In this document: positions 1 to 64,000 of the stretch, one piece after another | How positions within the stretch are numbered: position 1 is the stretch's first letter | Layout of the letters: each line of letters opens with the position of its first letter | Assembly (NCBI GenBank): GCA_027491395.1 | Contig: JAOZFI010000041.1 | Coordinates: forward strand, 64,001 to 128,000 | From: Thermoproteota archaeon | GTDB lineage: Archaea > Korarchaeota > Korarchaeia > Korarchaeales > Korarchaeaceae | Direction: 5' to 3' | DNA: 64,000 bases | Notes under the pieces: model-generated | Databases searched by the model: none | Told to the model about the DNA's origin: nothing | The model's input: the letters and a program-made list of their open reading frames with translations, nothing else | Position numbers and translations under genes: made by a program

Positions 1-1
1 C

Positions 2-142
2 GGGGTATGGGTCTACGAGGGTAATGGGTGGATCAAAGTGCTGGATTACCCATTGAAACACGGTCAGCTGATATCCTTCGGCCTCAGGAGGAGAGGGAGG
101 GACGTACTCCCCTACATCCCGGCCAGAGTTTACTTAAGGTAA
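2..142 (+). CDS. 3' end of a gene truncated by the window edge; possibly the C-terminal half of an FHA domain
   Basis: Open frame GVWVYEGNGWIKVLDYPLKHGQLISFG...VYLR*, ending at TAA 140-142. Resembles the FHA pattern NGT(F/W)V...L..G..I..G. Confidence 0.45.
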   Translation, partial: GVWVYEGNGWIKVLDYPLKHGQLISFGLRRRGRDVLPYIPARVYLR

Positions 143-181
143 TCTTTTTACCCGAGTCTAAGTAGATCGCATCGATCGATC

Positions 182-1012
182 ATGAGCAACATCAAGGCGC
201 ATTTTACTCCTCCTAGAGCCGCTGGCATCCCACAACCACCTGAGAATGTTAAGAGGATAAGGAGAAGGATAGCAGTCATGAGCGGGAAGGGAGGCGTTGG
301 TAAAACTACTGTGTCCGTTAATATAGCTGCAGAGCTGGCTAGGAGGGGATATTCAGTTGGCATACTGGATACAGATCTCACCGGACCTAATGTCCCCAAG
401 GCACTAGGTCTCATAGATGTTCCCATATACGCTACAAATGAGGGGATCATTCCCGCAGAGGGACCTCTCAAGATGAAGGTCATGTCCTTGGGGTTGATGG
501 TCAGGGACGGAGATCCCGTAATATGGAGGGGGCCTCTTAAAGCCAAGGCGATTCAAGAGTTCGTGGAAAACGTTAACTGGGGGGATCTCGATTATCTGGT
601 TGTTGATCTCCCACCTGGCACGGGAGACGAGCCGCTCAGTGTTATGCAGCTCATTCCCCTCCACGGAGTTGTCTTGGTGACCACACCCCAGGAAGTCGCC
701 CTAATGGATGTAAGGAGGGCCCTCCACATGGTAAGAAAGATGGAATACAAGCCCTTGGGAATAGTGGAGAACATGAGCTACTTCATATGCCCTGGCGGCG
801 AGAAGGTTAGGATCTTTGGTGAGGGGGGTGGAAGGAAGCTCGCCGAGGAGGAAGGGGTACCCTTCTTAGGGGAGATACCCATTGACCCCAAGGTAGTGGA
901 GTTCATGGACAGGGGGATGCCCATAGTGCTGGCCGATCCTGAGAATATAGTGTCCAAGGCATTCGAGGAGATAGTCGATAGGATAGAAGAACAGCTGACC
1001 GAAGCTCAATGA
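182..1012 (+). CDS. Mrp/NBP35 (ApbC) Fe-S cluster carrier ATPase
   Basis: SGKGGVGKTT deviant Walker A, VIWRGP, DLPPGTGD, ENMSYFICP motifs. Confidence 0.93.
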   Translation: MSNIKAHFTPPRAAGIPQPPENVKRIRRRIAVMSGKGGVGKTTVSVNIAAELARRGYSVGILDTDLTGPNVPKALGLIDVPIYATNEGIIPAEGPLKMKVMSLGLMVRDGDPVIWRGPLKAKAIQEFVENVNWGDLDYLVVDLPPGTGDEPLSVMQLIPLHGVVLVTTPQEVALMDVRRALHMVRKMEYKPLGIVENMSYFICPGGEKVRIFGEGGGRKLAEEEGVPFLGEIPIDPKVVEFMDRGMPIVLADPENIVSKAFEEIVDRIEEQLTEAQ

Positions 1013-1125
1013 TCCCTATGCATCGGGAAAGTTCCCCTATCAGGTTTTTCTGACCTTTTATTTCCTGCGCCAACCATGTATATGATTAAAAGAAAACGGG
1101 CCGAGCGCATTAGTGGTGATGCTGC

Positions 1126-2292
1126 TTGGCATCGGAGGTTCCTCCTGTATACATCGGTCTTAAGGGCATCTATGTCGCTAAGACGGCTCTCAGCTATATA
1201 GATGGGGAAAGGGGGAGGCTCATCTATAGGGGTTACTCCATTGAGGATCTAGCTGAACACTCTTCGTTCGAGGAGGTCACTTACCTGCTATGGTTCGGTA
1301 AACTACCTAACAGGAAGGAGCTGGAGGAGTTCAAGGAAAGCCTGTCTAAGGAGAGGGAAATACCGGAGGAGGTCGTAGAGATCCTGAAGAAGCTTCCAAA
1401 GAACTCCCATCCCATGGATGTCCTGAAGACCGGAGTAGCTGCCCTTGGTCCCTTCGATCCTGACCTGCCCAGCATATGGGGGCAGCACATTCACGAGAAG
1501 AGAGCGGAGAACCTGAGGATAGCTATCAGGATACTTTCAAAAATGCCTACCATAATGGCCTACTTCCACAGGATGAGAGAGGGTAAAGAAATAGTGCGTC
1601 CGAGGGCAGACCTCAGCCATGCTGCGAACTTCCTTTACATGATGTGGGGCAGGGAGCCCAAGGAGATAGAGGCAAAGCTAATGGATGTGGCCCTCATACT
1701 GCACGCCGACCACGGATTCAATGCATCGACCTTCGCATGCTTGGTTACGGCATCCACCCTCTCTGACCTCTATTCCTCAGTGGTGACAGGTATATCGACC
1801 CTGAAGGGCCCGCTTCATGGAGGTGCTAACGAGCAGGCATTGAAGATGCTGATGGAGATAGGATCCCCGGAGAGAGCCAGAGAGTACATTAAGGCCAAGC
1901 TTGAGAGGAAGGAGAGGATAATGGGATTCGGGCACAGGGTATACAAGGCTTACGATCCAAGGGCTAGAATACTCAAGAAGTACGCGGAGATGCTCGCGAA
2001 GGAAACAGGCCAAGAGAACCTGTTCAATACCGCCCTAGAAGTGGAGAAGGTGATGATCGAGCTCCTCGGGAAGAAAGGCATATTCCCGAATGTGGACTTC
2101 TACTCCGGTCAAGTATATCACATGTTAGGGATCCCCACTGATATCTTCACTCCCATATTCGCTATCTCTAGGACTTCCGGGTGGATAGGACATGTATTCG
2201 AGTACTGGGAGGAGAATGTACTTATAAGGCCAAGAGCTCTGTATGTGGGTCCGATGGAGGCCAAGTACATACCACTCGATGAGAGGCTATAG
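1126..2292 (+). CDS. gltA: Citrate synthase / 2-methylcitrate synthase family
   Basis: LHADHGFNAST, GPLHGGAN, GFGHRVY, PNVDFYSG motifs; SD GGTGA upstream of a TTG start. Confidence 0.92.
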   Translation: MASEVPPVYIGLKGIYVAKTALSYIDGERGRLIYRGYSIEDLAEHSSFEEVTYLLWFGKLPNRKELEEFKESLSKEREIPEEVVEILKKLPKNSHPMDVLKTGVAALGPFDPDLPSIWGQHIHEKRAENLRIAIRILSKMPTIMAYFHRMREGKEIVRPRADLSHAANFLYMMWGREPKEIEAKLMDVALILHADHGFNASTFACLVTASTLSDLYSSVVTGISTLKGPLHGGANEQALKMLMEIGSPERAREYIKAKLERKERIMGFGHRVYKAYDPRARILKKYAEMLAKETGQENLFNTALEVEKVMIELLGKKGIFPNVDFYSGQVYHMLGIPTDIFTPIFAISRTSGWIGHVFEYWEENVLIRPRALYVGPMEAKYIPLDERL

Positions 2293-2307
2293 GGTCGAGA
2301 GCGAAAT

Positions 2308-2321
2308 CCCTCCTCCTTTTT
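2308..2321 (+). terminator. Pyrimidine/oligo-T terminator after citrate synthase
   Basis: ccctcctccttttt about 15 nt after the stop codon. Confidence 0.45.
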
Positions 2322-2473
2322 GTTAAAATAATTTCTATCTTTATGTGAATTCATTCATCCTATGATGATAAGATCCTATTAATATAGCATTATTACAAAT
2401 GAAACGGTTTCACTAGTAAATCAGAAGTTCATCCGCATCAACCTTTATTTAGGGCTACCAGAGCAATCACCTG

Positions 2474-3976
2474 ATGAGAGCAACGAAAATAACACTTATC
2501 TCAGCCCTGCTATTGCTTACGCTAATGACGGTGGCCGTTTCGGCTGATACAGGATGTCCCGCCGTGGACTCCTCAACCGACGTGGCACCTAGAGTTGTGG
2601 AGATAACGGTGTACAGGATTACCGGAAAGACGGTGGAGCTAATAGGAGTAGTAGAGGACCCGGACAGTGGCTTGAGGGAGTGGATCTGGGATTTCGGTGA
2701 CGGGACGATCGTGAAGAAGACCGGTGGATGGTCCAAGATCGGTGAATCTACCTACAAGATGATGGTGAAGCACACCTACCGCGATTACAGAAGCTACACA
2801 GTTAAGCTCCAAGTGACTGACGACTGGCTCAAGGAATCCAACGTCAAGACGAAGCTGGTCACCATTAAGAAGTCCAACTACAATCCCGTGGTAAAGCTCA
2901 AGAGAGTCTCACCCAATCCAGCCCAGCCCGGTGAAAAGATAGTATTCGAGGTGGAGGGGATAGATCCGGACGGGCATGTGGTTGAGTACTATTGGGACTT
3001 CGGTGACGGGAAGAAGGCTAAAGGGGCTAATCTCACTGTGGTGACTCACTCATACTCTAAGGAGGGTACGTACGTAGTCAAGGTGAAGGCAAAGGATGAT
3101 AAGGGCGCTTACTCCGATCCAGTTACTGAGGAGCTCTACATACGCTCTCAGACCAAACCGAAACCAAAGAACAAACCACCAGTCATAACCGCCGTCAAAT
3201 TCACCCCAGTGGAACCTTCTATGGGAGTTCCCGTGACCTTCAGGGCCACCGCCTCCGATCCGGAGGGAGATAGACTTACATTTCAGTGGAACTTCGGCGA
3301 CGGTACTATAAAGAACGGGGGTCCGCAGATGACTCATATATACAAGAAGGAAGGGGCCTACACGGTTAAGGTGAAGGCGATAGATTCTAAGGGTGTCTCT
3401 TCCCCGTATTACACGGTCAGCGTGGCTGTAAAGGGTAACAAGCCGCCTCAGGCATCCATAGTCGAGGTGAGAACTAGGGACAACATTACCTTCCTGTTCC
3501 AAGGCATGGGTGTTGACCCTGATGGTCAGGTAGTCGCCTACGAATGGGACTTCGGTGACGGGAAGAAGCTCAGAGGGGAGCTGGAGGGGAACTCCATCCC
3601 TCATAAGTTCATCAACCACACCTACACCTCTAGCGGCAACTACACCGTGAAGTTCAGGGTCAAGGATGATAAGGGCGCTTGGTCCCCTTGGATCTCCAAG
3701 AGAATTATGGCCTTCATCCCAGAGAAGGTCAGCTCGGCCTCGTGGGCTGGCTCCGACTTCGGTAACTTGGAGATCGCTGCCGGTCTGGGTACCCTAATAG
3801 TTGTAGGGGCCGGTTATCTAGCCTATAGGGACTCCAAGAGCAACGCCTTCGTCGAGAAATCTAGGGAGAGGGCTAGGAGATCCCGCAGATTGGCGGTGAA
3901 AAAGTCCACCAGAAAAAGACCGAGGAACGGATCTAACGACGCGAGAAGGAGAAGGAGGCCTTGGCCAGCCTCCTAA
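2474..3976 (+). CDS. Membrane-anchored surface protein with four PKD domains
   Basis: N-terminal signal peptide; four W(D/N)FGDG...H.Y...Y.V PKD repeats; C-terminal TM helix (IAAGLGTLIVVGAGYLAY) and an Arg/Lys-rich tail. Confidence 0.88.
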   Translation: MRATKITLISALLLLTLMTVAVSADTGCPAVDSSTDVAPRVVEITVYRITGKTVELIGVVEDPDSGLREWIWDFGDGTIVKKTGGWSKIGESTYKMMVKHTYRDYRSYTVKLQVTDDWLKESNVKTKLVTIKKSNYNPVVKLKRVSPNPAQPGEKIVFEVEGIDPDGHVVEYYWDFGDGKKAKGANLTVVTHSYSKEGTYVVKVKAKDDKGAYSDPVTEELYIRSQTKPKPKNKPPVITAVKFTPVEPSMGVPVTFRATASDPEGDRLTFQWNFGDGTIKNGGPQMTHIYKKEGAYTVKVKAIDSKGVSSPYYTVSVAVKGNKPPQASIVEVRTRDNITFLFQGMGVDPDGQVVAYEWDFGDGKKLRGELEGNSIPHKFINHTYTSSGNYTVKFRVKDDKGAWSPWISKRIMAFIPEKVSSASWAGSDFGNLEIAAGLGTLIVVGAGYLAYRDSKSNAFVEKSRERARRSRRLAVKKSTRKRPRNGSNDARRRRRPWPAS

Positions 3977-3990
3977 TATTCCACGCGTTA

Positions 3991-4581
3991 TCATATTTTT
4001 CCTTTAGATCTCCTCATCCTGTACTCCTTCACCAAAGATACGACTTCCCTGAATCTCGGGTGATTTGAGCTGCCTAAAAGCTCGTAAACTGCCGACTCCG
4101 AGGTCGTTAAGTAAACGCCTTCCTGTAGCAGCCTCGCGAGCGTTACCTCCTTATCCTCAGGAAATGTCGAGCCAGTGGCATCGCTGACTAAATGTACCTC
4201 CAGACCGTGGGCGGCAGCGCTCAGTGCGGTCTGAAGTACGCAAATGTGAGTTTCTATCCCAGTAAGTAGGACCTTTTTCCTCCCTAAGCTGAGCAGCCTT
4301 TCTTTAATCATCTCATCCCCGAACGCATCGAAGGAGGTCTTCTCGATCTTCTCGCCTAGCAGCTCATCCACCCCTTGGACGGTCTTGCCGAGTTTCTCGG
4401 GGGCCTGTTCAGTCCCCACCACGGGCATGCCTAAAAGCTTGGATACCTTGGCCAGTAAGGTTATGGCACCCACTATGGACGCAAATTCCCTGATTACCTT
4501 GGAGAAAGGCTCTTGCACATCTATAACAAGTAAAAAGGTGTTCTCAGGATCTAGTCTCCCGGGTAAATGGCTTCTAGGCAT
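3991..4581 (-). CDS. Isochorismatase-family (YcaC-like) cysteine hydrolase
   Basis: LLVIDVQE, EKTSFDAF, GIETHICVLQTA motifs; start moved to the ATG at 4581 (track gives 4620). Confidence 0.88.
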   Translation of the reverse strand: MPRSHLPGRLDPENTFLLVIDVQEPFSKVIREFASIVGAITLLAKVSKLLGMPVVGTEQAPEKLGKTVQGVDELLGEKIEKTSFDAFGDEMIKERLLSLGRKKVLLTGIETHICVLQTALSAAAHGLEVHLVSDATGSTFPEDKEVTLARLLQEGVYLTTSESAVYELLGSSNHPRFREVVSLVKEYRMRRSKGKI

Positions 4582-5144
4582 AAGAAGTTGGGAACCCCTT
4601 CTTCTATTAAGGTATGGCATTCACTCATCGGGAGGAAACCGCCTCCTCTGAGGAGAGAGAGGAGTTCTTCTCTACTTAGAAAGCTTGCGTAGGAATAAAT
4701 GGAACCAGATCTTCCTCTCTCAGAGTATCGTCTCCCTAGAGGTGAGTTCGAAGGAATTATACATACGTAAAGGCAGCCTCTCTTCTTAAGGACCCTAGCG
4801 ATCTCTTTAATGGCCGCATCCCTATCCTCTAGGAAACAGAGGGTGACCACTAGAATGATGCATGAAAAAGACGAGTCCCTGAAGGGGAGCGATTCCGCCT
4901 TACCTTGAACGACCTCTAAGCCCCTCCTACTTGCCAGCAACAGAGGAGAGTAAGCAGCATCCAACCCTACCTCCACTCGAAGAGGCCCCGCGAATCTCCC
5001 AGTCCCGACACCTATCTCTAAGCACGGGCCGTCCTTTCTTAGCAAGCTCTCCAGACAGGAGAGTTCAGTCAAGTAGATATCCCTATTCTCCTCGTACCAC
5101 TTGTCGTATCGCTCAACTATCTTCTCGAAGGCCTTCCAGCTCAT
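4551..5144 (-). CDS. Class I SAM-dependent methyltransferase
   Basis: LEIGVGTGRF motif I, AESLPFRDSSF, EIARVLK. Confidence 0.9.
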   Translation of the reverse strand: MSWKAFEKIVERYDKWYEENRDIYLTELSCLESLLRKDGPCLEIGVGTGRFAGPLRVEVGLDAAYSPLLLASRRGLEVVQGKAESLPFRDSSFSCIILVVTLCFLEDRDAAIKEIARVLKKRGCLYVCIIPSNSPLGRRYSERGRSGSIYSYASFLSREELLSLLRGGGFLPMSECHTLIEEGVPNFLCLEAIYPGD

Positions 5145-5406
5145 GGGGTACCAAGCACCTCAGTATGACTCTAACTTCCCTCCTCTCTGAGAGCCTATAT
5201 AATCTGACCCTACCTAGCCTGACTTCCTCCAGTATCTCCGCCGACTTCAAGGCTTCTAAGTTCCTCTCGGCTGAGCTATAAGATATATTAAGGGTCCTGG
5301 CTATCTTGCTTATGTTCATCCCTCCTTTTGCTGAGGACAGGAGCCTGAGGATCCTCACCCTGATCCTATTCGAGAAGGCCTCGACCAAGAGATCGTCCCA
5401 GTTCAA
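5113..5406 (-). CDS. ArsR-family winged-helix transcriptional regulator
   Basis: AFSNRIRVRILRLL...NISKIARTLNISYS...LKSAEIL...GRVRLYRL. Confidence 0.82.
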   Translation of the reverse strand: MNWDDLLVEAFSNRIRVRILRLLSSAKGGMNISKIARTLNISYSSAERNLEALKSAEILEEVRLGRVRLYRLSERREVRVILRCLVPHELEGLREDS

Positions 5407-5415
5407 GCGATCACC

Positions 5416-6492
5416 TTACGGGATTATCTCCGTAGTGTTATCGTAGGGAGGATAATATATCTCCTCTCGCTTCACCACGCCTTCCTCTATGAGAGATCTT
5501 ATTTCACCTACTCTTGACAAGACCTCGTCTATAGTCGCTTTAGTAACGGAGCACACGTCTCTGAAACCCTTCTCACCCCAATGTCTCTCCATGTAGGTGT
5601 AGAGGCATCTCCCTCCACAGTACTTGAAGTAGCTACAGCTCGTACAGGGCTCTCCTATGATAACCTTCCTCAGAATACCGCTCCTCACATCTCCCACAAC
5701 TGCCCACTCGGAGTCAACAGCGATGGGACAAGCCACTATCCTCCCGTCTGGGAGTAGGGTGAAAGTCTCAGAACCCGCGCCACAGGGAGGGCTCCTCCAC
5801 TCACCGAAGAGGGCCACCTTGGCTATCCCTAGAAACGGGACTATTCCTGTGACCTCCCCCTGCCTCATCCTCTCAACCCACAGGGAGACCAGTCTCCTTA
5901 TTCCAGGAAGGTATGAGTTATCAGCCCATTTCCTGAAATCCCACGGCTCGGTCCATATAACATTCAATTGCCAGTGGACATGGTCAAACAAACCAAGCTT
6001 GAGCAAATGAGTTACCTCCTCGAATATATCGCTGCGATCCCAGACAGTCATCCTAGCTATTAGGTCACCGCCATACCCAAGCTCCCTTAGGCGCTTGGCC
6101 GTTTTCAACACGGTATCGTAGTTCCCCTTGCCCCGGTAGTGGTCATTAACCTCCCTTCTTCCATCTATGGAGAGAAGTATGGCATCGAATCTCAACCAAT
6201 AATCCTCCTGCAGATTATCGAAGAGTGTCCCATTGGTTTGGATTATGAAACGCCTCCTAGGCCCTAGGGCATCCATGACATTCTCGATAAGTTTGGGATT
6301 GATCAGGGGCTCTCCACCATAAAAAGCGACATCCGCATCCAAGCTCTTGACTAGGGCTATCAGATCTTTTAGCTCGTACTGCTCCTTCGGGGGAACCAGA
6401 TGTGGAGGGAAGCTCCCTCCGCAGTAGGAGCACTTCAGATTACAGAGTCCGGTTGTGGTCACTATTAGGAGCGTCATAATCGAACGCTCCAA
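5416..6492 (-). CDS. Radical SAM/SPASM protein, archaeal AF0577-like (TIGR04084-like) family
   Basis: CNLKCSYC, FYGGEPL; SPASM Cys pattern PCGAG...ACP...CTSCSYFKYCGGRC; C-terminal TEIIP typical of the family. Confidence 0.88.
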   Translation of the reverse strand: MERSIMTLLIVTTTGLCNLKCSYCGGSFPPHLVPPKEQYELKDLIALVKSLDADVAFYGGEPLINPKLIENVMDALGPRRRFIIQTNGTLFDNLQEDYWLRFDAILLSIDGRREVNDHYRGKGNYDTVLKTAKRLRELGYGGDLIARMTVWDRSDIFEEVTHLLKLGLFDHVHWQLNVIWTEPWDFRKWADNSYLPGIRRLVSLWVERMRQGEVTGIVPFLGIAKVALFGEWRSPPCGAGSETFTLLPDGRIVACPIAVDSEWAVVGDVRSGILRKVIIGEPCTSCSYFKYCGGRCLYTYMERHWGEKGFRDVCSVTKATIDEVLSRVGEIRSLIEEGVVKREEIYYPPYDNTTEIIP

Positions 6493-6671
6493 GTCCTCTC
6501 CACATAACTATAAGCTTTGCTTGTTTTTCTGAGGGAAATGGGCTGATTGAATGGTGAAATGGTGTACTGCTTACTCTTTAAAAATAATTTCATTTAATAT
6601 TCATATACCCCTATTATAAATCTAATTTACCGGTTTATCACATCTTTATTTTGCTAAATTGACGAAATGAA

Positions 6672-6690
6672 ACGAAAATCTTAAATATAA
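6672..6690 (+). promoter_or_regulatory. BRE/TATA promoter upstream of the hairpin RNA
   Basis: acgaaaatcTTAAATATAA; TATA begins about 29 nt upstream of the hairpin start at 6710. Confidence 0.6.
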
Positions 6691-6709
6691 GCTCGGGATT
6701 AATAATCAC

Positions 6710-6820
6710 GGAGGAGGAATGGGGGGGTGAGAGGATGATCCCGGGGAGGAGGATCGGGCCTTAGATCCCCTCTCGGGGTGATCCTACCCTTCCACTCCTC
6801 CTCTCTGCACCAGCATTTTT
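6710..6820 (+). ncRNA. Candidate structured RNA (~92-nt hairpin) upstream of mat
   Basis: GGAGGAG(6710-16)/CTCCTCC(6795-6801); TGGGGGGGT/ACCCTTCCA with G-U pairs; AGGAT/ATCCT; CCCGGGGAGG/CCTCTCGGGG; GGATC/GATCC. Own TATA box and a T5 tract at 6816-6820. Confidence 0.6.
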
Positions 6821-6880
6821 GGGTAATGTGGCCGATGGAAGATTTATCAATTTCTTATCCGGCCCTTAGTAGGTGATTTC

Positions 6881-8083
6881 ATGCTGAAGGTCTCCAAATG
6901 TAACAAGCTCCCCATGGACAGGCAACCCATTGAGATTGTTGAGAGAAAGGGCAAGGGCCATCCAGATACGATCACAGACGGTATAATGGAGAGGGTAGCT
7001 TTGGAGCTGAATAAGGAGTATCTCAGGAAGTTCGGTGGTATCCTCCATTACAACGCGGATAAGTCGCTGTTGGCTGCAGGCGTTACCGAGCCACAGTTCG
7101 GTGGAGGCAAGGTAATTGAACCCATGCTGATTGTTTTCGGTGACAGAGCCACTGTCTCCTATGCGGGAGAGTCCATAGACTTAGAAAAGATCGTCGTGAA
7201 CGCAGCTAAGAGCTGGATAAGGGAGAACCTACGGTTCGTCGATCCCGACGAGCATGTCCGCTATCAGATAGAGCTAAAACAGGGGAGTGCTGAGCTGACA
7301 GACATATTCAGGCGAGGCTCCGAGATAATGGGCGCCAACGATACATCAGCAGCTGTGGGCTATGCTCCACTCTCCAGAACTGAGAGGGTGGTTTTGGAGC
7401 TGGAGAAGTATCTGAACTCCCCAGAGTTCAAGAAGGAATTCGAGGAGACCGGTGAGGATATAAAGGTCATGGGAAGCCGGCACAACAATCACTTGGATCT
7501 GACCATAGCGCTCGCTTTCGTGGACAGGTTCGTTTCCAGCGAGCCAGAGTACTTCAGGAGTAAGCAAGAGGTCTTGGACAGGATTAACTCCTTCCTGAAG
7601 GAGAGGTTCGCGAATGACTTCGATAAAATCGATGTTCACATTAACACGCTAGATGTGGAGGGCAGGGGAGTACACGGTGTGTACCTGACCGTCTTAGGCA
7701 CTTCTGCCGAGGGAGGCGATTCGGGCCAGGTCGGCAGGGGGAACGGGGTCAACGGAGTCATCCCCCTGATGAGACCTAGGAGCTCGGAGGCGGCTGCCGG
7801 GAAGAACCCCGTCAGTCATGTAGGTAAGATATACAATGCATACACACACGAAATAGCTAGAAAGATAGTTAAGGAAGTGGAAGAAGTTCAGGAAGTCTAC
7901 GTCTGGCTGCTGAGCAGGATAGGAAAACCGATAAATGAGCCAGCGCTGGCCGCGGCGGAGGTGTACACCGAGGCGAACTTTGAGGACATAAAGGGGCAGA
8001 TAGAGGAGATCATTGCGTCAGAACTCGATAACATAGGGGAGTTCGTCAACAGGCTCATAGACGGGATGGTCCCCGTCTATTGA
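6881..8083 (+). CDS. mat: Archaeal S-adenosylmethionine synthetase
   Basis: EIVERKGKGHPD, ANDTS, GEDIKVMG, GDSGQVGRGN, GKNPVSHVGKIYN; SD AGGTGA. Confidence 0.96.
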   Translation: MLKVSKCNKLPMDRQPIEIVERKGKGHPDTITDGIMERVALELNKEYLRKFGGILHYNADKSLLAAGVTEPQFGGGKVIEPMLIVFGDRATVSYAGESIDLEKIVVNAAKSWIRENLRFVDPDEHVRYQIELKQGSAELTDIFRRGSEIMGANDTSAAVGYAPLSRTERVVLELEKYLNSPEFKKEFEETGEDIKVMGSRHNNHLDLTIALAFVDRFVSSEPEYFRSKQEVLDRINSFLKERFANDFDKIDVHINTLDVEGRGVHGVYLTVLGTSAEGGDSGQVGRGNGVNGVIPLMRPRSSEAAAGKNPVSHVGKIYNAYTHEIARKIVKEVEEVQEVYVWLLSRIGKPINEPALAAAEVYTEANFEDIKGQIEEIIASELDNIGEFVNRLIDGMVPVY

Positions 8084-11000
8084 CCGCTCAGCGCCAAGTA
8101 GGTGAGGTATAGAGACCTCACTCTATCCTCCACTATTTCTCTGACCTTCTCCCTCAAGTACTTGGTGTATCTCCTCCAGTCGACCCCACTCCTCTCCTCA
8201 ATCTTACTCACAGACCTCTTGATCTCAACCAAAGCATCTTTTAGAGAGCGCTTTATCCCCCACATTCTCTTCGCTACCTCTTCCAAGGAGACGGGCGAGA
8301 TCCCTAGGAAGTCCTCCACCAATGGTCTCAATTCAACTACCTTTCCCTCGGATCTCAGTCCTTGGAGCACATAGACTAGGGTCTTCTGCCCCAGCATGGT
8401 TAGATCTCTAGTAAGGGAAGCGAAGTCCCAGCATATCAGTGCGAAACCCTCGTTAACGGCTTTCTCCAACCCAGATAGATCATAACTCTGCCCTTCAAAG
8501 AATTCCTTGGCTATCGTCTGGATACCCACATCCTCACCATCGAACACGGCTATAACCCCGAGGGTCACCGCGTCGGAGATGGGCATAACCACAGCATCCA
8601 TCGTCAGGATCTTGTGGGCCCTAGACGGCTTCGGAACGAGAAACTCCCTTCCCTCTAGGATCACAGATATTCTCTGCTTCAACAGGAGATAGCCAAGCGC
8701 CCTCTCGGCGAACTTCATGGCCAGATCCCACCTCAACCCCGAGACCACTAGCTCGTAATGGGCCTGATCATCTATCAGCATCATCAACACTTCAGATAGA
8801 TCGTCTGGCTGGAACCTTTCCACGTCCTTAAGCACCGCTGACCAATCTAACTGCTCGAGAAGACCAGCTGATTCAGGTTCGTGGAGAAGCAAAATTTTCT
8901 TATCCCCGATGTTCGTTACCTCGTAGGCTATTGCATCTATGGGTATCCCCTTCGAGACCCTCATGACCAGCATTAGAGTCGCTAGGCCTATTCTCAGCCA
9001 AGTCAGGTCCTCGCCGGGATCGAGCTCGATCGATAGTCCATAGGTGTAATCCCTATAAACACCCCCGGTGGGTCCTATGACCGGGAGGGACTTGCTCTCC
9101 CTTATGAACAGGGTCTTACCATCTAGGGGGACTGGCCTAACCTTGGAGGAGGTCACCTTCCAGTAGACCCTGTTAGGGACCTTCGTTTTCACTCCGAACC
9201 CGTCGGTGGGAGGATCCACAACGCACACCACCTCACTCCCGATCCTCCCTCTGTAATAATCGTCTATCATGTCCGCTCTCTCTCCCCACTCCGCCTTGGT
9301 CCTCTCGTACTCCTCTATCACGAAGGCGAGCGGATCGAAGGAGTAGATCGTAGAGTAGTTCAGGGGCTCCTCTATTATCCCTGTTATGACCCTCCCCCTC
9401 CTGAGGAAGTCAACCACCACAGAATCGTTGCTATAGTCTATGGATCCCGGCTGAAATCTCTCGACCAAGTCGCAGTGCCCTATGTCTTCCAAGTATCGGA
9501 GATTGCCGTCCTCCCTCAGCGCTCGCTTGAACCCGTAGGGCGGCCCGAACTCATAGAAGTTGAGGTTATCCCAGACCCTCTTCCCACGCTGGGTGAGGCC
9601 TGATGGGGAAATGAGCCCTAACTCCTTTAGGAGATTTATCTCCTCCTGATCCAGTTGATCCCGGAGCCGAGGATGGACGAACTTGTAGAGCCCCTCGAAT
9701 AGTATGGAGTACTTGTTCTTCGGATTGACGAGGGCGACCTCCAGGGGGAGCTGAAGCCACTGCTCCACGGCCTCCACGCCTCTCAGAAGGAGCTCCTTGT
9801 CCCATCTGTACATGGGAAAGATCACCGTCTCCGTCCAACCCAACTCCTCTCTCCTGCCCTTCCTGCCCTCTCTCTGCTTGAATTCGCGGACACTCTCTGG
9901 CATGCCCAAGTGGACTACCCTCACCACCGTTCCGATGTCCAATCCTTGGGATAGCGTTCTGGGGCTTATCAGGACCTTGATCCCTCCCCTCCGAGCCGCT
10001 TCCTCTATCTCCTCCCTCTCCTCCTTAGAAACTAAGTGATGATGAGAGGCGACATCCTCCATTCCAAATTCCGTTTTGAGTCTCCTCTTCAGACTTTCCG
10101 CAGACCTTATGCCCCTAGTGAAGACTAGAGTGACCCCATCGTCCTCGGAGTAGTGGTATATCACCTCAGCCGGATCCATCTCGGGCTGGGGAACTTCAAT
10201 GCCAACGGATCTTAAGAGTTCAACCACTCGATATACATCCCTTTCAAACCTCTTATAATCGGCGATCGCCTCCCTCAGGTCCCCACCTATTGGAAGACTA
10301 AGGAGCTCATCCCTGTACCTCTGAACGACCTCCCAGATCCGCTCCATGTTCTTGCCCAGGACGAGGTAGACCTCGTTTCTCACCCTGAACGGTTTTCCCC
10401 TTATGATCACGGTCTCCCTAGCGTTTATCGACGTCAAACACTCAGCAAGTTCCTCTGGATTCCCCAGCGTCGCGGTGAGGATCACGAATTGGGGGGACTT
10501 CTCCACCAAGAGGGAAATTATCCTCATCATGGAGACTATGAGGGCGAGCTCCCTAGGCCCGTAGAAATCGAGCTCGTCCACCACCAGTAGGTCCATACCT
10601 CTCACGAAGTCAGATAAGTAGGATCCCTTCGTGGCCATCCTCTTTAGATCCGTCATGAAAAAAGCCGGATTCGTTATCAGGAGATCGATATTCGAGATCT
10701 TGGTCCTCAAACCGCTCCTCCCCAACTCCTTGATCAAGATGGTCCTCCTCCTCGCATCTATCACTTGGGAGCTGATGCCCAGCGCCTTGGAGTACTCCTC
10801 GAGCCTCCTTACCTGGTCGTTAGCTAATGCTAGGGTCGGGTATATGGCCAGTGCCCGCTTGCCCTTAGCGGCGTAGAAGAACCAAGCCTCCGTCTTGCCG
10901 CTACCGGTCCCGGAAATCAGGATGACGTTTTTACCCTCCTCCAGTGCCTTGAGAGCTTCGACTTGGTGCGAGTAGAGTCTCATGTCAGCGATCTCCGAGG

Positions 11001-11142
11001 GTTTACCAGGATAGGATCTAAGTGAGGGGGCTAGGTCCCCGAAGGTCAGGTCGATCCTCTCGGGTTTGATCTCTTCCTCTGAATAGGTCCTGTAGTTGTA
11101 ACCTAGGAACTCCAAGAGGGTTGAGGAGGATACGCGAGTCAA
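8077..11142 (-). CDS. SF2 DEAD/DEAH-box helicase (Hrq1/SftH/MrfA-like) with a C-terminal extension
   Basis: LYSHQ Q-motif, SGTGSGKT, YPTLALANDQ, DELD, TAT, QGLDIG, QREGRKGR. Confidence 0.85.
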   Translation of the reverse strand: MTRVSSSTLLEFLGYNYRTYSEEEIKPERIDLTFGDLAPSLRSYPGKPSEIADMRLYSHQVEALKALEEGKNVILISGTGSGKTEAWFFYAAKGKRALAIYPTLALANDQVRRLEEYSKALGISSQVIDARRRTILIKELGRSGLRTKISNIDLLITNPAFFMTDLKRMATKGSYLSDFVRGMDLLVVDELDFYGPRELALIVSMMRIISLLVEKSPQFVILTATLGNPEELAECLTSINARETVIIRGKPFRVRNEVYLVLGKNMERIWEVVQRYRDELLSLPIGGDLREAIADYKRFERDVYRVVELLRSVGIEVPQPEMDPAEVIYHYSEDDGVTLVFTRGIRSAESLKRRLKTEFGMEDVASHHHLVSKEEREEIEEAARRGGIKVLISPRTLSQGLDIGTVVRVVHLGMPESVREFKQREGRKGRREELGWTETVIFPMYRWDKELLLRGVEAVEQWLQLPLEVALVNPKNKYSILFEGLYKFVHPRLRDQLDQEEINLLKELGLISPSGLTQRGKRVWDNLNFYEFGPPYGFKRALREDGNLRYLEDIGHCDLVERFQPGSIDYSNDSVVVDFLRRGRVITGIIEEPLNYSTIYSFDPLAFVIEEYERTKAEWGERADMIDDYYRGRIGSEVVCVVDPPTDGFGVKTKVPNRVYWKVTSSKVRPVPLDGKTLFIRESKSLPVIGPTGGVYRDYTYGLSIELDPGEDLTWLRIGLATLMLVMRVSKGIPIDAIAYEVTNIGDKKILLLHEPESAGLLEQLDWSAVLKDVERFQPDDLSEVLMMLIDDQAHYELVVSGLRWDLAMKFAERALGYLLLKQRISVILEGREFLVPKPSRAHKILTMDAVVMPISDAVTLGVIAVFDGEDVGIQTIAKEFFEGQSYDLSGLEKAVNEGFALICWDFASLTRDLTMLGQKTLVYVLQGLRSEGKVVELRPLVEDFLGISPVSLEEVAKRMWGIKRSLKDALVEIKRSVSKIEERSGVDWRRYTKYLREKVREIVEDRVRSLYLTYLALSGQ

Positions 11143-11147
11143 GGGAT

Positions 11148-11624
11148 CTACCTTTTGGAGATCCTCACCTCTAGGATGCCATTCCTGTATGTGGCCTTTG
11201 TTCTCTTGGGATCTATCTCGATAGGAAGCTGGAACCTCTTGTGGAGATCACCGGCCCTTATGGTGATCTCCCTTCCCTTCACCCTGACCGATATGTCCTC
11301 CTTCCTTATGCCTGGTACATCGGCGACTATTATTATCTCCTCATCAAGCTCGATCACATCAATCCTCTGCTCCTCCAGCTCCAAAGGAGCACCTCCCCCC
11401 TCAACACCCTCACCACCGAGATCACCCGTGTCAGAGGGGTATCCCACATCGAACCCCCCTGAGGGGAGATCCTCGTTCCAACCAGATACATCGCCATTGA
11501 CGAATCTTGAGAGATCCTCATCCATCTTCTTGAGTAGATCTATCATGTCCTTTATGAAGTGATCGAAGGGATCGTCGTAAGGCCTCTTCTTTTTTTCGTC
11601 GCCCAAGGGATTCCCCGCCAACAA
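11148..11624 (-). CDS. Small heat-shock protein, Hsp20 family
   Basis: Alpha-crystallin domain DVIE...ADVPGIRKEDI...ATYRNGILEV. Confidence 0.92.
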   Translation of the reverse strand: MLAGNPLGDEKKKRPYDDPFDHFIKDMIDLLKKMDEDLSRFVNGDVSGWNEDLPSGGFDVGYPSDTGDLGGEGVEGGGAPLELEEQRIDVIELDEEIIIVADVPGIRKEDISVRVKGREITIRAGDLHKRFQLPIEIDPKRTKATYRNGILEVRISKR

Positions 11625-11641
11625 TGAGCCGGAGGACCTAT

Positions 11642-14359
11642 TTAATCACTAACATGGGTGCCCTCATCGACGACCTCGACGGATGACACCTCTCCAGACT
11701 TGCTGACCAGTATGGAGTGGGAGGCTATGTCCCTGAACCTAGGAGAGTGCGTGACCACTATCAGCTGGGGTACATTGAGGGAGGACATGGTTTCAACTAG
11801 TGCATTGATCCTCTCCTCATCTAGGTGAATGGTCGGCTCGTCCAAGAGGAATGTCTCTACCCTCGACATCATGAGAAATCGAGCTATCGCCAGCCTTAAC
11901 GCCAAGGCGAGGGATATCTTCTCCCCACCGCTCAACCTGTCGAAAGAGAACACCGTTCTTCCTCGTTTCAGGCTTGGAGTGAAGTCATCATCCAGCGTCA
12001 CGGAGTCGTATTCGAAGTTAAATGAGCTGAATATGATGTTAAGTTCCTCCTCCACGGCGGGTCTCGCCCTGTCCCTTATCAGAGGCTGGATCCCCCTATC
12101 CCTGCTGAAGACCTCCCTGACCTTGAGGATCTTCAGCCTGAAGGCCTCTAACGACTCTTTCTTCCCCATCAACTCCCTCAATCTGGATTCCTTCTTCTTG
12201 ATAATCTCCGTCCTCTTATCTATCTCCTCAATCTTCCCCCGAATTCGGCTCCTCTTCTGAGTGAGGGAGTTAAGCTTACTCTTCAGGTAATCTATCTCTC
12301 TCTTGATTTTCTCAAGCTCTGAGAGATCGAAGGAAAGCTCTTCTATCTCTCTCTGGATGGACGAAAGTTCTCCTTCCAATTCGAGCTTCCTCTTCTCCAG
12401 TTCTTTCACCTCGGAGGCAAGTCCATCCTTCGTGGACAGGATACCTCTGAGCCTCTGTACCTCCTTCACAGCGGAAAGAGCCTCCCTGTATTTCCCCTCA
12501 ACTGACTCCAGTTGCAAGCCCAAGGACGTGAGCTTCTCTTCTAAATCCTTCTTGAGCCTCTCCAACTTTTCTCTCAATTTATCCACGTCTCTCTCACTCA
12601 GTTCTTCTCTAATTTCCTCTATCCTGATCAGCAGGGCTTCCCTTTCCGCTAGATCCCTCCTGAGGGTCTCTAGTTCGGCCCTCAACGCGCTCAGGCGAGA
12701 CACCTTCTCCCTCAGAGGGAATATCTTCTCCCTGAGTGAGGTAAACTGATCGCTGATCTCCGATATTTCCCTCTCCAAGGACTCAAGCTCATTCTTCTTG
12801 GCGATGATTCCTTCCAAGTTAAAGGAGCTCAGCCCCTTGTATTTCGATAAGATGTTTTCCTTTCTCTCCCTTATGGATCTAAGCTCCCTCTCCTTATCCA
12901 TTATCAGGGAATCTATTTCCCCTATCTCGCGCTCCAATTCGTCCTTCAGCTTCTCCACGGAACTGGGATCTAGCTTGGACCCGCAGAGGGGACATCTGTC
13001 GATATCCCCCTCCAGATCCGAAAGATACCGGAATGCCTGTTCCTTCCTCTGAAGTAATCTCGACCTCTCCTCGATGATACTACTTAATTCCTTATCCAAG
13101 TAGTCCAACTCACCCTCTAACTTGGAAAGTTCCTCGGAGAGGATCCTTTCACCCTCCTCCGGATCCTCTATCCACCTGCCAAGCAGCTCGGACAGGCTTG
13201 AGAGGGCCTCCTTAACCTCACGCCTGTGCTCCACCATCTTGCGCTCTAGCTGAGATCTCTTACTCTCTAACTGCCTGAGACGTTCCTCCATGCCGGCTAG
13301 AAGAACCTCCTCCTGCTGGAGCCTTTCAATTTCCCGGCTGAGTTTGGACACCTTCTCCCTAAGGATGCTCAAAGAGGAGACCCTCTCCTCATACTTCGCG
13401 AGTTCTCGTCGCATCCTCTCTAAACGCCTGACCTCCTCATCTAGCGGAGCGATCTCAGCCAAGAGACCCCTCACGTACTCGAGCTCCTCGTACATGGAAG
13501 CCTTGATCTCCAGATCTCTCATTCTAAGGAGCTCACGCTCCAGATCCATCAATCTCTTCTTCTTAACATCGAACTGTTTCGATACCTCGCTTAGTCTCCT
13601 CCTTAAAGACTCTTCCTTGGTCTTGAGCTCCCTATACTTGAGATTCTTTTGTTCCAAATCCTCTCTAGTTTTCTCCAGCCTCTCCATCTCCCTGTTCAGT
13701 AGTTCCTCCTCCTTTGAAGTTTTCTGGAGATCCTCAAGCAGTTCCTCCTTCTCAGATTCTAGGGATGCTCTCTCTTTGAAGACATCCCCGATACCTTTGA
13801 TCTCACTATCTACCGACTGGAGATCGGCGTCCAAGCGACTTATCACATCCCTCAGCCCCTCCCATATCCTCTCCAGCATCTCTATGCCGAGGAGCCTCCC
13901 CACCAACTCCCTCCTTCTCGAAGGAGTCTGTTCGAGGAGCTGGGCTATCTCGCCCTGCCTGACGTAGATGGCTTGGAGGAATGTCTCTCTGCTTATACCC
14001 AGCAGGGCCTCGATCTGCCTGTTCACCTTACTTTGATCCCTCTGGAGGAGTCTTCTCCCATCTGTCACATCGTGTATGGAGGCCGATGAAATCCCTCCCC
14101 TCTCCCTCTCCCTGATCAGGAGATACCTCCGGCCATCCAGCTCGAACTCGAGTTGAACCCTCATCCTACGCGCGCCGGATCTGATCAGGTTCTCATGCTT
14201 GCCCACGCTCCTAGGATACAGGGCGTAAGCTATCGCCTCCAGTATGGTCGTTTTACCCGCGCCGTTCTCCCCTATTATCGCATTTATCCCGTCCGAGAAC
14301 GTTACCTCTGTCTTCTCGTGCGAACCAAAGTTCTCCATTACTAATCGCTTTATCCTCAT
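11642..14359 (-). CDS. rad50: DNA double-strand break repair ATPase Rad50
   Basis: GENGAGKT, long coiled coils, CPLCG zinc hook, LSGGE signature, LLDEPT, VVTH. Confidence 0.96.
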   Translation of the reverse strand: MRIKRLVMENFGSHEKTEVTFSDGINAIIGENGAGKTTILEAIAYALYPRSVGKHENLIRSGARRMRVQLEFELDGRRYLLIRERERGGISSASIHDVTDGRRLLQRDQSKVNRQIEALLGISRETFLQAIYVRQGEIAQLLEQTPSRRRELVGRLLGIEMLERIWEGLRDVISRLDADLQSVDSEIKGIGDVFKERASLESEKEELLEDLQKTSKEEELLNREMERLEKTREDLEQKNLKYRELKTKEESLRRRLSEVSKQFDVKKKRLMDLERELLRMRDLEIKASMYEELEYVRGLLAEIAPLDEEVRRLERMRRELAKYEERVSSLSILREKVSKLSREIERLQQEEVLLAGMEERLRQLESKRSQLERKMVEHRREVKEALSSLSELLGRWIEDPEEGERILSEELSKLEGELDYLDKELSSIIEERSRLLQRKEQAFRYLSDLEGDIDRCPLCGSKLDPSSVEKLKDELEREIGEIDSLIMDKERELRSIRERKENILSKYKGLSSFNLEGIIAKKNELESLEREISEISDQFTSLREKIFPLREKVSRLSALRAELETLRRDLAEREALLIRIEEIREELSERDVDKLREKLERLKKDLEEKLTSLGLQLESVEGKYREALSAVKEVQRLRGILSTKDGLASEVKELEKRKLELEGELSSIQREIEELSFDLSELEKIKREIDYLKSKLNSLTQKRSRIRGKIEEIDKRTEIIKKKESRLRELMGKKESLEAFRLKILKVREVFSRDRGIQPLIRDRARPAVEEELNIIFSSFNFEYDSVTLDDDFTPSLKRGRTVFSFDRLSGGEKISLALALRLAIARFLMMSRVETFLLDEPTIHLDEERINALVETMSSLNVPQLIVVTHSPRFRDIASHSILVSKSGEVSSVEVVDEGTHVSD

Positions 14360-15543
14360 GATCCCTCCTCCATGAGGCCGAGAACCCCATTGACGAACGC
14401 CTCTCCCCTCTTGCCCTCCCTGTACCAGAGATCGAAGATCCTCAGGGCCAGAGCTCTCACCTCTTGGTCCAGATCTAGAGATGCTACTGCGTTCTGGACC
14501 AGCTCCTCCAAGCCAACTCCGGTGAGGAGACCCTTCTCCTCACCCTCCTCAGTGATTCTGCTCTCCCTGACGATCACGTAGAGAGAGAGGTCCATTAGAG
14601 CCCTCCTGATCTCGAGAGTAGGCATGCCCGGCCTCACGTCTCCCTTCAACGAGAGCTTTCCATACACCACGGGCCTCTCATCGAACTCTTGGGACGTTAA
14701 CTGCTTTTTCAATCCCTCTATCAGGACGTATAGGTCTTGGGTATTGATCAGGGTCTCTGAGAAGTACAGGAAAGGCCTAGTACTCAACCTCAACTCCTCC
14801 ATTTCGATGCAGCCCTTGTCGATCTTCACGGAAAGCACGTACTTCCCCTCTCCAGCTAGGGGGATCTCCCTGGTCTCTATGACCTCCGTGGATCCCGAAT
14901 AGGCGAATATCCTTTTACCACTCCTCCTGACCACCTTATTATGGTAGTGACCCATGGCGACGTAGTCGAAGGAACTCTTGGCTATCTCGGAGAAATCGAC
15001 TTCCGGATAGATGGCTTTTATCATCCCTCTTACGCCCTGATGGAGCATCAAAACCTTGGGACAGCTCTCACAGAGATTCTTGGCTTTTCTGTCTAAGCTC
15101 TCTACTGTGTCAGCTATCTTGACTCCCCTGCTGGCGTAGGGGGCGCCAGCCACCACTACATCACCGATCCTGACCGCGCCGGGCCCCAGTCTCACGAAAA
15201 GCTTCCCGTACCCTAACCTCTCGAAGAGCTTCCTCAGGTTTATCAGAGGTGAGGCTATCCTCTTCCTGACGGTATCCGGTCCCAGTTCGTGGTTCCCTTC
15301 TACTATCGCGATGGGTATGTCTCTCTCCACTATCCTCAGCAAGCCCTCGAAGGCCCTAACGAAGGCCCTGGGATGGGGTCTGTAGCTGTCGAAAAGGTCT
15401 CCGGTATGTATCACAAGATCAGGATCCTGCTGGAGCGCCAGATCTACAGCCATGTCGAACGCCTTGTAGAGGTCCTCCTCCCTCTCGGCCAGATGGAACT
15501 GGGCCTTCCCGAGGTGATTATCGGACATGTGGACTATCCTCAA
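14356..15543 (-). CDS. mre11: DNA double-strand break repair nuclease Mre11
   Basis: SDNHLG, TGDLFD, GNHE, LHQG, GHYH metallophosphoesterase motifs; probable TTG start at 15543, right after the herA stop. Confidence 0.93.
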   Translation of the reverse strand: MRIVHMSDNHLGKAQFHLAEREEDLYKAFDMAVDLALQQDPDLVIHTGDLFDSYRPHPRAFVRAFEGLLRIVERDIPIAIVEGNHELGPDTVRKRIASPLINLRKLFERLGYGKLFVRLGPGAVRIGDVVVAGAPYASRGVKIADTVESLDRKAKNLCESCPKVLMLHQGVRGMIKAIYPEVDFSEIAKSSFDYVAMGHYHNKVVRRSGKRIFAYSGSTEVIETREIPLAGEGKYVLSVKIDKGCIEMEELRLSTRPFLYFSETLINTQDLYVLIEGLKKQLTSQEFDERPVVYGKLSLKGDVRPGMPTLEIRRALMDLSLYVIVRESRITEEGEEKGLLTGVGLEELVQNAVASLDLDQEVRALALRIFDLWYREGKRGEAFVNGVLGLMEEGS

Positions 15544-15545
15544 GT

Positions 15546-17162
15546 TTACCCCCCTATGGAGTCGTAGTACTCGTCGGTAGATGCGCTCAACCTCTTCCTC
15601 AGGCCTTCCCTCCACATCTCATAGGCTTTCAGGCTCTCCCCTCCCCTCTTCCCCTCGAACAGCCTCACCTTGACTAATGCTGGTATCCTCACCATAGGCC
15701 CCACCACCACGGCCTCGCCCACATCGAGGGAGGGCAGATAGGAGACCATCTCCTCGCTCAGGAACTCGGTTGCCCTCCTCACGTATGCCTGGTCTTCGGG
15801 TTCCACGACCCTCAGTATTATCTTGTTGACCATCTGGGAGAGGACATCGGAGTTGAGCCTCTTGGGCCTCTGACTGACGAGGCACAGACCGACCCCGAAC
15901 TTCCTGCCCTCCTTGGCTATAGATGCAGCAGCTGACGACGTGTAGGTATGCTCCACCGATGGTATGAGGGCGTGAGCCTCTTCCAAGACCGCGAAGACTG
16001 GTGTTGGAAAGTCCTCGTACCCCTTCTGTATCCTCTTCAGCTTCGCCCTCATGAGGATGGTATATAAGGTCTTCCCCACCACGACGTCGGTGAGATCCGA
16101 ATCCAAATGACCTAGATCCACTATTACCAACTTCCCGTAGTTCAGGTGGTCCACCAGTTCGCCGGCAGCCGGCCTGAGGACCCTCCCGTACTTCGACCTC
16201 ACGAAGTCCACCTTAGCTAGGAGGCTCTCGACGCTCCCCCTGTCGCTGCTAGGAAATGCTATGAGAAATCTATCATCGGAATCCTTCTCCCTTAAGGACA
16301 GCTGTATTATGGCCTGCATACCGGCCAGGAAGTTATCCATCTCAGCTTCGATCTCAGCCCTCCTCAGGTACTCTCCAAGCCTTTCCCTGATGAGGAGCTC
16401 CTTTGCCCTCTTGTAAGCGGCCTTCAGGTAGATGAACTGCTTGGGTGCATTATCGTAGGTAACTCCCAGCAGACCACCTAGCTCCTCGACTGTGAGAGTG
16501 TTGGGATCTAGGACGGGATCCACTGTCTCTACCTCGCAGTGGGGACATCCGAACGTCATGCCCGTATACTCCGAGTGCACATCGAACAGTATGGCTACTC
16601 CTCCCATCCTGACTATCTCCTCCAAGATTACGGCCACCGAGTTGGACTTACCGCCACCAGTAACGGCCAGCACGGCTAGATGCCTAGAGATAAGCTCATC
16701 TGGATCCAAATGGACGACTACATCGCCCCTCGTCAGGAGATTCCCCAGCTTTATCCCCTCTCTACCCTCAGGAGGGGCGAAGATCCTTCTCAAGAGGTCT
16801 GCCGGGGCCTTCCTCACGAGAGCCCCCGTTGGAGGAGGCGCCCTAGGGAGGCCAGCTAAATCGCTTCCCGAGAGCACCCCTATCATTCTTATGGTCGCCT
16901 TCAACCAGTCGGATGGTGATCCCACCACTTCAAGTATCGTATCGTAGTAGTTCGCTTGGAGGAGATCACTCCTAGCCAGCTCCAACGCCCCCCTAACCAC
17001 GTTACTGATCATACCCATCAGTTGGGACTCCTCGCTGTCTATCACAACGTAGTCCCCCACCTTGGGCACCACACCAGCATAGGCTATCATCTCGGCCTGC
17101 ACGGGCGTGGAGTTAGGAGCGATTCTCCCCAAAACGTCACTCTCCAATTCTCTCCCTCCCAC
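15546..17162 (-). CDS. herA: HerA bipolar helicase/translocase
   Basis: N-terminal HAS barrel, RHLAVLAVTGGGKS, FDVHSEY, EEAH, EGRKFGVG, SQRP. Confidence 0.95.
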   Translation of the reverse strand: MGGRELESDVLGRIAPNSTPVQAEMIAYAGVVPKVGDYVVIDSEESQLMGMISNVVRGALELARSDLLQANYYDTILEVVGSPSDWLKATIRMIGVLSGSDLAGLPRAPPPTGALVRKAPADLLRRIFAPPEGREGIKLGNLLTRGDVVVHLDPDELISRHLAVLAVTGGGKSNSVAVILEEIVRMGGVAILFDVHSEYTGMTFGCPHCEVETVDPVLDPNTLTVEELGGLLGVTYDNAPKQFIYLKAAYKRAKELLIRERLGEYLRRAEIEAEMDNFLAGMQAIIQLSLREKDSDDRFLIAFPSSDRGSVESLLAKVDFVRSKYGRVLRPAAGELVDHLNYGKLVIVDLGHLDSDLTDVVVGKTLYTILMRAKLKRIQKGYEDFPTPVFAVLEEAHALIPSVEHTYTSSAAASIAKEGRKFGVGLCLVSQRPKRLNSDVLSQMVNKIILRVVEPEDQAYVRRATEFLSEEMVSYLPSLDVGEAVVVGPMVRIPALVKVRLFEGKRGGESLKAYEMWREGLRKRLSASTDEYYDSIGG

Positions 17163-18264
17163 TCACCTCCGGAACTAGGAGGTTCCTCGCTAGGTGGGAC
17201 ATGAGATCTCTCCCTATCTTGGCGAGCTCGTGTACCCTCCTAAGGTGATAAGGGTACCCCCTCACAGAGTATCTAGCTAGAGAACCCAGCAGCTCTTCCA
17301 AGAACGATTCATCAGCATCCCCGAGTACCTCCACCCTCAGCGGGTTGGTAGCCCTCTCGAGCCTAGCGTAGGTCAACGTGATCCGGTAGGTATCTTCGAT
17401 TCCCGAGTACTCAGGGAATCGAAGTTCGGCTGACTTAGGGCTCAGGTAGCCAGATTCCAGGCTGGTATATCTCCTCACAACCTCCATATCTGGTAGGCGC
17501 GAGTTAAAGTAGAGCCTGCTGCCTGATCTCTTCGCCACAGCCACCAGAATACCCCCTCCTCTCCTCAGAAGTTCGTTCAGGCTGGAGAGCATCTCGTACC
17601 TTTCTATGAAGGCCATCGTCCTCCTAACCTCGTCCCTCTCGGGCGGTCTCCCCTTCTCATCCTCCAGCACCGAGGTCACGATCTCCTCTATCATGCTCGA
17701 GATGTCCATGAGGTGCGTGTGGGAGAGCAGTCCTTGGGTGAGATCCACGCCCAAGGCCGACTCAACCTCCCTCAAGATCCTCCTCATGGGGTAGGGCACC
17801 TTCTGACCGTAAGGAGTGGACCACAACCCCCTGTCGACCATGGCCAAGAAGGAGCCATCCATGAGCAGGATCTCCGGCTCTAGCTCTAAGGATCTGAGGG
17901 CCATCTTGATCTCCATGGTCTCTCGGCAGAAGGAGACCCTCTCCCTGTAGTGATAGTCGTCCATCACCCCTATCTGGTACTTTCTACCGATCACAGGCTC
18001 GCTATCCTTCATGAAGAGGGAAGCTGAGACCACGAAGATCACCTGGCCTAGGGTGAGGTAGTCGCTGTTGTTGCTCCCATCGACGGCAGCTATCCTCTCC
18101 ATCTTCCCCCGCCCTATACCGCTCCTCCACTCCCTTCTTATCACCGAGAGCAGGGCGTCACCTTCCACTCCGCTTTTCGGGAAGAGAAAGGAGGACACCC
18201 GTGATCTGGCCTCGATCAATGCCTCCTCTATTGACTCAAAGGGCAGCCCTGACTCAACCACCAT
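17137..18264 (-). CDS. nurA: NurA 5'-3' nuclease
   Basis: AAVDGS, LMDGS, VAKRS, GYPYHLRRVHELAKI; first gene of the herA-mre11-rad50 operon. Confidence 0.92.
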   Translation of the reverse strand: MVVESGLPFESIEEALIEARSRVSSFLFPKSGVEGDALLSVIRREWRSGIGRGKMERIAAVDGSNNSDYLTLGQVIFVVSASLFMKDSEPVIGRKYQIGVMDDYHYRERVSFCRETMEIKMALRSLELEPEILLMDGSFLAMVDRGLWSTPYGQKVPYPMRRILREVESALGVDLTQGLLSHTHLMDISSMIEEIVTSVLEDEKGRPPERDEVRRTMAFIERYEMLSSLNELLRRGGGILVAVAKRSGSRLYFNSRLPDMEVVRRYTSLESGYLSPKSAELRFPEYSGIEDTYRITLTYARLERATNPLRVEVLGDADESFLEELLGSLARYSVRGYPYHLRRVHELAKIGRDLMSHLARNLLVPEVSGRERIGE

Positions 18265-18323
18265 TCCAGCTAACTCACGACTGCTAAATTTTAACGTGTT
18301 CCAGTGATTACCTAGGGGATAAT

Positions 18324-19706
18324 TTGGGAGAGCTGGACGTCTTCTTCAAGCCGAGATCGGTGGCTGTCATAGGCGCATCTAGGAACCCTGAGAGAGTTGG
18401 ACACGTCATCCTGAAGAGGCTGATAGAGATAGGGTTCCCGGGGAGGATATACCCAGTGAATCCGAAGGCAGACCAGATACTGGGGCTCAACTGCTACCCT
18501 AGGGTCTCGGACATACCTGGCGATATCGACTTGGCGGTCATAGCTCTGAGGGCCGACCTCACCCCCTCAGCCCTAGAGGAGGCGGCTGAGAAGGGGGCCA
18601 AGGGCGCCATCGTGGTGTCTGGGGGATTCTCCGAGATAGGGAATGAACAGTTGGAGAGGAAACTGCTTGAGGTGGCGAAGAGGCATGGTGTGAGGGTGAT
18701 AGGCCCGAACTGCTTGGGGGTATTTGACCCCAAGGACAGGATAGATACCCTTTTCCTCCCGGAGGAGGTCATACCCCGGCCACGCCCCGGGGAGGTCTCG
18801 ATAATTACGCAGAGCGGAAGCCTGGGAAGTACCCTCCTCACGATGATCAGGAAGGAGGGGAGGGGGATGAGCAAGTTCGTGAGCTACGGCAACAGGCTGG
18901 ATGTGGATGAGGGGGACCTGATTTTGTACTTGGCGGAGGACGATGACACCAAGGTCATCGCGGCCTACATAGAGGGTGTGGCCGACGGGAGGAAGTTCAT
19001 GGAGTCTATAAGGGAGGCTTCAAAGAGGAAACCCGTGGTCGTCCTTAAAGGTGGAAGGACCTCGTCAGGAGACAGGGCCGTGAGGAGCCACACGGGATCC
19101 TTAGCCGGGAGGAGCGATATATTCCAGGCAGCGGTCCTTCAGAGCGGAGGGATCTTAGTCAGCACTTTGAACGAGTTTGTGGACGTTCCGGTGGCCCTAG
19201 CGACCCAACCACCCATGTTCGGGGACAGGGTAGCAGTACTGACGAACGGTGGCGGATTCGGGATACTGGCGGTGGATGCCTTGGAGGTCAGGGGCTTCAG
19301 GGTAACTCCCCCCTCCGAGCAGCTGATGAGGAAATTGAGGGAAATGCTTCCCTCGTACTACCCAGTGGGCAATCCGACGGACCTTACCGGCGACTCCACA
19401 CCGGAGCAGTTCTTGGAGGCTGGACTAGCCTTCGTTGAGAGCGGCGAATATGATGCCCTTTTCCTCATACCCCTGTTCGGGGTCCCCGGGATGGTTCCGG
19501 ACAAGACCGAGAGGCTATTGCTGGAGTTGGTCGAGAGATCCAATATACCAGTGGTGGCCACTGCAGTCCCTACAACCCCTGACGTCGAGGAGGTACTTCA
19601 CAGGATGGAGAAGAGGGGGATACCGATCTACCCGACCCCAGAGAGAGCAGCTGCAGCACTTTACGGGCTCAGGCAGTACGGTCGCTCGGTAGCCCGATCC
19701 CGATGA
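18324..19706 (+). CDS. acdA: ADP-forming acetate/acyl-CoA ligase alpha subunit (catalytic His present)
   Basis: PRSVAVIGAS, GPNCLG, TQSG, SHTGSL phospho-His loop, TNGGG, NPTDLTG. Confidence 0.92.
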   Translation: MGELDVFFKPRSVAVIGASRNPERVGHVILKRLIEIGFPGRIYPVNPKADQILGLNCYPRVSDIPGDIDLAVIALRADLTPSALEEAAEKGAKGAIVVSGGFSEIGNEQLERKLLEVAKRHGVRVIGPNCLGVFDPKDRIDTLFLPEEVIPRPRPGEVSIITQSGSLGSTLLTMIRKEGRGMSKFVSYGNRLDVDEGDLILYLAEDDDTKVIAAYIEGVADGRKFMESIREASKRKPVVVLKGGRTSSGDRAVRSHTGSLAGRSDIFQAAVLQSGGILVSTLNEFVDVPVALATQPPMFGDRVAVLTNGGGFGILAVDALEVRGFRVTPPSEQLMRKLREMLPSYYPVGNPTDLTGDSTPEQFLEAGLAFVESGEYDALFLIPLFGVPGMVPDKTERLLLELVERSNIPVVATAVPTTPDVEEVLHRMEKRGIPIYPTPERAAAALYGLRQYGRSVARSR

Positions 19707-19747
19707 ACAAATTTTTTATCCCGTCCCTCGAGGATTCACGGTGATGC

Positions 19748-20458
19748 ATGTTGCCCGGTTTTTGGGAGAGACTCAAGACGAGCATCGAGGCCAAGTTGAA
19801 TAAGCTGTTGGACAACTTCGAGGACCCCCGAGAGCAACTGGATTACGCGTACGACAAGCTCGTACAGCAGCTCCACGATGTGGAGATGGCCCTATCTAGG
19901 GCGATCACCGCTAGGAAGAAGCTGGAGTTCGAGCTGGAGAGGATAGATGAGAAGATAGAGGACCTCGATGATAAGGCCAAGAGGGCCCTCAAGGCCGGTA
20001 GGGAAGATCTGGCCAGGAAGGCCCTAGAGAGAAAGCTCATTCTGGTCAGACAGAAGAAGATATTGGAGGAAAGGATAGCTGACATGAAGGAGGACGAGGA
20101 GAAACTGCTGGAGGTGAGGGACAAGCTCAAGACGAAGATAGACCTGTTCAAGGCAAAGAAGGAGCAGCTCAAGGCGGAATACGAGGCCTCCAAGGCTCAG
20201 GTGGAGGTTCAGGAGATGGTCACCGGACTGTCCGAGGACTTCACATCGGCTGCCGAGATAATAGAGAGGGCCGAGGACAAGGTCAACGAGATGAAAGCTA
20301 GGGCCGCAGCTCTGGACGAACTGGTTGCCACCGGAGGGGCTCTCGATGTCTTGGAACCTGAGGAGAAGGACGAGATAGAGAGGGAACTGGGTAAGATTGA
20401 GCTCCAGAGCGAGCTCGAAGAAGAATTGAGGAGATTGAAGGAGGAAGTTGGGGGCTGA
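19748..20458 (+). CDS. pspA: PspA/IM30 (Vipp1; ESCRT-III superfamily) protein
   Basis: Amphipathic N-terminus GFWERLK, EDPREQLDY, ALKAGREDLARKALERK, ARAAALDEL, C-terminal EEELRRLK. Confidence 0.92.
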   Translation: MLPGFWERLKTSIEAKLNKLLDNFEDPREQLDYAYDKLVQQLHDVEMALSRAITARKKLEFELERIDEKIEDLDDKAKRALKAGREDLARKALERKLILVRQKKILEERIADMKEDEEKLLEVRDKLKTKIDLFKAKKEQLKAEYEASKAQVEVQEMVTGLSEDFTSAAEIIERAEDKVNEMKARAAALDELVATGGALDVLEPEEKDEIERELGKIELQSELEEELRRLKEEVGG

Positions 20459-20464
20459 TCCCAG

Positions 20465-20872
20465 TTGCCCTCTCTCAGGGATTTTTTAGCTTATGGAGCG
20501 GGAGCTATCCTGATTTTCTTCGGCTTGGTCTTCCTGATAGCAAGTTCCTACAACCCCTCTAGGGTCTTGCCGGGATTTACCATGCTGCTCTTGGGAGGAG
20601 CAGCCATATACGCTAATATGATGGTTAAAAGGGCCCAAGTATCTGAGGAACTTCTCGAGGCGAGGGTGATAAGGCTCGCTAGGAGGAAAGGAGGGTACGT
20701 GACCGTTGCAGATGTGGCAGCTGACCTGAACCTCCCAGTCGACACGGCCAAGCAGGTCTTGGAGAGGCTAGAGAGGAGGGGCCTAGCATTTCTGGACTTC
20801 AAAAGGATAGGAGATGAGGGGGTAGAGGTGTACAGGATACTGGGCACCAGCAGCTCCGATGAGGAATCATGA
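20465..20872 (+). CDS. Two-TM membrane protein with a C-terminal winged-helix domain
   Basis: Two hydrophobic helices, then VIRLARRKGGYVTVADVAADLNLPVDTAKQVLERLERRG...VYRI; starts 6 nt after pspA. Confidence 0.75.
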   Translation: MPSLRDFLAYGAGAILIFFGLVFLIASSYNPSRVLPGFTMLLLGGAAIYANMMVKRAQVSEELLEARVIRLARRKGGYVTVADVAADLNLPVDTAKQVLERLERRGLAFLDFKRIGDEGVEVYRILGTSSSDEES

Positions 20873-21205
20873 GACCGGTGTGCCCGGCGGGACCTTCTCC
20901 TCAGGGGTCAGCAGAACGGGTCTGCCCCCTCCCACCACCGCGGCGAGTAGCATACCCTGCGACTCTATGCCCATGAACTTCCTCGGTTGCAGGTTCGTCA
21001 CGACGACTATCTGTTTACCCATTAGGCTCTCGGGCTCGTAGTGCTCTGCCAGGCCCGCGACCAGCTGTCTTCGTTCATTGCCTAAATCCACTACCAACTT
21101 TATGAGCTTCCTGCTGCCTTCAACCCTCTCTGCCTCTATTATCTCTCCAACCCTCAAATCCAGTTTTTTAAAGTCCGAAAACGAGACGTAACCCATGGAA
21201 CCCAC
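20867..21205 (-). CDS. Stand-alone MetRS C-terminal (beta subunit) / Trbp111-CsaA tRNA-binding OB-fold protein
   Basis: DFKKLDLRVG, KLIKLVVDLG, NLQPRKFMGIESQGMLLA. Confidence 0.92.
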   Translation of the reverse strand: MGSMGYVSFSDFKKLDLRVGEIIEAERVEGSRKLIKLVVDLGNERRQLVAGLAEHYEPESLMGKQIVVVTNLQPRKFMGIESQGMLLAAVVGGGRPVLLTPEEKVPPGTPVS

Positions 21206-21304
21206 CCACTCTACGTGAAAGGTACTATTTTTAAATCAGTAAGAAGAACGTTACTCCTGTAAAGGACCGCTAGAAACGGTCCGAGATAAGAGGTGAGAAA
21301 GAGA

Positions 21305-22576
21305 ATGGGAAAGATATCTGTGACTGCGCTGGGTGGAACCCGTGAAGTAGGCAAGAGCGCACTCTTGCTTGAGGCAGGAGGTACGAGGGTGCTGCTGGAT
21401 TACGGCATGAAGCTAATACCCAAGGAGCACCCCGAGTTCCCTCCTATACCTGAGAAAGTGGATGCTGTCCTGCTGACTCACGCGCATTTGGATCACTCTG
21501 GATCGCTGCCCAGGCTGGTTAGCCATGGACACGACGTACCCATCTACGGGATAGACATCACTAGGGAGTACTCCGAGCTTCTGCTGTACGATGCCATAAA
21601 GGTGGCGAAGCTGAAGGGCCATCACATAGGGTACGGACCGAAAGAGGTGAGGAGGATCCTGAATAATTTCAGGCCAGTGGAATTCAACGTTCCCTTCAGG
21701 GTGGGCGACTTGGAGGTCACCGCCGTAAATGCTGGCCACATACCCGGCAGCGCCATGTTCCATATAAAGTACGACGGGACGAGCGTCCTGTACACGGGAG
21801 ACTTCAATACAGTATCTTCTAGGCTGATGCCTCCAGCTGGCATCGATGACATACCGCCGGTAGACATACTCATAACGGAATCCACCTATGCTAGGAAGGA
21901 GCACCCGCCCAGAGCGAAGCAGGAACTCCTACTCAAGGAGATAGTGATAGAAACCCTGAAGTCCAGCGGGACGGCCATAGTCGCTGGATTCGCGATAGGC
22001 AGGCTTCTGGAGGTCGCCATGGCTCTGAGGGCTAGGGGGTTCAAGGGAAGGCTCTTCCTAGATGGGATGGCCCGGAAAAGCACGGAGATAACAGAGTACT
22101 TCTCGAACAGGGTTAGGGACGCTGACGACCTGAAGCTAGCCGTGAGGACCATAACTTCCGTGAGGAACTGGCACATGAGGAAGAAGATAACCAAGAGGCC
22201 CAATGTGGTGCTGACCACTTCAGGTATGCTCGAGGGCGGCCCAGTTCACTACTATGTGAAGGAGAGGAAGGAGGACGAGAACAGCACCATAACCCTGACA
22301 GGCTACCAAGTGGACGGAACCGAGGGAAGGAGGCTGATAGAGGAGGGCAGGATGGAGATAGAGGGAGAAGAAACGTGGATAATGATGAAGGTAAACCAGC
22401 TCAACTTTTCTGCCCACGCCAGTAGGTCCGGTATACTCAAGCTCATCAGGGAACTGAAGCCAGAGAGCATAATGGTGGTCCATGGGGAGGAATCGGAAGA
22501 GTTCGCCAACGAGCTAGAGGATAAGATGGGAATGGCGGCCTTCTCTCCAGAGCTAGGCGAGGAGGTCATATTCTAA
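21305..22576 (+). CDS. Beta-CASP metallo-beta-lactamase ribonuclease (aCPSF type, no KH domains)
   Basis: LGGTREVGKS, THAHLDHSG, AGHIPGS, YTGD, ESTY, SGMLEGG, FSAHA, VHGE; SD GAGGTGA upstream of the ATG at 21305. Confidence 0.92.
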   Translation: MGKISVTALGGTREVGKSALLLEAGGTRVLLDYGMKLIPKEHPEFPPIPEKVDAVLLTHAHLDHSGSLPRLVSHGHDVPIYGIDITREYSELLLYDAIKVAKLKGHHIGYGPKEVRRILNNFRPVEFNVPFRVGDLEVTAVNAGHIPGSAMFHIKYDGTSVLYTGDFNTVSSRLMPPAGIDDIPPVDILITESTYARKEHPPRAKQELLLKEIVIETLKSSGTAIVAGFAIGRLLEVAMALRARGFKGRLFLDGMARKSTEITEYFSNRVRDADDLKLAVRTITSVRNWHMRKKITKRPNVVLTTSGMLEGGPVHYYVKERKEDENSTITLTGYQVDGTEGRRLIEEGRMEIEGEETWIMMKVNQLNFSAHASRSGILKLIRELKPESIMVVHGEESEEFANELEDKMGMAAFSPELGEEVIF

Positions 22577-22578
22577 AA

Positions 22579-22830
22579 TCACACCCTTATCCCCACTATC
22601 CTAACCTTGGCCTCCTTCACCCCCTCAACGCTCTCCGCCGCCTTCTTTATCGCTAACGCGAGAAGATCTGCATAAGGGCAGAAAGGAGTCGTGAGAGTGA
22701 ACTCCACTGTCACCACACCGCCTTTCTCCTCTACTTTCTTTATCAGGCCAGCATCCACCATGCTCACTTTGAGCTCCGGATCCTTGACCTTCCTCAAAGC
22801 CTCCCATACCTTCCTCTCAATCTCCTTCAC
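22579..22830 (-). CDS. DUF59 / SufT-like metal-sulfur cluster assembly factor
   Basis: ALRKVKDPEL...VDAGLI...TLTTPFCP. Confidence 0.9.
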   Translation of the reverse strand: MKEIERKVWEALRKVKDPELKVSMVDAGLIKKVEEKGGVVTVEFTLTTPFCPYADLLALAIKKAAESVEGVKEAKVRIVGIRV

Positions 22831-23905
22831 TCCTCCTCATCTCCCTCAGGATGAAATCTAGGGGAAAGATTTGCAACACCTTCCTGTCGTCTGTGGGCAT
22901 GACCTCCACGAGCCTCCCATCCAAACCGAATTCCCGAACTTCCTTGGCGATATCTTGGAAGGTGTATGGATCTATGAGGAGCTTACCTCCGGAGATCACG
23001 CCTCCGTATTTGGTTGAGAGATATAGGAGAGCCTCCTCCGGGCCCTCGATCTCCCCGTAGATAAGGGTGCCCTCATCAGTCGGCTCTTCATACTCCTTCG
23101 CGACATTCTTGGCCCTCCTAGCCCACCTCATCCTCACCTGATATTCCTTCTGGAGGGCCGGGCAATAGTAACCCATGATGCCTGTCTCCCTCTCGACGAA
23201 CTCCAACACCTCCCTCGCAGCCTCCGCACTTCCCTGAACAGCAACCTCGCTGTCCGTCTTGGGCCTTAAACCCATCTTTAGCAATCTATTCCTGTTAGAT
23301 GGCGTGAATTCCAGCTCGTTGAGGTTTATGAAGCTGGCGCCTATCCTGTCTAGGTAGGAAGCGAGTTCCTTCAGCTTCGACACCCAAGGCTCTCTAGGTA
23401 TAGAGGGCATCTCCGCTCCTACGGTGAATCCCTCGTCTAAGGCTAGTACCATCCTCTCCCAGATCCTCCTATCCCAGCTGTGAAATCTGATCTCATCCAA
23501 CCCGGCATCCCTCAGAATGGACAGACTTCTCTCATCTATCCCCACGGCGTTGGTGTACATGTGCGTATGGAAAGAGTCGCCAAACCTGTCCTTCAAGATC
23601 TGGACGTAGTGGGCCACTTTGTCTACTACTAGCGAGGGTTCTCCGCCAGTGATCCCAGCACCTAAGGCGGAAACGAGTTCCGCCTCCCTGATCACATCTT
23701 CATCGCTAGATACTGGGTTCTCGTCAACCAGCACCAAGTCCTTGTCGCGGCGCCACTCGGAGATCGTGCAGTATGGACAGGACTCGTAGAGGGGGCACTT
23801 ACCGGTCACGAATAGGACTATCTTAGCCCCTTCCCAGCAGAGCCCGCAGCCCCTGCTCCAGCCCCTAACCCTGAGCGCACCTAGAGGAAGTTCCTCCATG
23901 ATCAT
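22817..23905 (-). CDS. Archaeal radical SAM protein (COG2108-like)
   Basis: [48 protein letters not shown]. Confidence 0.85.
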
Positions 23906-25140
23906 CCACGCCAGCTCTTCAAGTATCTCTCCTGCTCTTTTGTTAGGGTATCTATCTCTATCCCCATGGACGCCAGCTTGAGCCTAGCCACCTCCTCATC
24001 TATGCTCCTCGGAACCGAGTGCACCTCTGGCTTTAGGTTCCTCCCCTCTTTGATCAGGTACTCGACAGCTAGGGCCTGATTGGAGAAGCTCATGTCCATG
24101 ACCTCGCTTGGATGCCCCTCCGCAGCAACCAGATTCACGAGTCTGCCCTCCGCCAACAGGTAGATCCTCCTCCCGTTGGGAAGCAAGTACTCTTTCACGT
24201 TATCCCTCATCCCCCTCTTGGAGAGGGCCATTAGCTCCAAGTCCTTGACCGATACCTCCACATCGAAGTGTCCCGCATTAGCCAGAATGGCTCCGTCCTT
24301 CATCAGGCTTATGTGCTCCGCTTTAATTACATCCTTGTTTCCCGTGGCGGTTACGAAGATGTCCCCTACCTTAGCCGCCTCCTTCATTGGCATAACTAAG
24401 TAGCCGTCCATGGCAGCCATCAGGGCCTTTATGGGATCGATCTCCGTTACTATGACCTTGGCACCCATTCCGCGGGCTCTCATGGCTATTCCCCGACCGA
24501 CATGTCCGTATCCGGCTACCACGAAGTATTTACCGGCTATCATAACATTAGTCGCCCTCAGAATACCGTCGATCGTACTCTGGCCAGTTCCATAGACGTT
24601 ATCGAAGTTCCACTTAGTCTCCGCGTTGTTAACCGCTATAACCGGGTACTTGAGCACCCCATCCCTAGCTAGGGACTCTATCCTGAGGACACCAGTGGTG
24701 GTCTCCTCGGTCCCGCCGATCACATCGTCAGCGAATCCCTTCTCGTGGGCCATCACCGTAATGTCCCCACCATCGTCCATCGTGATGTGAGGTTTGCAGC
24801 TCAACGCTTTCTCTATTGCCCAGAAGTACTCTTCCTCGCTCATCCCCCTCCAAGCGTACACATCTATTCCCCCCTCTGAGAGGGCCGCCGCGACGTCATC
24901 CTGAGTGGAGAGGGGATTCGATGCCGACAGGCAGACCTCCGCCCCACCCTCCTTCAATGTCAATACTAGGACAGCCGTTTCCTTGGTGACATGGAGGCAC
25001 GCAGCTATTCTGATGCCCTCTAAGGGCCTCTCCTTGGAGAATCTCTCCGATATTGTGTCCAACACGGGCATATGGGCCTTGGCCCATTCTATTTTCAACG
25101 CGCCCTTCTCAGCTAGGCCGGGATCCTTGACCTTAGGCAT
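23902..25140 (-). CDS. ahcY: Adenosylhomocysteinase
   Basis: [52 protein letters not shown]. Confidence 0.97.
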
Positions 25141-25176
25141 GTCGCATCGCTTAGCTAGTAGGTGAGGAAATAAAAA

Positions 25177-25398
25177 TCACTCCCTCTTTGCTATCTGGAC
25201 CAGCCAGTGATCCCCTCTCTTCACGACGGCCTTTAATATGTGACCGGTCCTCTTTACCCAGTCGTAAACCTCGTCTACCGATTCCTTATCATTAATGAGA
25301 AAGTTTACCGTCTCACCTGGGGAGGCTTTCTTCACGGTCTTCGCTATCTGTATTATCGGATAGGGGCTCCTCTTACCCCTCAGATCGATGGTCCTCAT
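25177..25398 (-). CDS. TusA/SirA-family protein lacking the catalytic Cys
   Basis: IDLRGKRSPYPII corresponds to LD.RG..CP.P, with Cys replaced by Ser (AGC). Confidence 0.85.
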   Translation of the reverse strand: MRTIDLRGKRSPYPIIQIAKTVKKASPGETVNFLINDKESVDEVYDWVKRTGHILKAVVKRGDHWLVQIAKRE

Positions 25399-25949
25399 AT
25401 TCTCACAACCCTCCTCCCTAGCACCTCCTCAACGAGGGCCTCCTCCACCCCTTCATCTAACATCTTGTACATCAGATAGGCATCCTCCCCATCAGCATAG
25501 TAGGCGGGAATTATCCCGAGCTTCTTGTAGCCCATACCGTCGTACAGTTTTATCGCGGGCTCGTTGGAGACCCTTACCTCGAGGTAAACCGCGTCAGCCC
25601 CGTATCCCTTCAGACCCTTCTCCGCTCCCTCCATTAGTGCCTTGCCTATACCCTTCCTCCTGTGCTTCTTGCTCACAGCTATGGAGAGGACGTGGCCAAG
25701 CAGGATAGTCTGATCCCTAGCGTAATAGCTCTCGACCCTGCACATCACGTATCCAACGACCTTACCGTCATCGTCTTCCGCCACCAAGAAGCTGTTCGGG
25801 AACCTCCTGTAGTTCTCTATGAAGAAATAGCTGGGGTAGTTCTCAGGCAAGAAGACCCTGTTGATGCGCTCAACCTCCTCCAAGTCCTCGGGCTTGAAGG
25901 GTCTTATCCTGTAGCCTTGGAGCATCACATGGAATTTCAACGAGATCAT
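25395..25949 (-). CDS. N-terminal acetyltransferase, Ard1/RimI-like GNAT
   Basis: LPENYP, GYVMCRVE, GHVLSIAV...RRKGIG, LEVRVSN, YYADGEDAYLM; real start may be the ATG at 25925. Confidence 0.92.
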   Translation of the reverse strand: MISLKFHVMLQGYRIRPFKPEDLEEVERINRVFLPENYPSYFFIENYRRFPNSFLVAEDDDGKVVGYVMCRVESYYARDQTILLGHVLSIAVSKKHRRKGIGKALMEGAEKGLKGYGADAVYLEVRVSNEPAIKLYDGMGYKKLGIIPAYYADGEDAYLMYKMLDEGVEEALVEEVLGRRVVRI

Positions 25950-25979
25950 ATATTTTAAACGAATGGTGCAGGATCTCTT

Positions 25980-27050
25980 ATGTCGAAAATACCACCCTCA
26001 GTGGAGGATGTAGTGGCTAAGAGTTTCGAAGTGAAAGATGTGGTCTATTATGAGGATAAGGTGGAGTTCTTACTGCAGGAGATAAGCCCCTTCGAGACCG
26101 GGCCCCTTTTCAAGAGTCTGTATATGAAGTTAACCGAGATGGACCTTCTCCCCAAGCTGTTTCACGATGGGGAGAATCTCAAGTTGCTCGTATTCCCCAT
26201 TCCCGAAAAGCTGGGTGTCAGTGATAAGTTGAGATATGCCCTCTCTGCGGTTACCGTCGCTGCTGTCCTCTTCTCTGCTTGGATTATCTCAGATGGAACT
26301 GCCTCTCTCTTGAGAGAATTAGGGATGCAGGTGGATATACTCAGCTCCACAATCTTCCACTCGCTCGGGATACTGGCCTTCCTGCTGGTGCACGAGCTGG
26401 GCCACTCGCTCAGGTGGGAGGGCAAGTACAAGGTGGACCTGATGATTCCGGCGCCTCCCCCTCCCCTCGGATTCGGCACCTTGGGGGACCTGCTCGTGAG
26501 GGACAGGCCCTTCATCAACAGGGAAGAGCAGCAGGATGTGGCGCTTTACGGTTTACTAGCGGGCCTCTCGATCGGTTTGATAATCTCCCTCTTGGGGCTC
26601 CTCCAATCGGTTCCCGTTCCATCGGATGTAGCTTCAACTTGGATAGAGGAAGGGAAAGCTGGAATGCTACCGACCCCCCTCGTCTTCCTGCTGATGGAAG
26701 TCGCCCTCTCTCCTGGCGGCGGGAACATGTTCCTGCTGTCACCTCTGGCGCTCGCCGGTTTGGGTGCCCTGCTGATATCTTTCTTCCTGTCAATGCCCAT
26801 CATCCCATGGGACGGAGGTCACGTAGCCAGTTCACTCACCGGAGGCAGGATGAGATGGCTCGAATGGATAGCAGTCTTGGGGATGATACTCATCAACCCA
26901 CTATTGGGCGCCCTGATGCTGATAGCCAAGTTGATGCCAGCCTATCCTGCGGTGTTGGATGAGTATAGTGAGGTACCGCAGAGAAAGAAGAGGAGAGGAT
27001 TATTCCTTTACCTGCTAATATTAATGATCTCGGTGCCCGTCCTCCAATAA
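25980..27050 (+). CDS. Site-2 protease (M50) family membrane metalloprotease
   Basis: HELGH in a TM segment, GFGTLG, PWDGGH. Confidence 0.85.
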   Translation: MSKIPPSVEDVVAKSFEVKDVVYYEDKVEFLLQEISPFETGPLFKSLYMKLTEMDLLPKLFHDGENLKLLVFPIPEKLGVSDKLRYALSAVTVAAVLFSAWIISDGTASLLRELGMQVDILSSTIFHSLGILAFLLVHELGHSLRWEGKYKVDLMIPAPPPPLGFGTLGDLLVRDRPFINREEQQDVALYGLLAGLSIGLIISLLGLLQSVPVPSDVASTWIEEGKAGMLPTPLVFLLMEVALSPGGGNMFLLSPLALAGLGALLISFFLSMPIIPWDGGHVASSLTGGRMRWLEWIAVLGMILINPLLGALMLIAKLMPAYPAVLDEYSEVPQRKKRRGLFLYLLILMISVPVLQ

Positions 27051-27082
27051 ATTAAAAACTAACTTTCCACAGGCAGGATTGG

Positions 27083-27898
27083 ATGGACCACGAAGATTAC
27101 GACGAGAAGCTAGCTGAAAAGGAGGAGCTAGAGGAGAGGATAACCGAGCTCAGAGATCTGGTCACTAAATTAAGCGCCGAGACCGAGAAGCTAAACACGA
27201 GACATGAGACCCTCCTAAAGGGTATAGAGGACCTCCAGAGAAGGAAACTATCATTGGAGGACGAGATAACAAGGAGAAGGGCTGAACTGAGCCATCTAGA
27301 ATCCCAGATCGAGGAGTTGGAGAGGGACTTGGATGTTCTCAAGGAGGGGAGGGAGAGACTCAGGTCCGAGTACAACTCCCTAGAGTCCAGAAAATCGGTG
27401 CTGGAATCGGAGGTGTCTTCGCTTGGGGCTAAAATAGAATCCATGAGGAGAGAGGAATCTTCCCTGAAGGAGAGGATAAAGGAGCTCAGAAACCAAGTGA
27501 GGAAGCTTGAGAGCCAGAAGACTGTCCTGCTGGGAGAGATAGAGGAGCTCAGAAACATAAGGAACGACCTAGCCGAGGATATAAGGAAGATGGCCGAACA
27601 CATAAAGGAAGCCGCTCGAAACCTTACATCAGGCAGTGGACCACTGATCGAGGAGCTAAGGAAGATGTCCGACACGCTCAGGGACTACAAATCCGGACTG
27701 AATGGTCTGTCAGAGGAGTTGAGGGACCTCTCATCCTTCTTATCCAATCTTGAGTCTAGGCAGAGGCTATTAGAAACTCTGGATAGGGAAATCGAGGCGA
27801 GGAGAGCTAGGATAGACCTACTAAGGGCGGAAGAGGAGAGGTTGAGGAGATCCATATCCCAACTGGGCGGGCGCGGACTCGAGCCCCAAGAGGGATAA
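27083..27898 (+). CDS. Long coiled-coil protein of unknown function
   Basis: Continuous heptad E/K/R/L pattern over about 260 aa; upstream TATA-like attaaaaa. Confidence 0.75.
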   Translation: MDHEDYDEKLAEKEELEERITELRDLVTKLSAETEKLNTRHETLLKGIEDLQRRKLSLEDEITRRRAELSHLESQIEELERDLDVLKEGRERLRSEYNSLESRKSVLESEVSSLGAKIESMRREESSLKERIKELRNQVRKLESQKTVLLGEIEELRNIRNDLAEDIRKMAEHIKEAARNLTSGSGPLIEELRKMSDTLRDYKSGLNGLSEELRDLSSFLSNLESRQRLLETLDREIEARRARIDLLRAEEERLRRSISQLGGRGLEPQEG

Positions 27899-27937
27899 GT
27901 TAAAAATGAGGCATCCGACTAACACGGGGTATCTGCT

Positions 27938-28195
27938 ATGAGCGCGGAAAAGGCAGAGAAGGTAATCAGGGAAATAGAGGTTAAACCCTCCGTCCTAGAG
28001 CAGATCAAGAAGGAGGTCCAGAGATCCAAGGTAGTCACGCCTCAATCCCTCGCCCTGAAGTATAATATCCGGGTGAGTGTCGCTAGGAGATTACTGCGCG
28101 AGTTCGAGAAGGAGGGGCTCGTAATATATGTCGATGGCAATTCGAGGATAAGGATTTATAGGGGAACCAAGGCTAAGGCCCCGAAGGAGGGGTGA
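27938..28195 (+). CDS. rps25e: 30S ribosomal protein S25e
   Basis: KEVQRSKVVTPQSLALKYNIRVSVARRLLRE...G...IY. Confidence 0.9.
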   Translation: MSAEKAEKVIREIEVKPSVLEQIKKEVQRSKVVTPQSLALKYNIRVSVARRLLREFEKEGLVIYVDGNSRIRIYRGTKAKAPKEG

Positions 28196-28212
28196 ACTCT
28201 TAACCCTTCTTT

Positions 28213-28632
28213 GTGAATTTTCCCTCCTCGGGGGTGAAACTATATTTGAGGAATAGATCAGAAGGGGTAGAGAAGTATCTTATATACATCAGATCCGGCA
28301 GTTTATTAAAAGAAGTTTCCGTAGAATTCCTGAGGCACCTCTCCCCTATAACGATAGAGAGGCTCTACAGGAACCTCCCGCTGCAGGGCATGGTGGTAAG
28401 GGACAACAACCTGATATACATCTCAGCCCCCATAGATACGAGGTTGGAGAAACCGAGGAATCGACTGAGGAAAGGGCATGTGGCCTATTCTCCCTCTAAG
28501 AAGATGATAATGATAGCATTGGAGGACGTTAGACTCAATGAAAGCGTTAACTCGCTCGGTAGAGTGGTCGAGGGGCTGGAAGAGCTTGAAAAACTGAGAA
28601 CCGGCAATATGGTGAGGTTGGAGAGGGAATGA
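28213..28632 (+). CDS. Cyclophilin-like fold protein (DUF369/TM1367-like)
   Basis: SPITIERLYRNLP...GHVAYSP...VNSLGRVVEGLEEL. Confidence 0.7.
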   Translation: MNFPSSGVKLYLRNRSEGVEKYLIYIRSGSLLKEVSVEFLRHLSPITIERLYRNLPLQGMVVRDNNLIYISAPIDTRLEKPRNRLRKGHVAYSPSKKMIMIALEDVRLNESVNSLGRVVEGLEELEKLRTGNMVRLERE

Positions 28633-29282
28633 TCTCCTTTCTCTGGAAGGGATGCTCGGCGATCCTACTCAGGGTGCAGGACCTCAACCTGCTGATGGAT
28701 CCGGGCGATCACTTCGCCATAGAGGAGCTACACAGCATCGCTGCTTGGGTGGATGCCGTATTCTATACCCACGAGCACACCGGGCACTTCGATCCGGATT
28801 TTCTCAGCTCTCTGATAAGGGAATTCTCCCCGTACATGATCGTGAATAAGGGGGTCTTCAGGACCATAAGGAGGTGGGTGGACTGGGATCGACTGATCAA
28901 GCTGAAGGAAGGGGAGAGTACCGAGGTTCTAGGGATTAGAGTTCACGCGCTCAGGGCCGTGCATCCCGGAGTTCATCCCGTGGTGTTCCTGCTGGAGATC
29001 GGAGGTAAAGCAATATTTCACGGCGATAGCTCGGGATTCTCCCACATGTTCGAGGCCTTTTCCCCTGTGGATCTGGCCTTCGTACCCTCAGGGAGTCCCT
29101 CCCCAAATGCCAATCCTAAGGAGGCAGTGAGGATAATCAGGGCCCTAGTACCTAGAGTAGTAGTACCTTTCCACGGGGACTCCTCGGAGCTCCAAGAAGT
29201 GGAGAAGAGGGTGAGGTTGGCGAATCTCAACACCGAGGTGGTCTTGCCCGAGCCCGGCGAGCTGATCACGCTCGAGATTTGA
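28629..29282 (+). CDS. Metallo-beta-lactamase-fold hydrolase (UlaG-like)
   Basis: LMDPG, YTHEHTGHFD, FHGDS, VPFHG. Confidence 0.82.
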   Translation: MISFLWKGCSAILLRVQDLNLLMDPGDHFAIEELHSIAAWVDAVFYTHEHTGHFDPDFLSSLIREFSPYMIVNKGVFRTIRRWVDWDRLIKLKEGESTEVLGIRVHALRAVHPGVHPVVFLLEIGGKAIFHGDSSGFSHMFEAFSPVDLAFVPSGSPSPNANPKEAVRIIRALVPRVVVPFHGDSSELQEVEKRVRLANLNTEVVLPEPGELITLEI

Positions 29283-30237
29283 AGTGTTCCCATCCCCCCT
29301 CCTCAACTTCCTCTACCTTACCATCCAGTCTCACGAAGACTCCCCTATCCTCCACCACTCTACCGATCCTGATTAGGGAGAGGCCCTCCTTGGAGAATTC
29401 CTCCTCTAGAGAATAGACCCTGTCTTGAGGAACGGAGAATACTATCTCATACTCCTCTCCTCCATGAAAAGCTACCTCCACCGGATCGATCCTTCCCTTA
29501 GAAGCGAGCATCTCCACCATTGGGTGGAGAGGAATCCTCTCAACTAAGAATCCAAATCCACTCGCTCTAGAGAGTTCCTCGAGCGACCAATAGAGCCCGT
29601 CGCTGCTATCAACTGATGATGAGGCATAAGCTGATGCAGCGATACCCTCTTGGATTCGAGCTATCGGTTCGTAAGCCGCCTTCAAGGCTTCAACCCTCAC
29701 ATCGCTTGGCAAGTCCATGCCCCCGAGGAGGTGCTGGAAGGCCAGCCAAGTGAGTCCAAACCAACCCGTAGTGAACAGCACATCTCCCGGCTTTGCTCCA
29801 GACCTCTTCACCAAGTTACTCTCGATTTTACCCACTGCGAAGCCTGCAATCACGAGTTCTCTCGATTCTCCAAGGTCCCCACCGACGAAGTAGGCGCCGA
29901 ATTCCCTAGATCCCTCCTCCAATCCCTTCACCACAGAGATAAACTCCTCGTCGCTCATATCCCTGCTTAGTCCAGCGGAGGCCATGAAGAAGAGAGGTCT
30001 AGCTCCCTTAGCAGCCAGATCTGAGAAGTTGGAGACCACGCACTTCCTGGCCAACTGCCTGAGGCTCATCCCCGGTAATAGATCGGTCGCCTCAGCCACC
30101 ATGTCGGTATTAAACACGTAGATCCCATCGACCAGCCTCCTAGCTGAAGCATCATCTCTACCGGGTTCTAGAAGCTCCTCAGGATCCCTACTGATGATCT
30201 CTCTGATCAGATCGATGAGTTCCCTTTCCGGTCTCAC
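29266..30237 (-). CDS. thiL: Thiamine-monophosphate kinase
   Basis: DDA, NFSDLAAKGA, GGDL, RSGAKPGD, DSSDGL, GGEEYEIVF. Confidence 0.93.
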   Translation of the reverse strand: MRPERELIDLIREIISRDPEELLEPGRDDASARRLVDGIYVFNTDMVAEATDLLPGMSLRQLARKCVVSNFSDLAAKGARPLFFMASAGLSRDMSDEEFISVVKGLEEGSREFGAYFVGGDLGESRELVIAGFAVGKIESNLVKRSGAKPGDVLFTTGWFGLTWLAFQHLLGGMDLPSDVRVEALKAAYEPIARIQEGIAASAYASSSVDSSDGLYWSLEELSRASGFGFLVERIPLHPMVEMLASKGRIDPVEVAFHGGEEYEIVFSVPQDRVYSLEEEFSKEGLSLIRIGRVVEDRGVFVRLDGKVEEVEEGGWEHFKSRA

Positions 30238-30297
30238 GATACGAAGATCCCGACTAAATGTTAAATCTCTTTCCTAATGAGGAGGCTAGGTGGTCGC

Positions 30298-31619
30298 ATG
30301 GTTAAGAAGGTCGTCATAATGGGGGCCGCAGGCCGCGATTTCCACAACTTCAACGTCTTCTTCCGGGACAATGAGGATTACCGGGTGGTCGCCTTCACGG
30401 CGGCCCAGCTACCCGATATAGCAGGCAGGATATACCCGCCCGAGCTGGCAGGTAGGCTTTACCCAGAGGGCATACCCATAGTCCCGGAGGAGGATCTCCC
30501 TAGGCTGATAAGGGAGCAGAGAGTTGACTTAGTCGTCTTCTCTTACAGCGACGTCTCTCACCAGTACTTGATGGAAAGGGCTGCGGTAGCTCAGGCCAAC
30601 GGCGCCGATTTCATGCTGCTAGGTCCTAAGAGCACCATGCTTGAGTCGGAGAAGCCCATCATTGCTGTCACAGCCGTCAGGACGGGGGCTGGGAAGAGCC
30701 CAACCAGCCGGAGGATATCCAAGATACTGAAACAGAGAGGGCTCAAGGTAGCGGTAGTCAGGCATCCTATGCCCTACGGAGACCTGAAGAAGCAAGTGGT
30801 CCAGAAATTCACCTCCCTAGGGACCTAGACAGGTATAACGCCACTATTGAGGAGAGAGAGGACTACGAACCTCATCTGAAGCTGGGCAACGTGGTTCTGG
30901 CTGGAGTGGACTACGAGAAGGTGCTAAGGGAAGCGGAGAAGGAGGGAGACGTGATCCTGTGGGACGGTGGAAACAACGACTTCCCGTTCTTCAAGCCGGA
31001 CCTGATGATCACGGTAGCCGATCCCCTCAGAGCAGGGCATGAGCTTACATACTGGCCTGGCAGCGTGAACATCAGGATGGCGGATGTGGTAATAATAAGC
31101 AAGGTGGACACGGCAAGCTACACCCAAGTAAACGAGATCCTTGAGAACTTAGAGAGGGTCAACCCTAAGGCTAGAGTGATCACCGCCGCCATGCCCTATA
31201 TGGTCGAGGAGCCCGAGCTGGTGGAGGGCCGGAGGGTAGTGGTGGTGGAGGACGGCCCGACGGTCACCCACGGCGAGATGGGCTACGGTGCTGGATATTT
31301 GATGGCGAAGAGGCTTCATGCTGAAGTAATTGATCCCAGACCCTACGCAGTCGGGTCCATAAAGGAGGTATACGATAAGTACCCGCATCTGGGACCCGTG
31401 CTACCGGCGATGGGCTACAGCAATAGGCAGATGCGTGAGCTGGAGGAGACGATTAACGCGATACCTGCGGAAGCGGTTGTCCTAGGAACACCAACTGACT
31501 TGGGCAGGTATCTGAAGATAGACAAGCCAACGGCCCATGTGAAGTATGAACTACAAGAGATAGGGCCACTCACCTTGGACAAGGTAATCGACGATTTCCT
31601 AGAAAGGGTGAGACTTTGA
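30298..31619 (+). pseudogene. ArcE (arginine synthetase) / cyclic-2,3-diphosphoglycerate-synthetase-family P-loop protein, split by a 1-nt frameshift at ~30820
   Basis: The 5' ORF (GAAGRDFHNFN, TAVRTGAGKS, RHPMPYG) joins the 3' frame (DLDRYNATIEEREDYEPH, WDGGNND, VEDGPT, PAMGY) if one base is restored in CTA-GG-GAC. May be an assembly error. Confidence 0.8.
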
Positions 31620-32368
31620 ATGGAAGGGAGAGGAGGATCTGGCTCCTCACATGGAAGGAGTTCAAGGAAGCTTTGGAGGATACGGACCTAGTTATACTAC
31701 CCATGGGCGTCAGCGAGGCTCATGGAAACCACCTGCCTCTGGGCACTGACTTCATCATACCTGAATGGATAGCGGAGTGGCTGGCCGAGGAGCTGAATGC
31801 ACTGATCGCACCCCCCATAAGATACGGGGTCGTTACTGGCCTCTCTGGGTATTGGGGGTCTATGAGCGTGAGGGAGAGCACCTTGGAGGCGCTCACGTAC
31901 GACGTACTGACCGAACTCTCCAACAACGGATTCGAGCGGGTGATAATACTCAACGGTCACGGTGGTTCCGGTCAAGTTAGGGCGATCACCAATGCCATGA
32001 AGAGAGCTTGGAGGGAATTGGGCCTCAAGAGTCTGATGGTGATGTGGTGGGAGCTCTCCTCAGACATCACGGAGGAACTGCTCGGTGGCAGTGGCGGACA
32101 CGCGGGTGTCGATGAGACAGCTATGGTGATGGCAGTTGATCCTAGCCTAGTGAAGGGGAAGATGGAGAAGGAGGAGATATACAGGTTGAGGAAGGGTATA
32201 TCCCCCACGCCGATGCCCGGATCCATACTCTCATATGACGACGGGTTCGTCGATGCCATCCCGTCCCCCGACAAAGCGGAAGAGTTCGCTAAGAAGCTAC
32301 TTGAGAGAATAAAGGAGGAAATAGAGAAGATCTTGGATGGATGGGACAGACAGGACATTCTGGTATAA
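31616..32368 (+). CDS. Creatininase-family amidohydrolase
   Basis: PMGVSEAHGNHLPLGTD, NGHGG, GHAGVDETA; overlaps the preceding stop (TTGA). Confidence 0.9.
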   Translation: MNGRERRIWLLTWKEFKEALEDTDLVILPMGVSEAHGNHLPLGTDFIIPEWIAEWLAEELNALIAPPIRYGVVTGLSGYWGSMSVRESTLEALTYDVLTELSNNGFERVIILNGHGGSGQVRAITNAMKRAWRELGLKSLMVMWWELSSDITEELLGGSGGHAGVDETAMVMAVDPSLVKGKMEKEEIYRLRKGISPTPMPGSILSYDDGFVDAIPSPDKAEEFAKKLLERIKEEIEKILDGWDRQDILV

Positions 32369-32376
32369 ACGCGGCT

Positions 32377-33093
32377 CTAGATCAAACTATTCCTCCAATT
32401 TTTGGCCCTGAGAACTATCCTCTTGATCATAGCAGTTTCGAACATTCTCCTCTCATCGGGGTACAGCAGCAGGTAGGGTGTATCTTCCCTCAGCCCAGGG
32501 ATTACTCTATGGAGGGGCCTGGTGTCAGAGATGTGTACAGCCACGCCAACGAGCTTCCTATGAGCTAACATAATGGCTGGAGTATGATCGTGAATGTACA
32601 CGACGCCCAACCTTGGATCCGCAAGTCTATCCGCTATTTCCTTGGAATTACTACCAATCAGCTCAAACGCTGCGTACTGATCCCTGCCCAACCTAGTCAC
32701 TAGGGCTTGAAGCTTCCTTGCGGCGACTAACGGATTGCCCTCGTAAGGTCTCTGGGAGGGTCTGATGACCAGGAAATCAGCATTTATGGAGTAAGCGAGC
32801 CTCATAGCCTCCTCAACACTCTTGATGGAGGCCTCCGCTATGTGGGGATTAGTGCTGAACACGTTCACATCGCTCACAGGAGATCTCACTGCCACTATCG
32901 TGTCAAGTTCCCTCACAACCGTTCTCAGGTGGGATATGACTGACCTGTGGAGCAGGGATGGCAGGTAGCGCGGAGGCTCCGTGGAGACCACGACACCCTC
33001 GCATCCGGACCTGACCAGTAGCATGACCACCTCAGGGAGCTCAGCTCCCCACATGAAGTCAGTCGAACACAAAAGCCTCAAACCCTTCGTCAA
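32377..33093 (-). CDS. Degenerate xylose-isomerase/AP-endonuclease-2-like TIM-barrel protein
   Basis: VRSPVSDVNVFS.NPHIAEASIKSVEEAMRLA...VIRP...VHISD aligns to the family, with Arg where metal-binding His residues are expected. Confidence 0.65.
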   Translation of the reverse strand: MTKGLRLLCSTDFMWGAELPEVVMLLVRSGCEGVVVSTEPPRYLPSLLHRSVISHLRTVVRELDTIVAVRSPVSDVNVFSTNPHIAEASIKSVEEAMRLAYSINADFLVIRPSQRPYEGNPLVAARKLQALVTRLGRDQYAAFELIGSNSKEIADRLADPRLGVVYIHDHTPAIMLAHRKLVGVAVHISDTRPLHRVIPGLREDTPYLLLYPDERRMFETAMIKRIVLRAKNWRNSLI

Positions 33094-33624
33094 GATTACC
33101 CCCTTGCTTCCGGGTAGAATTTCGATCCTTGTAGGTATATAATTTTGATCTTAAATATGCAAGATTTACCCATCTCTGGCCCCAATGGTTCGAGATATCT
33201 TTTTCAAAACGATGATTTACTGAAAATTATTCTGAGACAGGTATTCTAAGATCTTACAACCAATCTGTCACAATATAGGGGCTCTCATCGGGAGGGAAAG
33301 GTTATTATACGGCTATAGAAGATGAAAGGTCACAGCATAGATTTGTTCTTAGATACCCCAAGTATTCTATCTCCTTGCATGATACCAAATCCGTTAATGC
33401 TATCATCAATAATATACACACTAAAATTTATTTAGGATAGTAAATTTCAATAAAATAGAATTATTCAATACAACAATGGATAAATATACATTGTTAGATT
33501 TATATTCTTTCTGAGCATTGGAAACCCTTCTATCATTTACTGGATTGTAGAGGGATACCATACCACTGATAAGGCTATCGAGATATAGGCAATTACTTCG
33601 ATCGATCGATTCTTCGCCGAGAAA

Positions 33625-33642
33625 ATAGAAAAGCTTATATTT
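33625..33642 (+). promoter_or_regulatory. BRE/TATA promoter of the histone gene
   Basis: atagaaaagcTTATATTT; SD GAGGTGA about 7 nt before the ATG at 33698. Confidence 0.6.
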
Positions 33643-33697
33643 AATCTTCCATTGTTTGAATACGGCCCTATAAGGGTTTGTCAAGAGGTGAGACTAT

Positions 33698-33928
33698 ATG
33701 CCCCAGAAGCCTGCCAAGCATCTACCCCTTGCTCCCGTATACCGGATCATAAAGGAGGCCGGCGCTGAGAGGGTCAGCGATGACGCTAAGGCCAGGCTAG
33801 CCTACTATCTTGAGAAGTTCGCTTACGAGGTAGGCAAGTACGCTGTTGACCTAGCCAGACACGCCAAGAGGAAGACCGTCACCGACAGAGACATCGAGCT
33901 GGCCGTAGAGGCCATCTGGAAGAAGTAA
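33698..33928 (+). CDS. Archaeal histone (HMf-like)
   Basis: LPLAPVYRIIKEAGAERVSDDA...ARHAKRKTV...DIELA histone fold. Confidence 0.96.
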   Translation: MPQKPAKHLPLAPVYRIIKEAGAERVSDDAKARLAYYLEKFAYEVGKYAVDLARHAKRKTVTDRDIELAVEAIWKK

Positions 33929-33943
33929 GCCGGCCTCCCTAAC

Positions 33944-33955
33944 CCTCTTTCTTTT
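33944..33955 (+). terminator. Oligo-T terminator of the histone gene
   Basis: cctctttctttt shortly after the stop codon. Confidence 0.5.
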
Positions 33956-34028
33956 AACTCGATTATACGGCCTCATCGGAACTGGGAACTACTCCTTTCA
34001 TAATAGTCTAACTCGTTCAACTGTGAAA

Positions 34029-34103
34029 CGGGCCCGGGGGGACTTGAACCCCCGACCTGCGGCTCCGAAGGCCGCCGCTCTATCCTTGCTGAGCTACGGG
34101 CCC
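34029..34103 (-). tRNA. tRNA-Arg(TCG), intronless, CCA not encoded
   Basis: GGGCCCGTAGCTCAGCAAGGATAGAGCGGCGGCCT-TCG-GAGCCGCAGGTCGGGGGTTCAAGTCCCCCCGGGCCCG folds as a cloverleaf; TATTAA about 25 nt upstream. Confidence 0.96.
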
Positions 34104-34147
34104 CCAGAAGATGGGATCCTTCGGGCTTAATAGTGTATGCCCTCTAG

Positions 34148-35335
34148 TCACTCTCCCTTCCCACCCTTAATCACCTGTCTGCTGAAGAAGTAGGCCCCTA
34201 CTAGCAGCATCACCACCGATAATACGAGCAAGGTCCAATCACCCTCTGCCAGCTTGGCTCCGACCAGACCGAAGAATGTAGCTCTTGGGACGATTGCTAG
34301 TACATTCGCCAATACGAAGACGAGGAAATTCATCCCGACAGCTCCGGCCACGTAAGAGGTGACATCTAAGGGAAGAAATGGGATAAGCCTAGTTATGAAG
34401 ACCAGCCAGCCACCCCACCTGTCAAACCACGAGTAGACCTTCCTCAACAGGTCCTCCCTTATGTAGTACTCTAGGATCCTCTTTCCCAAAGCCCTAGCGA
34501 TGAAGTAGTTGATGATCGAGCCGACAGCTATCCCCATACCACCATATATCCCCACCTCAACAGGACTCATGCCCAAAGCCCCAGCAGCGACTAGGACAGC
34601 ATCCGCAGGTATGGGTGAGATCACGGCTTGGAGAATCATCGCAGCGAAGAGACCTATTGCCCCATGTCTCCTGACGAAAGAAGAGATCTCCTCTGCCATG
34701 GCTTGATAATGTTCCAGATGCTCTCCTATGAATCTGACTTGATACACATTGCCGAGAAGAGCTAAGGAGGTGAGGAAGCCAAAGCTGCTAGGCCTCATAC
34801 TCAGTTTACTCAGGAAAATAACGACCACGAATCCCTCCAGCAAGTAGAGCCCCCAAAATGGAGAAGGAGGTTCAGCAATCAGTTGAGCCAGTACGGGTGG
34901 TAGGGAGGCTATCGAGGAGATCGCTATGGCCCTCCTAATGGAAACCCCAGATGAGGTCAGCAAGGCCATGGAAAGGCCGCTCCCCCCAAACCCTATCGAG
35001 CTAACGCCTTGAGCGAATCCAGACACAAAACCATCCATAGCATCAGGATTTCGACCTTCTTCTACAGAGAGAAGTCCCCACCTGAGAAAAGCTACAGCTA
35101 AAAGTCCGATTAATGAGAGACCAGCTACTATTAACCCTCCCATAGTGGGATCGACGTAATTCAGCCACCCTCTCAGTAAGAAGGTTAGTAACGAGGAGGT
35201 CATCAGGGCAGATACCGCCGCCTTAGGCTCCAACCCCTCCCTAGCTAGGTATATCCCCGGTATTCCAGCGAGGTGTCCCGAGGGAAGGGGCCATACGGGT
35301 ATCCACTCTAGGAGCCCGGCGGCGTACTCCAGCAT
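34148..35335 (-). CDS. Fusion of a degenerate BacA/UppP-like domain with a DedA/TVP38 (VTT) domain
   Basis: N-terminal GLLEWIPV...SGHL and GFAQG...SG...G...AIAISSIASLP (BacA-like); C-terminal ISPIPA, GSIINYFIAR, RLIPFLPLDVTSYVAG (DedA). Confidence 0.78.
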   Translation of the reverse strand: MLEYAAGLLEWIPVWPLPSGHLAGIPGIYLAREGLEPKAAVSALMTSSLLTFLLRGWLNYVDPTMGGLIVAGLSLIGLLAVAFLRWGLLSVEEGRNPDAMDGFVSGFAQGVSSIGFGGSGLSMALLTSSGVSIRRAIAISSIASLPPVLAQLIAEPPSPFWGLYLLEGFVVVIFLSKLSMRPSSFGFLTSLALLGNVYQVRFIGEHLEHYQAMAEEISSFVRRHGAIGLFAAMILQAVISPIPADAVLVAAGALGMSPVEVGIYGGMGIAVGSIINYFIARALGKRILEYYIREDLLRKVYSWFDRWGGWLVFITRLIPFLPLDVTSYVAGAVGMNFLVFVLANVLAIVPRATFFGLVGAKLAEGDWTLLVLSVVMLLVGAYFFSRQVIKGGKGE

Positions 35336-35381
35336 ATGCAGGATGATAAAGTTTCAAATATTAATAGTGGTTGGTGGCTTG

Positions 35382-36182
35382 ATGGTCGACTTCACCTACG
35401 GGGGGATGAACAACCCCCATAGAGACCTGATGGAGGAGATAGAATCCATTCTGGAGCTCGGTTTGGATTACGTAGAAATAACGGTCGAATGGCCCTATTC
35501 ATGGGTAGACACGATTCTCAATCATATAGTCGAGCTGAATGATCTGGCCAGTTCTCACAACTCCTTTTACCTGATACACTCCCCTTGGTACTTGGAGGTA
35601 GGCCATCCCTATGATGAGGTTAGGAAGGGGGCCCTCAAGGAGGCTTTCAAGGTCTTAGATATCGCCGCCAGACTGGAATCCCCCTACGCAACCTTTCACC
35701 CCTTCACCCCAGGATGGCTAGCCGCCATCAGGGAGAAGGCTAGGGAGTTCAATGTAGCGGGTTTCAGGGAGCTGGTTGCATATTCCAAGGAGAAGGGGGT
35801 TCAAGTACTGGTCGAGAATGTGGATCACGGTGCCTTCAGGTCGCCCTCCGATATAAGGTACCTAGTGGATAACGTTCCAGAGCTGTTCGTCACCCTCGAT
35901 ATCGGACACACCTTCCTCAATGGAGGTGTGGATAAGCTCAAATCCTACATAAACAAGCTCGGCAGTGAGATCATGCATCTACACGCCCACGACAATGACC
36001 TCAACAGGGATCTTCACCTCCCCATAGGAGCTGGCAGGATACCGTGGAATGAGACTGTTGAGGAGATCAGGTCTTGGGGATACAAGGGTACGGTGACATT
36101 GGAACCCCACGTATCGGACATTGACTACTTAAGGATATCTAGGGATAAGCTCTCATCCCTACTTGAGGCTCCAAGCCACTAA
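35382..36182 (+). CDS. Sugar-phosphate isomerase/epimerase (AP-endonuclease-2 TIM barrel) family
   Basis: IHSP, FHP, VEN, LDIGH, HLHAHDN...DLHLPIGAG, TLE metal ligands intact. Confidence 0.85.
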   Translation: MVDFTYGGMNNPHRDLMEEIESILELGLDYVEITVEWPYSWVDTILNHIVELNDLASSHNSFYLIHSPWYLEVGHPYDEVRKGALKEAFKVLDIAARLESPYATFHPFTPGWLAAIREKAREFNVAGFRELVAYSKEKGVQVLVENVDHGAFRSPSDIRYLVDNVPELFVTLDIGHTFLNGGVDKLKSYINKLGSEIMHLHAHDNDLNRDLHLPIGAGRIPWNETVEEIRSWGYKGTVTLEPHVSDIDYLRISRDKLSSLLEAPSH

Positions 36183-36725
36183 ACATGTGGCAGAGGTTAT
36201 TAGGACGGAGACCACCATGCCCAGCAGGATCTGACCCAGTGTGTGGGAGCCTGATCTCCATCTGGACCAAGCCAAAACGGGGACCAAGGCCATCAGCAGA
36301 GCTCCTAGGGGATAATTCCCTAAGATCATTAAGAAGGTGGCCGGACCAGCTAGGCCCGCCATGTGAACACTCACCTTGGTGGCGCAGTGATTGATCACGG
36401 CTATTGCTAGTGTGACCGCCAGATAAGATAGGGAGAGAACGGCCATCGGGCATGAGCCCAGTGATGTAAGCAATACAGTGGCTACAGAATAGCAGACTAT
36501 GGCCTGAGCGAAAAAGGGACCTCTAGCGTACCTATCCGGGACGAGGATGTCCATCTCCCCTGAGAGAGACTTCTTCACAACGTTGGCCACGGGGCAGATG
36601 ACGATCAACAGGAAGGACACTATGAGGCTCAAGAGATCTGGGTACATGGCATAGACTCCTAGAGACGAGATGGCTGCTATGGTCACCGGTGACAGCAGCA
36701 GGGCTATGGCTCTGTGAGTGTCCAT
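36159..36725 (-). CDS. PAP2-superfamily-like membrane phosphatase
   Basis: Multi-TM protein; KVSVHMAG (C2-like) and WSRWRSGSHTLGQ (C3-like SRxxxxxH). Confidence 0.7.
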   Translation of the reverse strand: MDTHRAIALLLSPVTIAAISSLGVYAMYPDLLSLIVSFLLIVICPVANVVKKSLSGEMDILVPDRYARGPFFAQAIVCYSVATVLLTSLGSCPMAVLSLSYLAVTLAIAVINHCATKVSVHMAGLAGPATFLMILGNYPLGALLMALVPVLAWSRWRSGSHTLGQILLGMVVSVLITSATCLVAWSLK

Positions 36726-36776
36726 CGGTGGCCAATCCTAGGTTGATTTAAAAAAGAGTTTCCCCGCCTAAAACCT

Positions 36777-37631
36777 ATGAAAACGAAAGTTTCCCTCCTT
36801 TACTCATTGAGAGATCCAGCGGGCAGGAACATGGCCTCCGAGATAAGTGAGAGGTTGGGGGAGCAATTCGATTTGAGAGGTAAGAGCATAGAGTTAGTCA
36901 GCTTCGAGAGGGAGATTCTCTACGTAAAAAGCTGTGAGGAGCTTGGAGTATCCGATTTTGACTACGTGGTGGTACTCTCTAGGCATAGCGGTACCCCTCA
37001 CAGACCCATACTTACTGCTCATGTCCCTGGGAACTTCGGTCGGGCTAAGTATGGGGGCGAGTCCTTCAAGCTGGGCATAGCAATACCCTCCCTCATGAAG
37101 GAGTACTTGGTGGCCGCCTCTAAGAGGGTGGAAGGGACGGGATATTCTGTGGGATTCGAGCCGACCCACCATGGTCCCACCATCGAAAAGCCCATAGCCT
37201 TCTTGGAGATAGGCTGCGATGAGGAAGCTTGGAACGATCCCAATGGAATAAGAATGGCAGCGGAATCCGTAGTAGAGGCGCTGGAGAACTGGACCGTGGG
37301 TAAATACATCCCGACAATAGCTTTTGGTGGCCCACACGTGAACGACCACTTCACTAGGGTGGAACTCAAGACGATGTATGCGATCGGCCACACGGCGAGG
37401 AAGCTAGATGCCAGCTGGGTCGATGTTACCATGGTAAGGCAGGCGATCGAGAGGAACGGAGAACCGCCCGAAATGGCCATAGTCGATAACAAGGGTTTGA
37501 AGGGAGAGGATCGGGAGAGGATAGAGACGGCTTTAAGGGAGATCGGACTGAGGATGGTTAGGGTAAAAAAACTCCTGAGGGAGGGAATTGAGGTCTGGGA
37601 AGAGCAGGGGGGTCAAAAGGAAGAAGTATAG
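36777..37631 (+). CDS. dtdA: D-aminoacyl-tRNA deacylase, archaeal DTD2/GEK1 type
   Basis: LSRHSG, LTAHVPGN, EPTHHGPT, FLEIG, FGGPH. Confidence 0.92.
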   Translation: MKTKVSLLYSLRDPAGRNMASEISERLGEQFDLRGKSIELVSFEREILYVKSCEELGVSDFDYVVVLSRHSGTPHRPILTAHVPGNFGRAKYGGESFKLGIAIPSLMKEYLVAASKRVEGTGYSVGFEPTHHGPTIEKPIAFLEIGCDEEAWNDPNGIRMAAESVVEALENWTVGKYIPTIAFGGPHVNDHFTRVELKTMYAIGHTARKLDASWVDVTMVRQAIERNGEPPEMAIVDNKGLKGEDRERIETALREIGLRMVRVKKLLREGIEVWEEQGGQKEEV

Positions 37632-37950
37632 AACCCCCTTCTTCTTCGATAGAACGGTTCCTAGAGACCTCTACTTCTCCATCCAGAGGAGACTGAACTA
37701 TCTAGGATACGGAGCTGTCTGGCAACCAAGAAGCGCGGTTAAGGGCAGGAATAGGGATATAAGGGAGATACTAGATTACTGCGTGGCTAGGGGGATAAAA
37801 CTGTACATCACATTTTCAAGGAGAATTACCATTCCACCTGAATACGAAAATAAAATAAAACTAATTAGGCTTAAAGGTGGAAGAAAGAAAACTATAAATA
37901 AGATTTTGGCTCTTTTATTTATAGAGCTCGCTTCTAGGGAAAAGAATTAA
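37588..37950 (+). CDS. Small basic protein, possibly PIN-like (DUF5615/Mut7-C-like) fold
   Basis: FFFDRTVP...LNYLGY...DIREILDYC...YITF resembles FL.D..V....L...G...D..I......LT; lower GC than neighbours. Confidence 0.5.
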   Translation: MRSGKSRGVKRKKYRTPFFFDRTVPRDLYFSIQRRLNYLGYGAVWQPRSAVKGRNRDIREILDYCVARGIKLYITFSRRITIPPEYENKIKLIRLKGGRKKTINKILALLFIELASREKN

Positions 37951-37990
37951 TAAACCGGTGACCCATTGAACTCGGGGAGGATATAGGGAA

Positions 37991-38305
37991 TTGCTGAGTT
38001 TCCGGCCTTCCGAGGATGAGGAAGGTGAAAGTAGACGTATCGTAGTCAGGAGACTCGTATTGGATGTAGTAAAGCCACACAACCCTAACATAGTCGACAT
38101 GGCCGAGGGGCTCTCCGAGCTGAAGGGAGTCAAGAAGGTGGATATAGAGGTGAAGGATTACGACTCCACGATCGAGAGGCTGAAGATAATCTTGGAGGGA
38201 GACGACCTAGACTACGACGAGATAGTGAAGGTGATCAGGTACTACGGGGGGAATGTGGCGAGCCTCGATGGGGTTACGGTCGAGACCGAGTCTGGATCGG
38301 AGTGA
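37991..38305 (+). CDS. DUF211 family protein
   Basis: RRLVLDVVKPH.P...LSELKGV...EG..LDYDEI...GGNVASLD. Confidence 0.85.
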   Translation: MLSFRPSEDEEGESRRIVVRRLVLDVVKPHNPNIVDMAEGLSELKGVKKVDIEVKDYDSTIERLKIILEGDDLDYDEIVKVIRYYGGNVASLDGVTVETESGSE

Positions 38306-39620
38306 GTTCAGGTTCTATCTGGAGACTCACGGCTGCTCAATGAACAGATCAGACTCCCAAATAATGGAAAGCCTGCTCAAGAAGGCAGGCTGGACAAGAG
38401 TGGATAGACCGGAGGAAGCTGACGTTCTCATTCTGAACACATGTAATGTGAAGAAGCCCACTGAGCAGAGGATGCTTCACAGGGCCAAGGTGCTATCAGA
38501 GTATGGTCCCCTCATAGCGGCAGGATGCATGGCTAAGTCTCAACCCGAGCTGCTCAGGCCCTACTCTAAGGTCTTGATGGCGCCCAGATCCATAGATAGC
38601 ATTGTAGAGGCCGCATTCTTAGCTCTAGAGGGGAAAGAGGGGGAGTTCTTGGAGTGGAAGAGGCTGGATAAGGCCTCATATGATAGGGACCCCGCGAATC
38701 TAATCGGGATAGTTCCCATCGCCGAGGGCTGTCTAGGTTCCTGCACTTACTGCATAACTAAGCTGGCTAGGGGAGGACTGACTAGCTTCCCCAAGGAGAG
38801 CATCATCGACAGAATCTGGGACTTCCTGAACAGGGGGGTAGTGGAGATCTGGTTGACAGCGGAGGACACCGGGGTGTATGGTTGGGATATCGGGACCGAT
38901 CTACCGGACCTATTGGACGGTATCACCTCGCTTAAGGGGGAGTTCAGGATCAGGGTTGGAATGATGACCCCTAACTCCGCCCTGAGGATAGCTGATAGGT
39001 TGCTCGACTCATTCGAGAGCCCTAAACTGTACAAATTCTTCCATTTACCGGTTCAGAGCGGTTCAAACAGGATCCTCAGGTTGATGGGAAGGGACTACAC
39101 GGTGGAGGAGTTCATCTCCCTAGTGAAGCGCATAAGGGAGTGGTACGAGGACTCCACCATAAGCACTGACATCATAGTTGGATTCCCAGGTGAAACGGAG
39201 GACGATTTCCATCGAACTCTGAAGCTCTTGGAGGAGATAGAGCCGGATGTAGTGAACCTGAGCAGGTTTGGACCCAGACCCAAGACGAAGGCCGCCTCAT
39301 TACCCCAACTCCCCGCTAGCGTGATCAAGAGGAGAAGCAAGGTGGCGATGGAACTGATAGAGGAGATAAAGGAGAGAAGGAACGAGAGGTTTTTGGGGAG
39401 GGATCTGGTGGTACTCGCCTCAGAGATCACCCCTAAGGGGACTCAAGGCAGGACCCCTTCATACAAACCCGTGGCCTTGGGGCAGGTCGAACCCGGATAC
39501 TTCTATGAAGTCATCATCGAGGGCTTCAAGGGCAACTACTTGCTAGGGCGGGTTGTAAGAAGACTCGGGAGGGCGGGCCTCAACTTTAACGTCCAAGTAG
39601 AGGAGTGCCCGTCTAGATAA
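38253..39620 (+). CDS. mtaB: tRNA t6A37 methylthiotransferase (archaeal e-MtaB/CDKAL1 type)
   Basis: THGCSMN..DS, NTC.VK, GCMA, GCLGSCTYC, TDIIVGFPGETEDDF, C-terminal TRAM domain; exact start uncertain. Confidence 0.9.
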   Translation: MWRASMGLRSRPSLDRSEFRFYLETHGCSMNRSDSQIMESLLKKAGWTRVDRPEEADVLILNTCNVKKPTEQRMLHRAKVLSEYGPLIAAGCMAKSQPELLRPYSKVLMAPRSIDSIVEAAFLALEGKEGEFLEWKRLDKASYDRDPANLIGIVPIAEGCLGSCTYCITKLARGGLTSFPKESIIDRIWDFLNRGVVEIWLTAEDTGVYGWDIGTDLPDLLDGITSLKGEFRIRVGMMTPNSALRIADRLLDSFESPKLYKFFHLPVQSGSNRILRLMGRDYTVEEFISLVKRIREWYEDSTISTDIIVGFPGETEDDFHRTLKLLEEIEPDVVNLSRFGPRPKTKAASLPQLPASVIKRRSKVAMELIEEIKERRNERFLGRDLVVLASEITPKGTQGRTPSYKPVALGQVEPGYFYEVIIEGFKGNYLLGRVVRRLGRAGLNFNVQVEECPSR

Positions 39621-39646
39621 GTCCCGTGAAAAAGGTAGATGGGAGA

Positions 39647-40015
39647 TCAAGACCTGTCTAACCCGCTCTTCACCTCCACCGCATTTTGCTGCTTGGGCTT
39701 AAACAGCTTGACTAGGGCCTTGTACACATTCCAAGCCCACGTCTCATCTGAGAATCCTACCACATTGACGGTAGCGTAAGAGTGTTCCGGCCATGTGTGT
39801 ATGGCTACGTAACCCTTTCTCATCATGAGGAAGCCGCTTACGCCATACGGCTCGAACTCGTGTACGTGCACATGTACGCTCTCCTCTCCGACCTCCTCAG
39901 CTAACCTCCTCAGCATCTCCTCCATGAGGGAGGGGGAATCCAATATCTCCCTATCCTCCACATCGTAGAGCTCCGCGATCACCTGCGTCTCTTTAGGCCT
40001 TACTTCAGAGTTCAT
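39647..40015 (-). CDS. AdoMetDC (SpeD) proenzyme-like protein lacking the self-cleavage Ser
   Basis: HEFEPYGVSG...IHTWPE..YA fold motifs present; canonical ESH is replaced by KGY and D(V/I)FTCG by NVVGFS. Confidence 0.85.
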   Translation of the reverse strand: MNSEVRPKETQVIAELYDVEDREILDSPSLMEEMLRRLAEEVGEESVHVHVHEFEPYGVSGFLMMRKGYVAIHTWPEHSYATVNVVGFSDETWAWNVYKALVKLFKPKQQNAVEVKSGLDRS

Positions 40016-40676
40016 AGCTCTCTCCCGGTTTCAGAGCTATCACTTCACAGTCCAGACCCTCCTCCCTGAGCAACTCCCTCAGTTCCTCCGGCCTGCCCTT
40101 GAGGACCGGGAATGTCTCGTAGTGCATGGGAATCACCTTCTTAACTCCGAGAAGCTCTATAGCCTTGGCTGCCTCGAGGGGCCCCATCACGAAGTGACCA
40201 CCTATGGGCAGAAGCGCCAGATCTGGCCTGTACAGCTCACCTATTAACTTCATGTCGTAGAAGACGCCCGTATCACCAGCGTGATATATTCTCTTACCGT
40301 CTAACTCCACCACGACACCAGTAGGGGCTCCAATGGGACTGCTGTGGACGGCGGTCGTCAGGACCATCCTCACTCCATCTACCTCGAAGAATCCACCTAT
40401 GTTAGCTCCCACGGTCTTCTCGACACCTCTGTTCCCGGCCTCCATCGCGATCTCGTAGATACTAACGATTGTTCCTCCATGGGATTTCGCCAGCTTAACG
40501 GCGTCGTCGAGACCGTGATCCCCATGAGCGTGCGTCACCACGTAGATATCAGCTCCCTTACACTGGTCTATTGATATAGGGGACTGAGGGTTGCCCTCTA
40601 TCCATGGATCTATGAGCACCCTCTTACTGCCCTCCAGTAGGAAGGCCGAGTGTCCTAAGAATGTGACCTTGACCAT
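40005..40676 (-). CDS. UPF0173 metal-dependent hydrolase (MBL fold)
   Basis: FLGHSAF, IDPW, THAHGDH, AVHSS, YHAGDT, LPIGG, PMHY. Confidence 0.92.
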   Translation of the reverse strand: MVKVTFLGHSAFLLEGSKRVLIDPWIEGNPQSPISIDQCKGADIYVVTHAHGDHGLDDAVKLAKSHGGTIVSIYEIAMEAGNRGVEKTVGANIGGFFEVDGVRMVLTTAVHSSPIGAPTGVVVELDGKRIYHAGDTGVFYDMKLIGELYRPDLALLPIGGHFVMGPLEAAKAIELLGVKKVIPMHYETFPVLKGRPEELRELLREEGLDCEVIALKPGESYEL

Positions 40677-40716
40677 CTTATCACCCCGCAGGGAGTCCCA
40701 CGGAAAGAGATAACTC

Positions 40717-41391
40717 TTACTCCCGCCAACCCATCGCGCGCTTCAGCCTCTCTAAGATGCTCCTTCTCCTTTCCCTCTTAGTATCCCTCTCTACCCTCGA
40801 GAGGGCCGTGAGGATTTTCGTCCTTATGGAGCTCCTCTTCTCAACCCTCAGCATCCCAGCTAGGAAGGCGAAGACGTCATCCTTAGACGCGTTCTTCGAG
40901 AGGGAAGTTACGAGGGCCTCCCTGACCTTAGGAGAGGGGTCCTCCCTGAATGTCCTCAGCAGTTCTAAGGGAACCTCTCCCTCGTCGAAGAGCTTGGAAG
41001 CGCACTTGAGGTATGCCACCCTCACCTCAGGATTGGGATCCTCAGCCCAGTTCCTCAGCGATTCAATGGTCTCCCTGTCACATATCTCACGGAGAACCAG
41101 CAAAGCGAGGTCCCCTAAGACTCCATCGACGAGCTGTTCCCTCAGTATATTGAGAAGGGCGTCCTTAGTTAACTGCTTTGTAATGTATCCTTCTAGAGCC
41201 CTAGCCAATCTGAGCATCTCGGAGGCCATGCGCTCGTCGCAGACACCTTCTTCCTCACATTCTCTTATAATCTTCAGAATAACATTCATCCCATTATCTA
41301 AATCTCCTGATAACAATTGTGAAATTGAATTATACAACACTTGAACGTAGTGCTCAAACCTTTCTGAAGCCATCTGACCTAACTGGCGCAA
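40717..41391 (-). CDS. HEAT-repeat protein
   Basis: EDPNPEVRVA, EDPSPKVREA, EKRSSIRTKI repeats. Confidence 0.72.
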   Translation of the reverse strand: MRQLGQMASERFEHYVQVLYNSISQLLSGDLDNGMNVILKIIRECEEEGVCDERMASEMLRLARALEGYITKQLTKDALLNILREQLVDGVLGDLALLVLREICDRETIESLRNWAEDPNPEVRVAYLKCASKLFDEGEVPLELLRTFREDPSPKVREALVTSLSKNASKDDVFAFLAGMLRVEKRSSIRTKILTALSRVERDTKRERRRSILERLKRAMGWRE

Positions 41392-41435
41392 GCGTTTATT
41401 ATAAGTTGACCACCACTATCCTGCGGTGATAAAAG

Positions 41436-43178
41436 GTGGTTGTGGAAATACCGGCGCCGCGGTTCATTGAAGTCGATGGTAGGAAGATTGCAATAGGCGG
41501 TCCGCGGCCGAAGCTCAGGGAGGGGGAGAAATTACTCAGACATACATCATCGGTGTGTCCGGTTTGCTATAGGTTACTACCCGCAATCATATTCGAGAGG
41601 GATGGGGCTGTTTACATAAGGAAGGAGTGCCCCGAGCACGGAGAGTTCGAAGACCTTTACTGGGGAGATGCCGAGATGTTCAAGAGGGCCATGGAGTTCG
41701 AGGTTCCCGGAAGGGGGATCTACCCCCCCCACACCGAACTCCTCGCCCCATGTCCCTTCTCCTGCGGCATATGCCCGGCCCACCAGAACACGACGGCCCT
41801 AGCGAACTTGGTGGTGACCAACAGGTGTAACCTCGATTGCTGGTACTGCTTTTTCTACGCCGAGAAGGCCGGTTACGTGTATGAACCCACCTTGGAGGAG
41901 ATAGATAAGATGGTAGATCTCCTCATAAAGGAGAAGCCAGCCCATGGGAATGCCATCCAGATAACGGGCGGAGAGCCCACCCTGAGGGAGGATCTGGTTG
42001 AGATAGTTAGGCTCCTCAGGAGGAAGGGCATCACTCACATACAACTCAACACCCAGGGCATCATCTTCGTGGAGAAACCTTGGCTCATGAGGGAGCTGAG
42101 GGAAGCAGGGGTCAACACTATATACATGAGCTTCGATGGAGTCACCCCTGAAGCCAACCCCAAGAACCACTGGGAGATCCCGTACATACTAGAGGCCGCC
42201 AGGAAGGCGGGCATGACGAGTTTAGTGCTCGTTCCCACCGTGATAAAGGGGATAAATGATCACGAGGTAGGTGACATGGTCAGGTTCGCCGCCTACAATA
42301 TAGATGTCGTCAGAGGAGTGAATTACCAGCCGGTCTCCCTCACCGGACAGATGCCCAAGGCCGAGAGGGAGAAGTATAGGATAACTATCCCAGATGTCAT
42401 AAGGAAGATAGAGGAGCAGACCGATGGACAGATATACAGGGAGGCTTGGTATCCGGTTCCGTTCACCGTGGCCGTGAGCGAGTTCATCGAGGCCGTGACC
42501 GGCGAGCCCAAGCTCATGATGACCAATCACCCCGCCTGCGGGATGGCCACCTACGTCTTCCCAGTGTTCGAGAGGGTCGATGGTAAGAAGAGGGTAACTA
42601 GATTCATCCCGATAACGGACTTCGTTGATGTAGATGGCTTTTATCAGTTCCTCAAGGAAAAGGCTAGGGAGATCAAGGAGGAGCACAAGAACAGGTGGCT
42701 CACCCTCCTCAAGGTGGTAGCTAAACTCCCAAGTTTCATAGAGAAGGACAAGCAACCCCCAGGCATTAACCTCATCGGAATACTCAGGAAGATAATACTC
42801 CAGAGGAGCTATAAGGCGCTAGGAGAGTTCCACTACAAGTCGCTCTTCTTGGGAATGATGCACTTCATGGACCTGTACAACTACGATGTCCAGAGGGTGA
42901 TGAGGTGTGACATACACTATCTCTCTCCTGATGGTAGGGTAATACCCTTCTGTACCTACAACGTGCTCTCTGACCTCTACAGGGACAAGATAATCAAGGA
43001 GTACTCGATGAGCTTCGAGGAATACGAGCGCAAGTACGGAAAGGGATTGATAGGCGCTGAGAGTAAGTACAGGAGGGACATTCCAAAGCTGGAGAATACT
43101 GAGATATACGTGAGAACCTACGAGCCCTTCTTCCACAAGTTCAGAAGGCTTCCCGCTATAGTGAGGAAATCCCAGTGA
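41436..43178 (+). CDS. tes: Tetraether lipid synthase (Tes / GDGT-MAS, MJ0619 family) radical SAM
   Basis: N-terminal SVCPVC...CPEHG, CPFSCGICPAH, TNRCNLDCWYCF, HPACG, MHFMDLYNYD..RV.RC.IHY, IPFCTYN. Confidence 0.9.
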   Translation: MVVEIPAPRFIEVDGRKIAIGGPRPKLREGEKLLRHTSSVCPVCYRLLPAIIFERDGAVYIRKECPEHGEFEDLYWGDAEMFKRAMEFEVPGRGIYPPHTELLAPCPFSCGICPAHQNTTALANLVVTNRCNLDCWYCFFYAEKAGYVYEPTLEEIDKMVDLLIKEKPAHGNAIQITGGEPTLREDLVEIVRLLRRKGITHIQLNTQGIIFVEKPWLMRELREAGVNTIYMSFDGVTPEANPKNHWEIPYILEAARKAGMTSLVLVPTVIKGINDHEVGDMVRFAAYNIDVVRGVNYQPVSLTGQMPKAEREKYRITIPDVIRKIEEQTDGQIYREAWYPVPFTVAVSEFIEAVTGEPKLMMTNHPACGMATYVFPVFERVDGKKRVTRFIPITDFVDVDGFYQFLKEKAREIKEEHKNRWLTLLKVVAKLPSFIEKDKQPPGINLIGILRKIILQRSYKALGEFHYKSLFLGMMHFMDLYNYDVQRVMRCDIHYLSPDGRVIPFCTYNVLSDLYRDKIIKEYSMSFEEYERKYGKGLIGAESKYRRDIPKLENTEIYVRTYEPFFHKFRRLPAIVRKSQ

Positions 43179-43184
43179 GCCAAA

Positions 43185-44342
43185 TTGTACGACGTAGCTG
43201 TTGTGGGTGCCGGCCCTACTGGGGCCGCCCTATCTCATTTCCTGTCCTCCAAGGGGTTCACGGTACTCGTCATAGAGAAGGATCCACAGCCCGGGATTAG
43301 AACCATCTGTGGCGAGTATCTGCCAGATCCTAGTTCACTCAAGTTGGAGGGAGATGTCGCCTCGGCCTATTTGGACTTTTTCGAACCGTTCATCGTGCAC
43401 AGAATGGAAAGGATAGTGATGGAGATAGGGAACAGGGAATTCGAGACCAATTATGCTGGATACTCCGTGGATAGGAGGGCAATGATCGTCTCTAGGCTAG
43501 AAGAGTCCTTGGCAGAGGGAACCATCCTCAAAACTGGAGAGGCTTTCATCACGGCTCGGTTCGTGGATGATGCTTACGAGGTGAGGACGTCCAAGGACAG
43601 GTACAGGGCGAGGTACCTAGTAGGGGCGGATGGATTCGATAGCAGAGTTGCCAAGCTGATAAACGGGAGTACAACACTCAAGTGCGACGATCTTGCGCTA
43701 GCCTTCTCCACTGAGGTCACGATGGAGATGAATGAGCCTGACGTGATGAGGTTAGTGATAAGCGAGTCATTGGCTCCAGGTACCTACGCTTGGGTTATCC
43801 CTAGGTCCGAGAACACTGCGAACGTTGGGGTTGGTGTCAGGCTCAATATGATCAACGGGTTTGACCCCAAGAGAGCTCTCAAGGAACATCTTGCTAGGCT
43901 GAATGCAACGGTCGAACCTGAGCTCAGGGGCAGATACGTCCCGGCCGGGGGCATGCTAGGCAAGGTTCAAGAAGGGGGAATTTTCCTCGCAGGAGATTCG
44001 GCTGGCATGACGGTTCCCTCCAACGGTGGGGGCATGCATACGGGCATAATAGCCGCATACCTCTTAACCAGATCGCTGGCGGATGACAGGCCGGAGGGCT
44101 ACGTGCCCTCCGTTGACAGGGTAGTTAGGCCGATGGTGGACACGGGCCTCATCCACAGGAGGGCCGCCGACTTCCTGCTGAGGACTGGCCTCCTGTGGAG
44201 AACCCTAAGGTTTCTACCCCATTCTTTAGTCGAGGAAGTGATAAGGGTGGAGCGCGGGCCATATTATCCCCTGCTCAAACTACTTTCCTCGCTCTACGGG
44301 CAAGTAAGGGGCAAAGTCGGTAGCTATCCAGCCTGTAGATAG
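43185..44342 (+). CDS. Geranylgeranyl reductase family (digeranylgeranylglycerophospholipid reductase-like)
   Basis: VVGAGPTG, ICGE, VGADG, PGTYAWVIP, AGDSAG...P..GGG. Confidence 0.85.
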   Translation: MYDVAVVGAGPTGAALSHFLSSKGFTVLVIEKDPQPGIRTICGEYLPDPSSLKLEGDVASAYLDFFEPFIVHRMERIVMEIGNREFETNYAGYSVDRRAMIVSRLEESLAEGTILKTGEAFITARFVDDAYEVRTSKDRYRARYLVGADGFDSRVAKLINGSTTLKCDDLALAFSTEVTMEMNEPDVMRLVISESLAPGTYAWVIPRSENTANVGVGVRLNMINGFDPKRALKEHLARLNATVEPELRGRYVPAGGMLGKVQEGGIFLAGDSAGMTVPSNGGGMHTGIIAAYLLTRSLADDRPEGYVPSVDRVVRPMVDTGLIHRRAADFLLRTGLLWRTLRFLPHSLVEEVIRVERGPYYPLLKLLSSLYGQVRGKVGSYPACR

Positions 44343-45393
44343 GATCCTCACACTCATCACATACCAAGACTACATCGAACTCGCTGGAATATGCCAGAGA
44401 ATCCTCAATCGACGTGATTATCCCCCCTCCTCTCCTCAAGGAAGAGATGAGCCATCTGATCTCGTCCTTTATCTGGTACGGTGCCCTTTCCTCCGTGAGA
44501 GGGCTGAGCAAGGGAGTGATAACCACGAAATCTCTCCTCTCGTAGGCAACTGATTGGAGCAAGGTGATCAAGGAGGTCGCATCCTTGCCCGCAGTTGATA
44601 GCCCTGAGGCATCTATTATCAGGACGCCCGCCACTTCGGGCAGCGCCTCATGCAGCAAAGATCCATCCTCACCGAACAGCTGTCTCAGCAGAGACCTACC
44701 TGGCTCCGGGATCCTTATGTCATCTAGCAGTGAGACGTCACCCGTCTTCAGGACCTCACTTATAACGGAAGGATTCACTCCGATCAGGTAAGAGAGGAGG
44801 AGAGATGCCGTCATGTAATAGGATGGCCCGAGACTACCAGCATGGCTGAATCTGAGATCTTCTGGCCTAGCGATCTTAATTTCAGTGTTTTTCAGCCTAT
44901 CAGCAGCGTCACCGCTCCAGTCGACTAGGATCACCCTCCTATTGGTGGAGATGAGGGAGGCCAGCGATATCGCTAGGGAACTTGCCAGACCTACGGATTT
45001 GCAGACAGTTAGTACCGACTTGAACGAGAGAGATAACAGGTCCTGCTCACTCTGATGCTCGTCCTCTTCCCTCATCTCATCTTTAGAGATCGACATCGTG
45101 GAGATGAAGGTGAGCAGCAGCAATAGGGGGAATAGTAGTGACCCCAAGGCTAGAGGGACGTAGTACCTCAGATCAACGTTACCTCTGATCCTGAAACCAA
45201 AATAGAAGAGAATACTCGCTATGGAGATGTTAATCAATCTCTGAGGCATCCTCACAGGCCATATCCTCACAATCTCCACAGAAAGGAACAAGAACCCGAG
45301 TATCAGGAGTAGTAGGGATAGCACACCTTCAGGCCCCTTGAAGATCCTCTTGAAAAGGGAGAGTAAGGAGATCACGCCTCCAACTCTCCCCAC
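44275..45393 (-). CDS. Membrane protein with a degenerate HerA/VirB4-like ATPase domain
   Basis: Three N-terminal TMs, then SVLTVCKSVGLASSLA...VILVDWSGD...LIIDASGL (Walker A eroded). Confidence 0.55.
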   Translation of the reverse strand: MGRVGGVISLLSLFKRIFKGPEGVLSLLLLILGFLFLSVEIVRIWPVRMPQRLINISIASILFYFGFRIRGNVDLRYYVPLALGSLLFPLLLLLTFISTMSISKDEMREEDEHQSEQDLLSLSFKSVLTVCKSVGLASSLAISLASLISTNRRVILVDWSGDAADRLKNTEIKIARPEDLRFSHAGSLGPSYYMTASLLLSYLIGVNPSVISEVLKTGDVSLLDDIRIPEPGRSLLRQLFGEDGSLLHEALPEVAGVLIIDASGLSTAGKDATSLITLLQSVAYERRDFVVITPLLSPLTEERAPYQIKDEIRWLISSLRRGGGIITSIEDSLAYSSEFDVVLVCDECEDPIYRLDSYRLCPLLARRARKVV

Positions 45394-47072
45394 TTTGATA
45401 GAAGTAGCTCTAGGTATCTGAGTTTCTCGAGGAGATACCTCATCTCAGCCCGGTGAATGACTTCCATTTGTCCCTCTACAGACTCAACGCCTAGCAGGAA
45501 GCCCTCCACTCCAGCGGACAGGGCCTCACTTATCAGATCAACCGAAGGAACCTCCTCTTTCAGATCTACCATGAGATGGTCGAAGCGGGAGGCTAGGGAG
45601 AGGGATGCACTGAACCCCTCGAGATTCACTGGCAGTACAGCGCCATCGTAGATGTCAGACAGCTCATCGGACATCAGCACCAATTCTGCCTTTCCTAAGT
45701 AGATTAAGAACTCAGAGCTCGGAGAAGACGCTGCAATAGAAAAAAGCTTTTCTTTGGCTTCCTTAGGGTTATCTGCTACCACTAACACCTTAACCTCACC
45801 TAAATCCCCTATGTTTGAGGGGTCCCTCAAGATAACGATGTGATCTCCAGGGCCTAATCCGCTCAGCTCGTCCACTTCTACGATCCAGCCGTCCACCAGC
45901 CCTCTCGGGAGTTCCGCCGGGTACCTGACGTAGATCTTGGAGGCCACCAGCGCGACCGGGGAGATCTCCACCTCCCTCGGAGCTACCTTTCCCGGGCGAG
46001 TGAGGGGCTCCGCCTTCTTCACCTCCTTTGATCTCTCCTCCTTAATTTCCCTGACTTCCCTCCTCTCCTCCAGCCAATTAATGACCTTCCTCTCCAACGG
46101 CTTAACAGGCGGCCTCTCCGGCTCCTTGTGGGCCTGTATCACGAATAGAACGTCCGTGCCCTCCTGAATTACCCACTCCATAAGAGTGGGGGTCCCCAAG
46201 ATCAGTGAGAGATCAGAGGATGTTCTAGCTATTTCCTCTATCTCCCCTCCCTTCACCGAGGGCTCCATCCACAGGTGATGGGGGACCTCCACCTCACGTA
46301 TGCCCTGAGGGCTGGGTACGAGCTTAATCTTCTTCTCACTCAGCTCACTCTCCACGACCTCCATGAGGTCCATGCTGATCCTGAACCTGTCCTTCGGAAC
46401 TCCATTCATCGATCCCCAAGTCGACTCAACTAGGATCTCATTTCTCCTCCTGGCGGGACAGCAGATGGCGATCCCACTCGATCTCGGAAAGATGACCTTC
46501 TGTATCATTATCGCTAGATCCAGATCCTCCGGATATACGCCGAGATCCATCATCCTAGCTATGGCCTTAAGTGAGAAGGAGCTACCCAGTACCCTCTGGA
46601 TGGATCTCACGATCCCTTTTTTCGTTGGCTCGTCGTACCACACGCCCATCCTGCCCTTGAGGTCCCCATCGACGAGCTCGGATGCATAAGGGGACGGTCT
46701 AGCGACAATCATTTTCTCGACATTACCTGCGATGGAGTCCATTATCCCATCCAACAGATCCTCGGGGATCGATAGGGAGCTTATCTTTGATCTGACCTCC
46801 TTCTCAAGTTCAAAGGCCTTCTCCGGCCTGTCCGAGTCCATCACTATCCTAGAGAGCTTGAAAATGTCGTGTCTTATCCCGGACTCCGACATCAACTGGG
46901 ATATCACATCGCTGGGTATGATGACAGTGAAGGGAACCCTAGCACCGGTGCCCTTCACCTTGGACAGGTTCCAAGCCTTCAACCCCACCTCCATCTCAGT
47001 GTGCTTGGGGACATCATCCAAACTGATTAGCAAGACATCACCCCCACCTGAACTCAATACTGTCACCCACAT
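45372..47072 (-). CDS. Degenerate PEP synthase/PPDK-like protein (PEP/pyruvate-binding ATP-grasp domain)
   Basis: VGLKAWNL, VPFTVII, AIMIQKVI..RSSGI, ESTWG, EW...LFVIQA; the RSS...ED...SFAG motif is eroded and no phospho-His domain is visible. Confidence 0.75.
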   Translation of the reverse strand: MWVTVLSSGGGDVLLISLDDVPKHTEMEVGLKAWNLSKVKGTGARVPFTVIIPSDVISQLMSESGIRHDIFKLSRIVMDSDRPEKAFELEKEVRSKISSLSIPEDLLDGIMDSIAGNVEKMIVARPSPYASELVDGDLKGRMGVWYDEPTKKGIVRSIQRVLGSSFSLKAIARMMDLGVYPEDLDLAIMIQKVIFPRSSGIAICCPARRRNEILVESTWGSMNGVPKDRFRISMDLMEVVESELSEKKIKLVPSPQGIREVEVPHHLWMEPSVKGGEIEEIARTSSDLSLILGTPTLMEWVIQEGTDVLFVIQAHKEPERPPVKPLERKVINWLEERREVREIKEERSKEVKKAEPLTRPGKVAPREVEISPVALVASKIYVRYPAELPRGLVDGWIVEVDELSGLGPGDHIVILRDPSNIGDLGEVKVLVVADNPKEAKEKLFSIAASSPSSEFLIYLGKAELVLMSDELSDIYDGAVLPVNLEGFSASLSLASRFDHLMVDLKEEVPSVDLISEALSAGVEGFLLGVESVEGQMEVIHRAEMRYLLEKLRYLELLLSKWGELEA

Positions 47073-47808
47073 CGACCCCGAGGAAGTCGGCGGCGCTGCC
47101 CCTAGCTAACGAGAGTTCCAGCAGATCCGTGCTTCCTCTTATCACCAGGAGGCCCTTACCCCCGTAATGGGTGGATCTCACAGCTTTGGCCCACGAATGC
47201 GGGGTGATCACTTCGATCTTCTCCGCGCCCACCTTACCCCATCTCACGTTAGTTACCACGTTCCCGAAGCCGTCCACGTTGAGCACTTCCCCCTTAAGGT
47301 ATCTGTCTCCCTCCTCCACCTTCCACAGATCCAAAACCTCCATGGATCTCTTCCTGAATCCCAAGTCGTCGGGAGACTTGCCGCACGCTAACATCGCAGA
47401 CACGGGAGCGAAAACATCTCTCCCATCGAAGGTGCCCGTCCTCCTCTCAGCTAGACCGGTCCCCCTCATGTCTATCTTGAAGATCTCGTACTCTCCCATT
47501 TCTTGAACTACTGGCCAAAAGAGACCGTTATCCGGACCCACAAAGGTGAGAGGGCCGGCCTTCACTATTATCGGATCCCTAGCAGTTCCCACCCCGGGAT
47601 CCACAACTCCCAAGACGATGGATCCCCTCTCTATCCAACGGTACGCCTGCCAGAGGATGAATGCTCCATGCTTTATGTTGAACTTCTTGACCCCGTGAGA
47701 TATATCGACTAGATCGACCTTGGGGCACTGGGTACGGATCACTCCTTTCATTGCCCCTACGTAATAGTCCTCGGTACCGAAATCAGTGATGAGGTATATC
47801 GAGGTCAT
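47038..47808 (-). CDS. SAM hydroxide adenosyltransferase (DUF62, SAM hydrolase/halogenase family)
   Basis: LITDFG, VVDPGVGT.R, GPDNG, TFDGRDVFAP, VDGFGN. Confidence 0.92.
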   Translation of the reverse strand: MTSIYLITDFGTEDYYVGAMKGVIRTQCPKVDLVDISHGVKKFNIKHGAFILWQAYRWIERGSIVLGVVDPGVGTARDPIIVKAGPLTFVGPDNGLFWPVVQEMGEYEIFKIDMRGTGLAERRTGTFDGRDVFAPVSAMLACGKSPDDLGFRKRSMEVLDLWKVEEGDRYLKGEVLNVDGFGNVVTNVRWGKVGAEKIEVITPHSWAKAVRSTHYGGKGLLVIRGSTDLLELSLARGSAADFLGVDVGDSIEFRWG

Positions 47809-47843
47809 CGATTAGAAGGGGTGCCATCCTTTTTAATTATGAT

Positions 47844-48062
47844 ATGGATGGACCGAGTGCTATGAGCCTAAAGGGTCTGCTGTTCTGGCTTGCTGGATCC
47901 CTAGCACTTCTCCTATCCCTATTCACGCTAGTTGCCGATGAGTACACTCTCCTATTGATATTGAGATGCCTATCATTCCTTTTCCTGTTTGGAGTCGGAG
48001 TTCTGCTCCTCATAATCGCCAAGAAACTGCTTACTCTCTCCCCACCTCCTCCCGCTGCCTGA
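47844..48062 (+). CDS. Small two-TM membrane protein
   Basis: Two hydrophobic segments; TATA-like ttttaatta upstream; fills the gap between flanking genes. Confidence 0.5.
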   Translation: MDGPSAMSLKGLLFWLAGSLALLLSLFTLVADEYTLLLILRCLSFLFLFGVGVLLLIIAKKLLTLSPPPPAA

Positions 48063-48615
48063 GCTTGACGCCGTATAACGTCTCGTATATCGGCCCCTGC
48101 GGAGTGAGGGTGCTTTTCTTGAACCTCACCTCCTTGACCTCTATGACTCCTATGTCAACATCCGAGATCCTCCTTATTATCTCAGGCAGATCGCCGGAGT
48201 AGCCTTTGACCCTAGCAATGGTTAGATGGGGCTCGAATCCCTTTGTCTCCCTTCTGAAGCCTAACTTGGCTAGGGACCTGTCGAGCTCCTTGGCCATCCC
48301 GATGAAAACGTCTCTTCCCTCATCCACACCTATCCATACGACGTTCGGCCTGCTCACCTTGGGAAAGGCTCCAACTCCTCTGAGGTGCATGGGGAAGGGC
48401 TCAAAGGATTCGAGCACCTCTCTCATGATGGAAACCACCAGCTCTATCCTCGATTCATCGACATTACCCAAGAACTTCAAGGTGAAGTGGAGGTTCTGCC
48501 TCTCCACGGGTCTGAGCTTTGCGCTCGAGGAGAGGATCTCCCTCTGGACCCTAACTATCTTGGACACTATCTCAGGATCCTCGACATCTATGGAGATGAA
48601 GCTGCGTATCCCCAC
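48031..48615 (-). CDS. thpR: RNA 2',3'-cyclic phosphodiesterase (2H family)
   Basis: HFTLKFLG and PHLTIAR 2H motifs; STLTPQGPIY. Confidence 0.94.
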   Translation of the reverse strand: MGIRSFISIDVEDPEIVSKIVRVQREILSSSAKLRPVERQNLHFTLKFLGNVDESRIELVVSIMREVLESFEPFPMHLRGVGAFPKVSRPNVVWIGVDEGRDVFIGMAKELDRSLAKLGFRRETKGFEPHLTIARVKGYSGDLPEIIRRISDVDIGVIEVKEVRFKKSTLTPQGPIYETLYGVKLRQREEVGRE

Positions 48616-48628
48616 TATCTTCCCTCCT

Positions 48629-48994
48629 TCACCTGAGCTCTGGAGGTACGCCCTCGTTAGGTATCATACAGAGGAACAGAATCTCCTCATACGCGAAATA
48701 CTCGTGAGGAAGATCGGGAGGTACGTATATGACATTCCCCTCCTTGACCTCGAATTCCTGATTCCCGATCCTTATCTTCCCCCTCCCCTTCAGTACAAGG
48801 ATCTCGTGCTCCCACGGGTGGCTGTGCTCAGGTATGTGCCCTCCAGCCTCCACCCTAAATATCCTCATCGAGAAGTTGGGTGCCCCGTCCTTAGGGGAGA
48901 GCACCCACTTGATGTAGGTCTTCTCAGCTTGGGGGACCGGTTGGAAAGGGATAGAGTCGATATCCTTGATCACGGGCCGGGACATATGCCTCAA
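48629..48994 (-). CDS. Cupin-domain protein
   Basis: HSHPWEHEI...G...VIYVPPDLPH. Confidence 0.9.
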   Translation of the reverse strand: MRHMSRPVIKDIDSIPFQPVPQAEKTYIKWVLSPKDGAPNFSMRIFRVEAGGHIPEHSHPWEHEILVLKGRGKIRIGNQEFEVKEGNVIYVPPDLPHEYFAYEEILFLCMIPNEGVPPELR

Positions 48995-49014
48995 GGTCGG
49001 TGCAACGTATAAAA

Positions 49015-49078
49015 ATGGGGCTCAGTCCTAAAGCGTATAATCACCCCTCATAGATCACCTCCGACATCATCGCCCCAT
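49015..49078 (-). ncRNA. C/D-box 2'-O-methylation guide sRNA
   Basis: AUGGGGC-G-AUGAUG(C)-UCGGAGGUGAUCU-AUGA(D')-GGG-GUGAUUA(C')-UACGCUUUAGGA-CUGA(D)-GCCCCAU; 7-bp terminal stem followed by a U tract. Confidence 0.9.
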
Positions 49079-49088
49079 CTGATGAACA

Positions 49089-49976
49089 TCAAACCGTTAT
49101 TAACTCGAACTCCATCTTAGACCCTACTAGGGCGAGCAGGTCTTCCATCCTAGAGGGCATTATCAAGGCACCGGCAGCGTTTCTGTGCCCGCCACCTCCC
49201 AGTCTCTCAGCTACTTCTAGGGCCGAGAGCGGAGAATCTTCTCGACTCCTTAAGGAGAGCCTCAAGGCTCCATCGGATCCGGTAGTGATGGTCCCGAAGA
49301 ACTTGTATCTCTTAGCCGCTAGTTGTATGACAGGCACTAGGTAGGATGGGAGGCTCTCTATTCTTACCAAGAGAGCATCTCTTCCCTCCAAAGATAGTAA
49401 CTCCCCTAATCGATCCCCGTACTCCCTCCATATGAGATCCACTTCTCTCTTCACCGCGGGAAGGTTAACCAGCTCATCACTTGTCGTGGGAGGGTGTAAC
49501 AAGAGATCTCTCGCAACTTTGATGAGATCAGATCTCTTCCTCTTGAAGATCTTCCTGATGGCGGCCGTAAAGAGGGCGGAGGACAGATCTAGGTTACCCG
49601 TATCCGTCTGATCAACTAGATCTACGGTACGAGAGAGATCCTCCACTTGAGGTTCGCACTCCCTCAGTATGTCATACAGGAGCCTCGCCGTGGACGGATA
49701 CTCCGGCATGAGAAAGGCTGTTCCCACCCTGTCAAGGAGGGTGAGGTTGGACTCGTGATGATCCACGAGTATTCTAGTACCGCCCCTCGGGGGAGGCAGG
49801 TCTAGGACGATATCGAAGCTCTCTAGCGACTCCCTTATCTCGTAGGGCGCGGAGAAGTGGATCTCGAGGTCCTCCGGATGTATCAATGCCATGAGGGAGG
49901 CTGAGAATAGACCATCTAGGTCCTCCCCGTGGCTAGCTACCTTGATCCTTCCACCCTTCGAGACCAGCTCGAACAT
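49089..49976 (-). CDS. DHH/DHHA1-family phosphoesterase
   Basis: SHGEDLDG, VLD, VDHH, SLRS, GGGGHRNAAG. Confidence 0.88.
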   Translation of the reverse strand: MFELVSKGGRIKVASHGEDLDGLFSASLMALIHPEDLEIHFSAPYEIRESLESFDIVLDLPPPRGGTRILVDHHESNLTLLDRVGTAFLMPEYPSTARLLYDILRECEPQVEDLSRTVDLVDQTDTGNLDLSSALFTAAIRKIFKRKRSDLIKVARDLLLHPPTTSDELVNLPAVKREVDLIWREYGDRLGELLSLEGRDALLVRIESLPSYLVPVIQLAAKRYKFFGTITTGSDGALRLSLRSREDSPLSALEVAERLGGGGHRNAAGALIMPSRMEDLLALVGSKMEFELITV

Positions 49977-50050
49977 TTCACCGGCTCTCCCCTTCTCAGA
50001 TCCATCGCGCGTATCGACTTTAAAACATTAACAGGGTGAGTGCGTAGAGA

Positions 50051-50521
50051 GTGATGGGACGCAGGGTCTTAGTGGCTGGCACATTCGACCTAATCCACGA
50101 GGGTCATATCAAGATGCTTTGGGAAGCTAAGAAACTCGCCGGCAAGGATGGGGAGCTCGTGGTGGTCATCGCGAGAGACGATAATGTGATGAGGTTCAAG
50201 GGAAGATTCCCGGTGATAAGAGAGTCGTCTAGGGCCTACATAGTGAAAAACCTGAAACCGGTCGATCGAGTCGTTCTGGGTGAGAAAGAGCCCTTAGACT
50301 CCATAGTGAAGATAAGACCGGACGTAATAGCCCTAGGATACGATCAATGGGCCGAGGAGAGATGGCTTAGGGAAGAGCTGAGGAAGAGAGGTATGGAGAT
50401 CGAAGTGGTGAGGCTTCCGAGGTTCGGGGACAGCTCAAGTTCTTCGATAATCGATAAGATAGTGAGACTGTTCTGTTCAGACAAGGAGCCTCGAAATGGC
50501 GGAGGAGAGTCTAAGAGCTAG
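50051..50521 (+). CDS. ribL: FAD synthase (cytidylyltransferase family)
   Basis: AGTFDLIHEGH, VIARD, PDVIALGYDQ, SSSSII. Confidence 0.88.
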   Translation: MMGRRVLVAGTFDLIHEGHIKMLWEAKKLAGKDGELVVVIARDDNVMRFKGRFPVIRESSRAYIVKNLKPVDRVVLGEKEPLDSIVKIRPDVIALGYDQWAEERWLREELRKRGMEIEVVRLPRFGDSSSSSIIDKIVRLFCSDKEPRNGGGESKS

Positions 50522-50965
50522 AGCTTCTGCTTCTCCCCTGTCGATCAAACCATTTTCCACATCCAGCTTGGTCCACAGCTCCGCCCCGATTTCCTTGACC
50601 TCCTCACTCCACCTCCACCTCCTCATGAGTGAGAAGGCGAGATCTATGAGATCCCTAACTATTCCACAGGCGGTCTCCTGAATTCCATCTTCCGTGTCGT
50701 AACATAACCTGACTCCCAGCGGTATCAGGTAAGACAGGCCGCACACCAATGTCCTGAGATCACCACCCTTCCAATCCTTCAGGTGACCTACTAGCTCGAA
50801 GAACAGATACCTGAGATAACCCTCGGCCCTGCTTAGCTTTCTCACCCTCTCCTTCGGATCCTCCTCCTTCAAGAGGTCCTCGACGCAGGAGAGGAACTCC
50901 TCGTTCACCTCGTAGATGCAGGAGTTCACATCTTCAACCATAGTGATCCATGCTGAATTGAGCAC
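50477..50965 (-). CDS. Hypothetical helical protein
   Basis: Genome-typical composition; fills the space between ribL and metG; start may be slightly downstream. Confidence 0.65.
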   Translation of the reverse strand: MLNSAWITMVEDVNSCIYEVNEEFLSCVEDLLKEEDPKERVRKLSRAEGYLRYLFFELVGHLKDWKGGDLRTLVCGLSYLIPLGVRLCYDTEDGIQETACGIVRDLIDLAFSLMRRWRWSEEVKEIGAELWTKLDVENGLIDRGEAEALALRLSSAISRLLV

Positions 50966-51005
50966 AGGCTTAAAATTCTTGATAGCGCCATTTGCGGGAG
51001 CGAAG

Positions 51006-52685
51006 ATGAGGTGGATAGTGGCCTCGGCATGGCCCTACATAAATGCTGTGCCCCATCTGGGCACCCTCATACAAGTACTCTCCTCCGATGTGTACGCTAG
51101 GTACAGGAGGAAGAAAGGGGACTCGGTGGTCTTTGTATCAGGTTCCGACGAGCATGGAACTCCCATAGAAATAGAGGCGATAAGGAAAGGGATAAGTCCT
51201 AAGGAGCTCACTGACAAGATGCACTCTTACGTCTCGGATCTCTTCAATAGGTTCGGGATAAGCTACGACAACTACACGAGAACGGAGAGCCCAACTCATG
51301 TGAAGTTCGTTCAGGAGTTCTACATGAGGGTCTACGAGAACGGACACATCTTCGAGAAGGAGACGGAACAGCTTTACTGCCCCAACGACAAGATGTTCCT
51401 GCCCGACAGGTTCGTGATCGGGACATGCCCCTACTGCGGGTACGAGAAGGCCCACGGCGACCAGTGCGATAGGTGCGGGAGGCTCCTGAACCCGACCGAC
51501 CTGATCAACCCGAGGTGTGCCATATGCGGTGCTGAACCGGAACTCAGGAGGACGAAGCACTGGTTCTTCGATCTACCCAAATTCTCCGGTAAACTCAAGG
51601 AGTACGTAGAGTCGAACGAGCAGCTTCCAGATAACGCGAGGTCCATGTCCCTCTCAATGATAGAGGACGGCCTGAAACCCAGATCAATAACTAGGGATAA
51701 CAAGTGGGGTATCCCAGCTCCCTTCCCCGGGGCCGAGGGGAAGACGATCTACGTGTGGATGGAAGCGGTGTTGGGCTACGTCTCAGCGGTGAAGGAGTAC
51801 TTCGAGAGACTCGGCAAACCGGAGGAGTTCGACGAGTTCTGGAAGGGGAAGGACACCAAATCGATCTACTTCATAGGGAAGGACAACATACCCTTCCACA
51901 CCCTGATATTTCCAGCGCTGCTAATGGCCAGTGAGGAAGGGTACGTCCTGCCCTATAACGTAGCATCCACGGAATTCCTCCTCTTCGAGGGGGAGAAATT
52001 CTCCAAGAGGGAGAGGATAGGTATATGGCTAGACGAGGCCCTAGCCCTGCTTCCCGCCGATTACTGGCGTTTCTACATGATATACATAAGGCCCGAAACA
52101 AAGGACGCCAACTTCGCTTGGGACGACATGGTGGCCAAGATCAACGACGAGCTGAACGATACCTTAGGCAATTTGATCCACAGAGTGCTCTCCTTCATCA
52201 AGTCTAGGTACAGCGGAATCGTTCCAGATGCCCAGCTCGACGAGGAGTCGGAAGAGATGCTGAAGGAAGCTAAAGAGATAGCTGAAAGGATTGAGGACAG
52301 CATAGAGAGGGTCAAGTTGAGGGACGCCCTCAAGGAATTCCTAGAGATGGCACGACTTGGAAACAGGTTCTTCAACAGCAGGGAGCCTTGGAGGGACATA
52401 AGGGAGAACAAACCACGTGCTGACTCCACCGTGGTTGCCTCGTTCAATCTGCTGAAGGCTATGGCCTCCTACATGCACATATTCATGCCCTTCTCGGCTG
52501 AGAGGCTGTGGAGGATGATGGGTCTTGACGGTGAACCCGCGCCCTTCTCTGACGCATTCAACATCGTAACCGGAGTCCAGCTGGGGGAAGTGGAACCCCT
52601 GTTCCACAAGGTCAATAAGGAGGAGTTGCAGGAAAAGCTGGAGGAAGTCCGAGAGAGGGGAGAGGTTCTCTCGGCTAGAGAATGA
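51006..52685 (+). CDS. metG: Methionine--tRNA ligase (no C-terminal OB domain)
   Basis: AWPYINAVPHLG (HIGH), GSDEHG, Zn knuckles, GKDNIPFH, KFSK; start at ATG 51006. Confidence 0.96.
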   Translation: MRWIVASAWPYINAVPHLGTLIQVLSSDVYARYRRKKGDSVVFVSGSDEHGTPIEIEAIRKGISPKELTDKMHSYVSDLFNRFGISYDNYTRTESPTHVKFVQEFYMRVYENGHIFEKETEQLYCPNDKMFLPDRFVIGTCPYCGYEKAHGDQCDRCGRLLNPTDLINPRCAICGAEPELRRTKHWFFDLPKFSGKLKEYVESNEQLPDNARSMSLSMIEDGLKPRSITRDNKWGIPAPFPGAEGKTIYVWMEAVLGYVSAVKEYFERLGKPEEFDEFWKGKDTKSIYFIGKDNIPFHTLIFPALLMASEEGYVLPYNVASTEFLLFEGEKFSKRERIGIWLDEALALLPADYWRFYMIYIRPETKDANFAWDDMVAKINDELNDTLGNLIHRVLSFIKSRYSGIVPDAQLDEESEEMLKEAKEIAERIEDSIERVKLRDALKEFLEMARLGNRFFNSREPWRDIRENKPRADSTVVASFNLLKAMASYMHIFMPFSAERLWRMMGLDGEPAPFSDAFNIVTGVQLGEVEPLFHKVNKEELQEKLEEVRERGEVLSARE

Positions 52686-53390
52686 TTAGCTCCCCTTCTC
52701 AACCCTCACCCTTATCTTGACCTCTCCAGAGGCTATGGGATGTCCCGGCTTCAGCGCCTGCACCACTACAACGTATGTGGTGTTGTCTGTCACATTAGCG
52801 CTCCAATCCAAGACGGCCTTGCCTTCAGAATCAGTATGAGTCACGGAGGTCACGGTGGCGTTGGGTCCCATGGTGAGGGCTATGAGCTTGGCCCCCTTGA
52901 CGGGCTTCCCCTCCATCTTTACGGTAGCATACACCTTACTGGAGACGGTGGTGTACTGCTTCTCAGCCGTCACATTGATGAAGGCGGACAGGTTTTCCTC
53001 CGTCTCTAGGGTAATGTTCAGAGGAGCGCCCCCGAACACGTTGAAATAGGCATCTTCCTCGACGGTGCTACCGAGATTTGCCACCACCCTCAGCGAATAG
53101 TGGCCTATTCTGTAACTTCCTTCATCGATCGGGATGGTAGCGCTCACTACTTTGCTTGGTTGCAAGCTCTTGGACTCTATGGTCATGTTCCTCTCGAGGT
53201 CCACGACATCCACTCTTACGGATGACGGAGGGCTGGGAAAAGACACTGTGAACCGGAGTTCTCCCCCTAAGGGGACCGTATCCTTGTTAAGAGAGATCTT
53301 GAACTTAGGTGCCGTTACCACCGGCCAAGATAGGAGCAGAGCCACGAAGACGAGATTTAGCAGTAGAACTATCTTGGTCTTGGTCTCCAT
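52686..53390 (-). CDS. Secreted or N-anchored protein with Ig-like beta-sandwich domains
   Basis: N-terminal hydrophobic helix; beta-rich; GKPVKGA...TDSEGKA pattern; several N-x-T sequons. Confidence 0.7.
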   Translation of the reverse strand: METKTKIVLLLNLVFVALLLSWPVVTAPKFKISLNKDTVPLGGELRFTVSFPSPPSSVRVDVVDLERNMTIESKSLQPSKVVSATIPIDEGSYRIGHYSLRVVANLGSTVEEDAYFNVFGGAPLNITLETEENLSAFINVTAEKQYTTVSSKVYATVKMEGKPVKGAKLIALTMGPNATVTSVTHTDSEGKAVLDWSANVTDNTTYVVVVQALKPGHPIASGEVKIRVRVEKGS

Positions 53391-53476
53391 TCCTCGGTCC
53401 CATGGTAGGGAAACCTCCCTTAATTAATGATTATCGTTCCCACGAACTTTTATTTTCCTCTAGCTGTTTCACCTAG

Positions 53477-54574
53477 GTGCGTGGTGAACTGATCTCAGAC
53501 AAAGGACTGGAAAAGATAGAGAGCCCAAGATACATCATTTTCGGTCCGAATGCTCTGGGAAGGACAGCTGAGATACTGCACAGCTTGGGTCTCATCGGGA
53601 CGGCCGTGGTGGTCAGCGGATCCAGCGTGACGGCCAATGTGGCTAGGGACCTTATCGACATGTTGGAGGGCGACATGAAAGTTTACCACGTCGTAGCCCG
53701 TCAGGGAGGTATAGATGATGTCCTCGAGGTTATCAAGGAGGCGGAAGAGAGGAACACTGACTTCCTAATAGGGGTGGGAGGCGGTAAACCCCTAGATGTC
53801 ACTAAGCTAGCTGCAGCTAAGCTCGGGGTCAGGTACGCCGTGGTCCCCACCTCAGCGAGTCACGACGGAATCGCATCGCCTGCGGTGAATTTCTCCCTGT
53901 CAAAGCAGGCTGAAACCAGATTCGGTGGGGTTAGAGGGATGGAAGCACCCACAGCGGTTATTGCCGACACCCGAGTGATAAATAAAGCCCCACCTGAGAC
54001 ATTCAAATCCGGATTCGGCGACTTGGTGGCCAAGTTCACGGCCGTTAGGGATTGGGAGTTAGCTCATAAGCTGAAGGATGAACCGTATAGCGAGTATGCC
54101 GCCTCGATGTCGCTGCTCAGTGCCAAGATAGCGACAGATCACGCCTCTGAGATAAAATCGGGATTGGAGGAGTCCACTAGGATCTTGGTAAAGGCATTGA
54201 TAGGCAGCGGCGTGGCCATAAGCATAGCCGGGAGCTCGAGGCCTGCCAGCGGTAGTGAGCACATGTTCAGCCACGCCTTAGATGCGATAGCTGTCGAGGA
54301 GGGCGTCAAACCCGCACCTCACGGGATACAGGTGGCCTTGGGAACGATAATGATGGCCTACCTCCAAGGTCAGGACTGGAAATGGATAAAGGAAAAGCTC
54401 AGAGAGGCAGGCGTACCAACAACAGCGGAGGAAGCTGGCTTAAGGCCCGATCTCGTGGTAAAGGCCCTGACAGTGGCTCACAAGATAAGGGACAGGTACA
54501 CCATACTCGGGGTGACAGGGCTCACCCCAACCGCGGCCGAAAAGCTGGCTAGAGCAACTGGAGTAATACGATAA
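53477..54574 (+). CDS. egsA: sn-glycerol-1-phosphate dehydrogenase
   Basis: GVGGGKPLDVTK, PTSASHDGIASP, SRPASGSEH, HGIQV. Confidence 0.95.
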   Translation: MRGELISDKGLEKIESPRYIIFGPNALGRTAEILHSLGLIGTAVVVSGSSVTANVARDLIDMLEGDMKVYHVVARQGGIDDVLEVIKEAEERNTDFLIGVGGGKPLDVTKLAAAKLGVRYAVVPTSASHDGIASPAVNFSLSKQAETRFGGVRGMEAPTAVIADTRVINKAPPETFKSGFGDLVAKFTAVRDWELAHKLKDEPYSEYAASMSLLSAKIATDHASEIKSGLEESTRILVKALIGSGVAISIAGSSRPASGSEHMFSHALDAIAVEEGVKPAPHGIQVALGTIMMAYLQGQDWKWIKEKLREAGVPTTAEEAGLRPDLVVKALTVAHKIRDRYTILGVTGLTPTAAEKLARATGVIR

Positions 54575-55226
54575 TGATAGAGATCAGGACGCTTATCAGA
54601 ATTATGGAACCCACGAAGGTCGAGGTGAACTTTAGCGAGTACTTGAGAGCATCCTCTCTATCCAGTCCGATGGTCACGGCGTGCACTCTGTAGGAGAGGT
54701 AGGTGAACCAGCCGAGGGATGCTAGGGCCAATACCAAGGAGATTATCGGCGGGAAAGACACAAGATACGAGAATATCTCTGAAAATACGGTTAATAAAAG
54801 ACCTCTCCAAGTGGAACCCTCGCATGAGATGACCCTGCCCGGTGATATCATCAGCACCAACGTATTGAGAACCCCCACAATGGTGAGCGGAAGGGAGCAG
54901 AGGGCCATCAGGTAGTGGTATTTCCTGAGCCTCATCCTAGCCCTCCTAGCTACGGAGATCCCCGAGACGACTGAGGATATCCCCCAGCTCACTGCCGTTA
55001 TGACCCACATGTAGAGGAGCAGGAGCTGTTTCACATGGATGAACATCGCCACCCTCTCTGTCATGACAGAGGAAGAGCAGGTTATCCTCACTCCCAGCGT
55101 CGAGAGGGTCAAGGCATCCACAATCAAGAAGAGGAGGAGAGAGACGGTTGCCGGCAGTAAGCTGGCGTTTAATCCAAGATCCCTCAACTCATCCCTCTTG
55201 CCTAGCAGGAACCCGAGCAGATTCAT
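54549..55226 (-). CDS. Multi-pass membrane protein (Yip1-like)
   Basis: About five TM helices; coupled to the ABCE1 stop (ATGA overlap). Confidence 0.6.
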   Translation of the reverse strand: MNLLGFLLGKRDELRDLGLNASLLPATVSLLLFLIVDALTLSTLGVRITCSSSVMTERVAMFIHVKQLLLLYMWVITAVSWGISSVVSGISVARRARMRLRKYHYLMALCSLPLTIVGVLNTLVLMISPGRVISCEGSTWRGLLLTVFSEIFSYLVSFPPIISLVLALASLGWFTYLSYRVHAVTIGLDREDALKYSLKFTSTFVGSIILISVLISIIIVLLQLL

Positions 55227-57001
55227 GGGTAGTACCTCCCAGTTGCCCTCGCCAGTTGGTCCATCTTGGAGCCGGGTTTGTTGACTCTAGGTCTGCCTGT
55301 GTCGGGATCGCGCCTGAAGGTAACATCGACGTCCTTTAGGAACTCGTTAAGTCCTTCTCTGGAATCCATGGGCTTGCTAGCGTGACCTTCAACTCCAGGT
55401 TGTCCGGAGAAGACCATAATCCTATCAACCACTGCTTCTATTGTGAGGAGGTCATGCTCCACGACGATCACGGCCTTATTCTCTCCCTGAATCCTCCTCC
55501 TGATAGCCTTCGCTGCCGCGAACCTAGCTTCTACATCTAAGAACGCGCTGGGCTCGTCTATCAGGTAGATATCGGCCTCTCTACCCAAGCAAACTGCGAT
55601 GGCGACCTTCTGAAGCTCTCCACCGCTGAGCTCATCCAGGTACCTGTCCAGCAGCCTCTCTATTCCCAGCCTCCTGACCACCTCCGCTCTGAAGTATGGG
55701 CTTGAGTAGCTAGATCCAGCCACCTTGCGTAGGAGGGACTCCACGGTGCCCTCATACGTGGGTTTCACGTGCTGAGGCTTGTAAGAGACCTTTATGCCCT
55801 CGGTCATTACGGTACCCTGATCAGGACTGAGCTCACCCGCTAACATCCTCACGAAGGTGGTCTTCCCTATTCCATTGGGGCCAACCGCCACGACCACCTC
55901 TCCGGCGTAGACTTCGCCCTCCTCAACATGGAGGCTGAACCCATTCAATCTCTTCTCCAAACTGGTGTACACTACAACGGGGTTCTCTGAAATCTCAGGG
56001 CTGCCCACCCTAGGCAAGAAGGAGATGGGCTCTTCCCTGAATCTGACGTTGTCATCCGGGAGGTATCCGTCCAGGAAGATGTTTATTCCCTCCCTAGTGG
56101 AGTGGGGATGACTGACCACCCCGTAAACCCCGGGTTCCCCGTAAAGTATGTGAACGTAGTCGCTGAGGTAATCCAGCACTGCTAGGTCATGCTCCACCAG
56201 CATAATGGATTTACCGTCCTCTTGGAGCCTCCTTATCAGCTTAGCGGCCCTCATCCTCTGATAAACATCCAAGTAGTTAGTCGGCTCGTCCAGCACGTAG
56301 ACATCAGCATCCCTCACGTAGGCCGCCGCTAAAGCTAGTCTCTGGAGCTCACCACCGCTCAGCTCCCCTACTCTCCTATCCTTGAGCTTACCCAATCCTA
56401 GAAAGTCCATTGCTTCATCTAGGACCCCCCTTTCATCCACCTTCTCGAGGACTTCGATGACCCGCCCCTTCACGACTTGAGGTATCTTATCTATCCTCTC
56501 GGGCTTGTTCACGACCCTTATCTGACCATCAGCGAGTCTCTTCAGATAATCTTGGAGTTCAGAACCCCTGAAATGCCTTATCACCTCATCCCAATCCGGT
56601 TCATCGTCCACCCTGCCTAGGTTGGGCTTTATCCTGCCCGACAGAATGGATATGGAGGTGGTCTTGCCCACCCCGTTCGGACCCACAAGACCCACGATCC
56701 TGCCGGGCCTCACTATAGGTAGCCTGAAGAGGGTGAACCCATTCACCCCGTACCTGTGTACCTCCTCACCCTCCACTGGGGCAGGTAGGTTAACGACAGA
56801 GATGGCAGAGAACGGGCACTTCTTGACGCATATTCCACATCCCGTGCACAGCTCCTCATCTATGACTAGGAGATCATCCTCCAACCTGATGGTCTCCTCG
56901 ACGCCCATTCTGACCTCTGGACAGTACTTTATGCACTCCAAGCCGCACTTGCGCGGGTTACACCTGTCCCTATCTACTACAGCTATCCTCCTAGCGGGCA
57001 A
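55223..57001 (-). CDS. rli: Ribosome recycling ATPase ABCE1/Rli1
   Basis: N-terminal 2x[4Fe-4S] (CNPRKC...CP, CTGCGICVKKCPF), two ABC domains, TFRRDP..GRPRVNK. Confidence 0.97.
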   Translation of the reverse strand: MPARRIAVVDRDRCNPRKCGLECIKYCPEVRMGVEETIRLEDDLLVIDEELCTGCGICVKKCPFSAISVVNLPAPVEGEEVHRYGVNGFTLFRLPIVRPGRIVGLVGPNGVGKTTSISILSGRIKPNLGRVDDEPDWDEVIRHFRGSELQDYLKRLADGQIRVVNKPERIDKIPQVVKGRVIEVLEKVDERGVLDEAMDFLGLGKLKDRRVGELSGGELQRLALAAAYVRDADVYVLDEPTNYLDVYQRMRAAKLIRRLQEDGKSIMLVEHDLAVLDYLSDYVHILYGEPGVYGVVSHPHSTREGINIFLDGYLPDDNVRFREEPISFLPRVGSPEISENPVVVYTSLEKRLNGFSLHVEEGEVYAGEVVVAVGPNGIGKTTFVRMLAGELSPDQGTVMTEGIKVSYKPQHVKPTYEGTVESLLRKVAGSSYSSPYFRAEVVRRLGIERLLDRYLDELSGGELQKVAIAVCLGREADIYLIDEPSAFLDVEARFAAAKAIRRRIQGENKAVIVVEHDLLTIEAVVDRIMVFSGQPGVEGHASKPMDSREGLNEFLKDVDVTFRRDPDTGRPRVNKPGSKMDQLARATGRYYP

Positions 57002-57005
57002 AAAA

Positions 57006-57614
57006 TCACCTCGGGGGGGATACAGATTCCCTCCCGAGGTCGAAGGCTCTCAAATTTAAATCCCTATATCTGGAGGGAGAGACCTCCTCCAAGGCTTCCC
57101 TGAGGACCCCTTCTGGGAAGGGCAGCACTCCGGTGGCCTGAGCGGCTCCGAGCATCACGGTATTCGCGACTATGTAATCACCAGCCTTCTTCGCTATATC
57201 GTATGCATTCAGCACCATTATCTGCTTGGGATTGAGTCTCCTCATGAGCTCCAAGATCTCATCGAAGCTGGGTATGGGAAACCTCTCCAAGTACGCCCCC
57301 ACAGGGGGGATCACGTGGTTATTCATGACCACCGTGGTCCTTTCCGAGATGTATGGTGCTTGCCTGAGCCCCTCGAGCGGTTCCAAGGCTATCAGCAGGT
57401 CGAGCGTTCCCTCAAGTATGAGGGGGCTGGATACGTCACTTCCAATCCTTAACTCGGTTCTTATAGATCCGTACCTCTGGGAGAGGCCGTGGACCTCGCT
57501 CTGGGCGAAGTTAAGACCTAGCTTGAGCGCGGCCCTAGCTATCACGTTGGTGGTGAACAGGATGCCTTGCCCACCGACCCCAGCGACTATCACGTTTAAC
57601 TCGCGCACGCTCAT
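57006..57614 (-). CDS. iorB: Indolepyruvate:ferredoxin oxidoreductase beta subunit
   Basis: AGVGGQG, SEVHGLSQRYGS, EPLE, NTVMLGA, NLRAF. Confidence 0.93.
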   Translation of the reverse strand: MSVRELNVIVAGVGGQGILFTTNVIARAALKLGLNFAQSEVHGLSQRYGSIRTELRIGSDVSSPLILEGTLDLLIALEPLEGLRQAPYISERTTVVMNNHVIPPVGAYLERFPIPSFDEILELMRRLNPKQIMVLNAYDIAKKAGDYIVANTVMLGAAQATGVLPFPEGVLREALEEVSPSRYRDLNLRAFDLGRESVSPPR

Positions 57615-57618
57615 ACTC

Positions 57619-59514
57619 TCACACCCCTATCTTCTGCTCCCTCCAATTGAGTGATCCCTCCTGAGGTTCGAAAGCTCCGTACGGGCAGACGGGAACGCAG
57701 GCTCCGCAGCCGAAACACACTGTTGGATCTATTTCTACCAGAGAGCCAGTGTCAACGAAGGCCGGGCAGGCGAAGGTGTTTATGCAGACCCTGCAGTAAG
57801 TGCACTTGTCGGGGTTCACCCTATACGGGACTATCTTCTGCCCCTGTCTCCTGAGCCTAGCCACTGTAAGTAGGGCGCACTCCCTCTTAGTTATCACCAC
57901 AGAGACGCCATCATGCTTCAGGGCATCCCTTATCGCCTTTTCAGTGGCAGCATGATCGTAGGGATCTACTACTTTGACGTAATCGACGCCTATGGATCGA
58001 ACGATCTTCTCTATATCTATGGCGGGGGCCTCATCACCCACCGCATTAACCTCCGTACCCGGGTGAGGCTGGTGGCCTGTCATGGCCGTTATCCTGTTGT
58101 CCATTATCACCACGGTCATTTTCCTCTTATTGTGGACCGCATTTATCAGCGCCGGTATGCCGGCATGGAAGAAGGTGGAATCACCTATCAGCGCGACCAC
58201 GTCCTGATCTGTGGCTACATCTATCCCATTAGCCAAACCTATGGAAGAGCCCATCGCGTGAGTGACATGTTCCACTCTAAACGGCTTCTGGAAAAGCAGG
58301 GCGTAGCAACCTATATCGCCCATGAACGCGGCCCTACCCGCGGCCCTTCTGAGGGCGTACCCCGTAGACCTGTGGGGGCATGCAGGGCACAGGACTGGAG
58401 GCCTCGGAGGGACTTTCTTAAGTATTTCTGAGCTTCTCCTATCTATTTCAGCGAAGTTAACGGGAAGAACGACTCCTAATGCCTTCGACAGTCCCTCTAA
58501 CACGGTTCTCATGGTGTACTCTCCGACCCTAGGCATGTGGCCGGTCAACTTACCTAGGACCTCGACCTCAGGCGCGTAGTCCTTGGCTATGGCCTTCACC
58601 CTCATTTCTAGGTAAGGATCCAGCTCCTCCACTATCAGCACGGTGTTCACGGAGGAGAGGAACTCTCCTATGTCCTTCTCGGGGAGTGGGAAAGTCATTC
58701 CCAGCTTCAGGATCTTGGCGTTCACGTTAACGAGCTTCAGCGCCTCCTTAGCATGGGCGTAGGCGACACCCGAGGTTATGACCCCGAACTCCGCATCGGA
58801 AGCTCCCTCTACTTTAGCATAGGAGGGTGCTACATCCAAGGATATCTCCTTGAGCTTACCCAAAAGCTCCGCGTGATGCTTCCTAGCTATGGCGCCCACT
58901 TGGAGGTACCTATCGGGCTCTGGAGGAACAAACTTGCCCTTGGAGAAGCCAGCCGTTATCTCTCCTAAGCGAACGGGACCTCTCTGATGGCTGATCCTAG
59001 TCGTCGTCCTCACCATTACGGGTATCTTGTACTTGCTGGACAGCTCGAAGGCTTCCTTTGTTAAGTCCTTGGCTTCCTGAGGGTTGGATGGCTCCAACAT
59101 AGGCAATCCAACTGACTCGCTGTAATGCCTGTTGTCCTGCTCGTTCTGACTACTGTGAGCATGGGGGTCGTCCGCTGATACTATGACCATGGCGCCGGTC
59201 ACTCCCGCGTAAGCTAGGGTGAAGATAGCATCGGAGGCAACGTTGAAGCCCACGTGCTTCATCATGGTCAGGGCCTTGAGACCAGACCACGCCGCCCCCA
59301 TCGCAACCTCCGTGGCGACCTTCTCGTTGGCCGACCACTCGAAGTATATGCCTACGCGCTTGGCTACTTTGGCTAGGGCCTCACCTATCTCCGTGCTTGG
59401 TGTACCAGGATAGGCCGCGGCGACGTTCAGGCCTGCCTCCAAGGCCCCTCTTGCGACGGCTTCGTTTCCGAGTAGCACCTCTAGGGTGTTGGCTGGGGCG
59501 AGCAGATCTCCCAT
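57619..59514 (-). CDS. iorA: Indolepyruvate:ferredoxin oxidoreductase alpha subunit
   Basis: LGNEAVARG, YPGTPSTE, NEKVA, SSQNEQD, RPPVLCPACPH, GDSTFFH, C-terminal ferredoxin domain. Confidence 0.95.
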   Translation of the reverse strand: MGDLLAPANTLEVLLGNEAVARGALEAGLNVAAAYPGTPSTEIGEALAKVAKRVGIYFEWSANEKVATEVAMGAAWSGLKALTMMKHVGFNVASDAIFTLAYAGVTGAMVIVSADDPHAHSSQNEQDNRHYSESVGLPMLEPSNPQEAKDLTKEAFELSSKYKIPVMVRTTTRISHQRGPVRLGEITAGFSKGKFVPPEPDRYLQVGAIARKHHAELLGKLKEISLDVAPSYAKVEGASDAEFGVITSGVAYAHAKEALKLVNVNAKILKLGMTFPLPEKDIGEFLSSVNTVLIVEELDPYLEMRVKAIAKDYAPEVEVLGKLTGHMPRVGEYTMRTVLEGLSKALGVVLPVNFAEIDRRSSEILKKVPPRPPVLCPACPHRSTGYALRRAAGRAAFMGDIGCYALLFQKPFRVEHVTHAMGSSIGLANGIDVATDQDVVALIGDSTFFHAGIPALINAVHNKRKMTVVIMDNRITAMTGHQPHPGTEVNAVGDEAPAIDIEKIVRSIGVDYVKVVDPYDHAATEKAIRDALKHDGVSVVITKRECALLTVARLRRQGQKIVPYRVNPDKCTYCRVCINTFACPAFVDTGSLVEIDPTVCFGCGACVPVCPYGAFEPQEGSLNWREQKIGV

Positions 59515-59665
59515 AAAAGCAACCCCATGCAGTAGGCGCTGAGGTAACTTATAATTGTGCGAATAGCCTCACACATCAGAGTCGAAGTGAATATAACGCC
59601 GGAATATAATCAAACAGACGATAATCTTGTGGAATATAGGAAAATTCTTTACTCAATCCAGCCTT

Positions 59666-60985
59666 TTAAGAGGTTGAAAATAGTGACCATCTTACCAGCG
59701 AGTCGGCCGATCTCAGCGCACGGCATGGGGTGGGGTAAGCGGGTATGCCCTTCCTCCTCAAGGAGAGGACCGCCTCCAAGGCCTTCTTTCCACCCATTAT
59801 CACCGGTATTATCGGCTTATCATAAAGATCCCAGAGGTCGTATATCATACTAGCGAACCTCATGGGATCAGAGAGAGCGGTCTCACAATGCAGGGCAATG
59901 ACACCATCCACATCCCTCCTAGACATAAGCACATCCAGCACGCCCCTGTAAACATCGGTCCCAGCTCTACCTGTTATGTCGACAGGATTGGTGGAAAAAT
60001 TCCCACCTTCCGGTACGAACTGCCTCATCTCCTCAATCAGATCATTGCCGGGCTCGGGTAAGTCAAGAATGGAATCAGAAGACATCCCCTTAAGGAGCTT
60101 TCCCGCTCCCCCGCTGTTGGTCACGGCGATGAAGGATCTCCCTTTTATCCTCTTACCGGAAAGCGCCAGGGCCATGTCCAAGGCTGTGATCACATCATCA
60201 GTTATCGGTAGATTACCCTGAAGTCCCTTTAACTCCTCTTTCACCTGATCTGAAGCCGTGAGGATAACCAAGGGCTTCCTTCGGGCTACCTCTTCGACTG
60301 CGGCCTTCAATGAACCTCTATCCTTAACGCTCTCGGCATGCAGCACCAAGGACCTGGTGCTCCTATCTTCGGCTAGATAACTCAGAACTTCACTCTCGCT
60401 GACATCCAGCTTGTCGCCCAGCCCTATCACCGCTGAGAGTCCGACACCTTGGACAGTGGCTAGGCCCATGAGTGCCATTCCTAAGGTACGGGACTCCGTG
60501 ACGAGGCCAACTCCTCCCTCAAGCACCTCCATGGGACCTAGTGTGGCGTTAAGTCGGCTCTTGATGTGGAATATGCCCATAGAGGACGGGCCCAAGATCC
60601 TTATCCCGTGTTTCTGTGCTGACTCGTATATGTCGTAGGAGGAGGGGTCACCTCTCTTCCCAGAAATGACTACGGCTACCTTAACGCCCTTGGCGCCGAG
60701 CTCCCCCATGATCTTCGGGATCCTCTCAACGGGCGACACCAAAATTGCGAGATCTATGTCCTCCGTCACATCCAGAACCGTCTTATAGCATCTGATATCG
60801 TGTATCTCTGCGTACTTGGGATTCACAGGGAATATGGGCCCAGGGAAACCGTACTTAACCAAGTTGGTGAGGACCTCGTAACCCATCTTGCCGGGAGTCT
60901 TGGACACGCCGATAACCGCAATGGATCTGGGCTCAAAGAGGGTTCTCAGTGTATCTTCCTCCACGAAGGAAATCACCTCCCTCAA
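59666..60985 (-). CDS. ADP-forming acyl-CoA synthetase alpha-like protein lacking the phospho-His loop
   Basis: PRSIAVIGVS, FPVNPK, TNSGG, NPVDITG retained; the G.T..G......SHTG segment is deleted and GPNC becomes GPSS. Confidence 0.85.
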   Translation of the reverse strand: MREVISFVEEDTLRTLFEPRSIAVIGVSKTPGKMGYEVLTNLVKYGFPGPIFPVNPKYAEIHDIRCYKTVLDVTEDIDLAILVSPVERIPKIMGELGAKGVKVAVVISGKRGDPSSYDIYESAQKHGIRILGPSSMGIFHIKSRLNATLGPMEVLEGGVGLVTESRTLGMALMGLATVQGVGLSAVIGLGDKLDVSESEVLSYLAEDRSTRSLVLHAESVKDRGSLKAAVEEVARRKPLVILTASDQVKEELKGLQGNLPITDDVITALDMALALSGKRIKGRSFIAVTNSGGAGKLLKGMSSDSILDLPEPGNDLIEEMRQFVPEGGNFSTNPVDITGRAGTDVYRGVLDVLMSRRDVDGVIALHCETALSDPMRFASMIYDLWDLYDKPIIPVIMGGKKALEAVLSLRRKGIPAYPTPCRALRSADSLVRWSLFSTS

Positions 60986-61506
60986 CCTGACTCAGCGGCA
61001 ACTGCCCTCCAGATCGCATCTCCGGCGTGATGCAGATTCTTCACGGATCTTCCCCTCTCCTTTATCTGATCCGGCGGTCTGAGAGCCCTGCCTATGGCTA
61101 TGGTTGCCCCTAACCTCTCGTCGACCACGACTACCAAGTCTCCCTCGTCGAAGTTCCCCATGACCTCCTTGATGCCCGGTCCCATGACGTGGGCTCCGCT
61201 GGCTATCGGTTTAACCGCCCCCAAGTCCACTACCACCTTAGGTAGATCGAGACCGAACTTCTCGACGGCCGTAAGGAAGGGTATGAGGTCATTATCCTCA
61301 GTGGGGAGCTCAACGAGCACGGGTTCCCCCTCATAGTAATAGACCTTGGCCATCTTCCCCTTCCATGGAACCTCGAGCACTTGGAGGGAGATCTTCCTTT
61401 TACTGAAGACGTTGCTCATGCTCCTTATCTCCTTGACCGCCCTGTCTATGATGGTCTTACTCTGCTTTACCGTAATCGCGTATTTCCTCCCCGGAATTGC
61501 CCTCAC
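60982..61506 (-). CDS. PUA-domain RNA-binding protein (DUF1947/MCT-1-like)
   Basis: VVVDLGAVKPIASGAHVMGPGI...GDLVVV...AIG...KNLHHAGD. Confidence 0.88.
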   Translation of the reverse strand: MRAIPGRKYAITVKQSKTIIDRAVKEIRSMSNVFSKRKISLQVLEVPWKGKMAKVYYYEGEPVLVELPTEDNDLIPFLTAVEKFGLDLPKVVVDLGAVKPIASGAHVMGPGIKEVMGNFDEGDLVVVVDERLGATIAIGRALRPPDQIKERGRSVKNLHHAGDAIWRAVAAESG

Positions 61507-61525
61507 CTTTGCGAATATAGTGAAA

Positions 61526-61602
61526 TGGCGCCCGGGCCGGGATTTGAACCCGGGTCTGGGGCTCGACAGGCCCCTATGCTAACCGGGCTACACCACCCGG
61601 GC
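61526..61602 (-). tRNA. tRNA-Asp(GTC), intronless, CCA encoded
   Basis: GCCCGGGTGGTGTAGCCCGGTTAGCATAGGGGCCT-GTC-GAGCCCCAGACCCGGGTTCAAATCCCGGCCCGGGCGCCA; TTTATAA about 26 nt upstream. Confidence 0.97.
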
Positions 61603-61638
61603 ACCGGAGTAGTGGAGGCAACCATCATTATAAATATT

Positions 61639-62481
61639 TCACCGTTTCCGCCTCAGGCGCTCGTAGACCAGCTTCATCTTCAGGGCATCCCTCTCTAACA
61701 AGGGGGACTCAGAGATCACCAGCCACCGGACATCTTTTTCCACCATGAGCTGAGCTAAGGGCTCGAACTCGGGACCATAGCCGGAGCCCAGTTCGTGGTG
61801 CATCCTCTCCCCGTAACCCGACTTAGTGGGCTCCACCTCGGTGAAATGCACGACGAGACCGTCTAATGTGCCCAACCTGCCCTCTATCTCATCTAAGATC
61901 TTCTCGTAGTCTTTCCTGCCCTTGATCACGCCTCCATCCCTCACGTGTATATGGGCGAAGTCCACAGTCGGCACGACACTATCAACACTCTCGGCCATGG
62001 TGAGCACGTCGTCTAGGGAACCTAGTTGCGAGGGCTTCCCCGTGGTCTCCGGGCCGAGCTCTACTTGGAGTCCTCTGCCCTTTATCACGCTGTTGAGACG
62101 CTCCAAAGCATTTATTGCCATCTTCAAGGCCTCATCTCTCCCGAACTTACCGTAGTATCCTGGGTGGAATGTGATGTGCCTCGCGCCCATTCTATGGGCA
62201 GCCACGGCCGCGGATAAGATTCTCTCAATGCTTGCTTCCCTCTTTTTGGGATCCTCGGATGCCAAATTTATGGCATAGGGTGCGTGAAGTGAGAGCATTA
62301 CGCCGTTCTCCTCTGACTGCTCCCTTATCCATTTAAGCAGTTCTTTGTTCTTCGGAACTGACCTGACGGCTTGGTATTCCATCCCGTCTAGCCCTAGGCT
62401 CCTCAGATATGTGAATGCCTCCTCCTTAGGGGCATCCAATGGGTAACCAGCTGGCCCAAACCGAGTTCTATCGATGTCCAT
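61639..62481 (-). CDS. nfo: Endonuclease IV family (archaeal Nfo-like)
   Basis: RFGPAG, SLHAPYAINLAS, FHPGYY, PETTGK..QLG, VDFAH, HFT, ISESP. Confidence 0.9.
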   Translation of the reverse strand: MDIDRTRFGPAGYPLDAPKEEAFTYLRSLGLDGMEYQAVRSVPKNKELLKWIREQSEENGVMLSLHAPYAINLASEDPKKREASIERILSAAVAAHRMGARHITFHPGYYGKFGRDEALKMAINALERLNSVIKGRGLQVELGPETTGKPSQLGSLDDVLTMAESVDSVVPTVDFAHIHVRDGGVIKGRKDYEKILDEIEGRLGTLDGLVVHFTEVEPTKSGYGERMHHELGSGYGPEFEPLAQLMVEKDVRWLVISESPLLERDALKMKLVYERLRRKR

Positions 62482-62562
62482 CCCTTCCTCGATCTCCCAT
62501 GTAAGACATTATCCTTACGCCTCCCTCTCCTCCTTTTACTGTTAAAAGTCTTGATATAAGGT

Positions 62563-62584
62563 GGAAGGGTTATATACCCCTTCC
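62563..62584. promoter_or_regulatory. TATA box embedded in a 22-bp near-perfect palindrome
   Basis: GGAAGGGTTATATACCCCTTCC (20/22 symmetric); TTATATA starts 28 nt upstream of the structured RNA. Confidence 0.6.
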
Positions 62585-62597
62585 GGTTCTATATGAT

Positions 62598-62757
62598 GGG
62601 GTCGCCCGGCCCTTGGCGGGCTTAGCCCGATGTGCGGGCTATGGCCTACCACCGAAGTGGAAGGGGCCCTAAATTGGCCCCGATCTCGGGCGTCCTCAGG
62701 ACGCCTCCCTCCGGACACCGTGCCGAGCGACCCCCCGCACCTCCACCTCCTTCGGTG
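62598..62757 (+). ncRNA. Candidate structured RNA / 5' leader of the PflX-like gene
   Basis: Closing stem GGGGTCGC-C-CGGC/GCCG-A-GCGACCCC encloses the hairpins TAGCCCG/CGGGCTA, CCAC/GTGG, GGGGCC/GGCCCC and GGGCGTCC/GGACGCCT. Confidence 0.7.
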
Positions 62758-62762
62758 ATAGC

Positions 62763-63830
62763 ATGGCATGGTTCCTGAGGCCAGACGCTTTCTCGGCCTT
62801 CGAGAACGAGGAGATAAGGGACACAATACCGAGGTACATAAGAGTGGTGAGGAGGGAGGAACCTCCCCTCTTCAGACTGACTCAGAGGATCTTCTTGGAT
62901 GTGGGCGACGATCCTTGGGCCACTCACGACGAGGGACTCCAGATACTCTCGAAATGCGTGGTAGAGGGAGGATGCCCTAAGGAGAAGAGAGATGGGAGAA
63001 CCTCCTTGCTCGAACTCAAGGCACTCTTGGCCAAGGACCTGCTCCGAGAGTGCAGGCTGTGCGAGTGGAAGTGCGGTGTGAACAGACTTGAAGGGGAGAT
63101 AGGTGTCTGCAGGGTCCGAGACTCACGAGTGGCGAGCGCCTTCATTCACATGGGAGAGGAGGCCCCTATAACCCCTTCTGGAACTATATTCTTTACCGGA
63201 TGCAACTTCAGGTGCATCTTTTGTCAGAACTGGGATATATCCCAATTCCCTGAATCAGGCAAGCGGGTGGACGAACGGGAACTTGCGTCTATTATGGACG
63301 AGCTGAGGAGGCAGGGCGCCAGGAACATTAATCTGGTCGGAGGAGAGCCTACACCCAACCTCCCCCTGATAATCTCGTCCCTCAACCTCGTCAGGGAGAA
63401 CTTCCCCGTTGTGTGGAATTCCAACATGTATATGAGCGAAGAGGCTATGAAGCTCCTGCTCGGTTTGGTGGATCTCTGGCTGCCGGACTTCAAGTACTGG
63501 AACGATGAGTGTGCTAGGAAGTACAGCGGGATCCCTCGCTACAGGGAGACCGTAACTAGGAACTTGAAAATGGCGTACGACTATCCGCCCGGGGAGATGG
63601 TGCTGAGGCACTTGGTCCTTCCTGGGCACTTGAACTGCTGCACGGAACCAATCTTGAGGTGGATCTCCGATAACATCCCCGACATATTGGTGAACATAAT
63701 GGATCAGTACAGGCCCGAGTACAGGGCCAGCAAGTTCGACGAGATAAACAGGAGGGTGACTACTGAGGAGATGACGAGGGCCTATCGGCTAGCTGATGAA
63801 CTGGGCCTGAAATGGAGATCCGTCAGCTGA
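62763..63830 (+). CDS. PflX-like radical SAM protein (COG1313)
   Basis: CRLCEWKCGVNR...G.C, H.GEE....PSGTIFFTGCNFRCIFCQN, GGEPTP, PDFKY, RHLVLPG, MDQYRP; SD GGTGA. Confidence 0.9.
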   Translation: MAWFLRPDAFSAFENEEIRDTIPRYIRVVRREEPPLFRLTQRIFLDVGDDPWATHDEGLQILSKCVVEGGCPKEKRDGRTSLLELKALLAKDLLRECRLCEWKCGVNRLEGEIGVCRVRDSRVASAFIHMGEEAPITPSGTIFFTGCNFRCIFCQNWDISQFPESGKRVDERELASIMDELRRQGARNINLVGGEPTPNLPLIISSLNLVRENFPVVWNSNMYMSEEAMKLLLGLVDLWLPDFKYWNDECARKYSGIPRYRETVTRNLKMAYDYPPGEMVLRHLVLPGHLNCCTEPILRWISDNIPDILVNIMDQYRPEYRASKFDEINRRVTTEEMTRAYRLADELGLKWRSVS

Positions 63831-64000
63831 TCGTGAGCAGGAGCCTGACAATCTTCCACCTCAAGTCCTCTAGGCTCCCCTCATTCAGGATGAAGTAGTC
63901 TGCTGCCGCGATGGCGTCCCCCAGATGGAAGGCCCTTATCTCCTCCCTATCCTCACCTAAGAATTCCTCATAACTTTCCTTGTCAAATCCCACCCTCCTC
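63823..64000 (-). CDS. 3' end of a UPF0200/dephospho-CoA-kinase-like P-loop protein (truncated by the window edge)
   Basis: ...EEFLGEDREEIRAFHLGDAIAAADYFILNEGSLEDLR...IS*. Confidence 0.7.
   Translation of the reverse strand, partial: RRVGFDKESYEEFLGEDREEIRAFHLGDAIAAADYFILNEGSLEDLRWKIVRLLLTIS

Follow-up and report, generated by a model that had tools for sequence, protein, structure and literature searches.

The gene described here lies on the minus strand of a stretch of 64,000 nucleotides (the window, by which we mean the whole of the DNA that was analyzed), in the gap between the genes of a DHHA1-domain protein and of a cupin. A preliminary description had placed a box C/D sRNA in this gap, and both the location and the anatomy given there hold. 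The DHHA1 ORF is located upstream and the cupin ORF downstream, all of them on the minus strand, and the complete C, D', C' and D boxes with their 7-bp stem are read from 49078 to 49015. The features found are the following, in the direction of the minus strand:

49089..49976, minus strand: upstream neighbour, coding for a 295-aa DHHA1-domain protein (PF02272, 28.1 bits)
49097..49103, minus strand: TATA-like TTAATAA within the end of the DHHA1 ORF, upstream of the stem by about 19-25 nt, a putative promoter of the sRNA's own
49015..49078, minus strand: whole box C/D sRNA, 64 nt from stem to stem (72 bits with covariance model R1; syntenic orthologues)
49072..49078, minus strand: 5' strand of the terminal stem, ATGGGGC, pairing with 49015-49021
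49064..49070, minus strand: C box ATGATGT (consensus RUGAUGA, deviating at the last base), with one G between stem and box
49052..49063, minus strand: D' guide CGGAGGTGATCT, 12 nt, pairing with 16S 1529-1539, the +5 nucleotide being C1533
49048..49051, minus strand: D' box ATGA, a variant of CUGA, its GA at least 90% conserved in alignment A1
49045-49047, minus strand: D'-C' spacer GGG, 3 nt
49038..49044, minus strand: C' box GTGATTA, a variant of the consensus, its TGA conserved among the orthologues
49026..49037, minus strand: D guide TACGCTTTAGGA, 12 nt, pairing with 16S 569-578, the +5 nucleotide being A572
49022..49025, minus strand: D box CTGA, conserved among the orthologues
49015..49021, minus strand: 3' strand of the terminal stem, GCCCCAT, forming 7 Watson-Crick (WC) bp with the 5' strand
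49008..49015, minus strand: T-run and TTTATA right after the sRNA, a putative terminator of the sRNA and/or promoter of the cupin gene
48629..48988, minus strand: downstream neighbour, coding for a 119-aa cupin (PF07883, 55.4 bits)

The layout is the textbook one for an archaeal box C/D sRNA, with C/D and D'/C' boxes, a short spacer, two guides of 12 nt each and a stem. The closing stem reaches 9 bp in the predicted fold (7 WC bp by the box layout). Among the orthologues described below the TGA.G of the C box is kept, and in other genera the D' box is CAGA, CCGA or CTGA. The sRNA starts just 10 nt past the stop codon of the DHHA1 ORF. An A/T-rich motif (TTAA, TTTA, TATA or TAAA) is found at an equal distance from the sRNA in 26 of 27 orthologues, as judged by eye and without a statistical control, suggesting that the sRNA has its own promoter. 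A TTTAT motif recurs behind most orthologues as well. The element at 49015..49078 is a genuine small archaeal box C/D guide RNA.

A strict scan for C/D elements over the whole genome gave three candidates including this one, against none in the reversed sequence, although such a crude scan is too rough for sizing the sRNA repertoire. The search against Rfam that the preliminary description had called for reached no family at its gathering score and gave only box-level matches with E values of 0.07-8. The nearest were the Pyrococcus families sR14, sR24, sR28, sR33 and sR49, which have a like order of boxes, a length of about 55 nt and similar spacing. Their scores were between 10.8 and 15.2 bits against gathering scores of 36-50 (the best was 15.2 against 38), and the boxes align while the guides do not. 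The element is a member of none of these families.

The source assembly (62 contigs, 98% complete) yielded neither a 16S nor a 23S gene, so the complementarity of the guides was checked on the rRNA of other members of the genus. The D' guide pairs with the 3' tail of the 16S by 10 WC pairs and one G-U pair in all six same-genus loci that reach the 3' end, and the D guide forms 10 WC pairs in all seven same-genus 16S loci. In the alignment with rrsH of E. coli the D' duplex falls at 1529-1539 and the D duplex at 569-578, and by the +5 rule the sites are again C1533 and A572. Thus the two 16S complementarities proposed beforehand, with the tail that holds the anti-Shine-Dalgarno sequence (anti-SD) and with the 570 region, are found in the 16S of the genus, and the two sites predicted from them are the same. 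Two orthologues have a D' guide with 12 of 12 WC pairs. In one close relative a change in the D guide extends the duplex to 11 bp. The rRNA of the congeners has a G+C content of 65-66%, compared with 53% for the source genome, which fits the expectation for a thermophile.

In order to have a reference for these numbers, shuffled guides and random 12-mers of the genome were compared with the rRNA (3000 trials each), and at least 10 WC pairs including position 5 were found in 0.4-1.4% of them. The joint chance of two guide matches of 10 WC is about 1e-4. The D guide has also a weaker alternative target in the 23S (9 WC and one G-U). Its 16S match could be due to chance, if the approximately 15 different D guides found in the family are counted. 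This guide is kept only among close relatives, where the flanks are likewise conserved.

Orthologues were searched by BLAST, by exact pattern and with covariance model R1, built from alignment A1, and every match counted was inspected. The sRNA is present in 17 of the 20 other genomes of the genus, and the three without a hit have a completeness of 70-83%. For the remaining genera of the family the counts are 4/5, 2/4, 4/5 and 0/1 genomes, so that 27 of the 35 other family genomes carry it. None was found in the eight genomes of the other families of the phylum, which comprises 43 genomes. In the genus, the DHHA1 gene is upstream of the sRNA in 17/17 loci, and the cupin gene is followed by a LigT-like one downstream in 16/17, with flanking proteins that go down to 52-63% identity. 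In the window, this LigT-like gene (a 2H phosphoesterase of the 2'-5' RNA ligase family, 48034-48615, minus strand) is located two genes downstream of the sRNA.

The two guides behave very differently along this set. The core of the anti-SD guide, GAGGTGATC, is invariant in the 17 orthologues of the genus, and its register with respect to the D' box is the same in every orthologue of the family. Across the same 17 sequences not one column of the D guide is conserved. The version directed to the 570 region is limited to 7 of 28 sRNAs of the family, namely those of the source genome and its six closest relatives, and the remaining D guides showed no rRNA target of at least 10 WC (for the other genera the rRNA of the source genus was used as a proxy). 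The preliminary description had suggested looking for homologues with compensatory changes, and these are seen in the terminal stem. Over 26 sequences, 68.7% of the cells were paired compared with 48.6% in shuffles, none of 500 shuffles was as high, and sliding the stem as a control gave the best value at 0. One orthologue, L185 from congener G004, has a damaged C box and scores 38 bits against 57-72 for the others, which may reflect decay or an assembly error.

The same pattern was searched outside of the family in one genome per species. This exact-pattern scan gave 88 stretches, and among the 80 listed 28 carried archaeal labels and 52 bacterial ones. The listed bacterial stretches were devoid of C/D architecture except for one repeated element with a 4-bp stem. 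Nine of the listed archaeal stretches came from the source genus and 19 from outside of it, and 16 of these 19 have the full C/D architecture, the same D' guide and the same register. They belong to MAGs labelled Desulfurococcales or Desulfurococcaceae, Thermofilaceae, Infirmifilum, Njord-, Heimdall- and Promethearchaeati. In the class to which the Desulfurococcaceae-labelled MAGs belong, the pattern was found in 11 of 351 genomes and its reversed version in 1 of 351. When nine spacings were allowed in this class, 9 of 12 matches were in this one register, and of the three that were not, two are real sRNAs whose spacer has 13 nt. Anti-SD sRNAs with a D' spacer of 13 nt, which moves the +5 site to U1532, are found in genomes G241 and G256 (loci L151 and L152). 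The partner guides of the anti-SD sRNAs differ from lineage to lineage.

There is prior evidence of a similar sRNA in Nanoarchaeum equitans. The text of (Seistrup et al., 2017; PMC5389701) describes Neq sR13, which pairs with 1405-1415 and 1531-1540 of the 16S and methylates A1534 in the anti-SD and A1408 (Am1408) in helix 44, both modifications having been verified by MALDI and RiboMeth-seq. As in the sRNA described here, a double-guide box C/D sRNA has one guide on the anti-SD tail and the other on a distant site of the 16S. Several details are different. The methylated nucleotide is A1534 in Neq sR13, whereas C1533 is the one predicted here; the guide for the tail, going by the wording of the paper, belongs to the 3' part of Neq sR13, and here it is the 5' (D') guide. 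The partner site is in helix 44 (1405-1415) there and at 569-578 here, where it varies among the orthologues. Besides, Nanoarchaeum is devoid of RsmA/Dim1 while the source genome has its gene, and Seistrup et al. propose for Nanoarchaeum an sRNA-based substitute for the RsmA/Dim1 checkpoint (PMC5389701).

A closer parallel as regards the modified nucleotide is Ignicoccus hospitalis, in which the same paper reports Cm1533 by RiboMeth-seq and attributes it to "a presently unknown sRNA" (PMC5389701). The nucleotide is the one predicted here, and RsmA/Dim1 is kept in that organism too. Among the 80 listed stretches (of 88) of the exact-pattern scan there was no Ignicoccus record. Our literature search found no other paper on methylation directed to the anti-SD by an archaeal box sRNA, and Cm1533 appeared only in Seistrup et al. 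and in one unrelated paper. Neither "Shine" nor "helix 45" appears in the body of three other papers, (Dennis, 2015), (Lui, 2018) and (Breuer, 2021) (in the main text of Lui 2018 "anti-SD" also has 0 occurrences), and their supplementary guide lists may hold such guides. With Seistrup et al. and the reviews in view, both the design of the sRNA and the idea of bridging or of a checkpoint have direct precedent and are not new.

The protein machinery is in place. The genes of fibrillarin (PF01269, 291 bits) and Nop5 (PF01798, 221 bits) are adjacent on contig C37 of the source genome, which contains as well two matches to the L7Ae family (PF01248, 105 and 69 bits). The organism uses Shine-Dalgarno (SD) motifs. 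SD-like 5-mers peak at positions -13 to -8 before the starts of 1378 ORFs, with about 100 per position against 24 expected, GGTGA and GGAGG being the commonest. For the 10-nt SD word GGAGGTGATC or its complement the genome has 27 occurrences, far more than the roughly 3 expected by our own estimate of the length, an abundance that would fit the use of long SD motifs. With such motifs in use, C1533 lies inside the helix formed with the mRNAs.

Our preferred explanation, to which we assign a probability of roughly 0.78, is that this is the gene of an ordinary methylation guide, a box C/D sRNA of an uncultured thermophilic archaeon. It builds on the boxes, their spacing, the complementarities with the 16S of congeners, the conservation, the register and the protein machinery. 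The sRNA would be transcribed, probably from its own TATA-like promoter, and would form an sRNP with L7Ae, Nop5 and fibrillarin. The conserved D' guide would then pair with the last 11 nucleotides of the 16S (1529-1539), placing fibrillarin on C1533 of the anti-SD tail for 2'-O-methylation. In the source species and the six relatives closest to it, the D guide would pair in addition with 569-578, leading to the methylation of A572. The methyl group on C1533 could plausibly make the tail, or the SD/anti-SD helix, more stable at high temperature. That the guide keeps a fixed register with the D' box suggests that selection acts on the methylation of one nucleotide and not on binding alone. Two details of the boxes count against the methylation guide, the C box ending in U and the D' box reading AUGA instead of CUGA. 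So do the abundance of GGAGGTGATC as a common SD word, the possible chance origin of the D guide match, the use of congener rRNA for the targets and the lack of an Rfam match at gathering score.

If the prediction is right, Cm1533 would sit in the stretch of the 16S that pairs with the SD, where it could tune the recruitment of mRNAs or, at high temperature, shield the exposed tail. Ignicoccus is the only case in which Cm1533 has been measured, and no guide is assigned to it there; the sRNA class predicts exactly that nucleotide and keeps one register across several archaeal lineages. It is a plausible guide class for Cm1533, and it offers a concrete candidate together with a search model, R1. 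It is in addition a clean example of an sRNA in which one guide is strictly constrained and the partner guide turns over freely.

The preliminary description had proposed a structural role, with one sRNP bridging the 570 region and the 3' tail and keeping the anti-SD masked while the 30S is assembled, as a chaperone or a checkpoint. Taken as the main function, this would make methylation secondary. It would be compatible with the methylation reading, and both guides do match 16S sites about 960 nt apart. A comparable proposal has been published for Neq sR13 (PMC5389701), and a bridging or chaperone function of double guides is accepted in reviews, according to the account in PMC7994747. Outside of the family some partner guides point in the same direction. 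Three Asgard MAGs (loci L069, L087 and L103, labelled Promethearchaeati and Njordarchaeota) have a D guide forming 10-11 WC pairs with 909-919 of a non-Asgard 16S. The D guides of G241 and G256 find their best match to their own 16S at nucleotides 11-18 of the 5' end, a weak one of 8 WC that is only a lead because runs of at least 8 occur in about 9-25% of the control trials, depending on the control used. Nevertheless, we consider it unlikely that tethering is the main explanation. The guide to the 570 region is limited to a quarter of the family sRNAs, with no rRNA match of at least 10 WC for the other D guides, and this free turnover of the partner argues against the tethering of 570 to the tail as the role that is conserved. 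A fixed anti-SD register is what methylation of a single nucleotide predicts, and binding alone needs none. RsmA/Dim1 is the usual late checkpoint enzyme and, being present in the source genome, leaves no need for a replacement checkpoint.

A more ambitious version, quite improbable in our estimation, would see in the anti-SD guide the constant anchor of an sRNA class that is widespread in archaea (Korarchaeaceae, Desulfurococcales-labelled MAGs, Thermofilaceae and Asgard MAGs) and whose exchangeable partner is repeatedly directed to strands of the long-range pairings of the 16S core, 569-578 in the present case, 909-919 in the three Asgard MAGs and, weakly, 11-18 in G241 and G256. The tail of the 16S emerges last, so completed transcription would gate the release of a pseudoknot strand held by the sRNP, a timing similar to that of U3, with methylation as a by-product. 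We take 909-919 to hold the 3' strand and 11-18 the 5' strand of the 16S central pseudoknot. The eukaryotic U3 snoRNA is of the box C/D class, pairs with the SSU rRNA near the central pseudoknot and has the function of a chaperone, not of a methylation guide. However, U3 has its own specific boxes and a hinge structure that are absent here, and the resemblance is only to the speculative tethering.

The D' guide also resembles a ribosome binding site, as GGAGGTGATC is followed by one base and then by the ATG of the D' box, an ideal SD spacing in an organism that uses SD motifs. A translated mini-ORF, a decoy for ribosome binding or a leader of the cupin gene would account for this word, and all three strike us as very improbable, since the architecture of boxes, stem and spacing and the covariation of the stem would be left unexplained. 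The candidate mini-ORF was rejected: it has 7 codons here, its length differs among congeners, its ATG is absent where the D' box is CAGA, CCGA or CTGA, and its frame is not conserved. The word was also discarded as the SD of the cupin gene, whose start is some 60 nt downstream of it and behind a TTTATA of its own. The least credible idea is that short motifs came together by chance between two genes and give rise to no RNA. It can appeal to the shortness of the boxes, two of them imperfect, and is excluded by the synteny in the genus loci and the conservation across the family while the flanking proteins diverged to about 55% identity, with the absence of candidates in the reversed sequence and the low joint chance of the guide matches speaking against it too.

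Other elements and candidates of the same kind were seen in the genome. Outside of the window, at C52:2069-2134, there is another box C/D sRNA whose stem is similar; compared with congener rRNA, its D' guide forms 10 WC pairs with the 23S and its D guide 10 WC pairs with the 16S. In eight other genomes of the genus R1 also gives matches of 33-36 bits, which may be orthologues of this second sRNA. The strict scan gave, also outside of the window, the candidates C37:11774-11822 and C43:24587-24634, with C, D, C' and D' boxes and 8-bp stems, whose guides had no strong match in the rRNA of a congener. Within the window, a loose C/D-like candidate with a 10-bp stem appears at 11022-11082 on the plus strand; it comes from a relaxed scan with 29 hits against 4 in the control, many of them false.

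The rRNA genes used as targets had some peculiarities of their own. In congeners G004, G006 and G010 and in G019, of the same order, the 16S match is interrupted at model position 828/829, pointing to introns or to a break in the assembly. Congener G013 has a 23S that exceeds the others by about 550 nt. Finally, two tRNA genes were identified with Rfam on the minus strand of the window, at 34029-34103 (67.8 bits) and 61529-61602 (62.1 bits).

Follow-up and report, generated by a model that had tools for sequence, protein, structure and literature searches.

A conserved structured RNA leader upstream of a PflX-like radical-SAM gene in one family of Korarchaeota

A structured RNA of 137 bases (62598-62734, + strand) stands before a gene for a PflX-like radical-SAM protein in the window, the stretch of 64,000 nucleotides of korarchaeal DNA that was analysed here. 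We hold, with moderate confidence, that it is a new, family-restricted, cis-acting leader of the pflX-like mRNA, and that it most likely controls the initiation of translation. The analysis establishes how the leader is structured and conserved, on which strand it lies, that it is strictly linked to pflX and that there is no room for a second promoter between RNA and gene.

Locus, promoter and predicted fold

The leader is located within the 281 nt between two divergent genes (61639-62481, - strand, and 62763-63830, + strand) and ends 28 nt before the pflX ATG. In the minimum free energy (MFE) fold of 62598-62734, a 13-bp closing stem, P1, encloses four hairpins. The MFE of a 168-nt stretch is -84.9 kcal/mol, as compared with -68.2 +/- 4.1 kcal/mol for 200 dinucleotide shuffles (z = -4.10), none of which is as stable. 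The leader is also a G+C island, with a G+C fraction of 0.68-0.70 vs about 0.53 in its surroundings. The parts of the locus, with the basis on which each was assigned, are as follows.

61639-62481, - strand: divergent xylose-isomerase-like TIM-barrel (AP_endonuc_2) gene, syntenic with the RNA-pflX unit
62570-62577, + strand: TATA box TTATATAC, read from the sequence and preceded by a purine-rich, BRE-like GGAAGGG
62598-62610, + strand: 5' strand of P1, GGGGUCGCCCGGC (MFE fold; covariation)
62618-62641, + strand: G-run / C-run / G-run segment, with GGGC at 62618-62621 and GCCC at 62625-62628
62623-62628 with 62636-62641, + strand: hairpin UAGCCC-GAUGUGC-GGGCUA (MFE fold)
62649-62660, + strand: P3 hairpin CCAC-CGAA-GUGG, 62649-62652 with 62657-62660 (by eye)
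62663-62681, + strand: P4 hairpin GGGGCC-CUAAAUU-GGCCCC, 62663-62668 with 62676-62681 (alignments)
62689-62705, + strand: P5 hairpin GGCGUCC-UCA-GGACGCC, 62689-62695 with 62699-62705 (MFE fold)
62706-62721, + strand: 3' junction UCCCUCCGGACACCGU (alignments)
62722-62734, + strand: 3' strand of P1, GCCGAGCGACCCC (MFE fold; covariation)
62735-62762, + strand: tail and putative expression platform, a C-rich repeat CACCUCC-ACCUCC followed by UUCGGUGAUAGC
62754-62759, + strand: Shine-Dalgarno sequence (SD) GGUGAU, with a local 4-bp hairpin of CACC (62744-62747) with GGUG (62754-62757)
62763-63830, + strand: downstream cistron (open reading frame), a PflX-like radical-SAM gene of 355 aa

The sequence elements quoted in the preliminary description of this DNA all lie where it placed them: GGGG from 62598, the end of the closing stem at 62734, the ATG at 62763, GTGCGGG at 62632-62638, CCCGCAC at 62734-62740, GGTGAT at 62754-62759, CACCGAAG at 62650-62657 and CTTCGGTG at 62750-62757.

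The first base of TTATATAC is 28 nt before 62598, and the RNA begins about 25 nt past the BRE/TATA box. Aligned relatives have an A/T-rich box whose first base precedes the first G of P1 by 28-29 nt, and by eye the same spacing is seen in other genera. Because of the position of TTATATAC and the usual archaeal distance from TATA box to start, transcription is predicted to start within the first bases of P1, at about 62598-62601. The TATA box is also flanked by an 8-bp inverted repeat, TGGAAGGG ... CCCTTCCG (62562-62585), which was flagged by a terminator-like scan and, by eye, is present only in the seven genomes of the window's clade. In archaea, palindromes that span a TATA box are typical sites for repressors.

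The protein encoded downstream matches the Pfam families Radical_SAM (1.4e-20) and Fer4_12 (2.2e-12). No NCBIfam model reaches its cut-off, with NrdG2 as the best match (51 bits vs a cut-off of 131), and the automatic name of its Atlas clusters is 'pyruvate formate-lyase activating enzyme-like'. The N-terminal 140 aa (62763-63180), before the radical-SAM core, match no Pfam family. This N-terminus is Cys-rich (CRLCEWKCGVN...GVCRV) and might house an additional site for a metal or cluster. On the other side of the locus, a tRNA-Asp (GTC) gene at 61526-61602 (- strand) lies between a PUA-domain gene (60982-61506) and the TIM-barrel gene; mechanically called open reading frames overlap this tRNA on both strands.

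Distribution, covariation and conserved parts

The leader is a single-copy element of one family (f1). BLAST located one copy, at 73-97% identity, in 17 of the 20 other genomes of the window's genus (g1), and no copy in the 20 genomes of other genera that were searched. A covariance model built from 18 sequences (R1) detected it in 18/20 g1 genomes, among them G003, whose divergent copy scored 60 bits; with filters off, R1 also reached copies in genera g3 and g5 at E values of 0.002-0.06. A second model (R2) gave exactly one match per genome, in 18/20 genomes of g1, 5/5 of g3 and 4/4 of g5. It gave none in g2 (0/5), g4 (0/1) and the families f2 (0/2) and f3 (0/2), and in a phylum-wide search of 29 genomes that are at least 85% complete it found nothing outside family f1.

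Both models miss a longer form of the element that occurs in g2 and g4, and the covariation counts given below are made without these two genera. The pflX orthologues of four further genera of the family have a G+C-rich, P1-closed leader at the same place. In g2 and g4, the closed part is about 150 nt long and has an additional hairpin, and some 125 more structured, G+C-rich bases follow before the start of the gene; this form was seen in 4/5 g2 genomes by BLAST and in 1/1 g4 genome, partly by BLAST and otherwise by eye. At these loci (L118-L121, L129), the start codon is probably UUG, as judged from the reading frame, and an SD-like GAGGGUG is paired to an upstream UUUUCUCUC.

Taken together, the leader is present in 33/33 genomes of this Korarchaeota family in which the 5' region of pflX is assembled, and these belong to five genera. 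It is absent from the four genomes of the two sister families (f2 and f3), and the DNA upstream of pflX is short and A/T-rich in f2, f3 and more distant archaea. Three genomes of the family have no leader: one holds only a C-terminal pflX fragment at the end of a contig (G014), and in the other two (G019 and G042, 70-72% complete) no pflX was found either. In all of the 32 genomes in which its position relative to pflX was examined (the 33 except G050), the leader is directly upstream of the gene. A hairpin-pattern scan of metagenomes matched 119 stretches, and 80 loci were examined; the pattern is unspecific, and the four of the 80 loci that scored with R2 are presumed, from their scores, to be copies that were already known.

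The 28 nt between P1 and the ATG have no A/T-rich box and no run of five T, and pflX would therefore have to be read from the promoter of the leader. Judged from the sequence, the element would be the 5' leader of pflX, with a gene that lacks its own promoter and an RNA that lacks an evident terminator.

Two alignments were used for the analysis of base pairing. The first (A5) comprises 15 sequences from three genera (10 from g1, 3 from g3 and 2 from g5) and is fitted to the model, which favours it: 97.5% of its 435 cells are standard pairs, and 12 of the 32 pairs are changed on both sides. These double changes are distributed over P1 (6), P4 (2) and P5 (4), with none in the UAGCCC hairpin. 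None of 500 shuffles reaches any of the measures, and slid partners are 36-53% paired. The second (A2) is a MAFFT alignment of 18 g1 genomes that is not fitted to the model; here 96.7% of the cells are paired and four pairs are double-changed. Within the genus, most stems are invariant in A2 and hardly covary, and the terminal loops vary freely. Conservation and covariation among relatives, on which the preliminary description had let its reading depend, are thus both present.

We place the RNA on the + strand because G·U cells exceed A·C cells (15 vs 4 in A5 and 17 vs 4 in A2) and because a BRE/TATA box is found upstream on this strand in all genera. The C-A mismatch in the closing stem, which had earlier been taken to leave the strand uncertain, is real, but it belongs to this genome only; the pair concerned (10/135) is C-G in 17 of the 18 aligned genomes. 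The fold, the alignments and the G·U counts together bear out the earlier proposal of a multi-stem RNA: it is real, conserved and covarying, and it is located on the + strand between the promoter and the pflX-like gene.

The individual parts of the leader differ in how they are conserved. In P1, 6 of the 13 pairs are changed on both sides in A5, with 97.8% of cells paired; within the genus, pair 8/137 is changed from G-C to A-U in 7 of the 18 genomes of A2. P4 is the best-conserved module. Its cells are 100% paired in A2, with C-G replaced by U-A in two genomes, and 2 of its 6 pairs are double-changed in A5 (GGGGAUC/GAUCCCC in G047 and GGGGUC/GGACCCC in G046). The 7-nt loop of P4 follows the pattern C-NNN-R-U-U, the three middle bases being free. 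Within the genus, P5 varies in its loop but not in its stem; in A5, 4 of the 7 stem pairs are double-changed.

The UAGCCC/GGGCUA hairpin is 97-99% paired in A2 and A5 and shows double changes in neither. The C-run in this segment is able to pair with either G-run, and which pairing wins varies by species. Other versions of the three runs are GGGU/ACCC/GGGU (G003), GGGCC/GGCCCC/GGGGC (g2) and GGGGA/UCCCC/GGGGA (G024). A conserved bistable hairpin, in which the first and second or the second and third runs would pair, was considered and dropped, since the winning hairpin differs by species. For GCGG (62617-62620), two candidate long-range partners were examined by eye, and both have many mismatches.

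By eye, P3 is retained, its stem occurring in at least five different sequences. The variants within the genus include CGCG/UGCG, GCGG/CCGC and CGCG/CGCG, and other genera have CCCC(C)/GGGG(G) or GCAG/CUGC; no clean P3 was seen by eye in G016 or G003. The junctions GCGGGCUUAGCCC, GGAA, GAUC and CCCUCCG-AC are nearly invariant within g1 and are not kept in g2, g3, g4 and g5. Only P1, the module of P3, purine linker and P4, and the C-NNN-R-U-U loop recur across genera, and the number of hairpins varies.

Three further identities for parts of the leader were examined by eye and rejected. A K-turn at P4 was set aside, as the GAA/GAU flanks misfit the tandem G·A consensus of K-turns and are not conserved. 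No boxes of an H/ACA or C/D RNA were seen. The insertions and deletions are not in threes, which argues against a small open reading frame in the leader.

Possible pairing with the ribosome-binding site

The 5' half of P3 is complementary to the SD region in the window's clade. The complementarity extends over 13 bp with two 1x1 mismatches and has a free energy of -16.2 kcal/mol, which none of 200 shuffles of the SD window reaches. Values of -16.2 to -18.7 kcal/mol are obtained in six of the seven genomes of the clade and -14.1 kcal/mol in the seventh, G011, with 0-2 of 200 shuffles as good. Two substitutions within the duplex (in G011 and G008) retain the pairing as G·U. The duplex was not found in G009, G020, G004 and G003, where 23-131 of 200 shuffles are as good. 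The other half of the genus (group B) has a different P3 sequence, and the SD lies in a local 7-bp hairpin, CUCCGCC/GGUGGAG. In G007, this hairpin has undergone a double change, from CUCCRCC/GGUGGAG to CCCCACC/GGUGGGG.

The pairing of P3 with the SD would be a clade-specific expression platform and is not a feature of the family, because it is absent in G009, G020, G004 and G003 and because P3 differs in the other half of the genus. The anti-SD pairing of CACCGAAG with CUUCGGUG put forward in the preliminary description therefore stands beyond chance for the seven genomes of the window's clade and fails elsewhere in the genus. A second exchange proposed there, in which GUGCGGG would swap to pair with CCCGCAC, did not hold up: it exceeds shuffles in only 5 of 19 genomes and is not beyond chance outside the window's clade.

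Between 37 °C and 80 °C, the calculated free energy goes from -12.5 to -3.1 kcal/mol for the 7-bp SD hairpin of group B and from -5.1 kcal/mol to 0 for the 4-bp SD hairpin of the window's clade. As a free duplex, the 13-bp pairing of P3 with the SD retains -5.1 kcal/mol at 80 °C; with P1 formed, this duplex is a pseudoknot and falls outside the scoring of nested-fold programs. In the nested ensemble, the mean probability of being unpaired over the stretch from SD to AUG ranges from 0.34 to 0.69 at 37 °C and from 0.50 to 0.77 at 80 °C.

We infer that transcription starts at P1 and reads through into the gene, and we propose a switch that may work as follows. If transcription starts at the first base of P1, the folded domain would form before the ribosome-binding site is made. 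The likeliest point of action would be the initiation of translation. In the window's clade, the 5' half of P3 could alternatively form the 13-bp duplex with the SD region (62750-62762), so that the SD would be free when the folded core is stabilised and hidden when the core is unfolded. For the other half of the genus, it would be the local 7-bp hairpin that covers the SD. Either a metabolite or a protein could serve as the trigger. On the modelled pairings, a switch in the window's clade that is rebuilt differently in other clades is plausible. Two points from the same modelling speak against a switch: the SD does not appear convincingly closed in the nested ensemble, and the genus as a whole does not share the alternative pairings.

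Relation to described RNAs and competing readings

The leader is unlike the RNAs that have been described. A search of the whole window with Rfam 15 at gathering thresholds returned two tRNAs only. With the threshold relaxed to E <= 10, the region 62400-62900 (501 nt) gave nine noise matches, which contain no Moco, no SAM class and no other riboswitch; they are unrelated families (mir-1249, CRISPR-DR28, snoR639 and others) that score far below their gathering thresholds. The preliminary description had proposed this search, and no known stand-alone RNA family was matched. The resemblance to the Moco/Tuco RNA that it had suggested is not borne out, with no match to the RF01055 covariance model even at E <= 10. 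ARAGORN found no tRNA-like gene at the leader, only the tRNA-Asp at 61526-61602. Identification as RNase P RNA, SRP RNA or 5S rRNA was rejected: in the same genome, RNase P RNA is on contig C26, SRP RNA is at C45:45243 and 5S rRNA is on C8, and 5S rRNA is located elsewhere in 5/5 genomes tested. As judged by these searches, the leader matches no described RNA family and is a new one.

Among the known systems, translational riboswitches resemble the leader in that the mRNA of one particular gene begins with a multi-helix domain closed by P1, in that a conserved core is joined to a variable expression platform and, for the window's clade, in that a core segment is complementary to the SD. They differ in that the junctions of the leader are not the same between genera, its alternative pairing is clade-specific, it is restricted to one archaeal family and it matches no riboswitch of Rfam. 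The Moco/Tuco RNA (RF01055) is likewise about 140 nt long, multi-stem and upstream of a cofactor-related gene, but its covariance model does not recognise the leader. Protein-binding leaders, such as the autoregulatory leaders of ribosomal-protein and L7Ae mRNAs, are also structured 5' UTRs, and the conserved helices and free terminal loops found here suit recognition of helices by a protein. In contrast to these, the leader is linked to the gene of an enzyme and not of an RNA-binding protein, and no K-turn is seen by eye. The Hgc RNAs, which Klein, Misulovin and Eddy reportedly described in 2002 as G+C-rich non-coding RNAs of hyperthermophiles, resemble the leader in standing out as G+C-rich islands; however, the leader is gene-linked and not free-standing, and it has no Rfam match above noise.

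The element could instead be a stand-alone or processed structured small RNA, with pflX only sharing its promoter by read-through, though we think this unlikely. The inferred start at the first base of the closing stem, the single copy and the high sequence conservation would all suit such an RNA, and in G003 alone a run of five T follows the core. Against this, the element adjoins pflX in all 32 genomes examined for it, out of the 33 that have it, and no copy was found away from pflX. There is also no conserved T-run terminator past P1 and no room for a pflX promoter, the interior hairpins vary between genera, and the RNA is not RNase P, SRP, 5S or tRNA.

The genome G004 bears on this question, since its leader stands beside a decayed pflX. 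The pflX pseudogene of G004 has ten stops in its best tblastn match, lies in pieces in three frames and misses about 300 nt; no other pflX orthologue was found in the genome. The divergent TIM-barrel gene is also a remnant beside the decayed pflX (L014, ~800-2440). This adjacent decay suggests one shared pathway for the two divergent genes. With both flanking genes wrecked, the RNA core is still 88.9% identical to that of the sister genome G020 without an indel in 135 nt, whereas the flanks contain indels and reach 71-77% identity when only ungapped columns are counted. All seven stem changes in G004 preserve pairing, as counted by eye. In a three-way test of substitution rates, in which G004 was compared with G020 and with G009 as the outgroup, the following changes were counted.

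RNA core: 9 specific to G004, 1 specific to G020 (binomial p = 0.02)
pflX remnant: 139 specific to G004, 52 specific to G020
Intact downstream gene: 31 specific to G004, 44 specific to G020

The core has thus accelerated in G004, 9 to 1, in the manner of the pseudogene: its asymmetry differs from that of the functional neighbour (Fisher p = 0.005) and not from that of the pseudogene (p = 0.46). On the other side, its per-site rate of 0.067 is below the 0.187 of the pflX remnant (Poisson P = 2e-4). From these sequence comparisons, constraint on the RNA seems to have been relaxed when pflX died, with decay still incomplete. We had taken G004 as proof of an independent RNA and revised this after the three-way rate test; the pattern favours a gene-linked role for the leader, and the surviving core leaves some probability for an independent one.

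A leader that does not switch at all, and constitutively protects the 5' end of the mRNA or sets a fixed low level of translation at high temperature, is a further possibility, and to us a rather improbable one. Such a leader would account for a P1 that opens at the inferred +1, for G-C-rich stems that are frozen in the genus beside freely varying terminal loops, for an interior architecture that differs between genera, for an SD that stays mostly open in the nested ensemble and for alternative pairings that lack conservation. However, a simple protective hairpin would not need four or five helices, and neither the conserved C-NNN-R-U-U loop of P4 nor the junctions GCGGGCUUAGCCC and CCCUCCG-AC, nearly invariant in the genus, would be needed. 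The 13-bp complementarity of P3 to the SD, far beyond shuffles in the window's clade, is likewise unaccounted for.

We also see a small chance that the leader is the first riboswitch class native to Korarchaeota, that is, a metabolite-sensing aptamer that gates translation of the radical-SAM enzyme. Its ligand would perhaps be connected with radical-SAM chemistry or with the pathway of PflX and the TIM-barrel protein. As far as the alignments go, the lack of conservation of the junctions between genera weakens the case for a small-molecule pocket. The variability of junctions and hairpins suits an RNA that is recognised by a protein or is purely architectural as well as, or better than, it suits a metabolite pocket.

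An RNA thermometer, in which a helix that hides the SD would melt on heating and thereby turn on pflX, is very improbable: the SD hairpin of group B is marginal at growth-like temperature, as the values above indicate, but the local hairpin of the window's clade has no stability left at 80 °C, the stretch from SD to AUG is mostly unpaired at 37 °C and 80 °C, a thermometer would not need a conserved 137-nt multi-helix domain, and a hot habitat, in hot springs and vents, is taken only from run labels ('hydrothermal vent metagenome') and from Korarchaeum being hot-living. The thermosensor considered in the preliminary description is doubtful on the same grounds.

Our preferred reading thus remains a cis-acting leader that acts on the translation of the pflX-like mRNA. 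Cis-regulatory structured RNAs are, to our knowledge, rarely described in archaea, and we know of none from Korarchaeota. The titles and abstract openings found in literature searches contained nothing on this leader or on the function of PflX, and those on Korarchaeum and riboswitches nothing about such an element. The leader is a clean and testable case, with a new family, a clear promoter, covariation across genera and strict linkage to one gene, and one clade offers an explicit 13-bp alternative pairing over the SD. It also indicates that one family can retain the core and yet rebuild the expression platform. PflX belongs to a widespread and uncharacterised family of archaeal radical-SAM proteins, and a ligand or protein partner of the leader would provide a handle on its function. 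If the riboswitch reading is true, the ligand would also reveal what the PflX-like enzyme does.
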